This document shows, one piece after another, positions 1 through 64,000 of a stretch of 64,000 bases of DNA. This DNA comes from Mobula hypostoma. Taxonomy: Eukaryota. The notes beneath the pieces are model-generated. The model had not been told where the DNA came from. It saw nothing but the letters and a program-made list of their open reading frames with translations, and did no database searches. The stretch is from contig NC_086097.1 of assembly GCF_963921235.1 (NCBI RefSeq), forward strand, positions 62,622,001 through 62,686,000. Reading direction: 5' to 3'. Position 1 is the stretch's first letter; every line of letters starts with the position of its first letter. Both the position numbers and the translations under genes were made by a program.

Positions 1-371
1 TTTTTATTTTCTGTGCCTTTTGTCCGTTCCTTTTCCGTTTTGTTGTGCAAGGGGAGGGATTTTGGGGTTTGATGTTCTTGCTGTATTCTGTTACATACAG
101 CAATTTTTTGGTTTGTGAAGGATTGAATGTCAGTTTTAATCAGAGTTTTGTAGATATTAAACATTACAAATGAGAACCAGTGCAACAAGAAAAACTGTCG
201 AGGGTTCTCAGCCTCAGGCAACATCTGTGAAGAGAGAAGGATAGTGAATATTTCAGATTGAGAGCTTGTGATTGAAATCCATCAAGTCCCAATGCTTTGA
301 GTCCCTGACCTGCTTATTCCTCCACATCCAGGCATCTAACTGTCTTGTGTCTCCAAATGAGAATCAGAAGT

Positions 372-830
372 GGTCCACAGCAGGGGTGATTGATAAGTTT
401 GTGGTAGAAGGAGATGAGTTATTAATTTCAAACTTTCTGCATTTTTACTCAGAGAGTTGTACTGCACATGCATGTAACGAGAGCTGTATAACTCATGTCC
501 TTCTACCTTAGGCCACAATCTTTTCAATCACCTCTGCTGTTGACACCTGGAGGTCCAAGACGCTCTCGTTACATGCACGTACAGTTCAACTCTTTGAGTA
601 ATAATGCAGAAAGTTTGAAGTTAATAACTCATATCCTTCTACCTTAGGCCACAAACTTATCAATCACCCCTGCTGTGGACCGCTTCTACAAAGAAGGGAT
701 CTGTATGCTCCGCGACCGCTGGACTAAGTGTGTACATGTAGAAGGGGACTATGTTGAAAAATAAACGTGCTAGGTTTTCTAAAATTGGCTCTTCTACCTT
801 ATGCCACAAACTTATCAATCACCCCTCGTA
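372..830 (+). mobile_element. Mariner-derived non-autonomous element with rearranged terminal inverted repeats (TIRs)
   Basis: 684-764 reads FYKEGICMLRDRWTKCVHVEGDYVEK*, a typical mariner transposase C-terminus. The right end ...AACTTATCAATCACCCCTCG is followed by TA. TIR-like copies at about 380 (inverted), 500-535, 635-670 and 790-828. Confidence 0.75.
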
Positions 831-870
831 TACCTTTTGAATGATAAGAAACCCCTTTTTACTTGTCATC

Positions 871-1573
871 AGTAACAGGCACTGAACGCAGCGGTGAGAA
901 AACCACCTTTCTCAAACTTCCTACATCGAGGGTCAGTATGACTTGAGTCTCACCAGACCGGAGTTCCAGGATGTCTTGAGCGCCTGAAAATACTGTCCAC
1001 ATGCAATTAGCTGTTGGCAAGAAATAGCAGATCATACACTGCATACAATTATAAAGAAAGTATATTTACAAATTTCTGCTTTATCGAACAGTTAGTAGGA
1101 AAAAGAAAAGAAAAAAATTTAAAAAGGCCCATTACAGTTAACCCAATCGAAATGTGCACTTAAGTTTGATCTAATCTTGAATTCTGCTGCTGGATTCACA
1201 GGCTGTGTGAAAGCATACACCACCTTCCAAATGTTACTCAAAATCCACGTCGAACCAACAGGCTCCCCAACTGGAGTATTGGTCCTTCCTCCTTGAAGAC
1301 ATTCATCTGCACCAAGTTCAACAGGGACAACATCCTCAGCCATCTTCCCTCCTGTCTTCTCCCAGCTCCCACCAAAAAGATCTCAACCCACATCAGTGTT
1401 AGTTACAGCGTTCTCTAAAAACTTCTTCTGATTCCTAAGTTGAACAACATCACCCCTTATCTTTAGCATGTTTCAAATCCAAACATGCTAAAAGTAAAAC
1501 AGGCTGCTCTTACAAAACTGCTAAAATGAAATGCCTATAGCATAGCAGTAAAAATCTTAACCAGGGTGTTACA
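871..1573 (-). mobile_element. Possible degraded solo LTR
   Basis: Bounded by AGTAACA...TGTTACA inverted termini; no matching TSD found. Confidence 0.35.
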
Positions 1574-2495
1574 TTTCTATGGCGTAACATTAGTAATATA
1601 TAAACAGTATAATAAGCAATGCTGTATTAACACCTTTAATACATGTATGGAATGTGTGGATATTGTAAATGCATTCATGTGGGGTAGAAAAAGAGTTCAT
1701 AGGTAACAATGGAGAACAAAATACTGCCCTATGCATTTCACCTTTGCTCTGCCAATACCTGATCAAGCTGGTATTAGAGGGTATTAACTCTCTCATTTTC
1801 ACATACAGTACCTTTGCCAGAAGACATCTAATTGATATTCCTATATTTCAAAGGGAATTATATACTTGTATGAATATAATACTAAATGCATTATTTCACC
1901 ACACACTCCATGCTATTTGAGAGAGGAGCCTATTCATCCCCCGCTTTGTTATAATCCAAATATTCTCTTTGCTGAAGAGCCAGAACTGCTCTATATCTGA
2001 TCCCTTGAGTACATTCGCTTGGAAATTAAAAATTTAGAAAGTTTGTTTTTAATGTCAACGATCCAACAGGATGGGAGGTCTTTGAGATTCTGCCATAACG
2101 TTCCCCTACTCCTCCCTTTAGACTTCCCGTTTGAGGGCACCTTTACTAAACTTATGTTCATTATCATGACCCCAAAAGATCTGATTACGAGTGAAAGTTC
2201 ATCGTAATTGCACCTTGCAGCAATCATTAAAATAATGGTGTGGTTTTTATTAAGTGCATAACCTAAAACTGTATGTACAAAAAAACCTGATTTTTTTCAA
2301 AATCAAGAATTCATCTTTTTTTTTAAGCTATCATCCTGTGACAACATGAAATAAGGCTGCAGTGGAAAAGTTAAGGAGCTTAACTCTCATCAACATCATA
2401 CATAGAAACATACATAGAAAATAGGTGCAGGAGTAGGCCATTCGGCCCTTCGAGCCTGCACCGCCATTTATTATGATCATGGCTGATCATCCAAC

Positions 2496-5495
2496 TCAGA
2501 ACCCAGCCTTCCCTCCATACCCCCTGACCCCTGTAGCCACAAGGGCCATATCTAACTTCCTTTTAAACATAGCTAATGAACTGGCCTCAACAGTTTGCTG
2601 TGGCAGAGAATTCCACAGATTCACCACTCTCTGTGTGAAGAAGTTTTTCCTAACCTCGGTCCTAAAAGGCTTCCCCTCTATCCTCAAACTGTGACCCCTC
2701 GTTCTAGACCTCCCCAACATCGGGAACAATCTTCCTGCATCTAGCCTGTCCAATCCCTTTAGGATCTTATACGTTTCAATCAGATCCCCCCTCAATCTTC
2801 TAAATTCCAACGAGTACAAGCCCAGTTCATCCAGTCTTTCTTCATATGAAAGACCTGCCATCCCAGGAATCAATCTGGTGAACCTTCTTTGTACTCCCTC
2901 TATGGCAAAGATGTCTTTCCTCAGATTAGGGGACCAAAACTGCACACAATACTCCAGGTGTGGTCTCACCAAGGCCTTGTACAACTGCAGTAGTACCTCC
3001 CTGCTCCTGTACTCGAATCCTCTCGCTATAAATGCCAGCATACCGTTCGCCTTTTTCACCGCCTGCTGTACCTGCATGCCCACTTTCAATGACTGGTGTA
3101 TAATGACACCCAGGTCTCGTTGCACCTCCCCTTTTCCTAATCGGCCACCATTCAGATAATAATCTGTTTTCCTATTTTTGCCACCAAAGTGGATAACTTC
3201 ACATTTATCCACATTAAATTGCATCTGCCATGAGTTTGCCCACTCACCCAACCTATCCAAGTCACCCTGCATCCTCTTAGCATCCTCCTCACTGCTAACA
3301 CTGCCACCCAGCTTCGTGTCATCCGCAAACTTGGAGATGCTGCATTTAATTCCCTCATCCAAGTCATTAATATATATTGTAAACAACTGGGGTCCCAGCA
3401 CTGAGCCTTGCGGTACCCCACTAGTCACCGCCTGCCATTCTGAAAAGGTCCCGTTTATTCCCACTCTTTGCTTACTGTCTGCTAACCAATTCTCCACCCA
3501 CACCAATACCTTACCCCCAATACCGTGTGCTTTAAGTTTGCACACTAATCTCCTATGTGGGACCTTGTCAAAAGCCTTTTGAAAATCCAAATATACCACA
3601 TCCACTGGTTCTCCCCTATCCACTCTACTAGTTACATCCTCAAAAAATTCTATGAGATTCGTCAGACATGATTTTCCTTTCACAAATCCATGCTGACTTT
3701 GTCCGATCATTTCACCGCTTTCCAAATGTGCTGTTATCACATCCTTGATAACTGACTCCAGCAGTTTCCCCACCACCGACGTTAGGCTAACCGGCCTATA
3801 ATTCCCCGGTTTCTCTCTCCCTCCTTTTTTAAAAAGTGGGGTTACATTAGCCACCCTCCAATCCTCAGGAACTAGTCCAGAATCTAACGAGTTTTGAAAA
3901 ATTATCACTAATGCATCCACTATTTCTTGGGCCACTTCCTTAAGCACTCTGGGATGCAGACCATCTGGCCCTGGGGATTTATCTGCCTTCAATCCCTTCA
4001 ATTTACCTAACACCACTTCCCTACTAACATGTATTTCGCTCAGTTCCTCCATCTCACTGGACCCTCTGTCCCTTACTATTTCTGGAAGATTATTTATGTC
4101 CTCCTTAGTGAAGACAGAACCAAAGTAATTATTCAATTGGTCTGCCATGTCCTTGCTCCCCATAATCAATTCACCTGTTTCTGTTTGCAGGGGACCTACA
4201 TTTGTCTTTATCAGTCTTTTCCTTTTTACATATCTATAAAAGCTTTTACAGTCCGTTTTTATGTTCTCTGCCAGTTTTCTCTCATAATCTTTTTTCCCCT
4301 TCCTAATTAAGCCCTTTGTCCTCCTCTGCTGAACTCTGAATTTCTCCCAGTCCTCAGGTGAGCCACTTTCTCTGGCTAATTTGTATGCTACTTCTTTGGA
4401 ATTGATGCTATCCCTAATTTCTCTTGTCAGCCACGGGTGCACTACCTTCCTTGATTTATTCTTTTGCCAAACTGGGATGAACAATTGTTGTAGTTCATCC
4501 ATGCAACCTTTAAATGCCTGCCATTGCATATCCACCGTCAATCCTTGAAGTGTCATTTGCCAGTCTATCTTAGCTAATTCATGTCTCATACCTTCAAAGT
4601 TACCCCTCTTTAAGTTCAGAACCTTTGTTTCTGAATTAACTACGTCACTCTCCATGTTAATGAAGAATTCCACCATATTATGGTCACTCTTACCCAAGGG
4701 GCCTCTCACGACAAGATCGCTAATTAACCCTTCCTCATTGCTCAAAACCCAGTCCAGAATAGCCTGCTCTCTAGTCGGTTCCTCGACATGTTGGTTCAAA
4801 AAACCATCCCGCATACATTCCAAGAAATCCTCTTCCTCAGCACCTTTACCAATTTGGTTCACCCAGTCTACATGTAGATTGAAGTCACCCATTATAACTG
4901 CTGTTCCTTTATTGCACACATTTCTAATTTCCTGTTTAATACCATCTCCGACCTCACTACTACTGTTAGGTGGCCTGTACACAACTCCCACCAGCGTCTT
5001 CTGCCCCTTAGTGTTACGCAGCTCTACCCATATCGATTCCACATCTTCCCGGCTTATGTCCTTCCTTTCTATTGCGTTAATCTCTTTTTTAACCAGCAAC
5101 GCCACCCCACCTCCCCTTCCTTCGTGTCTATCCCTCCTGAATATTGAATATCCCTGAACGTTGAGCTCCCATCCCTGGTCACCCTGGAGCCATGTCTCTG
5201 TGATCCCAACTATATCATAATCATTAATAACAATCTGCACTTTCAATTCATCCACCTTATTACGAATGCTCCTTGCATTGACACATAAAGCCTTTAGGCA
5301 CTCTTTTACAACTCTCTTAGCCCTTTTTAATGCTTGCCCTGGATTTGTCGGCCTGCCACTTTTACTTTTCCCCTTTGTACTTTTTGCTTCTACGCTCACT
5401 TTACACCCCTCTGTCTCTCTGCACTGGTTCCCATCCCTCTGTTGTGAACTAACCTCCTCACACCTAGCCGCTTTAATTTGATTCCCACCCCCCAA
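2496..5495 (-). CDS. CR1 ORF2: APE endonuclease + reverse transcriptase (uninterrupted; no AUG before the APE domain)
   Basis: APE motifs NARS, ITETW, GVVYRPP, MGDFN, LDWVL, SDH; RT motifs NYRPVSLTS, YLDFQKAFD, GVPQGSVLGP, FADD; CR1 C-terminus VRPHLEYCVQFWSP. Confidence 0.95.
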   Translation of the reverse strand: MGGGNQIKAARCEEVSSQQRDGNQCRETEGCKVSVEAKSTKGKSKSGRPTNPGQALKRAKRVVKECLKALCVNARSIRNKVDELKVQIVINDYDIVGITETWLQGDQGWELNVQGYSIFRRDRHEGRGGGVALLVKKEINAIERKDISREDVESIWVELRNTKGQKTLVGVVYRPPNSSSEVGDGIKQEIRNVCNKGTAVIMGDFNLHVDWVNQIGKGAEEEDFLECMRDGFLNQHVEEPTREQAILDWVLSNEEGLISDLVVRGPLGKSDHNMVEFFINMESDVVNSETKVLNLKRGNFEGMRHELAKIDWQMTLQGLTVDMQWQAFKGCMDELQQLFIPVWQKNKSRKVVHPWLTREIRDSINSKEVAYKLARESGSPEDWEKFRVQQRRTKGLIRKGKKDYERKLAENIKTDCKSFYRYVKRKRLIKTNVGPLQTETGELIMGSKDMADQLNNYFGSVFTKEDINNLPEIVRDRGSSEMEELSEIHVSREVVLGKLKGLKADKSPGPDGLHPRVLKEVAQEIVDALVIIFQNSLDSGLVPEDWRVANVTPLFKKGGREKPGNYRPVSLTSVVGKLLESVIKDVITAHLESGEMIGQSQHGFVKGKSCLTNLIEFFEDVTSRVDRGEPVDVVYLDFQKAFDKVPHRRLVCKLKAHGIGGKVLVWVENWLADSKQRVGINGTFSEWQAVTSGVPQGSVLGPQLFTIYINDLDEGIKCSISKFADDTKLGGSVSSEEDAKRMQGDLDRLGEWANSWQMQFNVDKCEVIHFGGKNRKTDYYLNGGRLGKGEVQRDLGVIIHQSLKVGMQVQQAVKKANGMLAFIARGFEYRSREVLLQLYKALVRPHLEYCVQFWSPNLRKDIFAIEGVQRRFTRLIPGMAGLSYEERLDELGLYSLEFRRLRGDLIETYKILKGLDRLDAGRLFPMLGRSRTRGHSLRIEGKPFRTEVRKNFFTQRVVNLWNSLPQQTVEASSLAMFKRKLDMALVATGVRGYGGKAGF

Positions 5496-5500
5496 CCATT

Positions 5501-6436
5501 CTAGTTTAAAGTCACCTCAGTAGCCCCCGCTAATCTCCCTGCCAGGATATTGGTCCCCCGAGGATTTAAGTGTAACCCGTCCTTTTTGTACAGGTCACAC
5601 CTGCGCCAAAAGAGGTCCCAATGATCCAAAAACTTGAATCCCTGCCCCCTGCTCCAATCCCTCAGCCACGCATTTATCCTCCACCTCATCGCATTCCTAC
5701 TCTCACTGTCGCGTGGCACAGGCAGTAATCCCGAGATTACTACCTTTGCGGTCCTTTTTCTCAACTCCCTTCCTAGCTCCCTATATTCTTCTTTCAGGAC
5801 CTCATCCCTTTTCCTACCTATGTCATTGGTACCTATATGTACCAGGACCTCTGGCTCTTCACCCTCCCACTTCAGGATATCTTGGACACGATCAGAAATA
5901 TCCCGGACCCTGGCACCAGGGAGGCAAACTACCATCCGAGTCTCTGGACTGCGTCCACAGAATCGCCTATCTGACCCCCTTACTATCGAGTCCCCTATCA
6001 CAACTGCCCTCCTCTTCCTTGCCCTACCCTTCTGAGCTACAGGGCCAGACTCTGTGCCGGAGGCAGGGCCACTGTCGCTTCCCCCGGGTAAGCTGTCCCC
6101 CCCAACAGTACTCAAACAGGAGTACCTGTTGTTAAGGGGCACAGCCGCCGGGGTACTCCCCATCACCTTCCTTTTCCCCTTCCCCCTCCTAACCGTGACC
6201 CACTTGTCTGCCTCCCGTGGCCCCGGCGTGACCACCTGCCTTCCACTCCTCTCTATCACCTCCTCACTCTCCCTGACCAGACGAAGGTCATCGAGCTGCA
6301 GCTCCAGTTCCGTAACGCGGTCCCTTAGGAGCTGCATCTCGATGCACTTGGCGCAGATGTAGACGTCCGGGAGGCTTGGAGACTCCAGGGCCTCCCACAT
6401 CCGACACCGAGAACAGCAAACTGCCCTCACAGTCAT
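5501..6436 (-). CDS. CR1 ORF1: zinc finger/leucine zipper + SGNH (GDSL) esterase-like domain, 311 aa from the first ATG
   Basis: CSRC...CAKC, then heptad leucines, then IGDS, PGAR, HIGTND and DGLHLN esterase blocks. ATG at 6436 (the ORF track starts at an upstream GTG). Confidence 0.9.
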   Translation of the reverse strand: MTVRAVCCSRCRMWEALESPSLPDVYICAKCIEMQLLRDRVTELELQLDDLRLVRESEEVIERSGRQVVTPGPREADKWVTVRRGKGKRKVMGSTPAAVPLNNRYSCLSTVGGDSLPGGSDSGPASGTESGPVAQKGRARKRRAVVIGDSIVRGSDRRFCGRSPETRMVVCLPGARVRDISDRVQDILKWEGEEPEVLVHIGTNDIGRKRDEVLKEEYRELGRELRKRTAKVVISGLLPVPRDSESRNAMRWRINAWLRDWSRGQGFKFLDHWDLFWRRCDLYKKDGLHLNPRGTNILAGRLAGATEVTLN

Positions 6437-6601
6437 AATGCCCCTCTCCTCAAATAGCAACAGAAAATGAATGTCAAACCTTCCTCGCCTCACCCGCTTC
6501 CGCCTAAGCCCGGTGAGCCGAAGCCCTTAAGTCTTCACTCTGCTCCCGGCTCACTCCGCCGCCCGCAAACTACGCTGCCCGCTCTATGAGGCTCTGTTCC
6601 T

Positions 6602-7097
6602 TTTTAAATCTGCCGCGCTGCACTGCCCTACGTCACACGCCTGCGCAGTCCCGCCTCTCAGAAAGCCGTTGGAGAAAAAAAAATAACGAAAATTTCAAAA
6701 ATCTCTTTTTCGGCACTCCCACTCAGACTCTCAGACTCCTTCTTCGAATCAAATCCGAAGCAGGATGTCTGCCCTTTTAAATCTGCCGCGCTGCACTGCC
6801 CGACGTCACACGCCTGCGCAGTCCCGCCTCTCAGAAAGCCGTTGGAGAAAAAAAAATAACGAAAATTTCAAAAATCTCTTTTTCGGCACTCCCACTCAGA
6901 CTCTCAGACTCCTTCTTCGAATCAAATCCGAAGCAGGATGTCTGCCCTTTTAAATCTGCCGCGCTGCACTGCCCGACGTCACACGCCTGCGCAGTCCCGC
7001 CTCTCAGAAAGCCGTTGGAGAAAAAAAAATAACGAAAATTTCAAAAATCTCTTTTTCGGCACTCCCACTCAGACTCTCAGACTCCTTCTTCGAATCA
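6602..7097 (-). repeat. About 2.9 tandem copies of a 173-bp CpG-rich monomer forming the CR1 5' end
   Basis: Units start at 6602, 6775 and 6948, are almost identical, and the third is truncated at 7097. Confidence 0.95.
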
Positions 7098-7289
7098 TGG
7101 CTAGATCTGACTTGTACTTCTTTGCTGCCTTGCACAATTATCCAGTTCATATATTGAATACTTATATCACTCCTGAAGGGCACTTCCAGTTGTATTATAT
7201 TTGAGCTTTGAATTTAAAATTGCCCTGGAATATATTGAAGGCAAAAAAAGAGTAAATTATTGTTAAATATTCCTGAATCTTCTGAAATG

Positions 7290-8098
7290 GTGGGAAGTGT
7301 ATGGTCATGCACATTGGCAGAAGAAAGTAAATGGTAGACTATTTTCTAAATGGAGAGAAAATACAAAGATCTGAGGCGCAAAGGATTTGGGAGTCCTTGT
7401 GCAGGGTTCTCTAAGGTTTAAATTGCTGGTTGAGTCTGTGGTGAGGAAAACAAATACAATATTGGCATTCATTTCAAGAGAACTAGAATATAAAAGTAAG
7501 GATGTAACGTTGAGACTTTACAAAGCACCAGTGAGGCCTCACTTGGAGTAGTGTGAGCAACTTTTGGCCCCTTATTTTAGAAAGGACATTCTGAACTGGA
7601 GGGGGTTGAAAGGAGATTCATGAAAATGATTCCAGGATTAAACAGCTTTTCATGTTGAAGAGCGTTTGATGCCTCTGGGCCCGTATTCACCAGAATTTAG
7701 AACAATGAAGAGTGACCAAACTGCAAACTATTGAACAGTGAAAGGCCTTGATGGAGTGGATGTAGAGAGGATATTTCCTATTGTGGGAGAGTCTAAGACC
7801 AGAGGACACAAAATAGAGTGTCGTCCTTTTAGAATGGAGATGAGGAGGAATTTCTTTAGCCAGAGAGAGGTGAATCTGTGAAATTTCTTGCCACAGGCTC
7901 CTATGGAGGCCAAGTCTTTATGTATATTTAACCAGAGGTTAATGGATTCTTAAATTTGTCAGGGCATGAAGGGTTATGGGGGGGAAGACAGGAGACTGAG
8001 GCTGAGAGAAAAAATGGATCAGCCATAATGAAATGGCAGAGTAGACTCAATGGGCCAAATGGTCTAATTCTGCTCCTGTATCTTATGGTTTTATGGTT
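7290..8098 (+). mobile_element. Degraded CR1 3' fragment
   Basis: Homology to the ORF2 C-terminus (GTGAGGCCTCACTTGGAGTA, GTGAATCTGTG) and a TCTTATGG-type tail. Confidence 0.85.
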
Positions 8099-8659
8099 AA
8101 TGCTCTCATTTAAAGAATTAGAATAGCGTTCATGAGTATTTTCCTTTATTTCTTCACTCCTGAAGTAGAGATACTACTGGCTAAGCTAGAGTTTACTGAC
8201 AATCACTAATTGTTGTTGAGAGAGCTTCTTGCATCATTGCAGCCTGCATGGTAAAGTTACTCAAAGAGTAGTAGAGGTCTGACTCAATAATAATGAGGTA
8301 ATAATTCGCATTTCAACACTGCCTTTAATGTATTAAAACAGCTCAAAGTGCTTCATCAGAGCATTATCAATCAAATTTGATGCCAAGACACTCATGAAGA
8401 TACTTGGTTGCATTTACCTCTGGCTGGAGGTTGCATGGAGAACCCTTCACACCAGTCCCACTCTGACTTCCGCACGTTGCACTGAAATGCAAAGTCAGGT
8501 AAGAGCTAGAGATCAGATTCTGGTTCACACAAGTTTGCTCTCTGCAGTTAGGCTCAACCCTGGGCAGAGTTAAGGAGTAGGATGCACCCTGCATCCCAAG
8601 TCCCAGCTTTCTGCCATGACTCTCAAAAGAAGCACCACTTCATTAATTTCAATAGAGTC

Positions 8660-9190
8660 ACCTGCCTTGAGTTAAAATGTGCAGGTAAGTGGATCGCCAG
8701 ATCTCACCGAAAGGCACCAAGATCTTGTTTGGCTGGCAGTGAGTTGGGCGCTCCCAGTCAGATCCTTCATGCATTCTCTGAAAATTGTTCCCACCGCATA
8801 CTCTCTCTGAGATCGCTGTAGTAGGGACAAAACAGTTGCTCTCCTCTTTATAGACTGTGGGTTTGTGAAGAAGGTGTGGAGAAAGATGCAAGGGCCTTTG
8901 TCATCGTTCATCCCAAACTGCTGCATGACAGTGGACTCTCTAATCTAGGGCCTGTTCCCAGTGACATCACAGAGACAGACATCAAATGGCACTGAAGAAT
9001 CATCAACTCGATAAAAGACGTCCTCTGTTCTGCCCAAAACTTGTTTGTGTATCAGCACATCAGGATGTTCACAGAGGACTGCTGCCAGCTGGCACAGACC
9101 AGTCTGCAGGAGTACGTGCTGATCAATAGACTGAAGCTTGGTGCATCCATCACAAGAGCTCAGTGGAGGAGGACCATGGTTAAGGGTTCT
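8660..9190 (+). mobile_element. Degraded L1/Tx1-like ORF2 C-terminal fragment
   Basis: Broken frames give HQDLVWLAV..ALPVRSFMH, DCGFVKKVWRKMQG, GLFP and LQEYVL..LKLG, typical of the Tx1/L1 zinc-knuckle C-terminus. Confidence 0.6.
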
Positions 9191-9294
9191 TCTGCTGCTG
9201 GAAAAGGAGGAGCCAGGTTGGTTGAGGAAGCCCCTTAATTCTTGCAGTATTGTGCCACACCAGGGGGCCATATGAGTGGAAACCCGCCATTGTC

Positions 9295-9775
9295 ACAGGG
9301 AGTTTCTACGGTCTCCTCATGACCACGTAAGCTTCCTCTAGTTTCCTCCCACGTTCTAAAGATGTACCGATTACAGTTAATGAGTTGTGACCTGCTTCAG
9401 TGTGTTGGTGCCGAGGTGTAGCAACACTTGCAGGCTTCCCAGCACAATTCTCACTGATTTGATTTGATGCAAACAGCACACTTCACTGTATTTTATATAT
9501 ATATATTTGAGAAATAAAGCTAATCTTTAATCTTGAGAAATGTAATTGAACATTACCTAATACAGTGTCAATGAATTTAAGAATGAAAAGGCATTGCAGA
9601 GTTTATTTATTTAGAGGTACAGAACGGTAACTGACCCTTTTGGCCCAATGAGACCAATTACACCGGTGTGAACAATTAACATACTGGAATGTGGAAGGAC
9701 ACTGGAGCACCCGGAGGAAACCCATGCTATCATGGGGAGAACATACAAAAATTCTTACAGACAGCAGTGGAAAAT
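9295..9775. mobile_element. Two degraded V-SINE-like fragments in opposite orientations (about 9295-9530 +, about 9600-9775 -)
   Basis: GTTTCCTCCCAC..TCTAAAGATG and GGAGCACCCGGAGGAAACCCA core motifs. Confidence 0.55.
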
Positions 9776-9829
9776 ATTTTTTTCATTTTGAATAAAGTTT
9801 ATTTTGGTTAAAAATGCTGCAGGAGTACA

Positions 9830-10643
9830 TACAATGTTGGAAAGTGTATGGTCGTGCACGTTGGTGGATGAAATAAAAGGGCAGACTATTATTTAGATGG
9901 GGAGAGAGTTCAAAATGCAAAGGGACTTGGGAGTCCTTGTGCAAGATACCCTCCAGGTTGAGTTGGTTGTGAAGAAGGCGAATGCAATATTGGCATTCAT
10001 TTCTAGAGGTTTAGAATAGAAGAGCAGGGATGTGATGTTGAGGCTCTATAAGGCACTCGTGTGACCACCCTTGGAGTATTGTGTACAGTTTTGGGCTCCT
10101 AATTTTAGAAAGGATATACTGACATTGGAGAGGGTTCAGAGAAGATTCACAAGAATGATTCCAAGAATGAAAGGGTTACCGTATGAGGAACGTCTGGCAG
10201 CTCTTGGGCTGTATTCCCCGGAGTTCAGGAGAATAGGGGAGGATTTCATAGAAACATTCCAAATGCTAAAAGACCTGAACAGATTAGATATGGCAAAGTT
10301 ACAATATTTCCCATAGTAGGGGATTCTAGGACAAGAGGGCACGACTTCAGGAGTGAAGGATGTCCGTTTAGAACTGAGATGCAGGGAAATTACTTTAGAC
10401 AGAGGGTGGTAGATCTGAGAAATTTTTTGCCACGAGTGGCTGTGGAGGCCAAGTCACTGGATGTATTTAAGGCAGAGATAGATAGGTTCTTGATTAGCCA
10501 GGGTATCAAAGGGTAATGGGGTGAAAGCAGGGGAGTGGGGATAACTGGAAGAATTGGATCAGCCCATGATTGAATGGCAGAGCAGACTTGATGGGCCAAC
10601 TGGCCAACTTCTGCTCTTATATCTCATGGTCTTAAGGTCTTAC
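9830..10643 (+). mobile_element. CR1 3' fragment
   Basis: ORF 10071-10316 LEYCVQFWAPNFRKDILTLERVQRRFTRMIP, followed by 3' UTR and tail. Confidence 0.9.
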
Positions 10644-11369
10644 ATGCTGGGGGAAGTACGGAAGCCTGATACAGCCAAAGCAAGGGCTTGGTGAGGAAGG
10701 ACAATAGTCTGGTGTTCTGCTCCTGGTCAGGGAGGGATTGGGTGAGGTAATCCCTTAACTATTGCATTCGTGTTTCAGTTCGTGAAGCCACAAGGAGTTA
10801 TTATTTTAAAAATATTACACTGCTGATTACATTGTCTATGAATGAAAACAATGAACACAGATTATTCTTGTATATATTTTTATTATGAATTAATTGAATT
10901 GATTTTGGGTTACTCCAACAGACATTTCACAGCAACTGAAGTGGTCTAAGACGGCAAGCCATTGGGAAGATATCAGAGTTAGACCTTGAGCCTATTGACA
11001 CTCGCGCCAGGTCTACTTTGCAGAATGGCTGTAGGATCCAGACCTCTGGACTGAGCAATTCTACTGACCACTCACAAGGCAAGTGTAGCCAAGGGAAAGG
11101 CATGGAAAAAAAGCACAGGCAGGTTGCCAGATCAAGTAAAATCCACAAAATGAGTGAATGCTCAATAAAAGAGGTACGCTTTAAAAAACATCTTCAATGA
11201 AGATTGTAAAAGAGATGGAAAGGATCGGTGGAAGAAATTCCAGAGATTGGATCTTGATAGGTGTCAAATAGAATTTCATACGATGTAGATCAGACACAGG
11301 AGGGATTTGACTGCCTTCTGAAACATGATGGTAGGACATGGAGTCTAGAAAGATCTGATTCTAACAAGC

Positions 11370-12122
11370 TTTATTTGTTGCATGTACATTAAAATAGACG
11401 TGAAATGCATTACTTGCATCAAATCAAATCAGTGAGGAATGTAATGCACTCAAAATGCAGGCCAGGCAGCATCTATGGACAAGTGTAAACAGTTGACATT
11501 TCTGGCCTAGAATAATGCTGGCCAGGCTGCAAGTGCTGTTATGTTTCTGGTGCCAACTGTCACAACTACGGATTTGGCAGCGTAGCACATACGACAATTG
11601 TGCTTGTGAATCTGCACGTGTCAGCTAATTATCATTTCATTACGATAGCATTTAACTCCATTCCTTCCTTCGTAGTGTTGGCCGAGACCAGAGCACAACA
11701 ACAATGCTTCACTTCCTGCTTACATTCGGCCTTGCCTGAGTAACTAGCGGTATTCATTTTATATTTAGCTATTCCTTTCAGTCACAGTGTCGACTTCATT
11801 TTCCATTTGAGAGTTTTAGTTAACAGCCCTGTTTGATGAAGCGTTTATTGTATTCTTTTCCCTTTAACACCGTTCACATTAAAGTCTGTGAACTTCAGTG
11901 TCTCTCACTCTGCACTTAGCCATACTTGAACCGGGTGACACCAACATAGCATGCCCATAACTCTCTAACCATAACCATACATCTTTGGAATGTGGGAGGA
12001 AAGCGGAAACACATAAGGTCACGGGAAAATCCTTCCAGACAGCAGTGGGAATTGAACTCCAATCAATTTCACTCAGCTGAGACTGGAACACGTTGCTCCA
12101 ACCATGACGCTATCCTGCCACC
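11370..12122 (-). mobile_element. Degraded V-SINE-like element interrupted by a solo LTR
   Basis: CTTTGGAATGTGGGAGGAAAGCGGA core and tRNA-like head remnant (GGGAATTGAACTCC) at about 12045-12120. Confidence 0.5.
11558..11940 (+). mobile_element. Solo LTR (383 bp)
   Basis: TGTCAC...GTGACA termini, perfect 5-bp TSD CCAAC (11553-11557, 11941-11945), ATTAAA at about 11878. Confidence 0.9.
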
Positions 12123-12341
12123 CTACATCAGACTAATCACGTCTAGCAGTTAACTCTGAGGGTTTCAGTCATCGCTAAGACGGGAGCAATGTTGGGTTAA
12201 TGATGAAGAACAGGGCAATCTCACTGATCATCTGAGTATGAGGCCCAAAATCTAACACATTAAATGTAATAACAAGTTTATAAAGACTATGGCTCAGTCA
12301 GACCGGGGTAAATATGTACAAGACAAGCTAATGGAGCTTGG

Positions 12342-12517
12342 ACATGAGGAATTCTGCAGATGCTGGAAATTCAAGCAACACACATCAAAGTTGCTGGTGA
12401 ACGCAGCAGGCCAGGCAGCATCTCTAGGAAGAGGTACAGTCAACGTTTCGGGCTGAGACCCTTCTTCCTAGAGATGCTGCCTGGCCTGCTGCGTTCACCA
12501 GCAACGTTGATGTGTGT
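12342..12517. mobile_element. Hairpin insertion of inverted Penelope termini
   Basis: Inverted arms identical in type to the Penelope 3' end at 33895-33997; 13-bp TSD TAATGGAGCTTGG (12329-12341, 12518-12530). Confidence 0.85.
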
Positions 12518-12829
12518 TAATGGAGCTTGGTACAGGAACAACACAGCACAGAAATGCTATATATCCAGTATTTAATATTGGACAAGCAATCTGATCATTT
12601 AGAACCATTGATAATTTTGCTCGTAGTCATAATGAGCTTATGCCGAACTTACATGTGGAAGCAACACTTGGGTGAGAAATCAGAAGATGAAAGACCGGAA
12701 AAACATACTTGTTTGATAATTTCTGACTGCGAGTTAACAATAGAAGCTCATGAGTGTAGTCCTATCAGCTGGACAACTATAAAGCTAATGATTGTTAAAG
12801 GAGATGAAAACATTTTCATTAAAGGACTC

Positions 12830-14480
12830 AGTAGGATATTGATCATTTGGAAATTTGGGCAGAGAAATGCCAGATGCAGATTAATTCAGACAAGTTTGAT
12901 ATGGTGCACTTTGGGAGGTCAAATGCAAGAGGAAAGCAAATGTAAAAGGAAGACCCTTGGGAGCACTAACGTACAGAGGGATCTTGGTGTGCAAGCCCAT
13001 AGTTCCCAGAAAGTGGAAGCACAACTGGATAAGGAAGGTTAAAAAATATCAAAGATGATTCAGTGTAAATGTATTATCAAAGTACATAGATGTCACCATA
13101 TACAACCCTGAGATTCATTTTCTTGAAGACATACTCAAAAAATCATTAACTTAATAATAATCATAATTGAATCAATGAAAACCCCACCAACTTGGTCATT
13201 CAACCAGTATAAAAGACAAAAAATGTGCAAATACAAAAGATAAAAAAGAAATAATAATAAATACATAAGCAGTAAATATCAAGAACATAAAGTGTCGTTG
13301 AACATGAGTCCATAGGTTCTGGGAACATTTCAATGATGGGGCAAGTGAAGCTGAGTGAAGTTTTCCATTTTGGTTCAAGAGCCTAATGATTGAGGAGTAG
13401 TAACTGTTCCTGAACTGGTGGTGTGAGCCCTGAGGCTGCTCTACCTTTTTCCAGACGGCAGTGGTGAGAAGAACATGTGCTGGGTGATTGAGGTCGCTGA
13501 TGATGGATGCCACTTTACTACAACAAGGTTTCATGCAGATGTGCTCAGTGGTGGGGAAGGCACTGACTGGCGTCTGCAAGTGAGGAAATCAAGGCTCCAA
13601 AGATATTAAGGTCAAGGCCTTGAAGCTTATTGATTAGAGGGGATGTACTGAATGCTGAGCTATAATCGATAAAGAGCACCCTGATGCATGCATCTTTGCT
13701 GTCCTGATGTTCCAGGGTTGAGCGAAGAGCCAGTGAGATGTCTGCTGTGGACTTGTTGCTCCAGTAGGCAACTGGAGTGGATCCAAGTTGTTTCTCAGGC
13801 AGGAGCTGATATATTTCATCACCACCCTTTCAAAACACTTCAGCCCTGTGGATGTAAGTGCTACTGGATGATAGTCATTGAAGAAATGTACGCATGCTTG
13901 CCTTCAGTCAGGACACGGAGCATTAGGGTGCAAGTTATGTATAACTGTTTAAAAATTTGGTTAGACCACACTTGAAGTTTTATGTTGAGTTCTAGCTGCC
14001 ACATTATAGAAAGGGCATGGAGGTTTTGGAGAGGTTGGAGAGGAGGTTCACCAGAATTGGATTAGACAGTATTGGTTATAGAGAGATGGTAGACAAGCTT
14101 GGGTTTTTTGGTCTGGAGCAAAGCCTGCCATGTGACCTGATAAACACAAAGAAAATGCAGAGATGGGGTAGACAGAGTCTTTTTCCAACAGTTCCAAGTA
14201 CCAACGAGCACTGGCATAAAGTGAGAAAGGGGAAGTTTTGAGGGTGATGTACAATGCAAGTTTATTTTTTTAGAAACAGAGTGGTAGGGGCCTGGAATGT
14301 GTTGCTAAGGGGGTAATAGAAGCAGATGTGTTAGCAATATTAAACAGGCATTTAGACGCACAACCAGGTGCAGAACAAAGGGATACAGACTATATATTTG
14401 CAGATGAGATTAGTTAAATTGGCATCATGGTCATTATGAGCTGAGGGACCTGTTCCTATGCTCACTGATCTATGTTTGTA
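12830..14480 (+). mobile_element. Old CR1 3' fragment split by a nested minus-strand Rex1/Babar-like fragment (about 13045-13880)
   Basis: CR1 homology breaks after GGTTAAAA (about 13045) and resumes at ATGCTTGCCTTC (about 13893). The insert carries LRNNLDPLQ-like RT remnants. Confidence 0.7.
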
Positions 14481-15044
14481 GGTTGCTCTGTATTATTTGT
14501 GCCAGGAAAGAGGCAAATGCTTTGTGAAATTAAGAGTGGAATTACTTTCTGAAGCAATATCTAGACCCTGACCTGCTTCTTTAGCCATAATACTTCTGTA
14601 CTACTGTGATTAATTTTCTAGTCACTAACGAATCCCCAAGATGAAAGGATATTTGAAATGGTAATGCCATTGAATCTCAAACAGAAGTGACTGTAACACC
14701 TGCTGAAGAAGGTCAACATTTGGCACCTGCATGATGAAAATTATATTTAGCTACAATAAGCAGGTCCACTTTGGTCATTCAGTGACTGCCATTTTATTAG
14801 ATTACCCACAAAAGGTAGACATGTAAATATTAGATCAGGGAAAATTAGACAGCAACTCCAGAGCAGCTGAATTTTTCTTAGTTTTTCTGGTAGATTTCCC
14901 CTGAGCTCCATCTGTAGTCTCCAATTGTAATTTCCCATCTTTGAGAACAAAAAGGAGTCAATAGGAAATCCCAACAGAAATTATTATGTAGTGAACTCTC
15001 CACTCTCTGGAATGTCTGCATGATAGCAAGTGATGGAAAGTCAT

Positions 15045-15545
15045 CTCATATGGTACAGAGGAGGTTCGCCAGGTTGATTCCAGAGATGAGGGGGTTAGAC
15101 CATGAGAAGGGATTGAGTCGCCTGGGACTGTACTCGCTGGAATTCAGGAGAATGAGAGGAGATCTTATAGAAACATATAAATTATAAAAGGGTTAGATAA
15201 GCTAGAGGCAGGAAAGTTGTTTCCACTGGTGGGTGAGACCAGAACTAGGGGACATAGCCTGAAGATTTGGGGGAGTAATTTAGGATGGAGAAAAGGAGGA
15301 ATTTCTTTTCCCAGAGAATGGTGAATCTGTAGAATTCTCTGCCCAGTGAAGCAACAGAGGCTACTTCAGTAAATATATTTAAGACAAGGTTGGATAGATT
15401 TTTGCATAGTAGGGGAATTAAGGGTTATGGGGAAAAGGCCGGCAGGTGCAGATGGGTCCATGGCCAGATCAGCCATGACCTTATTGAATGGCAGAGCAGG
15501 GTCGATGGGCCAGATGGCCTACTCCTGCTCCTATTTCTTATGTGA
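15045..15545 (+). mobile_element. CR1 3' fragment
   Basis: GTACAGAGGAGGTTC...GGCCTACTCCTGCTCCTATTTCTTATG. Confidence 0.9.
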
Positions 15546-16203
15546 ACTCAATTCCACGCTTACTTGTTATTGAACTCAATACTTTCTTGGAATGAGAGAT
15601 GGCACTCAGTGATTGTGTCTTTGTTACATAGATGGCCTTTGAGGAGTTGCAATTACATTTATATGCCCACTTTAGAATGATTTTGGTGTGACATGACAAC
15701 TTCACCTTTAGATCCTCACCTGCAGTGGGAGTAAGTTGTGGTGCAAAGTGTTTTTCATTGGTTAAATCTCAGGCTAGTCTCATCTATTCTGGGCACCATG
15801 ATTTAGGCACTCCAAGGGCCTCAGAGAAGGTGCAGTCCAAAGTACTGTATCAGCGTTAGCAATTCAGACTGGAGTAACTGGAACCAGTCTCCTAAAAAAG
15901 AATAGGTTAAGAATACATTTGCTGGAAGTTTCTCGAGGTTCTGATAAAGAAGGTAAAGTATTTTTGCATGAATGCTGGTAACACCCTTGGAAGTCTGATT
16001 TAGTAATTCTCTTGCTTCTGAGTACAAATATTTGTATTGCAATTTCGCCTGCAGAGATTTAAGCACAATTCTATAGCTTGATTCTCCAGTGTTACATACC
16101 CACATACAAATTAGGAGCAAAATAGAAGGTCAGTCAGCCCTTTAACCTGTTCTTCTAGTTTATAAGATGAAAGCTAATTTGATTGTGACCTTAATACTGT
16201 ACT

Positions 16204-16752
16204 ATACACACAGTGGTCACTTCATTAGATAACTGCTGTACCTAATAAAGTGGCCATTGAGAGTATGTTTATGGTCTTCTGCTGCTGTAGGCCATTCACT
16301 TCAAGTTATATGCTCAGAGATGTTCTTCTGCCCTCTGTTGTTATAATGCATAGTTTTTTAAGTTACCATCACCTTCCTGTCAACTGGAAGCAGTACGGCC
16401 ATTCTCCACTGACCTTTCTCATTAACCAGGCATTTTTGTCCAGAGAAGCGCTGCTCACAGGATATTCTTTTTTCTTGTTTGTTTGTTTCCTGCTCCATTG
16501 TAAACTCCTGAGACTGTTGTGCATGAAAACCCCAGGAGACCAGCAGTTTCTGAAATACTCAGACCACACTGTCTGGAACCAACATTTTTCCCATGGCCAA
16601 AGACATTTAGAACACATCCCTTCCCATTCTGTCAAACTTCTTGACCATATCCGCATGTTTTTATCCATGAGTTGCTGCCACATGATTGGCTGATTAGATA
16701 TTTGTACTAATGCGGTGTACAGGTGTACTTAGTAAAGTAGCCTCTGACTGTA
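16204..16752 (-). mobile_element. Tc1-like deletion derivative
   Basis: Degenerate TIRs (TACACACAGTGGTCACTTCATTAG / CTTAGTAAAGTAGCCTCTGACTGTA). The minus strand retains LSISETAGLLGFSCTTVSGVY, a Tc1 transposase N-terminal HTH. Confidence 0.7.
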
Positions 16753-16899
16753 GATGAGCAGTTAATCTGTGTCCTCATCTACTTAACTTAGGGAGATGAA
16801 TAAATACCAATGGCACAATTTTGAAGGCGAGCTTCGGTAATTAAACCTTGTTCTGGTCAATATCCATCTCTCAAGCTCATTTCTGAGACAGTGACTAAA

Positions 16900-18935
16900 A
16901 CACCCTCACCTTTAGCATAATCTTTGACAGAGATAAAAGACTGTATGGGAAAATATTTATTCCGGTGTGGGTGAATTATAATACTATGAGGCAGGAACTT
17001 GAAATTGTAAATTGTGAACATATGTCCTCAGGAAATGTACAACATAGAGGTTGTTTGAGCAGCACTTGCATGATATTCTGGATAGGTTGTCCCATTGAGG
17101 CAGAGAAAGAATGGCAGGTTGAAGGTACCATAGTTAACAAGAGAAGTGGAATATTTAGTCAAGAGAAAGAAAGGAGCAAGGATCATACAGGGATCTTGAA
17201 AGTTATAAGATAGCCAAGAAGAAATTTAAGAATGGATTTAGGAGAGCTGGAAGGAACCATAAGGCCATGTTGAGCAGGATTAAGGAAAACCAAAAAGCAT
17301 TCTACATGTACGTGAAGAGTAGAAGGATGACTAGAGAGTAAGACTGATCAGGAATAGTAGAGGAAACCTACGCCTGGAGTCAGAGGAGGTAGGGCAGTCC
17401 TTAATAAATGCTTTGCTTCAGTATTCACTAATGAGATGGACCTTGATAAACGTGAGGTCAGTGTAGAACAGGCAAGTGTGCTGGAACATGTCAAGGTTAA
17501 AGAGGAAGATATGCAGGAACTTTTGAAAATCATTAGGATAGGTAAATTCCCTGGGCCAGGCAGGATATACTTCATTATTACAAGAAATGACTGAAGAGAT
17601 TTTAGTGCCTTTGGCAATGATTTTTATATCATTTTGGGCCAGAGAAGTAGAACCAGAAGATTGGAGGGTGGCAAATGTGATTCCTTTGTTCAGGAAAAGT
17701 AATAAGGATAAACCTGGAATTATAGAGCAGTAAATCTTATGTCAGTGATTGACAAACGACCGGAGAGGATTCTTTGAAACAGGATTTATGAGCATTTGGA
17801 GAAGCACAGTCTGATTAGAAATAGTCAGTATAGCCTTGTGAGCTGCAGGGCATACTTCACGAGCTTGATTGACTTCCTCAAGGAAGTAACAAAGCAAACT
17901 CAGTCAGGTATAGTAGTGGATGTGGTGTATATGGATCTCAGTAAGGTACCTGACAAGGTTCCCCATGGTAGGTTCATTCAGAAAGCCAAAAATGATCCAA
18001 GGAAACTTGGCTATCTGGATACAGATTTGGCTTGCCCACAGAAGGCAGAGGGTGGTACTATCTGGAGTTTATTCTGCCAGGAGGTCCATGACTAAAGATG
18101 TTTTTCAGGGATATTTATAAATAACTTAGGCGAGGAAGTGGAAGGGTAAGTTTGAAGATGACATGAAGGTTAGTAATGTTGTGGATTATGTAGAAAGTTG
18201 TTGTAGGTTACTATAGTATATTGATAGGTTGCAGAGCTGGGCTGAGAAGATGGAGTTCAATCAGAAAAAGTATGAAGTGACACACTTTGAAAAGTTAAAT
18301 TTGAAAACGGAGTACAAGGATAATGAGAGGATTTTTAGCAGTGCAGAGGAACAGAGGGATCATGAGGTGCACGTCCAGAGATCACCCAAAGTTAATAGGG
18401 CAGTTATGAAGGTACATGGTATGTCTGCTTTCATTAGTCAGAGGATTAACTTCAAGAACCACAAGGTAATATTTCAGCTCCATGAAACTCCAGTTGGATC
18501 ACACTTGGACTATAGTGTTCAGTTCTGGTTGCCTCATTATAGGAAGGATATGGAACCTTTAAAGAGGGTGCAGAGAAGATTTGCCAAGATGTTATCTTAA
18601 TTAGAGAGCACATCTTATGAGTAACGATTGATTGACCTGGGGTTTTTCTCTTTGGAACGGAGTAGGATGAAAGACCAGCCATTTGTTTTTCCCAAGGGTG
18701 ACAGTGGCTATTACATGAGGCAATCGTTTTAAGGTAATTGGAGGAAAATATAGAGGGAATATCAGCCAGAGGTAGTGGTAGAGGCAGATACATTAAGGAA
18801 ATTTAAGAGACTCTTAGATAGGCACGTGAATGAAAGAGAAATGAGGGGCTATGTCGGAGGGAAGAATTAGATCTTGAAGTATGTTGAAGGCTCAGAACAG
18901 CATCATGGTCCGAAGGACCTGCACTGTTTTATGAG
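16900..18935 (+). mobile_element. Old, heavily mutated CR1 ORF2 remnant
   Basis: Fragments such as VDVVYMDLSKVPDKVPHGR and HLDYSVQFWLPHYRKD, with many stops. Confidence 0.85.
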
Positions 18936-20074
18936 CTATGCAGCAGATAACTCCATCATTATGGGAGCTTCTAAAACCCAAAATACTTGGACACTTCCAG
19001 CAGTAGAACAGTGATTCCACTGTGGCTGTAAAAAACACCTGAAAAGAAGCTTGGAAAGTGCCATTCTTTTTTTCACCTTCATCCGATCCTTGGCTTGGTT
19101 TGAGTTGGGACTGGTTCCAGCGTTGAAAGAGTTGGTAACAAAAAGAGTTAAATGCTGAATTAAGGTGGTTAATAAAAGAGCCAGGGGTGATTTGAAGAAA
19201 CATCTTTGGTACACCATGTAAATGCCATGCGTGTTGGAAAAGGCAGTGTGAGCAAGCTAAATTGTAATATCAGAAGATATTTGCAAAAGATGATGAGGAA
19301 TGAAGAGTGGAATTAATTGAGTAGTTTTACCAAAGGGGTTTCCATGTCCTAAAAGGTCTGAATGGCCTCTGCCTGATCAACCACATTCAATGATCCTACA
19401 TCAAGCCAAGTTGAAAGAGCTATAGCTGCCCTTCACTGTGATGTTGGCATGTAATAAATACAACATCAGCTGGAAGAGAAGTAATAAACAGAATAGAGTG
19501 ACACTCCATTATCAGCAATATTACCACTTTGGTTCACACTCATCTTGAAACCTTCAGCAATAATCTTCAATTTCTTTGCTTATGAAAAAGCCCACTGAAT
19601 GGTCTTCAAAAGATCTGTAAAAACCTTGCAGTCATGAGGTACTTAATCTCTAACTGCACAATGACAGATTCACCTGTCATGACAGTTATGCTACTCCAAA
19701 CAGTCTCAGGGTTACAATCCTTTTACTAAAGTATACAGTTTATTTCAGGTCAAGTTCACAGCAGAATTCACAGAATGTCAATGATGCAGCATTTGCAATT
19801 TCTGCTGGCAGTTGGTGATAAATGAACAGATGCTTTTCCCATTACATTGATGTTAGTAACAACTTTCAGTCAATTTGCTGAAATTCTTATCAAAAGGCCG
19901 TCAAGTAAAATTGCCTACACTAGATCCTCAAATGTGTTAGCTTTTCCAAAACAGAAATAAAGCACTTTACATACAATTATGGCCTGCCAGGAGTTATACA
20001 TATGCTGTATAATTCTATTGTATAATGTGAAATGTCAGAAATGACAATTATATTTTTGTATAAAAATATTCAAA

Positions 20075-20350
20075 TATTCAAAGTTTAAAGTAAATTTATT
20101 ATCAAAGTACATATTTGTCACTGTATGCTACCCTGAGATTCATTTTCTTGCAGGCATTCACAGTAGAACAAAGAAATACAATAGAACCAATGAAGAATGA
20201 CTAACAACCAATGTGCAAAATCAGGCTCCTGAAACTGTACTGTGAGTCCTAAGGCTTCTGTACCTCCTGACCAATGACAACAGTGAGAAGGGAGCATGGC
20301 CTGGATGGTGGAGATCTTTAATGAACTCCTTGTAGATGTGCTCAACAATT
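20075..20350 (-). mobile_element. Rex1/Babar-like 3' end fragment
   Basis: Similar to 13045-13550 (CCCTGAGATTCATTTTCTTG). Confidence 0.5.
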
Positions 20351-21209
20351 GTACTACAAAATGATTTCCATTCAGATAATGACTTTAATGTCATTATAAA
20401 AAGTTGAGACCATTTGTGAATCTAAAACTAAATAAAAAGCCATTTTAAAGTGTAAATTTAAAACAGGACTTATAGGAGGGTACCAAGGCAGAGAGACAGG
20501 GGAAGGGATTCCTCGCCCTTGGTGCTTTGACAGATGAAAGCATAGTTGACCAAAGAGTTTGGACTCACCTATGAATTCATAAGAATTTTGAGGGATTTTC
20601 TGTAAAAATGACCAGGAGTTTGGTGTTAAGGTTTGCAGAATAGATATAGGAGATCCTCAAGTTCTAGTAAAAGGGGTAAAAAGCCATTGACTGAAAGCTT
20701 TAGCTCTGCATCCTCTCACCATAGATGCTGCCTAACCCACTGTGCATTTGCCAGCGCTCTCCAGTTTTTTTTTGGATTTCAAACATCCACGTTATTTCAT
20801 TTTTGTGCTTAGTGTTTGATCCTAGATTAGCACCCAGCTACGAGCACTGACATCTGCTAAAACTAAGGGGTTATATTTCCAATCCAGGCAGCTGGATTTC
20901 AGACAAGAAATTGCTGGTTTTCAGACAAGTGATTTCCAACTTTAATCAGCAGCTAGATTAAAATTACAATCTGAGAATTTTCAGAAGGAATAAAGTTTAA
21001 TCAATTGCTGGTATTTTAACTGCTCAGCTTCCTTTCAGGATGGTAGGCATATAATTGGGAGCTATAATTTTCTCCAGGCCATATTTTATTTTATTAGCAC
21101 AGTCATTACTATATTCTGCAAGAGAGAATACTGGAAGAAACACTAAAAGTAAATAGTTCAGATTATTTTTAAAAAATGTCACATATGAAATCTGCAATAA
21201 AAGGGCAGG

Positions 21210-21460
21210 TCTATCATATATTTAATATTTCAGAAATATTTCAATAATATTGTAAATATATTGTTTGATTAAGCATTCTCTGTTTGCTTAAATAATTAGT
21301 TAGGGGTTATATGTAAAGGTTTATGAATGGCATATGTCATTATGACACCACGTCATATGTGCATGCCTTGCTAAAATTAAAAATGAAACATGACACGATA
21401 TCCCCAGCCTTATGTTTTTATTTCAATTAGTTTTATGCTTTGGATTTACAAAACATAACG
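21210..21460 (+). mobile_element. Degraded solo LTR, same family as 43275-43521
   Basis: Shares ATTTAATATTTCAG, TTGATTAA.CATTC and TTACAAAACATAAC blocks with 43275-43521. Confidence 0.6.
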
Positions 21461-22619
21461 AGCTTCACAGTGTAGTCTGTCTAAAAAAATTCAATTTCAT
21501 TCGTGTCACAGATGCCAAATTTCAGAGCTACCACCAAGAATGAATTTCCGTTAATTCTTAAGAAAATAGTCTGGATGAGGTTTGTGTTGGAGGTGAATTG
21601 CTCACAAGTCATTAAATAAACTCAATTGTGGATAAAATCCACTAAATCTGGAAATATTTCTGAACTATTCTTTCCAATTTTGCCTCTAACGAACAATTAA
21701 ATTGGATAATACATTATTAAAATGAGATTACATCTAATAACACTCTTAATGAGCAACCTGAAGAGCAAAGGCTGTGAGACATATGGATGCCCTCTTGGAA
21801 CATTTTAATATCACCATGGCAGCACTTATTTGTGCTACCTTTCAATAAAATGTAGCTTCAGCTTTTCTAAATTTCCGCTGTCTGTACTACTCTGTTCATT
21901 CAGAATGTTTTGAATGGTCTCAAGTCAACTTTTGTTTGCAGTTTAGTAAATAGCTGCATGTACACCATCACAGGCTTGTCTAGTAGAAACAGTGTGCGAA
22001 TGAATGTTAGCTGGGACATCTAATGAATGTTTCTGCTAAATTTCTTCAGTGACTAATTCATATTTAATTTTTTAAATAAAAACTGGAAATGCTAAAAATA
22101 TTCAACTTCTACGAGAAGATAAACAGTTAACATTTCAGGCAATTATCCTTCTAAAAATCTAATTTCTTCACCTTATTAACTAGGTAACTGAATAATTTTA
22201 TTTGCGTCCATACCATTGACTACAGTGTAGTGAAGGAGGTCTCTTAATGCAGCTGATTAAGAGAATCGTCCGCAGCAGATTCACTTTGTAAAATGTTACA
22301 AGGAATAGTTTCTTTATCACATCTGTTTAAGAGCTGATTATGCAGCTATCTTTATTGATGAGAGATTGGCAAATTGCTTTTTCTTCAACCTTAATATGCA
22401 ACAATAATAAAGTTTTAAAATCTAACAGTGGTATTAAGGCTCCCCATCCTTCTTTAAGTATCTGAAGCAAAATGCAGACTATATAAACAGGTTCACTTAC
22501 TGCCCAGAGTTGTCTTGACAAGTTAATTTGATGTTAAATGTGTTATCAGCCAATCACATCTCAGCAGATCTCAGACTTCCACATGTGTGGTGAAAGGAAG
22601 ACTGAGATGTGCTGCATCA

Positions 22620-24120
22620 TCAGCGGGGATGGGAGAGGTTCCGGAGGATTGGAGGGTTGCAGATGTTGTTCCTTTGTTCAAGAAAGGGAATAGAGGTAGC
22701 CCAGGAAATTATAGACCAGTGAGTCTTACTTCAGTGGTTGGTAGGTTGATGGAGAAGGTCATGAGAGACAGGATTTATGAACATTCGGAGAGGCATAATA
22801 TGATCAGAAATAGTCAGCATAGCTTTGTCAAAGGCAGGTCATGCCTTACGAGCCTGACTGAATTTTCTGAGGATGTGACTAAACACATTGATGAAGGAAG
22901 AGCAGCAGATGTAGTGTATGTGGATTTCAGCACGGCATTTCATAAGGCACCCCATGCAAGGCTTATTGAGAAAGTAAGGAGGCATGGGATGCAAGGGGAA
23001 ATTGTCTTTTGGATCCAGAAATGGCTTGCCTACAGAAGGCAAAGAGTGGTTGTAGACAGGTCATATTCTGCATGGAGGTCGGTGACTAGAGGTGTGCCTC
23101 AGGGATCTGTTCTGGGAGGCCTACTCTTCGTGATTTTTGTAAATGACTTGGATGAGGAAGTATAGGGATGGGTTAGAAAATACACTGATGACACAAATGT
23201 TGGGGGTATTGTGGATAATGTGGAGGGCTGTCAGAGGTCATAGCAGGACATCGATAGGATGCAAAACTGGGCTGAGAAGTGGCAGATGGGATTCAACCCA
23301 GATAAGTGTGAGGTGGTTCATTTTGGTAGGTCAAATATGATGGCAGAATAAAGTGTGGAGGATCAGAGGGATCTTGGGGTCCAAGTCCATAGGACACTCT
23401 AAGCTGCTGCGCAGGTTGACTCTGTGGTTAAGAAGGCATACGATGCACTGGACTTCATCAACCGTGGGATTGAGTTTAAGAGCTGAGAGGTAATGTTGCA
23501 GCTATATAGGCCCCTGGTCAGGCCCCACGTGAAGTATTGTGCTCAGTTCTGTTTGCCTCACTACAGGAAGGATGTGGAAACCATCAATATACTTACTCAA
23601 TAAAAAGATTTAAAAAGAAAAAAAGAAAGAAACCATCAAAAGGGTGCAGAGGAGATTTACAAGGATATTGCCTGGATTGGGGAGCATGCTTTATGAAAAT
23701 AGGTTGAGTGAACTCAGCCTTTTCCGCTTGGAGTGACAGAGGATGAGAGGTGACCTGATAGGTGTGCACAAGATGATGAGAGGCATTGGTTGTGTGGATA
23801 GTCAGAGGCTTTTTCCCAGGGCTGAAATACCTAGACGAGAGGGCACAGTTTTAAGGTGCTTGGAAGTGGGTACAGAGGAGATATCAGGCGTAAGTTTTTT
23901 TTTACGCAGAGAGTGGTAAGTGCATGGAATAGGCTGCCGCCGATGGTGGGTGGAGGTGGATACGATAGGGTCTTTTAAGAGATTCCTGGAAAGGTACATG
24001 GAGCTTAGAAAAATAGAGGGCTATGGGTAAAGCCTAGGTAGTTCTAAGGTAGGGACATGTTCGGCACAGCTTTGTGGGCCGAAGGGTCTGTCTTGTGCTG
24101 TAGGTTTTCTGTGTTCCTGT
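22620..24120 (+). mobile_element. 5'-truncated CR1 (different subfamily), RT to 3' end, with stops
   Basis: VPEDWRVADVVPLFKKG...GVPQGSVLG, with a distinct 3' UTR. Confidence 0.9.
23588..23628 (+). mobile_element. 41-bp retro-insertion (AATAAA + A-rich tail) inside CR1
   Basis: 11-bp TSD GAAACCATCAA at 23577-23587 and 23629-23639. Confidence 0.8.
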
Positions 24121-24226
24121 ATCCTACTGTTTGCTGTTACTGCATTCACCAGAGTCCACCATTCAAGTACCCTACATTTCCTCACGGCTTTTTGTCAGGG
24201 AGGACACCATGGGAACAATCACGTCA

Positions 24227-24655
24227 GTAAGAACATAAGAAATAGGAGAAGGAGAAGGCCATCTGGCATTCAATAAGATCATGGCTGCTCTGGCCCTATC
24301 TACCTTTTTCCCATAACCATTAATTCCCCTACTACGCAAAGGCCTTGTCTTAAATATATTCACTGAGGTAGCCTCCACTGCTTCATAGGGCAGAGAATTC
24401 CACAGACTCAATACTCTTTGGGAAAAGCAGTTCCTCCTCATCTCAAACCTAAATCTACTCCCCCTAATCTTGAGGCTATATCCCCTGGTTCTATTCTCAC
24501 CTGCCAGTGGAACAACCTCCCTGCCTCTATCTTATCTATCCCTTTCATAATTCGATATGTTTCTGTAAGACCTCGTCTCATTCTTCTGAATTCAAGCAAG
24601 TACAGTCCCAGGCAACTTAATCTCTCCTCATAGTCTAACCCCCTCATCGCTGGAT
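24227..24655 (-). mobile_element. CR1 3' fragment
   Basis: GLDYEERLSCLGLYLLEFRRMR; tail TAAGAACATAAGAA on +. Confidence 0.9.
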
Positions 24656-25589
24656 AATCCCTAACATTCAGAATCTTATCCATTTTTATTTCCTCTACAA
24701 GGATACATTTACTAAAGAGCTCAGACTCTCCGCACGACTGTTTGACTACAATCGGAGAAATTTGCTCTGCTGCCTCCATCTCTGTACTTCCCAGTAGGAT
24801 TAGGGAATGATTATTCATTTCCATCGGCATTTCAGTCATACATTTTTCCATTGGCTTTAACCATTTTTGCTTGCAGATTCTTCACTTAATCAATTCATTG
24901 AATATTTTAACGTTACCTGAGTAAATCCAGTTGTATTCTGCTGATACGCAGTATAAACATCCTTCATGGTGCCATCACCAGGTTACTTTATTCTAACAAA
25001 TGTAATGGCTCCACTCCAACCTTGTCTCAGGTTATCTGCTGATCCCCTCATTGTGCCTTTGTCATCACCAGAACTTTGTAAGCTTGAAGCAATTAGGTGC
25101 CGAGGTCTTCGTTCACACTGACTCCTATTCACCAAATTTCCCTGAGATGCATTGGCTCCCAAAGAGGAAAGGTCTGGACTATAAAATCATTGTTCCTGCC
25201 TTAATATCACACAAACAGAAGAAATTGATGCAGAAATGGCCTGCTAGTCTTCTGATCCTTTTCCGTCTTTCAGTAAAACATCTGATCCTAGCCGTACAAT
25301 CTACTTTCCAATCCTCCACATCCCTTATTGTCAAACTAATCACCTCCCAACCTCCTCCACCCTCTTCCCCATGTTGTGGAAGCAGTTCGGCTAGGTTTTT
25401 GAAAAGAATGGGCAAGGTTGTTCTTGGTCCAATCATACTCAGCATCCACTTCCCATGGAATTCCCACAGCCTAACTTATCTTATGTAGCCCTGTGGACCC
25501 TAGTTTTCTGGAACCCAAAGAGCAGCTTTCAGTAGGAGTAATCGCAGACACCCTGAAGGTGTCCATAGCCCATACTTAGTACTACCGCG

Positions 25590-27140
25590 TCCTTCAATTA
25601 TTTGTTATTTATATTAACGTCTCCGAAAAAGGGGGACTATGTAAGGTATCTAAGTTTTGTTGATGACATGAGAATTAGTGGAAGCGTTTGTTGCAGTGAG
25701 AATTTTATGATTCTATTGGGATAATGGTAGGTTGAGTGATATGGAGTTTATTAAGTGAAAGTGCGAGGTTGTGCACTTTGTTAAGAGGAATCAAAAGGCA
25801 GACTGTCTTAATGCAACAAGATGCAAATCAGATAACTGCAGAGGGTTCTGGGTATTCTTTTGCATGAATCCCAAAAAAATTGTAAGACCATTGCATCTAA
25901 TAGTTCATGCAACAAAAACAGGTTGTCCTTTATTGTAAATGAATGGTACTGGTGAAATCACCTTCAGTTTTGCCAACCCCACCTATCTGAAGAGTTTAGC
26001 AGTAGTCCAAATGAGAGTCACCTGGGTAATTTCTGGAATGAAATTATTGTCCAGTCAAGAAGGGTTAACAGCTTGTATCCGGAATTTAGAAGACTGAGGA
26101 GTAAGAACTTTGAAGGGGAATAACAGATTTGAGATGTTTTCACTAGTGTGATGGTTGTGAGCAATGGGAGATAGTTGCTTGATAAGTTACCAATCATTTA
26201 AAACTAGAGTACATAAAAATATCTCTTCTCGGAGGATGGCGATTCTTTGGAGCTCTACCACAGAGGCTTAGAGAGCCTGGATTATTAAAATTATTTGAAG
26301 TGGAAGGAGACATACATTTTGAAACATCTATGGGAACTGGCACAGAAGAGGAGATGTAGCATAGTGTAGATCAGCCATGATCATATTGAATGGTGGGACA
26401 GGGTTGAGGGTCTAAAGGACTGCTTCTGCTCAAAATTGTGTTCTAACAATTCCAAGAGATCAGAAACTTTAGAATCAATTGGAAGATATTTAAATAATTT
26501 AAGAAGGTTACAAACAAAAAAATAAACTTTTTATAAACACTTTCATGCAAAACAAATTAATAATGTTTAATTAGGAAAAGGACACATAGCTTTTTAGTGA
26601 ACTTCAGTGACCCTTTTCAAATAAATGGAGTTGTACTAAATACACTGATTGTTGGTTAATTGAGTGGTCTTATTCCAGGAATGAAAGGGTTTGCGCATGA
26701 AGAGCGTTTGATGGCTCTGGGTCTGTACTCACTGGAGTTTAGAAGAATGAGGAGAGATCTCATTGAAACCTATATAATGTTGAAAGGCCTAGATAGAGTG
26801 GATGTGGAGAGGATATCACCTATAGTGGGTGAACCTCCAATAAGAGGACACAGCTTCAGGATGGAGGTATGCCCATTTAGAAGAGAAAGGATTTTATTTA
26901 GCCGTAGGATAGTGAATCTGTGGAATTCATTGCCTCAGACAGCTGTGGAGGCCATGTTTGCATATATTTAAAGTGGAGATTAATACATTGATACATTCTT
27001 GATTAGTCAAGACATCGAAGGTTACAGGTAGACACAGAAGAATGGGATTGAGAAGGATAATAAATCCACCATGATAGAATGGCAGAGCAAACTCAATAGG
27101 CCAAATAGTCCAATTCTGCTCCTATGTTTTATAATCTTAT
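25590..27140 (+). mobile_element. Two CR1 3' remnants (very old at about 25590-26445, younger at about 26660-27140)
   Basis: TCTAAGTTT..TGATGACA (KF.DD) remnant; ORF 26660-26971 LIPGMKGFAHEERLMALGLYSLEFRR. Confidence 0.75.
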
Positions 27141-27787
27141 GTTCTTTACTCATCCCATTAACTTTTTCATTCTCTCATACATCAATCAAACTAACTACAT
27201 ATTTTTATTTTTAACTCACACATTCCAGGTTTTTCCTTTTCCTCAGAGCTTATCACATGCCTTTTTAATAAACCGAAGATTGTTGTTATTTTTCATCTAG
27301 ATTGTTTCATTAATTTTATCAAACTGGGATGTCTTATTCAGGCAAAAGCTATATTTAATGACTTTGGTCATTGTCTTAATTCAGTCTCATGTACATTTGG
27401 TTTGTATGTAATTTTTATTACCTTGACCATGCTCTTGAAATGATATTAGTTTGTAATCAAGATTTTCCTCTGTGCCCAAATGGCTTCTGTGTATTTAAGT
27501 TTTTCTCTGTATCCCACTGCTTGTAAAAATTTAAGTTATTTCTCACCCCTACACTTCTACCAGGCAGTGTATTGAAACCACAATAAGTCAATTCTCTCAG
27601 ACAATTTGGAATTGAGGAAGCTTTAACGTCCTCTTAAGTTCAGGCATTGAAAATTTCCACTTTGCCTAGGACTCTTCTGAGTCCTTAAATCTTTGCAACC
27701 ATCCTTTCTGACTATTGCTAGATTCTGATGTTTTTTATCTAAGGTTTTTTGAAAGTCAAGAAAGTCGTAAAACTTGTCACTTTATGA

Positions 27788-27975
27788 AGAAGAGAAAATC
27801 TGCAGATGCTAGAAATCCAAGCAACACACACAAAATGCTGGAGGAACTCAGCAGGTCAGGCAGCATCTGTAAACAGTCGATGTTTCGGGCCGAGACCAGG
27901 GTCCAAGACATCGACTGTACTCTTTCCTTAGATGCCTCCTGGCCTGCTGAGTTCCTGCAGCATTTTATGTGTGTT
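27788..27975. mobile_element. Hairpin insertion of inverted Penelope termini (second subfamily)
   Basis: Arms ACACACAAAATGCTGGAGGAACTCAGCAGG / CCTGCTGAGTTCCTGCAGCATTTTATGTGT; 16-bp TSD ACTTGTCACTT(T/C)ATGA. Confidence 0.8.
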
Positions 27976-29070
27976 ACTTGTCACTTCATGATCATTTTAT
28001 TAAGTACCAATAGAATAAAGAGAATTGACAATAGGGAAGTCTAAGAACAAAGATTTAAAATGGGGAGCCTATGTTCTCTGTCCTTCTTAGACCCCATAGA
28101 TAGGAGACATTCCATTAAAATATGTAGATAAGAGTTAACCAAACAGATAACCTCTATTCAAATAACATGACACCAGCTTCTATAATCATTCTAAGAAATG
28201 TAAGCTCTAAGGGACACACTGAACAACTACATGTATATAGGAAATTATATAAAATAAAAGCATGCATAAAAGATAAGCCGCAAAGAAAATATCGGTTATA
28301 CAATCTGATCTAACAGGACCCAACTTCAAGGACTCTACAACTCATGCTCTCAGTTTTAATTAAATGGCTCATTATTATTTTTATTATTAGTTTTTTTGTA
28401 TTTGCAGTGTGTCTTCTATCACGCATTTGTTGACTGTTAGTCTTTGTGTGGAGTTTTTCATAGATTCTTTTGCATTTCATTGTTCTGCTGTGAATTGCTG
28501 CAAAAAGAAGAATTTCAGTTTAGTACAGTATATAGTGCCATATACGTACTTTGCCAATAAACACATTTTGACTTTTCAAGAAGAGAAATGATAATAATCC
28601 TGAAAACAATAGATTAGTGAGTTTCACCTCAATGGTAGGGAAGTTACTGGAAAGGATTCTCAGAGACTGGATTTGAGCAATTGCCAAACCATGCCTAATT
28701 AGAACAGGCAGGATGGCTTTGTACAGCGCATGATTTGTCTTACCAACTTGCTTGAGTTTTGAAGAGGTGACAAAGGTGATTGAAGGTCAAACTGTTATAT
28801 TGTTTACATGGATTTTAGTGAGACACTTGGCGAAGTCACTCATGGGAGGTTCATCCAGAAGATTAAAATGCATGGGATCCACTGTGAATCAGTCATTTGG
28901 ATTCACAATTAGCTTGCCCATGGAAGACAAGGGTAGCGGTTGATTGGACTTTTATGGACTTTGGATGCCCTTATGGATTGGAAAATAAGGGCATCCAAGA
29001 TGTTCTTAGATAGATACATGAATGTGTGTGGAATAGAGAAGTATGTATTTTGTCTAGGCAGATGAGATTA

Positions 29071-29711
29071 TCAACACACATCAAAGTTGCTGGTGAACGC
29101 AGCAGGCCAGGCAGCATCTCTAGGAAGAGGTACAGTCGATGTTTCGGGCTGAGACCCTTCGTCAGGACTAACTGAAGGAAGAGCTAGTAAGAGATTTGAA
29201 AGTGGGAGGGGGAGGGGGAGATCCAAAATGATAGGAGAAGACAGGAGGGGGAGGGATGGAGCCAAGAGCTGGACAGGTGATTGGCAAAAGGGATATGAGA
29301 GGATCATGGGATGGGAGGCCCAGGGAGAAAGAAAAGGGGAAGGGGGGAAAAACCCAGAGGATGGGCAAGGGGTAGAGTGAGGGGGACAGAAGGAGAAAAA
29401 GGAGAGAGAGAAAAAGAATGTGTGTATATAAATAAATAATGGATGGGGTATGAGAAGGAGGTGGGGCATTAGCAAAAGTTTGAGAAGTTAATATTCATGC
29501 CATCAGTTTGGAGGCTTCCCAGACGGAATATAAAGTGTTGTTCCTCCAACCTGGGTGTGGCTTTATCTTTACAGTAGAGGAGGCCCTGGATAGACATATC
29601 AGAATGGGAATGGGACGTGGAATTAAAATGTGTGGCCACTGAGAGATCCTGCTTTCTCTGGCGGACACAGCGTAGGTGTTCCAGTATCTGCAGATTTCCT
29701 CGTGTTTGCGC
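29071..29711 (-). mobile_element. 5'-truncated Penelope-like element with an inverted terminal piece
   Basis: Reverse complement of about 33410-33990 (GIY-YIG C-terminus, pyrimidine tract, terminus). 29678-29711 is the distal terminus in opposite orientation. Degenerate TSD AGATGAGAT.A.CA. Confidence 0.85.
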
Positions 29712-30821
29712 TTTTTAGATGAGATGAGCACTTGATTACTAATTTACTTAGTTCAACACAACACTGTGGGCCAAAGAGCTTGTTCCTGTCAGGGTACTGT
29801 TCTGTGTAAAAGCGAGTGACAAAAGGGCTTTTGTTTTGCACTTTGCAAAGTCAGATTCTGCCCCCTAGAGTTTTTCTAGTGATTTCAAATGTTTCTGCCT
29901 TTTGGTTCAACTGTGAATCCTCGGAGCTTATTTGTCTGTAAGGGGCTAAACAGTAGCAGTTTCTCACCCAATTACTGCTACAATATCATCACTTTCATTC
30001 CACCCACTAAAGAAAACATCCAACATTCTAGATGCAGACACTGAGTACCTACGCTGTGTGGTCTTATATAATACAAATAATCACAGTCCTTGCTTAAAGG
30101 TTATTCTGCTTACACTGACATTCCCTCATGTTCATTATGTATTCCATTTTTCTTTCAAAAGCCCAATTCCCAGTTATGTGCCGACAGGCTGCATTAACTT
30201 TTTTCTGAAAGCTGCGTTTCTCATCCTAACATTATCAGATCAGATTTTTTCTTCTTTCAACAACTTACCTTCTAGATATGTATGTACAAACCTTATTTTT
30301 TTCATCCAGAAATCTCATTCTCTAGTTTCTGCTGACTGGCAGATCTGATTTTTCACTTTCAGAAAGCTTATTTGTAGCTGTTGACTGGCATTACACACTC
30401 ACACTTCACATTTTCTCTTGATAGACTTCAACCCCCAGTTACTTGCTGATTGATAGATAAGTTTCCTCTGAACTTTCTTCATCATGACAAACATACATCT
30501 ATTCACCACCAGCCAGAACAAAGTTCACTGTGCCAGCTATGGTGTAAGTAAAAAATATTATTAAACTTCATGTTTATAACATTTCCGTGTTGAGAAACAA
30601 CAGGAAGACCTTATACAGGTTATTTTTCTAGTCTTATATTGCAACCAAAACAATAGCATTCTGGTTTGTCCAGAGAATTTTAAGCCATCAGACTTAAAAT
30701 TTACCATAAAATGTAATAAAATTTCTATTTTAAACTCATTTTAACAAATCTTTTAATATTGAGTAACACCAATAATCAGAAAATCACAAACAATTATCAG
30801 TGATGTTGCCACTGGTTATAA

Positions 30822-31152
30822 TAGAAACATAGAAAATAGGTGCAGGAGTAGGCCATTCGGCCCTTCAAGCCTGCACCGCCATTTATTATGATCATGGCTG
30901 ATCATCCAACTCAGAATCCCGCCCCAGTCTTCCCTCCATACCCCCTGACCCCCGTAGCCACAAGGGCCATATCTAACTCCCTCTTAAATATAGCCAATGA
31001 ACTGGCCTCAACAGTTTGAATTCCACAGATTCACCACTCTCTGTGTGAAGAAGTTTTTCCTAATCTCGGTCCTAAAAGGCTTCCCCTCTATCCTCAAACT
31101 GTGGCCCCTCGTTCTGGACTTCTCCAACATCAGGAACAATCTTCCTGCATCT
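30822..31152 (-). mobile_element. Short 3' end of the young CR1 family
   Basis: Near-identical to 2401-2743, apart from a small internal deletion and a 6-nt segment absent from that copy. Confidence 0.9.
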
Positions 31153-31371
31153 AGGAATATTCACAAGTTCTACACCATTTCCGTTGTTCATCTGGTTTTG
31201 AAGTATAATGAATAATAATTGAGGAAAAATGCAAAACATTTCCATACAAGGGAAGTGAAATTCTGATTAGTGAATTAATTCTCATGCTTTCACACTTTTC
31301 CTAAAAGTTTAACACTAATGTTGTAGTCATCTTGGAATTCTGGACCAGAACCCAATTATACCTGGTAAGAC

Positions 31372-31574
31372 ACACAAAATGCTGGAAAAACTCAGCAAGT
31401 TAGGCAACACCTATGGAGGGGAATAAGTAATTAACATTTGGGGCTGAGATTCTGGTCTTGGCACAAAACATCTACTGTTTATTCCCCTCCCTAGATGATG
31501 CGTAACTTGCTGAGTTCTTCCAGCATTTTGTGTGTGTTGCTCAAGATTTCCAGCATCTGCAGAACCTTTTTTGT
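31372..31574. mobile_element. Older hairpin insertion of inverted Penelope termini
   Basis: ACACACAAAATGCTGGAAAAACTCAGCAAGTTA / TAACTTGCTGAGTTCTTCCAGCATTTTGTGTGT arms; degenerate 16-bp TSD at 31356-31371 and 31575-31590. Confidence 0.75.
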
Positions 31575-31936
31575 TTATGCCTGTTAATACTGTTGCAGCT
31601 GGAGTACTGAACCTGTCATTTCCCTCTGTACCTTAACTTTATATTGAATAAATTGCATGGCCCAATCTTTGAGATTCTTTGGTATATTGTTGATGGAATC
31701 ACAACTCAGAACATGGACTAATACAGGATCATAAACCCCCTTGATATAAATTGGATTTGGCCTGTGGATTGAAGGCAAAGTAGAACTGAGCTACATTTTA
31801 AAGTTATTTTCCTCTAGCTTAATCCTTTAACTTACATGTACTTTACTGTGGGTGCTTAGTTGATACATTAATTTTAAATTGTTTTGAATCATTTTGTAAT
31901 GTAAATTATTTTTCTCATTTATTTTTGTTCTGAATA

Positions 31937-32755
31937 CAGGTCCACAATCCCTTATCCGAAATCCTTGGGGCCAGTTGCATTTCGGAATTCAGACCACACC
32001 CCCCCCCCCCGGCATACCAAAAAACACGTATGCTCAAGTCACTTATTTAACCTGGCTCAGTGTGGTGGACTTTAGGACCCGGCGGTGCACCAAACCTGCG
32101 CACATCCTCCCATATACTTTAAATCATCTCTAGATTCCTTATAATACCTAATACAATGTAAATGCTATGTAGATAGTTGTTATACTGTATTGTTTAGGGA
32201 ATCATGACAAGAAAAAAAATTATTTCCAACAAAAACGTTCAATAAAACATTAAAATATACAGCTTCAAACGAACCAAATCAAACATATGGTAAATGACTT
32301 ATTGGAATAAATGTAGAACGTCACTGTCACTATAAAACTTCAGTAACTTGTCTTTCTGTCTATTTAAATCATATACAGTGGTAGTTTTGACACGATTTTC
32401 TTCAGTAAGACGCCGCGCAGACACACTACGATCAAGCTTCTGCAATAACTCCACTTTCTGCATTATTGATAGAGAAGATTCCTTCTCTTTTTCTCATTGT
32501 TACCCATGGGGGTATCTGCAGTTCCTTTTGACATTTTCACAGTGAAATTAAACACAAAGTCAACAGTGAACACAAAATATCAGCGAACAGCAAATGCACG
32601 TGTAACCAGTACGAGCGCTGAGCCACAACTGACATCTGGCGGCCTCTGCTAGTGCTGCCACATCACACCTGAGTGACGTCAGCTGTTGGCGAAGAAAACT
32701 TTGGTTTTCAGAGCTTTTTGGATTTCAGAATTTCGGATAAAGGAATGTGCACCTG
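31937..32755 (-). mobile_element. Non-autonomous pogo/Tigger (Tigger4/Zombi-like) DNA transposon
   Basis: TA on both sides; TIRs CAGGTCCACAATCCCTTATCCGAAAT / ATTTCGGATAAAGGAATGTGCACCTG. Minus strand 32534 to about 32315 encodes a frameshifted psq-HTH (MSKGTADTPMGNNEKKR...QKVELLQKLD...TTVYDLNRQKDKLLKFY). Confidence 0.85.
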
Positions 32756-32818
32756 TATCAGGAACATCTAACCTTCAGAATCCATAGTTTTAAAGTTGGC
32801 AGAACCGGGTGAATTGGG

Positions 32819-33614
32819 TCTCCACCGCATCTGCTCTCAGGATGAGGCTTTTCATTCCAGGATGAGGGAAATGTCCTCCTTTTTTAAAGAAAGGGGCTTC
32901 ACTTCCTACACCATCAACTCTGCTCTCAAACGCATCTCCCCCATTTCACGCACATCTGCTCTCACCCCATTCTCCCATCACCCCACTAGGAATAGGATTC
33001 CCCTGGTCCTCACCTACCACCCCACCAGCCTCCGGGTACAACATATAATTCTCCGTAACTTCCGCCACCTCCAATGGGATCCCACCACGAAGCACATCTT
33101 TCCCTTCTCCCCTCTCTCTGCTTTCCACAGGGATCGCTCCCTACGCGACTCCCTTGTCCATTCGTCCCCCCCATCCCTCCCCACTGATCTCCCTCCTGGC
33201 ACTTATCCTTGTAAGCAGAACAAGTGCTACACCTGCCCTTACACTTCCTCCCTTACCACCATTCAGGGCCCCAGACAGTCCTTCCAGGTGAGGGGACACT
33301 TCACCTGTGAGTCGGCTGGGGCGATGTACTGCGTCCGGTGCTCCCGGTGTGCCCTTCTATACATTGGTGAGACACAACGCAGACTGGGAGATCATTTCAC
33401 TGAACACCTACGCTCTGTCCGCCAGAGAAAGCAGGATCTCCCAGTGGCCACACATTTTAATTCCACGTCACATTCCCATTCTGATATGTCTATCCACGGC
33501 CTCCTCTACTGTAAAGATAAAGCCACACTCAGGTTGGAGGAACAACACCTTATATTCCGTCTGGGTAGCCTCCAACCTGATAGCATGAACATTGACTTCT
33601 CAAACTTCCGCTAA
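32819..33614 (+). pseudogene. Penelope-like ORF remnant (RT thumb/linker + GIY-YIG), open but 5'-truncated
   Basis: ORF track 32796-33614; the first residues come from flanking DNA. Confidence 0.85.
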
Positions 33615-33997
33615 TGCCCCACCTCCCCCTCGTACCCCATCCATTATTTATTTATATACACACACATTCTTTTTCCCTCTCTCCTTTTTCTCCCTCTGTC
33701 CCCCTCACTCTACCCCTTGCCCATCCTCTGGGTTCCCCCCCCCTTTTCATTCTCCTGTCCCATGATCCTCTCATATCCCTTTTGCCAATCAACTGTCCAG
33801 CTCTTGGCTCCATCCCTCCCCCTCCTGCCTTCTCCTATCATTTTGGATCTCCCCCTCCTCCTCCCACTTTCAAATCTCTTACTAGCTCTTCCTTCAGTTA
33901 CGAAGGGTCTCGGCCCAAAACGTCGACTGTACCTCTTCCTAGGGATGCTGCCTGGCCTGCTGCATTCACCAGCAACTTTGATATGTGTTGCTTGAAT
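32819..33997 (+). mobile_element. 5'-truncated Penelope-like element (GIY-YIG endonuclease C-terminal region, 3' UTR, terminus)
   Basis: CKQNKCYTCP linker, AMYC.RC..C..LYIGET.R.L..HF.EH, PVATHF, RLEEQ.LIF.L.SL.P..MN. TGAATTGGG is repeated at 32810-32818 and 33993-34001. Confidence 0.9.
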
Positions 33998-35038
33998 TGG
34001 GGGTAAATTTATGCCAACGGTCTCGGCTGTCAATAATTCTGTGTTTCTTCAGTGCTTCACCAAGAACTCTAAAATGGATCACCTTCTTCTGTCTCCCGGT
34101 CAGGCAAGTTTAAACAAATTCATTTTTAAATCAAAGCAAGGTGAACTAAGGCAAAATGAGCAATTCAACAACTTGGAAGTAATTTATGTAATTCCTGTTA
34201 AACTTTTGATTTGCATTTGTTGAACTGGAAAGAACTTCATCTTGCATTTGCAATCATTCCCATTTGCAAACTCCTCAGGAAACGTAACTTGCTTCCCTGG
34301 TGCAAACCTGCCTCAGATAGATGACTGTATCTCTACATTGCAATATCACCTACTCATTCTCTATTGTGTCTTAAGTAGGACGGATTTAGTGATAACACCA
34401 GTGTCAGTCAGTGCTCTGTAAGCAATGAGCAATGAACCTAGTTTGCCCTTGGTTCTTGCACATTGCCGACTTGTTGCGACAAGGGCTGATTTAATCCTTG
34501 GGATATTTGTGAGGCTGATAAAGTGTCAGGATTGAAAGACATAGGTGAAAAATATTGAACCTTCTGCACAAGAGGCTGCTGGCCCTGTAACCTTGCATGC
34601 ATTATCATGCAAAAGCTGTCACTCTGTGATTGAAGTGATGGGATGTTTCAAGAAAAGGCCACATTACTGTTGGTTCGAATAATGGATGACTCTGAGATAT
34701 AATGTAAGGAATAAAGCATAATCAAAATACTTGGGAGGCTGAAAACAGATGCAGGGTTACAATGAAGCCTGCTTGTTTTTCATATTTCAGTAGAACCTTA
34801 ACCATGGTGTGCAGCTATATAACCAGAGTGTCTACTTAGCAAACTTTATGTATGACCAGCAGGCTCTTGAAAAGGGGGGGGATGGGTCACTTTGGCTGCA
34901 GCCACTGGTGGCAGTTTCTGGCTCAATCCAACATCAAAAGATACACGGGAGGATGCACAATTTGCCCACACTCTACTAGAGGCCTTAATGGAAGATGCAT
35001 GGTGCACCCACAAAACTATATCACACACACGGCACATA

Positions 35039-37727
35039 AATAGAAAGGAAGGACATTAGCCGGGAAGATGTGGAATCAATATGGGTAGAGCTGCATAACA
35101 CTAAGGGGCAGAAAACGCTGGTGGGAGTTGTGTACAGGCCACCTAACGGTAGTAGTGAAGTTGGGGATGGTATTAAACAGGAAATTAGAAATGTGTGCAA
35201 TAAAGGAACAGCAGTTATAATGGGTGACTTCAATCTACATGTAGATTGGGTGAACCAAATTGGTAAAGGTGCTGAGGAAGAGGATTTCTTGGAATGTATG
35301 CGGGATGGTTTTTTGAACCAACATGTCGAGGAACCAACTAGAGAGCAGGCTATTCTAGACTGGGTTTTGAGCAATAAGGAAGGGTTAATTAGCAATCTTG
35401 TCATGAGAGGCCCCTTGGGTAAGAGTGACCATAATATGGTGGAATTCTTCATTAAGATGGAGAGTGACATAGTTAATTCAGAAACAAAAGTTCTGAACTT
35501 AAAGAGGGGTAACGTTGAAGGTATGAGACGTGAATTAGCTAAGATAGACTGGCAAATGACACTTAAAGGATTGACGGTGGATATACAATGGCAAGCATTT
35601 AAAGATTGCATGGATGAACTACAACAATTGTTCATCCCAGTTTGGCAAAAGAATAAATCAAGGAAGGTAGTGCACCCGTGGCTGACAAGAGAAATTAGGG
35701 ATAGTATCAATTCCAAAGAAGAAGCATACAAATTAGCCAGAAAAAGTGGCTCACCTGAGGACTGGGAGAAATTCAGAGTTCAGCAGAGGAGGACAAAGGG
35801 CTTAATTAGGAAGGGGAAAAAAGATTATGAGAGAAAACTGGCAGGGAACATAAAAACTGACTGTAAAAGCTTTTATAGATATGTAAAAAGGAAAAGACTG
35901 GGAAAGACAAATGTAGGTCCCCTACAGACAGAAACAAGTGAATTGATTATGGGGAGCAAGGACATGGCAGACCAATTGAATAATTACTTTGGTTCTGTCT
36001 TCACTAAGGAGGACATAAATAATCTTCTGGAAATAGTAGGGGACAGAGGGTCCAGTGAGATGGAGGAACTGAGCGAAATACATGTTAGTAGGGAAGTGGT
36101 GTTAGGTAAATTGAAGGGATTAAAGGCAGATAAATCCCCAGGGCCAGATGGTCTGCATCCCAGAGTGCTTAAGGAAGTAGCCCAAGAAATAGTGGATGCA
36201 TTAGTGATGAATTTTCAAAACTCGTTAGATTCTGGACTAGTTCCTGAGGATTGGAGGGTGGCTAATGTAACCCCACTTTTTAAAAAAGGAGGGAGAGAGA
36301 AACCGGGGAATTATAGACCGGTTAGCCTAACGTCGGTGGTGGGGAAACTGCTGGAGTCAGTTATCAAAGATGTGATAACAGCACATTTGGAAAGCTGTGA
36401 AATCATCGGACAAAGTCAGCATGGATTTGTGAAAGGAAAATCATGTCTGACGAATCTCATAGAATTTTTTGAGGATGTAACTAGTAGAGTGGATAGGGGA
36501 GAACCAGTGGATGTGGTATATTTGGATTTTCAAAAGGCTTTTGACAAGGTCCCACACAGGAGATTAGTGTGCAAACTTAAAGCACACGGTATTGGGGGTA
36601 AGGTATTGATGTGGATAGAGAATTGGTTAGCAGACAGGAAGCAAAGAGTGGGAATAAACGGGACATTTTCAGAATGGCAGGCAGTGACTAGTGGGGTACC
36701 GCAAGGCTCAGTGCTGGGACCCCAGTTGTTTACAATATATATTAATGACTTGGATGAGGGAATTAAATGCAGCATCTCCAAGTTTGCGGATGACACGAAG
36801 CTGGGTGGCAGTGTTAGCTGTGAGGAGGATGCTAAGAGGATGCAGGGTGACTTGGATAGGTTAGGTGAGTGGGCAAATTCATGGCAGATGCAATTTAATG
36901 TGGATAAATGTGAAGTTATCTACTTTGGTGGCAAAAACAGGAAAACAGATTATTATCTGAATGGTGGCCGATTAGGAAAAGGGGAGGTGCAACAAGACCT
37001 GGGTGTCATTATACACCAGTCATTGAAAGTGAGCATGCAGGTACAGCAGGCGGTGAAAAAGGCGAATGGTATGCTGGCATTTATAGTGAGAGGATTCGAG
37101 TACAGGAGCAGGGAGGTACTACTGCAGTTGTACAAGGCCTTGGTGAGACCACACCTGGAGTATTGTGTGCAGTTTTGGTCCCCTAATCTGAGGAAAGACA
37201 TCCTTGCCATAGAGGGAGTACAAAGAAGGTTCACCAGATTGATTCCTGGGATGGCAGGACTTTCATATGAAGAAAGACTGGATGAACTAGGCTTGTACTC
37301 GTTGGAATTTAGAAGACTGAGGGGGGATCTGATTGAAACGTATAAAATCCTAAAGGGATTGGACAGGCTAGATGCAGGAAGATTGTTCCCGATGTTGGGG
37401 AAGTCCAGAACAAGGGGCCACAGTTTGAGGATAAAGGCGAAGCCTTTTAGGACTGAGATTAGGAAAAACTTCTTCACACAGAGAGTGGTGAATCTGTGGA
37501 ATTCTCTGCCACAGGAAACAGTTGAGGCCAGTTCATTGGCTATATTTAAGAGGGAGTTAGATATGGCCCTTGTGGCTAAAGGGATCGGGGGTATGGAGAG
37601 AAGGCAGGTACAGGGTTCTGAGTTGGATGATCAGCCATGATCATACTGAATGGCGGTGCAGGCTCGAAGGGCCGAATGGCCTACTCCTGCACCTATTTTC
37701 TATGTTTCTATGTTTTCTATGTTTCTA
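35039..37727 (+). mobile_element. 5'-truncated young CR1 (mid-APE to tail), ORF2 open except for a terminal frameshift
   Basis: 856-aa ORF near-identical to 2496-5495; (TTTCTATG)n tail at about 37697-37727. Confidence 0.95.
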
Positions 37728-37729
37728 AA

Positions 37730-38612
37730 ACAAACTATTATCACAAATAAATTAATAAAATATAATATAATTAAAATTGCATGTAGTGCACCGCATAGGT
37801 AAACAGTGAACAGTAAACAATAAATACTAAACTGTAAACAGCTTGATGTCCTAGTGACGTGACTTCAGCGGTGATAGGGTATTCATTAGTCTCACAGCCT
37901 GAGTGAAGAAGCTGTTATCCAGTCTGGCAATCCTAGTCCAAATACTCCTGTATTTCTTTTTTGATGGTAGTGGGTCAAAGAGATTGTGGAATGGGAGGTA
38001 GAGATCCTCAATGATGCTTCAGGCTCTTTGTCTGCAGCGTTCCTGGTAAATGTCACAATTAGTGGGAGAGGGAGATCTTCTTGCTTTGCTTTGCCTATCC
38101 TTTGTAGGGTCTTGCAGTCTGATGCTTTACAGTTTCAGTACCACACAATGATGCAGCCAGGCAGGACACGCTCAATGGTGCTCCTGAAGAAAGTTATTAG
38201 AATGGGGGAGGGAGCCTTGCACACCTCAGTCTCCTCTGAAAGTACAGGCACTGCTTTGCCTTCTTGACATGTGAGGAAGTGTTATGGGTCCAGGTAGGAT
38301 CACTCATTATGTGCACACCAAGGGACTCTGTGCTCTTCACTCTCTCCATGGCAGATCCTTTGATGTGCAGTGGAGAGTAGTTGACCTGCAACTTCCTGAA
38401 GCTCACAATCACCTCTTCTGCCTTGTCCACGTTGAGACTCAGTTTGTTTTATCTCACACTATTTGACAAACTTCTCTACCTGCTCCCTGTATGCTGACTC
38501 AGCTTTGTTGCTGATGAGGCCAGCCATTGCCGTATCATCAGTGAACTTGATGATGCAGTTTGAGCAGAATCTGGCAGCGCAGTTGTGAGTCTGCTTGAGT
38601 TTGCTCCCTGTG
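37730..38612 (-). mobile_element. Degraded Rex1/Babar-like LINE fragment (probable host of the CR1 insertion)
   Basis: IIKFTDDTAMAGLISN..ESAYREQV and LGVHIMSDPTWTHN...KKAKQCLYF remnants. Confidence 0.75.
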
Positions 38613-40581
38613 CTGAGATAATAACCTTTTCCTCCTCCTCCAGAAACTTGTTCTGTTTTGCATGGCTCACACTCTTCCAATAACATTTTCTAAGGAGAAT
38701 GCACCAATGATTGGCCACAAATAAAATACAGACATCTTGTAATCAGAGAATAAAAACAAATCAGAAACTGTTGAAACTCTCCTTATGTATTTTGAAGAAT
38801 TCTAAAGTATACTGAGCATGTGTCCAATCAATAAATCTAGTGATCTCTCACCATTTGGAAGCTACTGAGATTCCTCCAAGTGGAAAGCCTGGAATCTGGA
38901 TTTTCATTCCTCTGGCCCTGCACCAACTATCAAGTGTCAATGTACATTAATTCCGTTTTTCCCCCTGCTGAATGTTCACAGAGCTGTGTAAGTTAAGAGA
39001 AACATCAGTTGGGCGTGATATTGATTCAATATTGTACTCCGCCGATATAATTTGCCTGCTCTGCACAGTTCTAGTGAAAATTTGCTGTGTATGTAGTGAA
39101 AGTGTCACCTATTTGGTATCAGGTATGACTGTCGCCACAATTATGCACACCTGGACTCTCCCCCATTCTAAAACCAAAACACAGCACACACAGGTATGCC
39201 TTTCGTAGAACAACATCTTGACCTAACTATGCAAGTCAACTTGCACAGTACTTAAGTGCCTGCGTCAATGTAGCCTTTTGCCAAATCCTCTTCCTTTATT
39301 CAGTGTTAGCTCTCCATTCCAATTCTACATGTGTGCATTACTGTTGTACAAAGTAAACGTGTGTTAGTCCTTCAGATTTAGAACTGTATGTGTGATCAAT
39401 ATAATCCCTGCCTTAAAACGTGACATCTAAAGTTATTTTCCTACACGTAATATCTAGCATCTTTATTTACTCCAGACAGCCAATGCACAATTACTAGACA
39501 AAGTTTTAATTATTTTGCCAATATAAAGACATTTGAAAGTATGTTTACTTATTACGTCTTCCAAATCAAATATCAAAGTAACCAGTTTTATCCAAGTACA
39601 GATGCAGCACCATTAAAAATACTTTCAAATGCTGTTTAACTGCACTGATAAAATAAATTTGCCTTGAAATAAACCATTATAGATGTTAGTTCATTAGTTT
39701 TGTAAATGAATGCCAATATATTGTTTTTAACAACATAAACTCAGATTAATTTACAATAGGGAAAAAAAAGTTGGGCCCAAACAGCCAGTGAGAAAGCACC
39801 TTTTGATAAGATGCATGGTTAATATTACCAGAATGGAAACCATTGACCTAAAAATATTGACCCTGCATGGAATAACAACACACCAGTTGGTTCCAAAATA
39901 TCACCAAACCTACGAATGGTATCAGTAAGTGCTGCTTGACTTGAGTTCATTTGTAAGTAACTTTGTTGCTGTAGTTATGGAAGACAAATTTTTTGAATTT
40001 GCATATATTAGCTTGTTGTTAAGTGTTGCCACCATGATGGTATCTCCTCTTCCCATTTTAAAAAGAGTGCAGCAGAGGTACAGTCATCCCCAAAATGGTA
40101 ATATTCTTCCTTGGGTAGATTATGTCACAAAGGCTTTGTTTGCTTGACCACTGTCTGTATTGTTTGGAAAATACTGAATGCTTCTTAAAACTATGTTCTC
40201 TTCATTGAGCAGCCTCCACTGAGCTTACACATTGGCTTATTATAGTCACATTTACCAAGGTACTTGAAAAAATCCATATGCACAATCCAATGAGATAAAA
40301 CCATGCAAGTATAACATGGATTCTACATGCTATGCAGTCTCATAACATCTTTCGACTTCTACTGTGCTCACAGCATTCAGCATACTACCTCAAACCTGTG
40401 AGAGAGCTCATCGAAATGCTTGCACTGTTGCATTACAGGATGATGGGGTGGAGCGTTCATTCTCTTCAATTCAAGCAATGCTTGCCAGGGGCTGATGGAC
40501 AGATTGCTGAGAAGTGAATGGTGGCAGCGAGGTAGTGCTACATTGAATTGCCATGGGAAAAGTGGAGATACAGTAGAATAA

Positions 40582-40731
40582 GTATCTCTAGGAAGAGGTA
40601 CAGTCGATGAAGGGTCTCGGCCTGAAACGTCGACTGTACCTCTTCCTAGAGATGCTGCCTGGCCTGCTGCGTTCACCAGCAACTTTGATGTGTGTTGTTT
40701 GAATTTCCAGCATCTGCAGAATTCCTCTTGT
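40582..40731. mobile_element. Penelope terminus insertion with short inverted arm
   Basis: ATCTCTAGGAAGAGGTACAGTCGA / TCGACTGTACCTCTTCCTAGAGAT; 14-bp TSD ATACAGTAGAATAA (40568-40581, 40732-40745). Confidence 0.85.
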
Positions 40732-41489
40732 ATACAGTAGAATAATATGGCATTGAGGTACAGATTCCGACCTAGGCAACTTATGCAGTGCTTCCATAAC
40801 AATTGGTTAGTTCCCAGTGATATGAATGTCATAGTTGATTTTGGAGCCTATATGTTCTTTGCAACAAGGACATACTTGCTATCACATTGGAAATGACTCA
40901 AATCCAAATTTATGGTTTGGTCAGCCATATGTATGGTTACTCATTACTTTAACATTTGTACCAGTCACAAACATAATAATTGAATGCTAGTTAAAGTAAG
41001 ATTTTTCTGATGTATATTTAGCTTTCAGATAAATTGCTAAAGATTTAAAATATAATGAGTTCTGGCAGTTTCTTCCTGTGCCCAAAGGCACCAATGTTTC
41101 ATTCTATAGAATATATTGTGTCCTTAATTTAGTTGTTTTACCTTGAGGGAAAATTGATTTAAACTAATTTATTAAGGGAAAAATGGAAATGTTATTTTAG
41201 GAAGGGGAGAGAATCTTGTAACATTGAACCAAACTTTTATAAAGTCCAATTAATATTTCATAAATTTGTAACCAATTAGCTGCTTAAATTGTCTTGATAT
41301 CCTGATGTATTTGATATTTCAGATCAAAACATGTTTTACAAAGTAAGAAAATATATTACAAATCAAAACCAGTAATGTCATTCACATGAAGTCAAAATAC
41401 TTCTTGAAGTTTTACTCTTTGAAATATACCTTTGTATTTAATGTATGCTGATAAGCTGCACATGAACTTCAGAACTGGACACTGCCTCC

Positions 41490-41745
41490 TCCCTCTCCAA
41501 GACCAGGTCGCAGTCAGTGATCCACTTAACAGAGAAGATCATTGGCTGTCAGCTACTGACACTGAAAGGTATGTACATAGCCAGAGCAAAGAAAAGAGCT
41601 GGAAAATTACTGCTGACTCCACCCACCCTAGCAGTCACCTATTCACCAAATTGTGATCAGGGAGACCCTTCATGTCCATCACTATCAGGACTACACATCG
41701 TCTCCGAAGCTTCTTTCCTGTAGCTATCCAGCTTCTCAACAAAAC
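41490..41745 (+). mobile_element. Very old Rex1/Babar-like ORF 3' remnant
   Basis: KITADSTHPSSHLFTKL and SFFP.AI-like motifs. Confidence 0.5.
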
Positions 41746-43011
41746 CAACTCAGTGTAATACCTTAACTGTCCCTGCACAACATCCATTAAAATGTCTCAA
41801 TGGTCTTCCCTGCTTTCCTTGTTCTGTTGATAATTATTGAGACTATTCATGCAGTACGTTTACACTTATTTATTTTAAAGCCAATTATTGATATTTGTAC
41901 ATGCGACTGTTCTGCTAATTGTTGGTTGCTCATGGCTTTTTGCACTATTAACTTGTATGTTTTTGGTTGCTATTGTGTTATCTGTTATGGTATTGTCCTG
42001 TGGTTAACGCTTGGTACCGAACCACAATCAATTCTGGCATGTTTCACAAACTGGCGATGAAATGATTCTGGTACTTTGTAAGTATTACCTACTTTAACAT
42101 TATAATCATGCATTTAAACTTAGCATTATTCTTTTCGACTTTAGTAATTAAAAGTAAATTTATTTTCTGACAAAAAAATCTTGACAAAAACTGGATTGCT
42201 GATATCCATTTCCAGGTGCTAAAGAAGTTTTTAGAGTTCTGAAATATGTGTGCATATTTGAAGGACAAAGCAATACAAAGGGCATACAGGTAACTCTTTA
42301 ATGTGGATACATCTGCTCGCAGCTTGAGAGCAAATTGATTTTAATGGCCCAGATGTTCCTGTGGGATGCTGTGCAGCACCCAACAGTTCCCTCTGGAACT
42401 ATCCAGATGCCCGGATTTCCAGTGCAAACACAAAACAACTGACAATTCTGATGTCTTCCCATCACCCATTCCCAGATTCTTCTTCGGTAACTGGGTCCAC
42501 CTGCAAAGCATAAACCTAATTAGTTTCCTGCTTACTCTGGAGAATCTGCCAACTGACTTGCACTAGATTAAACCTGGCCCTAGTTTAGCACCTATATTTA
42601 TTTTCATGGGTGAGCAATGATTACAAGGAAGAGTACATCTCACGTAATTTATTTTTGAACTGATTTAATCAATTTAAAATGTATTTTATTGTTTATATCT
42701 GCTTTATTATTAATTTAGATGTTGTAATTCTACAAACGTTAGTAGTTTTTAAACACATTTCTTAAATTGATTTTTAATTGCTTTTCACTATTTTGAAAAA
42801 AACCTTCAACTCCTTTGACAGTTTTGATGAGCAGTCAGCCCGAAGGCTTGGCTCTACCACCTGTCAATGCATTCAATTTGTTATTACAGGTCTGCGGGAT
42901 TATGCTGAAAGTGATCTGTTGATTACATCAGACATAATTCTGTTCAGGGAGCTCCAGCCTGGAGATGCACACAGTACAGACTAAATGCTAATGCAGCCAA
43001 CTTAATAATAA

Positions 43012-43240
43012 TAGATAATAGACAATAGGTGCAGGAGTAGGTCATTCAGCCTTTCGAGCCAGCACCACCATTCACTGTGATCATGGCTGATCATCCACAA
43101 TCAGTACCCTTTTCCTGCCTTCTCCCCATATCCCTTCACTCCGCTATCTTTAAGAGCTCTATCTAACTCTTTCTTGAAAGAATCTAGAGAATTGGCCTCC
43201 ATTGCCTTCTGAGGCAAAGTATTCCACAGAACCACAACTT
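43012..43240 (-). mobile_element. Short CR1 3' end
   Basis: AATAGGTGCAGGAGTAGG stem-loop with an AATAGAC-type tail. Confidence 0.85.
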
Positions 43241-43274
43241 GTAACTGAACTGACAGATTTTGCTTCATGGATCC

Positions 43275-43521
43275 TGTTATGTATTTAATATTTCAGTAAT
43301 ATCTGAGTAATCTTGGAAATTTGATGTTGATTAAACATTCTTATTTTTTTCAATAATTAATTATGGGTTATATATAAAAAACATTAATTGCATACATCAT
43401 CACGCTACCATATGATAAGTGCGCATCTTGCTTAAAGTAAACTCAAAGTTAAAGCTGCATTCCCAGTCTCTTGTGTTCTCCTTGGATTTAGTTTAATGTT
43501 TTGTAGTTACAAAACATAACA
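43275..43521 (+). mobile_element. Solo LTR (247 bp)
   Basis: TGTTATG...CATAACA termini; TSD GATCC/GATCT (one mismatch). Confidence 0.75.
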
Positions 43522-43731
43522 GATCTGATCATGTGCAATTGCCATTGATTTACAGAATTCTCTAAAAACTAACACATGTCCCTGAAGGACATCCTGGTCC
43601 TGAGCTTTGACAGGGGTCTTAACCCAATCTGTGTCCTCTGAGAAGAGGACCCCCACAAAAGCTATGATGAATCTAAGGGAAAGATACCCCCAGGGTGCCC
43701 AAGACGGGGGGAGGAAGAGCACCCCAGTCGG

Positions 43732-46700
43732 ATGGACACAACGACATCAGACCTAGTAAATGAACAAATGACGATGAGGGAGCAGTGTGCATGTGGTAAA
43801 ATCTGCAAGAACGATTACGGCTTGAAGATCCACCAAGCGAGGATGAAGTGTTTGATGGGAGCAGGAGCAGCACAACGCGCAGTTGTCCAACCTGGTGAGA
43901 TGAAGGAGGGGCCAGGCCCAGAGTCACCCCATAGTGCCCAGAACCTCCAAGTGTTACAAGCTAATCCCTCTAACATGAAGTCTAACAGGAGTCGGATCAA
44001 ATGCCTTGCAGCTAACATGACTTCACTGCGGAAGCAGTTTGATGAAGATGTTAACCAAATTCTGGAGGCAACAGTGAAGGGAGGAGTTGATAGGAAGCTG
44101 CAAGCCATGACAACAATTATTGTCAGTATCGCAGCTGAACGGTTCGGAGGAGAGGAGAAGGAGGACTCCAAAACATCTTACTCGAAGAACCAAAGAGCAT
44201 TGAGGATCCACAACATCAGGCAGGAGATGAAAGCGCTGAAGTCCTATTACGAGGAGGCAGGAGAAGAGGAGCGCATTGGCTTGGCCCAGCTGATGTGCAT
44301 TCTATGAAAGAAGATCAGGGTCCTCTGCTGGGCAGAGTGGCATCGGAGGCGGCGTCGTGAAAGGGCTCGAAAACGTGCTGCCTTTATCGCCAACCCCTTC
44401 AAGTTCACCAAGGAGTTGCTGGGGGAGAAGCGCAGTGGGAAACTGGCCTGTTCGCAGGAAGACATAGACCAACATCTGAAGAAGATATATAATGATCCTG
44501 AAAGAGAGCAGGAGTTGGGAGAGTGCGACATCCTAATAGACCCACCCGAACCAGATGTGCAGTTCGAGATGTCAGAGCTGCAACTAAAGGAAGTCAGAGA
44601 GGTTGTCCGCAAAGCAAGGGCAAGCTCGGCTCCCGGACCAAGCAACACCTCGTATACAGTGTACAAGAACTGCCCCAAACTCCTGCTGCATCTGTGGAAG
44701 ATCCTGAGAATCTTCTAGAGAAGGGGGAAGATCCCAGAACAGTGGAGAGTGGCTGAAGGGGTGTGGATCCCGAAGGAGGAAAATGCCACCCAGATAGATC
44801 AGTTTGGCATCATCTCCCTGCTGTGTGTCGAGGCGAAGATCTTCTTCAGTGCCGTTTCTAATCGGCTGTGCACCTACCTGGCAAAGAACACCTATATTGA
44901 TACATCAGTCCAGAAGGGTGGCATTTCAGGGATGTCAGCTGTCTGGAGCACATCAGTGTGGTGACACAGCTCATCAGGGAGGCCAGAGAGAACAAGGGCA
45001 ACCTGTCAGTGTTGTGGCTCGACCTGGCAAATGTATATGGCTCCATTCCGCACAAGCTGGTGCAGCTCACACTGATCAAATATCACATCCCCAGCAGAAT
45101 CAGAGACCTTATCGCTGATTATTACAGCAACTTCATGATGAGGGTCTCCTCAGGAGCAATTACATCAACTTGGCACAAGGTGGAGGTCGGCATCATCACA
45201 GGGTGCACTATCTCAGTGACACTGTTCTCCCTAGCCATGAACATGCTCACTAAGTCTGCTGAACCAGAGTGCAGAGGACCCAGAATGAATTCCGCTCAAC
45301 GGCAACCACCTATCAGGGCATTCATGGATGACCTCACAGTCACCACAGAATCAGTCCCAGGCTGCCGGAGGATTCTGTAAGGGCTTGAAAAGCTGGTGGA
45401 GTGGGCCCGGATGCATTTCAAACCCGCCAAATCAAGATCGATGATGCTGAGGAAAGGGAAGGTGGAGAACAAGTTTCGGTTCAGCATCACAGGCACAGCC
45501 ATCCCAACCATCACAGAAAAGCCAGTCAAGAGCTTAGGCAAAGTTTTTGACAGCTCTTTAAGGGACACAACATCCTTTCGGGCAACCTGCACCGAGTTGG
45601 ATGGCTGGCTGAGATCTGTGGACAAATCTGGCCTACCTGGGAAGTTTAAAGCCTGGGTGTATCAGCATGGCATTCTTCCCAGAATCCTGTGGCCCCTCCT
45701 TGTCTATGCAGTTCCGATCTCGACAGTCAAAACCTTAGAGAGGAGGGTTAGCAACCACCTCAGGAGATGGCTGGGGCTGCCAAAGAGTCTGAGCAGCATC
45801 GCACTTTATGAACACCACAACAAACTGCAACTGCCCTTCAAATCCTTGGGGGAGGAATTCAAGGTAACAAGTGCCAGGGAAGTGATACAGTCTAGGGACT
45901 CAAGTGACCCGAAGGTGGCTAGAGCAGGACTCCAAGTGAGGACTGGCAGGATGTGAAGGGCAGAGGAAGCTGTTCAGGAGGCAGAGGCAAGGCTGTGTCA
46001 CAGGAGGCTGGTGGGAGTGGTCACACAAGGCAAAGCTGGGCTAGGATCCTTTCCAACTCCCCAAATGGACACTAGAGGGAAGGAAAGGTGTCGTCTAGTT
46101 CAGGAGGAGGTGAGAGCAGTAGAGGAGGAGACGAGAGCCTGCAAGGCATGGGAATGAAGCAACAGGGAGCTTGGACAAGATGGGAGAATGCGGTTGAGAG
46201 GAAAGTAACTTGGGCTGAACTTTGGAAAGCCAAACCACGCCACATCCAATTTCTCATCCGGGCAGTGTACGATGTGCGTCCAAGCCCATCAAACCTGTTC
46301 ACATAGGGCAAGGCAGAGTCATCTGCATGCCCACTGTGCTCCAAGAGAGGAACCCTGGAGCACATCTCAGCAGCTGTGCAAGGGCACTTGGTGAGGGACG
46401 GTACAGGTGGAGGCATGATCAGGTCCTGAAGACCATCGCTGAAGCCGTCAGTGTAGGAGTTGAGTGGGCGAAGCGGTCCCGACCCTCCAAGCAGACCATT
46501 GCCTTTGTCAGAGCCGGGGAGCAGCCAATACCCGCCAAAAGAACGTCTGCAGGCATCCTGACCTCTGCAAGGGACTGGCAGCTGTTGGTGGACCTCGAAC
46601 GGCAGCGGAAGTTCCCCAACCATATCGCAGCCACCACCCTATGACCAGACATTGTCCTATTGTCTGAGTCTACTAAGCAAGTGGTGCTGCTGGAGCTGAC

Positions 46701-46981
46701 AGCCCCATGGGAAGATCGCTTGGAAGAGGTCTTTGAAAGGAAGCTCTCCAAGTACACAGGACTGGTCAGCAACTGTCAGCAGGCTGGATGGAGAGCGAGG
46801 TGTCTCCCAGTGGAGGTTGGTTGTAGGGGATTCGCCCCCCCGTTCCTTCGTTAGAGCCTTCAGCAATTTGGGCATCAAGGGAGAGAGGAAGAGGAGAGCC
46901 ATCCGCAGTACCACCGATGCGGCAGAGAGGGCCTCAAGATGGCTGTGGCTCAAAAGAGGGGAGCCATGGAGTCATAAGTAG
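43732..46981 (+). pseudogene. HERO-like single ORF, disrupted
   Basis: In-frame stops ending at 44307, 44718, 45380, 45956, 46306 and 46644, plus frameshifts near 44940, 46140, 46365 and 46840. Confidence 0.85.
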
Positions 46982-46988
46982 CTAGCCA

Positions 46989-47106
46989 TCTGGACACAAG
47001 CTGGGGTCTGATCAGCCCCGGCTGGGTCACCTGGAGAAGGTTGTATGATGTTGAAAGACCCGAAACACCCGATGATTCCAGGAAGATCACTGAAGATGTG
47101 TCCAGA
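46989..47106 (+). ncRNA. Structured 3' UTR RNA with hammerhead-like core in non-circular order (candidate)
   Basis: GUA at 47043-47045, GAAAC at 47062-47066 and CUGAAGA at 47090-47096, with matching helices (see findings). Confidence 0.55.
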
Positions 47107-47254
47107 AGCATCAATAGATGTATGTACACAGCAGGTAACAATTAGATCATGGGGTAGGGACAAGTTCAACCCCACAAAATAACTAAGAAGACTTTTGGTG
47201 AATGACAAAGTCACATCTCCAGGTTTGCTGTGACATCAAGAATCACAGAGACGC

Positions 47255-47525
47255 AAAAAAGACTGCAATGGTGGAGTCGAGCAACAACAAAACTGCTGGA
47301 AGAACTCAATGAGTCAGGCAGGATCAGTGGAAGGAAATGAGCAGTTGATGTTCTTTCAGTCTCATACCCTTCATCAAGACTGGGAAGAAAGAGGGCAGAA
47401 GCTGGAATAAAGGTGGGTGGGAAGGGGAGGAGTGCAAAATGGCAGGTGATAGGTGAATTCAGAGGAGTGGGAGTGGGTAAGTGAGAACAATGTGAGAAGC
47501 TGGGAGATGATAGGTGGAAGAAGCA
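47255..47525 (-). mobile_element. Old Penelope-like 3' end
   Basis: CTGCTGGAAGAACTCA...CCCTTCATCAAGACTG followed by a purine-rich tract. Confidence 0.6.
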
Positions 47526-49396
47526 TCTCCATGCAGGCAGGAAGCACAAGGGCCAGTGACTCTGAAGGTACATGGGTGTTCAAGACCAGAATTCAAAGCT
47601 TAGTGTTCATGGTGCCATCATCTGTGAGTCTGGAGATTGAGTCCTGGAGCTCGAATTCTCATTTATCTGCATCAGTGAACCCTGGAGTTGATACCATTGA
47701 TCAAAGGGCAAAGGTCGATCAGATGTACAGGTTAAGAGCTGGTGGCCGGAGCCCCGAGTCTGTGAATCTCTGAAAATTGAAGGCCTAATGTCTGCGAGTC
47801 TGAGTCCACTGGAAGCTGGAGGCCTGGGGCTGGAGGACTGTATTTGTGCATGGATGGGAGGAAGCGAGGAACAGGGCTTGTTTTGCTGTTGTTTTGTTGC
47901 TTGTTGTGTTCTGTTTTGTTCTGAAATGAAAAAGATGGAATATGTTAGGGGAGGGCAGTAGACCATGGAATAAAGGAGAGGAGGATGGAGCGCATTTCAT
48001 TAAACAATTGAAGCATTTTAAATATTACAACCAAAGAAACAAATATCTGAAAATATTTAAAGCACTTGACTGTCACCACAAACAGCATTTTATTAAGAAA
48101 CAATGCAAGTTGCCTTTTTTTAAAAAAAAACATTCTTTCAGAGGTTCATGGATCTGAAGCTGGCACAGGATCTGAGAGTAGAAAGCCCAAGGTAAACACT
48201 GCAGAAATCCAGCAAGCATCTGCCACATCACCGGGTGCCAGGCAGCGTTAGCAGAGGAGCACAGCTGAGGTCACTGGTAGGGTTCACCCAGCATGGTTAC
48301 ACCTGTATCTGCATGGGAGTCTCAAATCCAATGGTCTGATAAGGATAGATATCCATTGTTGCATGTACACAGTTCAGTAAAATCTGTCTGTATCAATAAT
48401 GGAGTTTTCTTTGCAAGTTAAGACCCATCACAGGCTTCAGTTGTCAACACAACCTTGGGAATGCACTTTTATCAACAAGCTCTCATTAGTTGATGGTAAA
48501 AAGAGTAATATTTCATGTTTTGCTGTTCAATATGACACAGGAGATTACACAGGCATTCTATGCAAATAAAAAAAACCCTAATTCCATGGATGAACAAGCA
48601 GAGATAGCATATCATTTTCCAATGCCCCCCCACTCCCCCACCCCACAACTGCTCCAAACCCCTCAGCATATACAAATGTAGTTTATGCTGCTGGACAACT
48701 CTGCCCTTCACTGAAACTAATACAGATTTTGGCCCCTCACTACTCAGGCAGGTGTTTGGCTGTAGGCAGCAAATTTTAACATGCAGCTTGAACTGTTTTA
48801 TCTTGCACAGAATAATTTAAATGCCTTTCAAAGAAACTCTCATCCAACATCTAGAACAGTAGTAAAAATACCATGAATGATGAACAACCCATCTGTCCTG
48901 TCTGAAAGTGGAAGTACATACCACAACATAATGAATCTCCCTATTGGACTACATACATAAGCTATCAAGATCCAAGTATTTTTCAAGCAGACTTCACAAA
49001 TGAACACTAACTTTTAGCCACACATTTCTGAATAGTTTAGCTCTATTTTTTGTAATGATGAAACAAAGCACTTTAGTCTGGTTCACAAATAACAAGGTCA
49101 GTCTAATTGTATCTATATATCAGTTGAAGATTATAATGAAAATGCACTTTTATTCTCTATTAGAAGTGAGTTAGTGTTTTTCTCCATGAATCAGATGCTA
49201 ATACATTGCAATGGGACAGCCACAGCTAGCTGACATATCTATTAATCCAATACTAAATTAATTTGTCTCTAGCCTTCACTTAATTAGGCTTCTGTACTGA
49301 AATTCAGAATTATTGCTAATTTTATGTCCTTGTTCAGGCCAGGAGCAAGGCCTGCTTTTGTGGAGATTATTCAAATCTTCTACCGCAGTTAGGTAA

Positions 49397-50345
49397 TGTC
49401 ACGGTCCAGTCCATGAAATCCGCATTCCGATTCACGGTTTGGTCCGTGGATTCCGTATTCTGGCTATTCCTTTTTCCCCTTGTTCCACTGAGTGCCTTAA
49501 TTGAGGCACCTGATTCTCATTTCATGCTGGCAACATAAATAGCTCTGGGGTCCAGTGATTCCTTGCTGGACCGTCCTCATCAGCAATCTCATCAGAATCC
49601 CCGTCAAGTTAACCCACTGGAGTGCGACTAGAGCTGTTGTCTGTAGTTCCTGGGCCGCGTCTAGGGCTTGCCGCTACTTGGAGCCTTTTTGTGTCAAGAT
49701 AAAGAACATTCTATCATTGTGTGGTTTTGTCTCTCCGTACTCTCTCCTCCGCTGGGTAGGTCTGGCCGTTTGCCGCTACCCTGAGGGAGGAACGGCTCAG
49801 TATTTTGTGTCCTGTGTCTAAGAAGAGTCCCGGCTCTATGTCCTGTGTCCAAGGAGGAGTCCCGGCTCAGTGTTCTGTGTCCTGTGTCTAAGTCAAGTCT
49901 GAGCCTAGTCCAAGTCAAGAGCCAAGTTCCAAGTCCAAGTCAAGAGTCAAGTTCCAATTTCAAGTTCCAAGTCCAAGTCGAGAGTCAAGTCCTAGCCCAA
50001 TTTGAGTCAAGTCCAAGCCAAGTCCAAGTCCAGTCCAAGCCAAGTCCAAGTCAAGTCCAAGCCAAGTCTGAGCTCAGTCCAAGCCAAGCCCTAGTTCTAG
50101 TCAAGATCCAAGTCTTGACCCAGGTACCGAGTCCCTGCCAAGACCCGAGTCCCAAGTCATGACCTGAGTTCCCTGTCAAGTCCAAGTCCAGGTTTTCTGG
50201 TTTGTCACTCTTCGTCTACCTTCGTGTTATCATTTTGTCCTCTCTCCTTGGCTTCCCTAGCAATCTTAATAAACATAGTCCAGTTCCTCGTACTTCAGGG
50301 TCTGTGTCTTGCATTTAGGTCCACTTCCAATGCCCCCATATGACA
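49397..50345 (+). mobile_element. Solo LTR (949 bp) with an internal (TCCAAG/GTCAA)n array
   Basis: TGTCA...TGACA termini, perfect 5-bp TSD GGTAA (49392-49396, 50346-50350), AATAAA at 50268. Confidence 0.9.
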
Positions 50346-52065
50346 GGTAAAGGTAGTTTACAAATAAAATAACCAGAGATTATTGGAGTCAAGGGGCAAG
50401 AGTTCAAAATATCCTCAAAAGTCCTCCACCATACCCCCTTAACCATTGCCCTTCCACCTTTGCCCTAATTACAACAGGTAATCAGAACAGTGTTTCTCTC
50501 AGCAAAATATACATTGCATGTTGGCACAGGCATCACACTTAAAAAATTGTTACTAAATCCGAGGACAAATCTGGTCAAGGCTCTTGGACCACTTGTCTAC
50601 TTGCTTCCAATAATGTGTTCAAAGACAATTTCCATGACATGTTTTCATGCACTAAGTTCCATTCAGAAAAGATATTCATATAAAATCCATGCTTCACTTC
50701 AGTTCTATAAGTACACATCTTGCAAAAAGCAAACCTCAAATCAGGAGCTAAACTAGCATAACAAACATTTCAAATTTAGTTCAAGCCTGAACACTCATTT
50801 GAACTACACACACTAAAGCCACTTTCCATTCAAGATATATTGAATACATTAAGAAAACTTACAACAGACTGTCTGCAGCAGAAGATTCCCAGGATAACAA
50901 TCTCCTTTTTTCTCACCAGAGCTATGAAACCCAATCTGTCAAAAAGACAATGGAATGACATCTTTGAATTTTTCAGCAGTTGGTTCAGGCTGAAAACTCA
51001 GTGCTGATCAGCCAAGCTTTAAGCCAATGTGTAAGAATGTCTTTTTTTGGATTGGTTGAAAAAGGAGGGAGGGCAAATAGCCAAGATTCTGTCCTTACTG
51101 CCTATCCCAGTAGAGCCTACAGTTATTTTCCTCCAAGAACTAATACATATATTGTATTAAACAAATTACAATTTGCTGAGAACATTCAAAACAAATTCAA
51201 TAATTCTGAAGTGTAGTCATTGGAGAAAACAAAATCAATTTCCATATGCTCAAGTCCCATAAGCATCAATGAGATTAATGAACTGTGTTGTGGCTGAAAT
51301 TCTTTGTGCTTGCATATTACATGAAGATAGTGGAATAGAATTCCATAAGTAGATGCTAACACATTCACATACAGATTATGCATTTAGTGTCTAGGTGAGA
51401 GGGTATTCTTTTTAGGTTTTGGTTGAGGGGTGAATATTGCTCAGAACACCAGACAGAATATATCTGACTTTTCTCAAAAATCATAAGACAAAACTTTTAT
51501 TTTCACAAGACAGCACTGTTGTTTAATGTTATGTCCCCAAAAGCAACACCACTTCGGTATCTCATAGCATGTGGGATTTAATTTACATGGTCTAAACACT
51601 AAGCATCCAACCTTCCAACAGCAAATGCAGTCTCAGCTGGACAATGAACTATTTTCCCCTTGGCAATGGGAGGACAAGCCTTCTCCAATGCTTCTCACAT
51701 GCAGTATTCTAAAGCGTCAAGGCCGAAATATTATGCTGATATCCCAATTGGTCCACAAGTGCCCCACAACTACTCTAATGTCAGTCAGCTGCACAATCTT
51801 CCACCATTTTCCCCTTACCCCAGTGTGGGCACATAACCCAGAATAGGTAAGCTCAGGTCAGGGATAAACTAAAAACACGCAACAGATCAGAGAGCATCCA
51901 CAAGCCACAAATAAAAGCTTTGTGCTATGATCTTGAGAAAGGTCAGAGATACTCTCCTTGGTATTCCGAGCATTAGCCATCCCTCAGCCCGGGAAGGAAG
52001 AACGGAGTTAACTTATTGCGTCAAAGGCAGATGCTGCTTGACCTGCTGAATGCTTCTTGCACTTT

Positions 52066-52308
52066 AACAGGAATTCTGCAGATGCTGGAAATTCAAGCAA
52101 CACACATCAAAGTTGCTGGTGAACGCAGCAGGCCAAGCAGCATCTGTAGGAAGAGGTGCAGTCGACGTTTCAGGCCGAGACCCTTCGTCAGGACTAACTG
52201 AAGGAAGAGTCCTGACGAAGGGTCTCGGCCTGAAACGTCGACTGCACCTCTTCCTACAGATGCTGCTTGGCCTGCTGCATTCACCAGCAACTTTGATGTG
52301 TGTTGCTT
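52066..52308. mobile_element. Near-perfect 101-bp-arm palindrome of Penelope termini
   Basis: Arms 52095-52195 and 52208-52308 (one mismatch), 12-bp spacer; degenerate 15-bp TSD TGCTTCT(T/C)GCA(C/T)TTT. Confidence 0.9.
52208..52243 (+). ncRNA. Minimal type I hammerhead ribozyme motif (mirror copy on the minus strand at 52160-52195)
   Basis: AGUC-CUGACGA-AGGGUCUCGGCCU-GAAA-CG-UC-GACU: stem I AGUC/GACU, conserved core, and stem III reduced to palindromic ACGU. Confidence 0.7.
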
Positions 52309-53095
52309 CTCGCATTTTCTTTTTTTTTAGACATTAAGCATTTGCATTTTTGTGCTAGTTCACATTCAAATCAGTATCGACTTGACTAGCTACTTATTGG
52401 AGAACAGTATTCACAACTCTTCCAAAAATGCACTCTAGCTTCCAGTTGAGAGAAGGGTAACTCTCCATGTAAATATTCATTTACTATTTCAACCTGTTTT
52501 ATTTCCAGAAGTGATAGTAAAGACTTGGCTAGCTGATAAAACTGAGAAAACACACACACAAGCCACAGAGAGCTGTGTGAAGGTTGTTTTACACAAGGTA
52601 GTAAGCATTAGTGTATTTCAATTTAGTTGCATTTTCCTGTTCGATGGGACTGGCATGTTGGTCTTGGCAGTTCCCAGGCTAGTTTGCCTTCCCTACAACT
52701 CTACTGATAACCTGATTTTCCTCCGTCCCTTGGCACCTGTTAATAATTTGTCCAAGTCAGGGAAAATCTTCCAAATGCAGGAGGAGCTGGATAAATGACA
52801 CCAGTGTGAGCATAGCATTCCTCCATTCATGCACTGATACAACCTAAACCTTCCATGTGCATACTGACTGCAGACATACAGTACAATAACTTAGGCAGTA
52901 AGTTAGGTGTGCTTGAAGACCTCCATTCACCACAGAGGCATTGGGACTGCACAGATCTACACCCACCAATCTTTCTCACCAGGAAACAAGCAGCAGGTTA
53001 ATTTAGGCCAATGAAGTAGAGAGGACATAAATCAAGGTGGCAATTACATTTACTAGTGAATCAGTCAGCAGGAAAATTTTACACGCGCTCTCTTG

Positions 53096-53173
53096 AAAAG
53101 TATCTACAAAGTTTGAATATCCAATTATTAGTCCAAAAGTATCTACAAAGTTTGAATATCCAATTATTAGTCC
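53096..53173. repeat. Perfect 39-bp tandem duplication
   Basis: AAAAGTATCTACAAAGTTTGAATATCCAATTATTAGTCC twice. Confidence 0.95.
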
Positions 53174-53477
53174 ATTAGAATTTATCTCATGTCTTTTTAT
53201 ACGTGCATTTACTGTATTCAACTCTTACAGCACACTTCAAAGGAGCTTGGAGCAATGTATGGATATAAATGGTTTCACCTCTAAGTTTTGGGAGTGTTTC
53301 AAAAATTTCAGCAGCAGATTGAAGAGGTTGTTTTTAACTGGCCTCTTTTATAATTGATGTAGGTCAAAGACTTTTTATTAACACAAATTTTAGATAAAAT
53401 TGAAACCAATTTCAGACTAAGTTGTTGAACAATATTCAATGGGGAAAATATGGTTGAAATGTAATTAAAAATAATAA

Positions 53478-54135
53478 TGCCATGGAGGAAAATAGACAGT
53501 TGGCATTTGGAGCCGTGACCTTTCGTCATGATTGGAAAGAAAGAGGGGAGGTAGCCAGTATAAAGAGGTGGGGGTTGAGGGGTAAAACAGGAGCTGGTGA
53601 TGGTAGATCCAGGTGAGGGGAGTGATAGAAATCATGCCAGACTGTGATAAGTGAAAGTGCCAAAAGGCTGAAGATAATGGATTGTTCTAGGAGACTATGG
53701 AATAATGGTAGAGAGGGGAATGGATAGGAGGAATGTGTGGGTGATGTGCAGGTGGAGAGGGAATGGAAAAACACAAGGAGATGGTGGGGCAGTTGGACAG
53801 GATGGGAAAAAGAAAAAACAAAATAGAAAGGAAGGATGGGGGTGAATCAGTTACCTGAAATTTGAGGATTAGTGTTTATGCCACCAGGTTAGAGACTGCA
53901 CACGCAAAATATAAGAGTTTATCCCAATAATTTTTGTTTGATCATGACCTGGCAGCAGAGGAGGTTGTGAACAGCATGTCAGTGTGGAAATGTGCAGAGG
54001 AATTTAAAGAGCTATCACAGCAGATGTGGTGGAGGTACTCGATGAAGCGTTCCTCCAGACTTGTGTCCAGTCTCACCTATGATAAGGGAGCAAAACTGGA
54101 TGCCATGAATAACACTGATGAATTCACATGTGAAG
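53478..54135 (-). mobile_element. Old Penelope-like fragment
   Basis: Degenerate terminus (GACCTTTCGTCATGATTG), purine tract, and IGETGHK remnant of the GIY-YIG domain. Confidence 0.6.
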
Positions 54136-54269
54136 GAATGCATCATCACAAAAACAGAAAAGAGCAAGAATGGGCTGTTCAAAATATTCAGCAGGTCAGG
54201 CAGCAAATGTCGAAAGAGTGATATTTAAAGATTCAGGTCTGTCGTCAACACTGTGTAACTCGGTGGGTG

Positions 54270-56480
54270 CTGCACTCTTCCCAATGGAATCTCCACATCC
54301 ACTCTATTTAGACCTTTCTATATTCAATAGGTTTCAATAAGTTACCTCATCATTCTTCTGAATGCCAGTGAGTACTGGCCTAATGCCGTCAAGCGCTCTC
54401 CTAATGTAAACCTGTTCCTTACCAGAATCGTTCTTGTAAATCTCCTCTTGGCCCTCTCCAGTGCCAACACATCTTTTCTTAGATAAGGGGCCCAATATTC
54501 CTCACAATACTCCAGCTGCAGTCTGACCAATGCCTTTAAAGCCTCAGCATTATGACCCTGCTTTTATAGTCTACTCCTATTGAAATGAATGTTAATATTG
54601 CATTTGCCTTCCTCACCACCAACACAACTTGCAAAATAAACTTTAGGGAATAGAAACATAGAAACATAGAAAATAGGTGCAGGAGTAGGCCATTCGGCCC
54701 TTTGAGCCTGCACCGCCATTTATTATGACCATGGCTGGTCATCCAACTCAGAACCCCGCCCCAGCCTTCCCTCCATACCCCCTGACCCCCGTAGCCACAA
54801 GGGCCATATCTAACTCCCTCTTAAATATAGCCAATGAACTGGCCTCAACAGTTTCTTGTGGCAGAGAATTCCACAGATTCACCACTCTCTGTGTGAAGAA
54901 GTTTTTCCTAATCTCGGTCCTAAAAGGCTTCCCCTCTATCCTCAAACTGTGGCCCCTCGTTCTGGACTTCCTCAACATCGGGAACAATCTTCCTGCATCT
55001 AGCCTGTCCAATCCCTTTAGGATCTTATACGTTTCAATCAGATCCCCCCTCAATCTTCTAAATTCCAACAAGTACAAGCCCAGTTCATCCAGTCTTTCTT
55101 CATATGAAAGTCCTGCCATCCCAGGAATCAATCTGGTGAACCTTCTTTGTACTCCCTCTATGGCAAAGATGTCTTTCCTCAGATTAGGGGACCAAAACTG
55201 CACACAATACTCCAGGTGTGGTCTCACCAAGGCCTTGTACAACTGCAGTAGTACCTCCCTGCTCCTGTACTCGAATCCTCTCGCTATAAATGCCAGCATA
55301 CCATTCACCTTTTTCACCGCCTGCTGTACCTGCATGCCCACTTTCAATGACTGGTGTATAATGACACCCAGGTCTCGTTGCACCTCCCCTTTTCCTAATC
55401 AGCCACCATTCAGATAATAATCTGTTTTCCTATTTTTGCCACCAAAGTGGATAACTTCACATTTATTCACATTAAATTGCATCTGCCATGAATTTGCCCA
55501 CTCACCCAACCTATCCAAGTCCCCCTGCATCCTCTTAGCATCCTCCTCACTGCTAACACTGCCACCCAGCTTCGTGTCATCCGCAAACTTGGAGATGCTG
55601 CATTTAATTCCCTCATCCAAGTCATTAATATATATTGTAAACAACTGGGGTCCCAGCACTGAGCCTTGCGGTACCCCACTAGTCACCGCCTGCCATTCTG
55701 AAAAGGTCCCGTTTATTCCCACTCTTTGCTTCCTGTCTGCTAACCCCTGATTTCTGAATTGTTTCCCCATTTATTCTTCTACCAAAGTGCATGACCATAC
55801 ACTTCAAACACTATATTCCATCTGCCACTTCATTGTGCATTCTCCTAATCTGTTTTAGTCTTTCTGCAGGCTTCCTGCTTCCTCAGCACTCCATGCCCCT
55901 CCTCCTATCTACAAACTTGTCATCCAAGTCATTGACGTATAATGTGAAAAGAAGCAGTCCCAATACCAACCCCTGCAGAACATCACTAGTTACCAGCAAC
56001 TAACCGGAAAAGTCCCCCTTTATTTCCACTCTCTGCCTCCTGCTGGTCACCTTGCCTGGTATTTCCTCAAAAATTCCCAACAGATTTATCAGGCAGGATA
56101 TCCCTTTAATGAATCCATGCTGACTTTGGCCTATTTTACCACGCACAACCAAATGCTCCAAAACTTCATCTTTAATAACAGATTCCAACATCTTCTCAAC
56201 CACCGAAGTCAGGCTAACTGGCCTCTAATTTCCTTTCTTTTGCCTCCTCCCTTCTTAAAGAGTGGATAGATATTTGCAGTTTTCCAGTTCTCCAGGACCA
56301 TTTCACTATCTGCTGATTCATAAAAGATCACTACAAATGCCTCCACAATCTGTTCAGCCACCTCTTTCAGAACTCTGGCGTGTAGTCCATCTGGTCCAAG
56401 TGACTTATCTAATTTCAGAACTTTCAGCATCCCAAGCATCTTCTCCTTAGTAATAGCAACTACACTCACTTCTGCCTGCT
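54270..56480 (-). mobile_element. Older CR1 remnant interrupted by a young CR1
   Basis: VRLQLEYCEEYWAPYLRKD on one side; KSLGPDGLHARVLKEVAE and GQSQHGF on the other. Confidence 0.8.
54651..55745 (-). mobile_element. 5'-truncated young CR1 (RT C-terminal half + tail)
   Basis: Near-identical to 2401-3487; one CGA>TGA stop at 55399-55401. Confidence 0.95.
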
Positions 56481-57853
56481 AAAACTCTCTTTTACTCTTC
56501 ACGTCTGAAAAAATGTGGTATCTTTTTTTGTATTATTGGCCTGCTTACCTTCATATTTCATCTTTATTGGCTAGCTTACCAAAAGCTAGGGTTTTTGTTA
56601 GATGAGCCCAATCATATCGAGGGATTACTTTGAGTGTGACAGTCCCAACCTTATTAGAATCTCTGGTCACTGATGCTGGTTAGGTGCAGTTATGTGACAG
56701 CATGCTTAAAGCATCGGGCAAATGAAGAGTTTCACAAAATGATCGCATTCACATGTACAGATTTTCGGAGGAAAGATTGCCAGTCTCTCTGTAGGGGTCA
56801 AGAAGATTAGCTGTTTGTTTCCTTTTATACCAACTAGTCTCAGGAAATGTTCTGGAAAATGAAATGCAGAAAAATAAACGATTCTGAAGAGGATGAGATT
56901 TTTGACTGATTATTGAACCAAACCTCCACAGTCAACGATTTATAAAACCTTTACAAAATCAGCTGGCAGCACTCCTTTGGAAATGATATGGTAATTAACC
57001 TTTTCATTCCTAATAGGTTTGCACAGCTGGTTGTTCTAAATGTACCAGGAGATATCAAGGTGGTATCCACAAGAATCCATTGCAGCTCCCCTCTCTACTC
57101 CCCACTCACTTCAATTTCTTGACTGTTTTCATAAGTTTGCATTCCATTTCTGAAATATTATTCTTGTAATACTTCAAGTAAAAACAAATTCCACAGAACA
57201 GATTTGACTATTACATCATTTTTTTTAGGATATGTAACCTCTCAAGCAATCAAAAGGCTGAATATTAATATTCATGCAAAGGGGACTGAATTACCCATTA
57301 AAAGCAACCAATGTAGTTATATTATAGGATCAGATATATTTTTCTGTGGCTTTTCTTTAAACATCTGATGCATAAGCTGATAATTCCTACTGGAAATGTA
57401 CGATAATGTCAAGTCAATCATAGCTGTACAGCACAAAATGCAGTCATTTACAAAATCTTGCTCAGTTTTCTAATAAATTATTATCACAACATACTCTAAT
57501 GTAGAACAGAAGAAATAGGAGCAGGCGGGATCATTATTTCCCTCAAGCCTGCTCTGTAATTCAATAACACATGATCTTGGCCCAACTCCAGGTTGATTAT
57601 TACTGACATATGTCGTAGAATTTGTTTTGCGAGCAGCAGTATAGTGCAAGACATAAAAATTATGATAAATTACAATAAATAATTTGTGTAATAGACTTAT
57701 TTTAGATGAGGCTCAAGATGGAATACCTCAGGAATGAGAAGAAGCTAGAGTTGGGCTGCATTTGTTTTCAGGGAGTGGAAGAGGCAGAGAAAGGGTCTAC
57801 AAAATTATGAGAACATAGACAGAGGGCATATTGTTTTAACTTTTCCTCATAGC

Positions 57854-58284
57854 TGTTGCAACGAATGAGGCGAACCCAAGCGCAGGACACAGGCACAGAG
57901 GATGTGTTAGGATGCAGACGCAGGCGTGAGCATTGACAGCAAACAGGAGAGAGTGCAGGAAGGCAGGAGATAGGCAGAACTGATCTTGACACGGAGCGAC
58001 TGAGTTTCACGAGTAAACCTCGGAACTGGAGTAGAACTTAGAAAACTTATCTTGACATGAGGAGACTAAGTTTTACAGGTAATTATTGGTCTTGATGCAA
58101 AACTTAGAACACACAGTCCTAAGTGGCCGGGAAACGTTAATAACTACACAGGCAAAACCAACGATCTGGCAACTAGTGGGTGCAAAGCTGGGGTTCTTAT
58201 GCTGCAGGTCTTGATGAAAACCAGGTGCATCATAATCAAAGGGAATTAGGAGAAAATGGGGAATTAATGGTCGGGACTGCGACA
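57854..58284 (-). mobile_element. Solo LTR (431 bp) inserted in an old CR1 fragment (about 57690-58510)
   Basis: TGTTGCA...TGCGACA termini; perfect 5-bp TSD ATAGC (57849-57853, 58285-58289). Strand is tentative. Confidence 0.85.
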
Positions 58285-58518
58285 ATAGCAGAAATGCCAA
58301 TAATGAGAGGACATAGGTGAAATGTAAGGGACACAAGTTTTAGAAGAAATAGAAGAAAGATTTTTTTTCACCCAGAGGGTGGCTTTATTTGGAAAGCATT
58401 GCTTGACAGCATGGTGCAGTCAGAGACTCCCACACCATTTAAGAAGTTTTTAAATGATTACTTGCATCAACAAAGCACAGGAGGCTACAGACTAAGTTTT
58501 AGTAAATGTGAAGTTAGG

Positions 58519-60912
58519 CATAGTCATAGCCATAGTCATAGTCATAGTCATACTTTATTGATCCCGGGGGAAATTGGTTTCCGTTACAGTTGCACCATAA
58601 ATAATTAAATAGTAATAAAACCATAAATAATTAAATAGTAATATGTAAATTATGCCAGGAAATAAGTCCAGGACCAGCCTATTGGCTCAGGGTGTCTGAC
58701 CCTCCAAGGGAGGAGTTGTAAAGTTTGATGGCCACAGGCAGGAATGACTTCCTATGACGCTCTGTATTGCATCTCGGTGGAATGAGTCTCTGGCTGAATG
58801 TACTCCTGTGCCCAACCAGTACATTATGTAGTGGATGGGAGACATTGTCCAAGATGGCATGCAACTTGGACAGTATCCTCTTTTCAGACACCACTGTCAG
58901 AGAGTCCAGTTCCATCCTCACAACATCACTGGCCTTACAAATGAGTTTGTTGATTCTATTGGTGTCTGCTACCCTCAGCCTGCTGCCCCAGCACACAAAA
59001 CAGCAAACATGATCACACTGGCCACCACAGACTCGTAGAACATCCTCAGCATCGCCCGGCAGATGTTAAAGGACCTCAGTCTCCTCAGGAAATAGAGATG
59101 GCTCTGACCCTTCTTGTAGACAGCCTCAGTGTTCTTTGACCAGTCCAGTTTATTGTCAATTCATATCCCCAAGTATTTGTAATCCTCCACCATGTCCACA
59201 CTGACCCCCTGGATGGAAACAGGGGTCACCGGTTCCTAATCTCTCCTCAGGTCTACCACCAGCTCCTTAGTTTTTTTCACATTAAGCTGCAGATAATTCT
59301 GCTCACACCATGTGACAAAGTTTCCTACCGTAGCCCTGTACTCATCCTCATCTCCCCTCTGATGCATCCAACTATGGCAGAGTCATCAGAAAGCTTCTGA
59401 AGATGACAAGACTCTGTGCAGTAGTTGAAGTCCGAGGTGTAAATGGTGAAGAGAAAGGGAGACAAGACAGTCCCCTGTAGAGCCCCAGTGCTGCTGATCA
59501 CTCTGTCGGACACACAGTGTTGCAAGCACACGTACTGTGGTCTGCCAGTCAGGTATTCAAGAATTCATGACACCAGGAAAGCATCCACCTGCATCACTGT
59601 CAGCTTCACCCCCAGCAGAGCAGGGCGGATGGTGTTGAACGCACTGGAGAAGTCAAAAAACCTGACCCTCACAGTGCTCGCTGGCTTGTCCAGGTGGGCG
59701 TAGACACGATTCAGCAGGTAGATGATGGCATCCTCAACTCCTAGTTGGGGCTGGTAGACGAACTGGAGGGGATCTAAGTGTGGCTTGAACATTGGCCAAA
59801 GCAGCTTCAGAACAAGTCTCTCCAGGGTCTTCATGATGTGGGAGGTCAATGCCACCGGTCTGTAGTCATTGAGGCCGCTGGGGCATGCCATCTTTGGCAC
59901 AGGGACGAGGCAGGACGTCTTCCACAGCACAGGAGCCCTCCGGAGCCTCAGGCTCAGGTTGAAGACATGGTGAAGTACTCCATATAGCTGAGGGGCACAG
60001 GCTTTGAGCACCCTGGTACTGACACCATCCGGTCCTGCAGCCTTGCTTGGGTTGAGACGTTTCAGCTGTCTTCTCACCTGTAGAGCTGTGAAGCCCACCG
60101 TGCTGATTTCATGTGGGGAAGGGGTATAGTCATGAGAGTAAGGTGGGGGTCTGTGAGGAGGGGTAGGAGGGGAGAGTGGAATATGTGTTGGTTGGGGGCC
60201 AACAACAGATGACTCATGTGGGGGATGGGCAGGAGCCAAAATGTCAAATCTTTTAAAGAACAGGTTAAGTTCTTTGGCCCTGTCCACAGTGCCTTCAGCT
60301 CCTCTGTTGTTAGTTTTCCAAAACCTAGTGATGGTCCTCATCCCATTCCAGACCTCTCTCATGTTGTTCTGCTGGAGTTTCCACTCAAGCTTCCTCCTGT
60401 ACCTGTCTTTAGCCTCCCTGATCCTGGCTTTCAGGTCTCTCTGTATTGCCCTCAGCTCCTCCCTATTTCCATTTCTAAATGTCCTCTTTTTAACGTTCAG
60501 GATGTCCTTAATGTCCTTTGTCACCCATGGCTTGTTATTTGAATAACAAAGGACAGTTCTTGTCGGAACATTGCAGTCCACACAGAAGTTGATGTAATCA
60601 GTGATGCACTCTGTGAGCCCATCAATATCCTCTCCATGTGGCTCACAGAGCGCCTGCCAGTCTGTCACCTCAAAACAACCCTGGAGCACCTCAGAAACCT
60701 CCTCCGACCATTTCCTCACTGTCCTCGAGGTTGCAGGTTTACTCTTCACCAGAGGCACGTAGCAGGGTTTTAGATGCACCAGGTTGTGATCTGACCTTCC
60801 CAACGGGGGGAGGGGAGAGGAGCTGTATGCATCCTTAATGTTAGCGTACATCAAATCCAGAGTCCTCTTCCCTCTAGTTGTACAGCTCACATACTGCGTG
60901 AAGTTGGGCAGT
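58519..60912 (-). mobile_element. 5'-truncated Rex1/Babar-type LINE with (ACTATG)n tail
   Basis: APE end (TLDLMY, GRSDH); KAAGPDG, DYRPVALTS, FFDFSSAFNTI, GALQGTVLSP, LSDD; several stops; (CATAGT)n at 58519-58552. Confidence 0.9.
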
Positions 60913-61109
60913 AGGACGCACATTCAAGCTTTCAAACCAAATGGGCAGAAGAGTGGCTGAAGAGGTTTAACAGAAAAGTGGGAAATGTTATGCTTGCCAG
61001 AATAAGGAGAGTTACAATCTAATATGAATAAGCAACAACAGAGCGATCTGGGAGTATACATGCACATATCTTAGAAAACGATAGGGCATATTGAAAGTGA
61101 GGTTGTGTC

Positions 61110-61829
61110 CAAAGCTTCAATGTCCATTTAGGAACTGGATGGCAGAGGGAAAGAAGCTGTTTCTGAATCGCTGATTGCGTGCCTTCAGGCTTCTGTATCT
61201 CCTACCTGATGGCAACAGTGATAAAAAGACGTGCCCTGGGTGCTGGAGGTCCTTAATAATGGACGCTGCCTTTCTGAGTCACTGCTCCCTAAAGATGTCC
61301 TGGGTACTTTGTAGGCTAGAACCCAAGATGCAGCTGACTAGATTTACAACCCTCTACAGCTTTTTGCGGTCCTGTGCAGTAGCCCCTTACCAGACAGTGA
61401 TGCAGTCTGTCAGAATGCTCTCCACGGTACAACTATAGAAGTTTTTGAGTGCATTTGTTGACATGCCAAATCTCTTCAAACTCCTAATAAAGTATAGCCG
61501 CGGTCTTGCCTGCTTCATAACTAAATCAATATTTTGGGACCAGGTTAGATCCTCAGAGATCTTGACACCCAGGAACTTGAAGCTGCTCACCCTCTCCACT
61601 TCTGATCCCTCTATGAGGATTGATATGTGCTCCTTCGTCTTACCCTTCCTGAAGTCCACAATCAGTTCTTTCGTCTTACTGATGTTGAGTGCCAGGTTGT
61701 TGCTGCAGCACCACTCCACTAGTTGGTGTATCACACTCCTGTACGCCCTCTCGTCACCACCTGAGATTCTATGAACAATAATAGTTGTAACGTCAGCAAA
61801 TTTATGGATGGTGTTTGAGCTATGCCTAG
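61110..61829 (-). mobile_element. Rex1/Babar-like fragment cut by the Gypsy insertion
   Basis: HKFADVTTI...KTKELIVDFRK...FKFLGVKISEDLTW. Confidence 0.85.
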
Positions 61830-62684
61830 TGTTACGAGAATACACATAAAATTAAGATGTTTGCTGGCCTGGGCTAGCATCAGTGGCATCAGCAGTTGGT
61901 CTGCCACCTGCCCTCAGGGGAAGGAGAGATAAGGAACAATGGAGCAGCGTCTGGAGATGTGTAATGAAGGGATGTGGGAGGAAGAGCTGTCTGGAGCGGC
62001 TCCCCCCTTTGAGCCCTGAACTGTTTGAAGTGATGGACAGGCGATACCCCAGCAGGGGGATAAAAAGGGACAGGTTCGCTAAGACAGACACACACGCCAC
62101 CCGAGGTAACGAGACCCTGGAAGCGGTGCGCTTCTCACGAGTGGGTGAGAAGTCCCAGACAACGACAAGGGTGGAAAGGTACGATCAGCGGGAACCCGGT
62201 GTGTGTCCGCCCTTGCCTGGGTGCCGGGTTCACTGCAGAGGATCGACCGCATCTGGAGGAGGGGTCACAGTCGGTGACCTCAGGTGACATCACCAAGGAC
62301 CTGCCCAAAAGCTGTTTGTGAGCCATCCCGCTGGTCTGTGAGTGAAGCTGCGCTGAATGATGAGTTGTTCTCTCTGTCTCTCTTCCCCCACCTTGTCCAT
62401 CGCCATGGCAACGATTACTGCGAACTGAACTGCAAACTGGACTGAACTTTGAGTCATTTTGAAATTGGTCATTTACCCCTAGACAACGATAGAGCTTGAT
62501 TGATGCTGTTATCTTAATTCTGTGCACATGTGTGGTTATCATTGTTGAATTGTTGCATTTATTATCCTTTCGATTACTGTGTTGCTTGTTTCTTTAATAA
62601 AACTTTCTTAGTTCTAGTACTCCAGACTCCAACTGAGTGATCCATTTCTGCTGGTTTGGCAACCCAGTTACGGGGTACGTAACA
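61830..62684 (+). mobile_element. 5' LTR (855 bp) of a Gmr1-like Gypsy retrotransposon
   Basis: TGTTACG...CGTAACA termini, GATAAAAA TATA-like box at about 62059, AATAAA at 62596, followed by the primer-binding site and gag. Confidence 0.9.
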
Positions 62685-62688
62685 TAAG

Positions 62689-62708
62689 TGGGGTTCTCGT
62701 CCGCGATT
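62689..62708 (+). promoter_or_regulatory. Primer-binding site, tRNA-Pro-like (imperfect)
   Basis: TGGGGTTCTCGTCCGCGATT versus the canonical Pro site TGGGGGCTCGTCCGGGAT, 4 nt after the LTR. Confidence 0.75.
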
Positions 62709-62783
62709 TTGAACGCTAAATTTGGGACGGAGTAAATTGATTGGGTTAAAATTCCCGAAAGAAAGAAAAGACAAACAGCAGAA

Positions 62784-64000
62784 ATGGAGGTTGAGGAATT
62801 TATAAAGGCGCCGACCTTGGAGGCATTAGAGGATGCCAGGAAATCGGAATTGATAGCTGTGGCAAAACGGGTGAATCTTGCTAAGGTGAAGTCGACAATG
62901 AGGAGAGAGGAGATACACAGAGCTATTGTAGAGCACTATGTATCTAAAGGTGTGTTTCCCCAAGGTGAGCTGGGGGAGGTGTCTATTGAAAAACCTGCTG
63001 GAGACGCGGTACAGGTACAGCTTGAAAAACTGAGACTCGAGCACGAGTTCCGGGTACGGCAGTTAGAAAGGCAGGAGAAAGAGAGAGAGTTAGAAAGGCA
63101 GGAGAAAGAGAGAGAGTTAGAAAGGCAGGAGAAAGAGAGAGAGTTAGAAAGGCGGGAGAGAGAGAAAGAGGTAGAAAGGCAAGAGAGAGAAAGACAGTTG
63201 GAGAGAGAAGAGAGAGAGAGGGACAGACAGTTGGAGAGAGAAGAGAGAGAGAGGGACAGACAGTTGGAGAGAGAGGAGAAACAGAGGGAAAGGGAATTTG
63301 AGCTGGAGAAGTTAAAGATAAGGGCCGAGCAGGGGCTCGTGCCGAACCAAGGTGGAGGGTTCCGGGCGACCCAGGAGGTTAGGCTGGTTCCCCCTTTTGA
63401 CGATACCGATGTGGATCGGTACTTTCTCCACTTCGAAAAAGTAGCTATAAGTCAGGACTGGCCGAGGGATAAGTGGGTTGTTTTACTTCAGAGTGTACTG
63501 AAAGGGAAAGCCCAACAAGCTTACTCCGCTTTATCCCCGGAAGATGCCCAGAAGTATGAGGTGGTGAAGGAGGCCATCCTCAGGACTTATGAGTTGGTCC
63601 CGGAGGCATACCGGCAGAGGTTCCGGAATGCGAGGAAGCGGTGGGACCGCACGTATTTGGAGTTTGCTCGTGAGATGCAAACATATTGTGAGCGTTGGTG
63701 CGCCTCGTAAGGGGTAGAGGGGGATTACGACAGACTGCTGCAACTGGTTCTGATTGAGCAGTTTAAAGGTTGTGTCCCTGAGGGTATGAGACCCTACCTC
63801 GATGAGAAAGAGGCAGCCACGTTAGCCGCAACTGCTAAGTTAGCGGATGAGTATGCGTTGACGCATAAAATGAAGGTTGCCCCGAGTAAAGGCTACCAGA
63901 AGGGTAGTCAGGACGGCGGGGAGAGTCCGCCGGAAAAGTCAGAAAGTAAGCCGGGGACTAGTGAAAAGGATAAGGTAGACCGGGAGCAATCTGGTAGGAA
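62784..64000 (+). pseudogene. gag: Gmr1-like gag (coiled coil + capsid with SCAN-like domain), in-frame TAA at 63708-63710, continues past the window end
   Basis: VPPFDDTDVDRYFLHFEKVA..WP..LLQSVLKGKAQ..YELVPEAYRQRFR; after the stop, in the same frame, LLQLVLIEQFKGCVP..YLDEK..AKLADEY. Confidence 0.85.

Follow-up and report, generated by a model that had tools for sequence, protein, structure and literature searches.

The translation of the second open reading frame (ORF2) of LINE retrotransposons is treated as an open question in reviews, which list reinitiation, an IRES and 2A skipping (PMC2881922, PMC3894237, PMC3708506). Two routes have been tested in LINEs, namely UAAUG coupling in SART1 and ORF2 reinitiation in L1, and both depend on the translation of ORF1 (PMC2881922). 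The Dictyostelium elements TRE5-A and TRE3-A, which are APE-type LINEs like the CR1 element described here, are said to need a −1 frameshift for ORF2 in one statement in the consulted part of a review, where no shift site is given (PMC5911963); these elements are amoebal, have another ORF1 and carry a zinc finger in ORF2, whereas the CR1 site is a canonical heptamer that can be traced across animal CR1s. In the consulted passages of a 2016 review, the gag frameshift of Drosophila HeT-A is the sole non-LTR case, and U_UUA_AAC is counted with the heptamers on which mammalian ribosomes shift most readily (PMC5009743). Unlike the CR1 junction, the HeT-A site is internal to the gag-like gene of an element without reverse transcriptase (RT). 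The ORF1p of ZfL2-1 (PDB 4C1B; CR1 subgroup 7, ORF1 type IV) has the same esterase fold as the ORF1 studied here (PMC4120745), and esterase ORF1p has been suggested to act at membranes in a Gag-like manner (PMC3905857); the word "frameshift" occurs in neither of these two papers. We found no report of CR1 frameshifting in the literature searched, and older CR1 papers beyond its reach, such as those of 1997 on chicken and turtle, may discuss the overlap. The junction motif had no match in the supplements of PMC7140322.

The window analyzed here is a stretch of 64,000 nucleotides of Mobula hypostoma DNA, and the element it contains is a young, intact CR1-clade LINE on the minus strand (Table 1). 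Its assignment to the CR1 clade and to ORF1 type IV is based on an ORF2 with APE endonuclease and RT, an SGNH esterase in ORF1, a 3' end formed by a short tandem repeat rather than poly(A), and the presence of 5'-truncated copies. Copies that are 96–97% alike lie at 35039-37722 and 54650-55745 of the window, and the element ends tried revealed no target-site duplication. ORF1 matches the solved ZfL2-1 esterase with an E-value of 5e-42, and since this match stops at profile position 320 of 324, the terminal Leu-Asn falls beyond the matched domain. Scans with ORF1 or ORF2 as queries gave no match in viral contigs, plasmids, the first metagenome scan or the first genome scan. RNA-labelled sequencing runs that contain the region were set aside as evidence, because contigs cannot show transcription.

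Table 1. Features of the CR1 element and its ORF1-ORF2 junction (window coordinates).
Feature	Position	Strand	Remarks
5' UTR	6602..7097	−	173-bp unit, 2.9 tandem copies, 99% alike
ORF1	5501..6436	−	311 aa; N-terminal Cys motif and predicted coiled coil (both read from sequence), C-terminal SGNH/GDSL esterase
Slippery heptamer T-TTA-AAC	5504..5510	−	X-XXY-YYZ phase with ORF1; kept or swapped for other heptamers in relatives
ORF1 stop TAG	5501..5503	−	immediately 3' of the heptamer
Out-of-frame AUG with 8-codon mini-ORF	5473..5499	−	probably incidental
G-rich tract	5479..5498	−	G6 run 5493-5488, begins 11 nt past the heptamer; candidate stimulator
Open linker, heptamer to first APE motif (NARS)	5280..5503	−	0 stops in frame; the two other frames contain 5 and 7
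First in-frame AUG of ORF2	4890..4892	−	inside APE domain, Met of the MGDFN motif
ORF2	2496..5516	−	stop-to-stop, 1006 aa; APE endonuclease and RT; −1 frame relative to ORF1
3' UTR	2397..2495	−	short tandem tail at its end, two 12-bp units (2397-2420)

At the junction, the minus strand from 5512 to 5501 reads ACT TTA AAC TAG, which confirms the exact X-XXY-YYZ phase that a preliminary description of this DNA had assigned to TTTAAAC. Equally borne out were an ORF2 in the −1 frame and open from 5516, a G-rich tract past the stop, and an AUG at 5499 that is out of frame and opens only 8 codons. The first ORF2 AUG was correctly placed within the APE domain; its position as residue 202, however, fits a count from the TTG at 5495, the count from 5516 being 209. 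TTTAAAC is the sole in-phase canonical heptamer of ORF1, and between the heptamer and the endonuclease the ORF2 frame runs through 77 codons without a stop. Unlike in SART1-type coupling, the stop of ORF1 is not overlapped by an AUG in frame with ORF2, and no variants at 5482-5513 were present among the rows listed. The same ten bases as at this junction occur in a pol primer of bovine leukemia virus (PMC11346035). The chance of finding any canonical heptamer at one fixed position is 0.002 for the window element, and it is conservation rather than this figure that provides the decisive support for the putative signal.

Among 173 C-terminally complete ORF1 homologues, 136 end in Leu-Asn-stop, from rays to birds, including 102 of the 107 in the top score band. 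Thirteen different amino acids precede this Leu-Asn, with a codon able to end in T in 134 of the 136 cases. Where gene models continue through the junction in the −1 frame, the residues are F-K-L in rays and painted turtle and V-K-L in a frog; combined with the 0-frame proteins, these readings force T-TTA-AAY in rays and turtle and G-TTA-AAY in the frog, the codon identity outside cartilaginous fish being read from proteins. The first base of the frog site is non-canonical, and the site may be compared with G_UU(A), given as a known variant from equine arteritis virus in the consulted passages of PMC5009743. In a close sister subfamily the junction reads UAAUG, whose AUG is in frame with ORF2, its protein P0294 beginning MWQGDG.

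More distant esterase-ORF1 loci have a heptamer in phase across their two final codon slots in 34 of 36 cases and, after dereplication, at 22 of 24 junctions, these loci being related by descent so that the counts are not independent events. Synonymous codon choice would give 4.3 such heptamers, and the background rate is 22 in 5845 slots. Three kinds of heptamer (UUUAAAC, UUUUUUA and AAAAAAG) occur at the 24 junctions. Because the kind varies while the position stays constant, and because the kinds are interleaved on an endonuclease tree (built from the APE region, without named reference elements), the peptide is not the conserved entity. The phase is −1 in 21 of the 24 junctions. For the 21 loci with both heptamer and −1 phase, no stop was found over the 860 codons from the site to the first AUG or APE, as against 113 expected, the count being restricted to loci assigned to the −1 phase beforehand; upstream of the heptamer, the same frame opens a median of 7 codons before the site (neutral expectation 7.6). 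The exceptions are L075, where a heptamer is absent and an in-frame AUG follows the stop by 5 nt, L006, which has no heptamer and a +1 phase, and L034 and L089, which keep the heptamer, have lost the −1 phase and look like broken copies. Three of the features of a canonical −1 frameshift are found together: an in-phase heptamer, a −1 frame open from the site without a usable start, and conservation of the site beyond coding need.

In the U-UUU-UUA group a hairpin lies 3' of the site. Over 12 aligned loci 88% of the cells are paired, 6 of the 10 pairs show two-sided (compensatory) changes, and the covariation score was reached by none of 500 shuffles and exceeded all slid controls. U_UUU_UUA with a hairpin is a signal of the HIV-1 type. 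Downstream structure attains z ≤ −2.3 in just 10 of the 22 relatives, and in the window no stable hairpin was found 3' of the heptamer (z +0.9; pseudoknots lie outside the model), which leaves the stimulator there unproven. The distance from the site to the core hairpin, or to the G run, is 11–12 nt, more than the 5–9 nt typical between frameshift site and stimulator; the spacer in relatives is 8–12 nt. A G6 run recurs at the identical +11 offset in L003, L005 and L007 of a distant lineage, which retain just this one of the four G tracts needed for a quadruplex. The predicted minimum in the window is a weak G4 of two tiers (−5.5 kcal/mol), and three other segments of the element score higher. 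A long-range interaction between the G tract and the 3' UTR was rejected, since the duplex (−21 kcal/mol) is within the shuffle range and has no consistent partner in relatives. Rfam returned no family match. The CR1 sites resemble the −1 sites of retroviruses, LTR elements and nidoviruses in U_UUA_AAC and in U_UUU_UUA plus stem-loop, and the ten bases shared with bovine leukemia virus presumably are its pro-pol shift site. The CR1 sites differ in that CR1 is a non-LTR host element without a protease to cut the fusion, in their spacers, and, for the window, in the missing predicted hairpin.

Based on the present data, we consider it probable (roughly 0.8) that programmed −1 frameshifting yields a minor ORF1p-ORF2p fusion. 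The majority of ribosomes would terminate at the UAG and release the 311-aa ORF1p, and a minority, with tRNA-Leu and tRNA-Asn positioned on U-UUA-AAC, would move back by one base and read on through the linker, APE and RT. The predicted Gag-Pol-like product has 1,313 aa, in agreement with the roughly 1,310 aa proposed earlier, and this reading of the fusion gains support from the prevalence of heptamer and phase in relatives. We infer both the slippage and its rate. It would be stimulated by the hairpin in many relatives and here by the neighbouring stop codon, the G run at +11, or both, and it may serve to set the ORF1p:RT ratio and to tether RT into ORF1p multimers. Transcriptional slippage is tied to long homopolymers and was set aside because TTTAAAC contains none.

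Termination at the ORF1 stop followed by a restart nearby, at an AUG as in the UAAUG of SART1 or, as reported for L1, at a non-AUG codon (here, for example, the TTG at 5495), would instead give a free ORF2p, with the hairpin or G tract as an aid. The UAAUG of the sister subfamily recalls SART1, and an in-frame AUG lies within 5 nt of the stop in 3 of the 24 representatives (L011, L031 and L075) and in the non-representative L072; moreover, SART1 requires downstream structure (PMC3894237, PMC3708506) and L1 tolerates loss of the ORF2 AUG (PMC1965478). The preliminary description had tied its proposal to conservation of heptamer and phase across CR1 copies, which held at most junctions, while these near-stop AUGs count on the other side. 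Reinitiation is nevertheless unlikely, as it predicts neither an in-phase heptamer of three interchangeable kinds, nor a fixed −1 phase, nor a frame that opens just 5' of the heptamer. The fixed phase also speaks against an AUG-independent restart of the L1 type, and the window element, which has no AUG near the stop, shares with 9 of the 24 representatives the lack of any in-frame AUG ahead of APE.

Frameshifting could also be ancestral, with some lineages adding or switching to AUG reinitiation and the shift in the window perhaps weak and driven by the stop codon. The co-occurrence of heptamer and AUG in L011, L031, L072 and the UAAUG subfamily, the AUG alone in L075, and the absence of a hairpin in the window would fit such mixed use, but it is very improbable given that the AUG option is absent from the window element and that linker AUGs are scattered from −4 to +242. 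That Leu-Asn is simply a required ORF1p C-terminus, or a matter of chance, with the heptamer a by-product of codon choice, is hardly credible. Leu and Asn are indeed nearly invariant across vertebrate ORF1, and neighbouring hydrophobic positions likewise lack M, W, K, Q and E. This explanation is largely refuted by the excess of heptamers that persists when the peptides are granted. Relatives ending in F-L-x, F-L or K-K still have an in-phase heptamer, and the explanation would leave ORF2 without any means of production.

For the family as a whole, we would put at slightly less than even odds the broader proposal that −1 frameshifting is a general and ancient route of RT expression in two-ORF CR1-clade LINEs across animals, drawing on three or more interchangeable heptamers, perhaps five (G-GGA-AAC and A-AAA-AAC also occurring in non-esterase elements), with RT thus made as an uncleaved Gag-Pol-like fusion and with a structure-free G6 stimulator fixed at +11 in the vertebrate branch. 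This G6 run may act through a protein that binds it, through the entry channel of the ribosome or as a quadruplex. In birds and reptiles CR1 is the principal repeat, accounting for 11.8% of the chicken model chromosomes. With a defined switch of seven bases, the question of LINE ORF2 translation can be put to a direct test; the switch predicts a protein in which ORF1p and RT are fused, and such a protein would take further the existing comparison of esterase ORF1p with Gag. It would also correct the annotation of ORF2, which gene callers now start at arbitrary internal Met codons, and it suggests that the junction is best left intact in CR1 retrotransposition assays. Many natural frameshift cassettes would be added, including a possible unstructured G-run stimulator. 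The RT of this very common animal element appears to be made in the manner of retroviruses, through slippage at the end of the first ORF, and its distant relatives have the same arrangement with different slippery sequences.

The element on the minus strand is a young, intact ray CR1. Its ORF1 encodes an SGNH esterase, whose best match among solved structures is the ZfL2-1 ORF1 esterase and whose nearest protein (99%) is named from Mobula hypostoma; ORF2 encodes an APE endonuclease and a reverse transcriptase (RT). The 3' tail is a short tandem repeat, the tandem 5' UTR resembles monomeric LINE promoters, and truncated copies elsewhere in the window are 96-97% identical. The window also contains two broken RT-bearing LINEs with RVT_1 matches, and two frames without a Pfam match that, from their motifs, we take to be Penelope-like (GIY-YIG) and Gypsy gag-like.

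Features of the CR1 element and other mobile elements, in window numbering
Feature	Position	Strand	Details
ORF1	from ATG 6436, 311 codons	minus	end ACT TTA AAC TAG
Heptamer TTTAAAC	5510-5504	minus	X-XXY-YYZ phase with ORF1
ORF2	5516 to 2496, open, 1006 aa	minus	-1 frame
5' UTR	6602-7097		173-bp tandem unit, 2.9 copies, 99% alike
Other decayed mobile elements (Penelope-like, Gypsy-like and two LINEs together)	32772-33614, 43642-45956, 59565-61851, 62736-63710		

Direct reading of the sequence bore out the preliminary description of the junction, namely a phased heptamer, an ORF2 in the -1 frame with its first AUG at 4892, and an out-of-frame AUG at 5499 that gives only 8 codons. The residue number of the first AUG had to be corrected from 202 to 209, counted from 5516. 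As this AUG encodes the Met of the MGDFN motif, starting there would cost ORF2 most of the endonuclease. The heptamer is the only canonical one in phase within ORF1, and the 77 codons from it to the first APE motif contain no stop in the ORF2 frame; the other two have 5 and 7. From this anatomy and the signatures of selection in relatives we infer, with a probability of roughly 0.8, that a fraction of ribosomes would slip -1 on U-UUA-AAC and thereby yield a 1,313-aa ORF1p-ORF2p fusion, the efficiency of slippage and the function of the fusion being presumed likewise.

Among close copies, contigs of four runs (15,534, 14,816, 1 and 41 records) were compared over 5330-5730, and none of the 40 variant rows listed (there are 59 further rows) falls between 5482 and 5513. 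Three loose ends of diverged subfamilies (minus strand) keep T-TTA-AA with different preceding codons; in one of them the linker is shorter and the TAA overlaps with an in-frame AUG, in agreement with protein P0294. In the linker of the window element (5433-5503, minus strand) a G-rich motif occurs in two similar forms, G-G-G-N-Q and R-D-G-N-Q. In one sister subfamily the heptamer runs directly into the second of these, which makes the linker about 57 nt shorter with the -1 phase kept, so that the two motifs probably arose by local duplication in the window lineage.

Conservation was also apparent in proteins. The C-terminus is covered in 173 of 259 ORF1 matches, and 136 of the 173 have Leu-Asn-stop as their ending (102/107 in the top score band, 21/37 and 13/29 in the lower bands); named sources of the matches include rays, sharks, coelacanth, frogs, turtles, lizards, a snake, a hummingbird, an eel and a sturgeon-labelled record. 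The residue preceding Leu has 13 identities, and its codon is able to end in T in 134 of the 136, a test that is modest by itself because neighbouring hydrophobic positions share the bias. Some gene models pass through the junction in the -1 frame; their reading there is F-K-L in Hypanus (P0036, P0121), in a relative (P0055) and in painted turtle (P0145), and for the frog Ranitomeya it is V-K-L. Solved with its 0-frame partner, each reading requires TTA as the Leu codon and T (in the frog, G) as the preceding base, and leaves C or T as the last base of the heptamer; the frog pair is consistent across 25 codons. The Hypanus sabinus models P0036 and P0121 continue ORF1 in frame into the endonuclease through a frame change in a G run that immediately precedes the site; these are fused copies that exist in nature or else artefacts of gene modelling. 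Other esterase ORF1 proteins end in Q-G-N-stop (P0116, P0185, P0186, P0204, P0213, P0219, P0220, P0233), F-F-x-stop (P0115, P0119, P0232, P0183) or S-K-N-stop (P0199); as proteins, these could correspond to G-GGA-AAC, U-UUU-UUY and A-AAA-AAC, respectively.

An APE alignment yielded 106 distant loci, mostly 28-45% identical: 80 from metagenomes, the best of 268 matches, and every one of the 26 genome matches. Both an esterase ORF1 end and the APE anchor are present in 36, the others lacking one or having a different ORF1, and these collapsed to 24 representatives, which are relatives and so not independent. A canonical in-phase heptamer occupies the last two codon slots in 22 of the 24, against a background of 22 in 5845 slots inside the same ORF1s. 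Nine are U-UUA-AAC (one doubled with U-UUU-UUA), 12 U-UUU-UUA and one A-AAA-AAG. On the tree these types are intermixed (L069, for example, lies among U-UUU-UUA elements). The phase is -1 in 21/24. Across 21 loci with site and phase, preselected for the latter and with L007 substituted for the broken L089, there are 0 stops in 860 codons between the site and the first AUG or APE (113 expected); upstream of the site, the -1 frame is open for a median of only 7 codons. The junction feature is real and has strong support from sequence comparison.

With the peptides granted, synonymous codon choice would produce 4.3 such heptamers rather than 22 among the 24 representatives, and we regard a protein constraint on the ORF1 end as very improbable. 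Reinitiation after the ORF1 stop accounts for the close subfamily in which stop and AUG overlap (UAAUG), and for L075, which lacks the site and has an AUG 5 nt past the stop. An in-frame AUG lies within 5 nt of the stop in 3/24 representatives and is absent before APE in 9/24. Reinitiation gives no account, however, of interchangeable in-phase heptamers, and is unlikely; mixed use of frameshifting and reinitiation seems less probable still. The remaining exceptions are L006, without the site and in +1 phase, and L034 and L089, which retain the site in a broken frame.

Nine CR1-like loci without esterase ORF1 (L027, L033, L035, L036, L037, L039, L058, L060, L064) have longer -1 overlaps (61-202 nt) and weak downstream hairpins. 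Four from environmental metagenomes (L003, L009, L015, L024; APE 34-40% identical to the query) combine esterase ORF1 with CR1-like elements and branch separately from the vertebrate group in the tree, whereas a passage of PMC4120745 places this ORF1 type in vertebrate subgroups only. CR1 copies inside prokaryote genome records (the L082-L095 group, L100, L102, L104, L106; L081, L096-L099, L103), namely one Metamycoplasmataceae MAG (16 loci), Aeromonas, Labedella and others, are animal DNA and likely contamination.

As to candidate stimulators of the presumed slippage, the downstream fold reaches z <= -2.3 in 10/22 relatives. In 12 U-UUU-UUA loci, which we chose from 15 found, 88% of the cells of a 9-10 bp hairpin are paired, and 6 pairs show two-sided changes; the hairpin's covariation score was reached by 0/500 shuffles and every slid control was lower, the structure being derived from the tested sequences themselves, a bias in its favour. 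Fold prediction found no such hairpin downstream of the heptamer in the window. There, a G6 run begins 11 nt past the heptamer. L003, L005 and L007, a lineage apart on the tree, have a G run of equal length at an identical distance, and the ray, turtle and frog readings carry a Gly here, consistent with such a run. The run could also be no more than coding sequence for a Gly-rich linker. A two-tier quadruplex, weakly predicted in the window, lacks conservation in L003-L007. Long-range pairing of the G tract, tested in the window and relatives, was rejected.

Among non-LTR elements, -1 frameshifting is stated for TRE5-A and TRE3-A in a review legend (PMC5911963), HeT-A is a frameshift precedent in part of a 2016 review (PMC5009743), which also describes natural quadruplex stimulators as not known, and +1 frameshifting has been suggested for Paramecium elements. 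The open-licence literature matches listed contained no proposal of CR1 frameshifting; a passing one is conceivable in the first descriptions of CR1 (chicken, turtle and Repbase-based) or in the SART1 paper. Given the lack of a report in the literature searched, -1 frameshifting, a known mechanism, would here operate in a new setting, a large clade of CR1 elements.

Follow-up and report, generated by a model that had tools for sequence, protein, structure and literature searches.

Some non-LTR retrotransposons (R2, L1Tc, Perere-3) carry an HDV-like or twister ribozyme at the 5' end, where it frees the RNA of the element from its co-transcript. In hammerhead ribozymes, the fold is the active site. 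The classical types I, II and III, to which the hammerheads of Penelope-like elements and retrozymes belong, combine the boxes CUGANGA, GAAA and UH with three stems round one junction; they are unknotted three-way junctions that are found by Rfam models, and in Penelope-like elements they lie in the terminal repeat. The non-circularly permuted hammerheads of type SGC (the HRIMA-1 motif and its variants), described by Eckert, Friedrich, Weinberg and Weinberg in 2023 (PMC10085705), have the block order S, G, C and three stems that all cross one another. The permutations are enumerated by a rule of three uninterruptible blocks that gives six orders, and according to Eckert et al. known hammerhead alignments never carry more than one or two extra nucleotides after A9 in block C (PMC10085705). 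A knot is also described in PMC11601368: the 3' UTR of vertebrate A-clade R2 elements forms a pseudoknot, a hinge and a stem-loop, which are bound by the element protein.

In the window, that is, the whole 64,000-nucleotide stretch of Mobula hypostoma DNA that was analysed, the three hammerhead boxes occur together in the 3' UTR (46982-47131, about 150 bases) of a very abundant, 5'-truncating non-LTR retrotransposon of R2 type. The protein of this element has RVT_1, a CCHC knuckle and a PD..E.K-like (PD-ExK) endonuclease motif, with a weak zf-RVT. An earlier note had placed the feature just past the ORF stop, in the 3' UTR of a putative HERO element; the UTR starts at 46982, and every strand that the note named was found at its coordinates. 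The feature is tentatively read, at a little under an even chance, as a new hammerhead permutation that likely doubles as a docking fold for the reverse transcriptase, with self-cutting predicted after A47045.

The predicted fold is laid out in Table 1. The + strand has an MFE of -49.1 kcal/mol (z -3.71), matched by 0/200 shuffles, and the - strand a z of -1.56, matched by 9/200. The outer strands UCUGGACACA (46989-98) and UGUGUCCAGA (47097-106) face each other in helix P. Hairpin HP adjoins both P and stem II without any unpaired base, and helix E connects the far ends of stems I and II, beginning 1 nt after the 5' strand of stem II and ending 2-3 nt before the 3' strand of stem I. A kink-turn is a three-base bulge followed by tandem sheared G-A/A-G pairs, placed between a regular and an irregular helix. 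The internal loop between stem III and helix E may be k-turn-like: three of its bases (A47038, G47074 and A47075) never vary, 47037 is either G or A, and across the lineages G47074 is opposite A47038, A47075 is opposite G/A47037, and the bulge falls at 47071-73.

Table 1. Parts of the predicted fold and neighbouring features, in window coordinates
Feature	Position	Strand	Remarks
Stop codon TAG	46979..46981	+	ends the decayed ORF; the ...EPWSHK* terminus is common to intact copies
Helix P, 5' strand	46989..46998	+	pairs with 47097-47106; both-sided changes in 4/10 pairs
Hairpin HP, 9 bp, loop CUGAUCA	46999..47023	+	includes GCUGGGG/CCCCGGC (47000-22); both-sided changes 3/9
GGGUC, proposed stem II 5' strand (10.1-10.5)	47024..47028	+	invariant in 9/9; putative pairing
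Helix E, 5' strand CCUGGA	47030..47035	+	pairs with 47077-82; both-sided changes 2/6
K-turn-like internal loop, non-bulged strand (majority G-G-A)	47036..47038	+	putative
Stem III, 5' strand GGUUGU (16.6-16.1)	47039..47044	+	last base U16.1; 1 both-sided and 3 one-sided pair changes
Position 17 (H)	47045	+	predicted cut 3' of this base
Stem I, 5' strand UGAUG	47046..47050	+	pairs with 47085-89; compensatory changes in L152 and L151
Linker, stem I to stem II	47051..47056	+	6 nt here, 3 nt in L152
GACCC, stem II 3' strand (11.5-11.1)	47057..47061	+	invariant in 9/9
G12 A13 A14 of the GAAA box	47062..47064	+	kept in 8/9 aligned sequences
Stem III, 3' strand ACACCC	47065..47070	+	first base A15.1; from the covariation alignment
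K-turn-like loop, bulged strand (NNY-GA-Y)	47071..47076	+	putative
Helix E, 3' strand UCCAGG	47077..47082	+	from the covariation alignment
Stem I, 3' strand	47085..47089	+	majority CAUCA, window copy GAUCA; from the copy alignment
CUGAAGA box (C3-A9)	47090..47096	+	CUGANGA in 8/9 aligned sequences
Helix P, 3' strand	47097..47106	+	begins directly after A9
Terminal stem-loop GCAUC-AAUA-GAUGU	47108..47121	+	in A, C, E, L149 and L152
3' tail, 10 nt	47122..47131	+	element end, no poly(A)

The blocks follow one another as S (47039-50), G (47057-70) and C (47085-96). The non-circular order and the pseudoknot of the earlier note hold, and the order is that of the published type SGC (PMC10085705); block C, in contrast, is interrupted, against the published block rule. 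Further likenesses to type SGC as described there are the predicted mutual crossing of stems I, II and III, the short linker from the 5' strand of stem I to the 3' strand of stem II, the fourth helix, which connects stem I with stem II at their far ends and whose own far end is tied to that of stem III, and the retention of all core letters (PMC10085705). There are also differences. The free ends of type SGC are joined here by strands of 2 nt and 6 nt, and the opening lies between A9 and G10.1, where a 10-bp helix and a hairpin interrupt block C; the stem sequences are unrelated (the HRIMA-1 consensus stem I is AUGU(U)/AACAU), and the host is an animal retrotransposon with predicted cleavage, whereas the published examples come mostly from metatranscriptomes (PMC10085705).

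With the classical hammerheads the locus shares the three boxes, a predicted set of three stems round one junction and the link to retroelements, but its fold is knotted and its host is an RLE-type LINE, in whose 3' UTR it lies. An Rfam scan of 46500-47700 with E values up to 10 gave no ribozyme or hammerhead match, as expected for a knotted permutation; its three matches, to families of lncRNA or miRNA, are due to chance. Like the HDV-like and twister ribozymes, it would represent a self-cleaving class carried by a LINE; unlike them, it lies 3' of the ORF, and the predicted cut falls 86 nt inside the 3' end of its own element.

The UTR is far better conserved than the ORF, both in four metagenome contigs and in the lineages of this genome, which number at least five (A, B1, B2, C and E). 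Family B has only 64% identity to A over 1594 nt of ORF, and its UTR aligns without gaps and with invariant blocks that are also shared by C, E, L149, L150 and L152. Family B surfaced among eight candidates in a DNA search with the last 86 nt, a search that skips common words and is not a count. L150, which ends 9 nt into helix P, was retained with gaps; L153, a short contig without a UTR from the metagenome scan (31% identity), was left out. A scan of viral_contigs with the endonuclease alignment gave no match. The resulting set has nine aligned sequences and 41 pairs.

Both sides have changed in 11 of the 41 pairs, a number that none of 500 shuffles reaches. These compensatory changes preserve three helices (P, HP and E) together with stem III and the pseudoknotted stem I. 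Of the cells in the alignment, 94.7% are paired, against 29-48% when the partners are slid by 1-3 columns. Most changes fall in P, HP and E (Table 1); stem III has one both-sided change in six pairs, U-A to C-G in L149. Stem I has one in five, rising to two in five once the gap of L152 is moved into the linker: A-U becomes U-A in L152 (UGUUG/CAACA) and U-A becomes A-U in L151 (UGAAG/CUUCA), both being single copies with broken ORFs, so that the support is thin. Other partners considered for stem I, UGAU at 47073-76 and CAUCA at 47109-13, do not follow these changes. Stems I and III, which the earlier note had taken to be real, thus both covary, as do its CCUGGA/UCCAGG extension, its closing helix and its GCUGGGG/CCCCGGC hairpin.

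The core letters are placed on these stems as in a hammerhead. CUGANGA comes directly 3' of the 3' strand of stem I, GAA leads into the A15.1-U16.1 pair, with which stem III begins (47062-65 with U47044), and H17 is the lone base between stems III and I; all 11 specified core letters are correctly placed relative to stems I and III. CUGANGA and GAAA are each present in eight of the nine aligned sequences, and U16.1-A15.1 and G10.1-C11.1 in all nine. Variation lies at N7 and H17, the positions that a hammerhead leaves free: N7 is A or U in the alignment and G in one contig from another species, while H17 is A in A, C, L149 and L150 and C in B, E, L151 and L152, with U in one contig and G in one aberrant contig as exceptions. 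The sequence that departs from the boxes, L151 (CUGAUUA, AAAA and two A-C mismatches in stem III), has a broken ORF, and its A at G12 falls on a CpG site. CUGANGA, GAAA and UH are thus kept in lineages whose ORF proteins share only 49-85% identity.

Stem II carries no covariation signal, because GGGUC and GACCC are complementary and invariant in 9/9 and none of the five pairs varies. RNAalifold chose this pairing unprompted, as did the single-sequence MFE folds of L048 and L160, and the modelling suggests that 47024-28 pairs with 47057-61 as stem II. The variants shared within A, B and C consist of CpG decay and of two B subfamilies that differ in helix E, with none in stem II. The 5' strand of stem II is separated from A9: in the sequence, G10.1 comes 72 nt before it, the 10 nt that follow A9 (47097-106) belong to helix P, the best-supported helix, and the break between A9 and GGGUC is filled by P and HP. 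Two other partners for GACCC were considered and rejected. The canonical type-SGC stem II (UGUGUCC with GACCC) gives at most 2-3 scattered pairs and its strand sits in helix P, and GGGGUC at 47003-08 is missing from B and L151.

Under the hammerhead interpretation, the element RNA would fold as a pseudoknotted junction of hammerhead type that is predicted to be cut after A47045. The ends of type SGC would be joined and the chain opened between A9 and G10.1 instead, a break that may be bridged by a four-way junction without unpaired bases, composed of the stack of the core and stem II, helix P and HP. Through the k-turn-like loop, helix E would turn back and lie on the ends of stems I and II. 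The knot, a short hinge, the terminal stem-loop and the 10-nt tail would together provide a handle that is likely bound by the element protein for target-primed reverse transcription. Since the RNA that gives rise to retrotransposed copies is uncut, cleavage would be either regulated or a side activity. A bolder form of this reading is somewhat doubtful: that the fold is a seventh natural hammerhead topology, type SGC re-opened in the CUGANGA block with the gap from A9 to G10.1 bridged by a perfect four-way junction, which is active (self-cleaving or self-ligating) and has long persisted in cartilaginous fishes, where several very abundant families of R2-type LINEs carry it in the 3' UTR. If this is true, hammerhead blocks are interruptible and LINEs also carry ribozymes at their 3' ends.

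If the RNA cuts, the rule of three blocks and six orders needs widening, since real ribozymes escape the descriptor searches that follow it. Vertebrate genomes, too, would then contain non-circular permutations, so far mostly metatranscriptomic, and in thousands of copies. The RNA handle that the reverse transcriptase of an R2-type LINE must bind would include a ribozyme fold, and the purpose of retroelement hammerheads could be studied in a tractable system. Without cutting, this would still be a rare case in which a ribozyme-type core is retained as a structural scaffold for a protein.

The closest competitor is a serious possibility, set below an even chance: the module would be a docking fold only, a pseudoknot, hinge and stem-loop recognised by the RT/endonuclease protein as in R2, with no useful rate of cleavage. 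The hammerhead-like letters may then be kept for the fold or for a protein contact, and may have originated from a hammerhead or by convergence. The position of the module, also part of the case for the preferred reading, speaks for this. The 3' end of the element is fixed at 47131 without poly(A): matches end at 47130-47135 in 26 of 29 other copies, and the columns past 47131 are random (80 copies). The last 25 nt of the UTR have 1196 exact matches in the genome (the reversed control has none), spread over many contigs, so that the element is dispersed and not rDNA-specific. In an unbiased sample anchored on these 25 nt, the 5' ends of the copies are scattered and the 3' end is shared. The non-LTR element, which bears an RLE, thus ends in a conserved structured RNA that all its 5'-truncated copies have in common.

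According to PMC11601368, A-clade R2 3' UTRs likewise have a knot, a short hinge, a stem-loop and a short tail at the 3' end of an RLE element, with helices that conserve structure over sequence, and the terminal stem-loop and fixed tail that follow the knot recall them; in this element the knot, at about 118 nt, is larger, its core is of hammerhead type, and its binding by protein is proposed. In B, the terminal stem-loop is GCACC/GGUGU, a compensatory change. Some copies begin near 46805 and have a common foreign 5' part. These chimeric copies share only the last 327 nt with the element, which suggests that this portion may suffice for mobilisation in trans, as a docking module would.

The interruption of block C and the lack of cleavage traces also favour docking alone. 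Retrocopy 5' ends do not pile up at the predicted cut: one of 79 unbiased copies starts within 3 nt of it (L094, at 47049, with a 3' flank common to three others). There is no cluster of indels at 47045/46 in 80 copies, and contigs of two RNA libraries bridge the cut site (X9 record 27 and X16 record 9). All 24 runs found were contigs, in which starts and ends are invisible; uncovered parts carry no weight. What the element would gain from a cut 86 nt before its 3' end is not obvious. Precedent tempers these points: in a Penelope-like element, according to PMC11167929, hammerhead cleavage is dispensable for insertion in vitro and reads never end at the cut, and by this analogy missing cut-site ends would not disprove a retroelement hammerhead (PMC11167929).

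Docking alone would not predict that the 11 core letters, two pairs (A15.1-U16.1 and G10.1-C11.1) and a base other than G at position 17 stay fixed, with variation exactly at N7 and H17, and it is disfavoured further because a faithful hammerhead fold is itself an active site, so that cutting is expected. Nor would it predict the four-helix layout of a proven ribozyme class (PMC10085705). A new permutation that likely also serves docking remains the preferred reading.

It is improbable that the likeness is a coincidence, in which the RNA adopts some other pseudoknotted fold, GGGUC and GACCC are not paired with each other, and the boxes are unrelated single-stranded letters bound by protein. 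Such a fold would be compatible with the invariance of stem II, with the missing Rfam match and with the competition between nested folds that contain E and III and folds that contain stem II; in its own MFE, the window copy pairs GGUC with GAUC instead of forming stem II. The family majority has lost that pairing: 77 of 80 copies have C at 47085. Chance is further opposed by a descriptor search. A descriptor of the S-G-C order (4-bp stem I, at least four of five stem III pairs, C11.1 and a 4-bp stem II partner at most 70 nt upstream) has a single match in the 64-kb window, at this site, and none in 200 dinucleotide shuffles on both strands; without the stem II condition, it has 0.005 matches per shuffle. 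Stems I and III, fixed by covariation, put the boxes exactly as in a hammerhead, and the alternative partners of stem I ignore the changes in L152 and L151.

A last reading, in which the feature would be an artefact that belongs to one decayed copy and not to the element, is refuted. The copy is indeed decayed, as had been claimed, with a frameshifted ORF and two private UTR changes, but thousands of copies have this UTR. They come from nine or more lineages or contigs, and some of them have intact ORFs (761 aa and 474 aa). The two differences from the family majority are A at 47037, where 75 of 80 copies have G, and G at 47085; the window copy lacks the fifth pair of stem I because 47085 is G and not C. 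Decay of this stem is also seen elsewhere. A search of this genome for a lineage with the compensated UGUUG/CAACA found none, with 28 matches against four in the control: 12 decayed A or C copies, four of family E and 12 unrelated. In the 12 decayed copies U87 has changed to A while UGAUG is unchanged, which is plain decay. Contigs from other species have the stem I 3' strands CACCA and CAUGA; for one of these the partner is probably still UGAUG, which leaves an A-C mismatch.

The hammerhead-like strands lie directly behind the reading frame of a decayed retroelement. The open reading frame of the window copy (43642-46981) is frameshifted and broken up into six or more frames or pieces, which makes this copy a dead one; the earlier note had called it decayed, which is borne out by the broken frame and by two private changes in the untranslated region (UTR), at 47037 and 47085. 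One piece of the frame matches RVT_1 (E 5.2e-12), and a 761-aa intact frame on a metagenome contig matches RVT_1 and, weakly, zf-RVT. The C-termini of less decayed copies carry a CCHC knuckle, CPLCSKRGTLEHILSGC, followed by RPDIVL...LLELTVPWE...K, a PD-(D/E)xK-like nuclease, in the same layout as in R2-type elements. Similarity to the window ends at 47130-47135 in 26 of 29 other copies with differing 5' ends, and the last 25 nt of the element have 1196 exact matches in the 3.48-Gb genome (reversed control, 0). From the polymerase match, the nuclease motifs, the fixed 3' end, the scattered 5' ends and the number of tails it follows that 46982-47131 is the 150-nt 3' UTR of a non-LTR retrotransposon that is very abundant, truncates at its 5' end and has no poly(A) tail.

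All the hammerhead core strands and pairing partners that the earlier note listed are present in this UTR, at the positions it gave. A descriptor of the arrangement consisted of CUGANGA after a 4-nt strand perfectly complementary to the 4 nt 3' of a U-H site, C-GAAA lying 15-45 nt 5' of CUGANGA, four or more of five stem III pairs, and a 4-bp partner of the strand before GAAA at most 70 nt upstream. Its single match in the 64-kb window is the site at 47 kb, with none on the other strand, and 200 dinucleotide-preserving shuffles of the window gave no match on either strand; with the stem II condition dropped, the rate was 0.005 matches per shuffle. For the + strand of 46982-47115 the folding energy is -49.1 kcal/mol (z -3.71, matched by 0 of 200 shuffles), against z -1.56 for the - strand (9 of 200). 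The hammerhead-like arrangement is therefore real and no chance find.

Features of the 3' UTR in window coordinates, with the pairs that show both-sided changes among nine aligned sequences
Feature	Position	Detail	Both-sided changes
Stop codon TAG	46979-81	+ strand; end of frameshifted ORF, core strands directly 3'	
Helix P	46989-98 / 47097-106		4/10
Hairpin HP	46999-47007 / 47015-23		3/9
Stem II	47024-28 / 47057-61	proposed pairing; never varies	0/5
Helix E	47030-35 / 47077-82		2/6
Stem III	47039-44 / 47065-70	three further one-sided changes	1/6
Stem I	47046-50 / 47085-89	MAFFT alignment	1/5
Block S	47039-50		
Block G	47057-70		
Block C	47085-96		
Terminal stem-loop	47108-47121	GCAUC-AAUA-GAUGU, conserved in all lineages	

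The same UTR plan recurs in at least four further lineages of the genome (B1, B2, C and E) besides family A, to which the window copy belongs. Family B (B1 and B2) has copies ∼91% identical to each other and 64% identical to A over 1594 nt of reading frame; copies of family E are ∼80% identical. Scanning metagenome contigs with an endonuclease alignment yielded four more relatives: L149 (85% protein identity, frame intact over 761 aa), L150 (76%, 474 aa intact), L152 (59%, frame broken) and L151 (49%, frame broken). The UTR is also found on contigs of sequencing runs from several other organisms, and across all relatives it is nearly gap-free and far better conserved than the reading frame.

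The six helices of the earlier note were scored on an alignment of nine natural sequences, namely the window copy, the medoids of A (L048), C (L177) and B1 (L160), a B2 copy (L119) and the four metagenome contigs, with stems I and II treated as pseudoknots. Standard pairs fill 94.7% of 360 cells, a share that drops to 29-48% if the partners are shifted by 1-3 columns, and both-sided changes occur at 11 of 41 pairs, a level reached by none of 500 shuffles. The covariation proposed as a check for stems I to III is thus seen in I and III, and stem II is invariant. The MAFFT alignment puts a 3-nt gap of L152 within stem I; once this gap is shifted into the linker, stem I is UGUUG/CAACA in L152, in place of UGAUG/CAUCA, and UGAAG/CUUCA in L151, giving two both-sided changes at two different pairs, both from single copies with broken frames. 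Alternative partners for the stem I strands (UGAU at 47073-76 and CAUCA at 47109-13) do not follow the changes in L152 and L151. Stem I forms a true pseudoknot: the strand on its 5' side falls within the loop that stem III closes, and the one on its 3' side falls past helix E. Its fifth pair is a private G-G mismatch in two aligned copies (window and L119). Contigs from other species leave loose ends, with CACCA and CAUGA ahead of the CUGANGA box, one of these variants probably standing opposite an unchanged UGAUG.

For stem II the evidence is mixed. Both strands, GGGUC and GACCC, stay invariant while every other helix varies, which counts for pairing, as do their selection by unconstrained RNAalifold together with P and HP and their pairing in the single-sequence minimum-energy folds of the A and B medoids. 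Against it, the nested alternative of helix E plus stem III competes with stem II in the fold of the C medoid, and the minimum-energy fold of the window copy pairs GGUC with GAUC instead, a pairing that disappears with the C at 47085 of the family majority.

The placement of the core relative to stems I and III is exactly hammerhead-like. A single base, A or C, separates the two stems, and stem III opens with a U-A pair in all nine aligned sequences. GAA precedes the A of stem III in eight of nine, CUGANGA follows stem I in eight of nine, and the strand 5' of GAA ends in C, with a complement starting with G, in nine of nine. Core invariance, a check set by the earlier note, accordingly holds for the boxes and the U-H site in eight or nine of the nine. 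L151 is the exception (CUGAUUA, AAAA, two A-C mismatches in stem III, broken frame), its G12 change falling at a CpG site. Otherwise the CUGANGA box varies only at N7, which is A in families A and B, U in C, E and L152, and G in a contig of run X14. Among family A copies frequent changes occur only at CpG sites, G12 included (A in 10 of 80).

The text of Eckert et al. 2023 (PMC10085705) describes a non-circular hammerhead permutation, type SGC, in which the blocks follow in the order S, G, C, the linker from stem I to stem II is typically three nucleotides, and a fourth helix connects the far ends of stems I and II, with 0-44 nt between its own far end and that of stem III. The window copy has the same block order, with a linker of 6 nt (3 nt in L152). 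Helix E starts 1 nt after the 5' strand of stem II and ends 2-3 nt before the 3' strand of stem I, and therefore connects these two stems at their far ends; it matches the fourth helix, its other end being tied to stem III by strands of 2 and 6 nt. Type SGC has its ends at stem III and after the helix corresponding to E, whereas here those are joined and the chain is open between A9 and G10.1; this opening point is the one difference. [quoted passage not shown] At the opening, A9 leads directly into one strand of helix P, the second strand of P leads into HP, and HP leads into G10.1, all without spacer. No junction base is unpaired in A, C, E, L149 and L152, and family B has one A-C mismatch atop P. 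Judged by sequence, the strands at the opening are arranged as in a perfect four-way junction, on whose GAAA strand the stack of core and stem II could stay continuous. Among the papers searched, on hammerheads in elasmobranchs, non-LTR retrotransposons and four-way junctions, none describes such a hammerhead.

Stem III and helix E are separated by an internal loop (47036-47038, 47071-47076) that reads (G/A)A opposite NNYGAY, with A47038, G47074 and A47075 kept in all lineages. Its sequence would give a 3-nt bulge followed by G-A and A-G pairs (A-A at the second in the window copy). The kink-turn consensus is likewise a 3-nt bulge followed by G-A and A-G pairs, a signature the loop fits on paper, and such a kink would fold helix E back toward stems I and II.

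Cleavage is predicted 3' of A47045. An unbiased sample comprised the first 80 tail pattern matches on contig 1, 79 of them usable: 41 extend past the 450 nt fetched upstream and 38 end 5' at scattered sites, with one end (L094, at 47049) within 3 nt of the predicted cut and no pile-up. Nor do indels cluster at 47045/46 among the 80 copies, and contigs from two RNA libraries bridge the site (24 runs, all contigs, in which RNA ends are not visible). The retrotransposed copies therefore come from uncut RNA. In a Penelope-like element (PMC11167929), mutating the hammerhead left insertion in vitro normal, and reads ending at the cut were absent, so the lack of cut-site ends is compatible with a ribozyme.

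The knot is followed by one base, the terminal stem-loop and a fixed 10-nt tail. Family B has GCACC/GGUGU in the stem-loop, a compensatory exchange of U-A for C-G. The knot and stem-loop here resemble the pseudoknot-hinge-stem loop that ends the 3' UTR of vertebrate A-clade R2 elements and is bound by their proteins (PMC11601368); position and analogy make it likely that target-primed reverse transcription uses this UTR as its handle. The most likely reading, though a tentative one, is a newly permuted hammerhead-type fold for which cleavage is predicted and which probably serves as such a handle too. The strand behind CUGANGA is taken up by helix P, but the ribozyme reading gains from three findings: the stem II of the earlier note draws on another strand, an invariant one, stem I covaries, and helix E corresponds to the fourth helix of type SGC. 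A reading in which the same RNA serves solely as a reverse transcription handle ranks second as a serious possibility, with the scattered copy ends on one side and the conserved core letters on the other. An unrelated fold, set beside the exact core placement and the competing folds around stem II, is improbable and comes third.

Copy 5' ends do have a small hot spot at 46802-46808 (6 of 79 in the unbiased sample), near which L003, L022, L027, L040, L060, L089 and L118 start. Several of these have a common foreign upstream sequence ending ...GGAAGCTGCAAGCCATGACAACAATTATTG, ∼300 nt of it common to L003 and L022, which hints at a chimeric, probably non-autonomous element that keeps no more of the LINE than its last 327 nt. 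The copy starting near the cut, L094, has its 3' flank in common with three others: CTTACACCCTGAGTTAATCAGTGACAAC follows four of the 38 truncated family A copies (L051, L083, L085, L094), which differ in their 5' ends, reflecting either a repeatedly hit repeated target or a longer composite repeat.

Most of hairpin HP is missing from the family E-like L194 and from an other-species contig (run X14 record 11, where position 17 is G); should an entire lineage lack HP, its junction would be three-way instead. Many old family E copies (L225, L227, L236, L239, L240, L241, L243, L251) differ in their internal deletions, which always fall between GGGUC and the GAAA block. In several copies the end points adjoin strands of stems II or III, and the deletions may have arisen when the reverse transcriptase skipped over the base of a helix, or through slippage following insertion.
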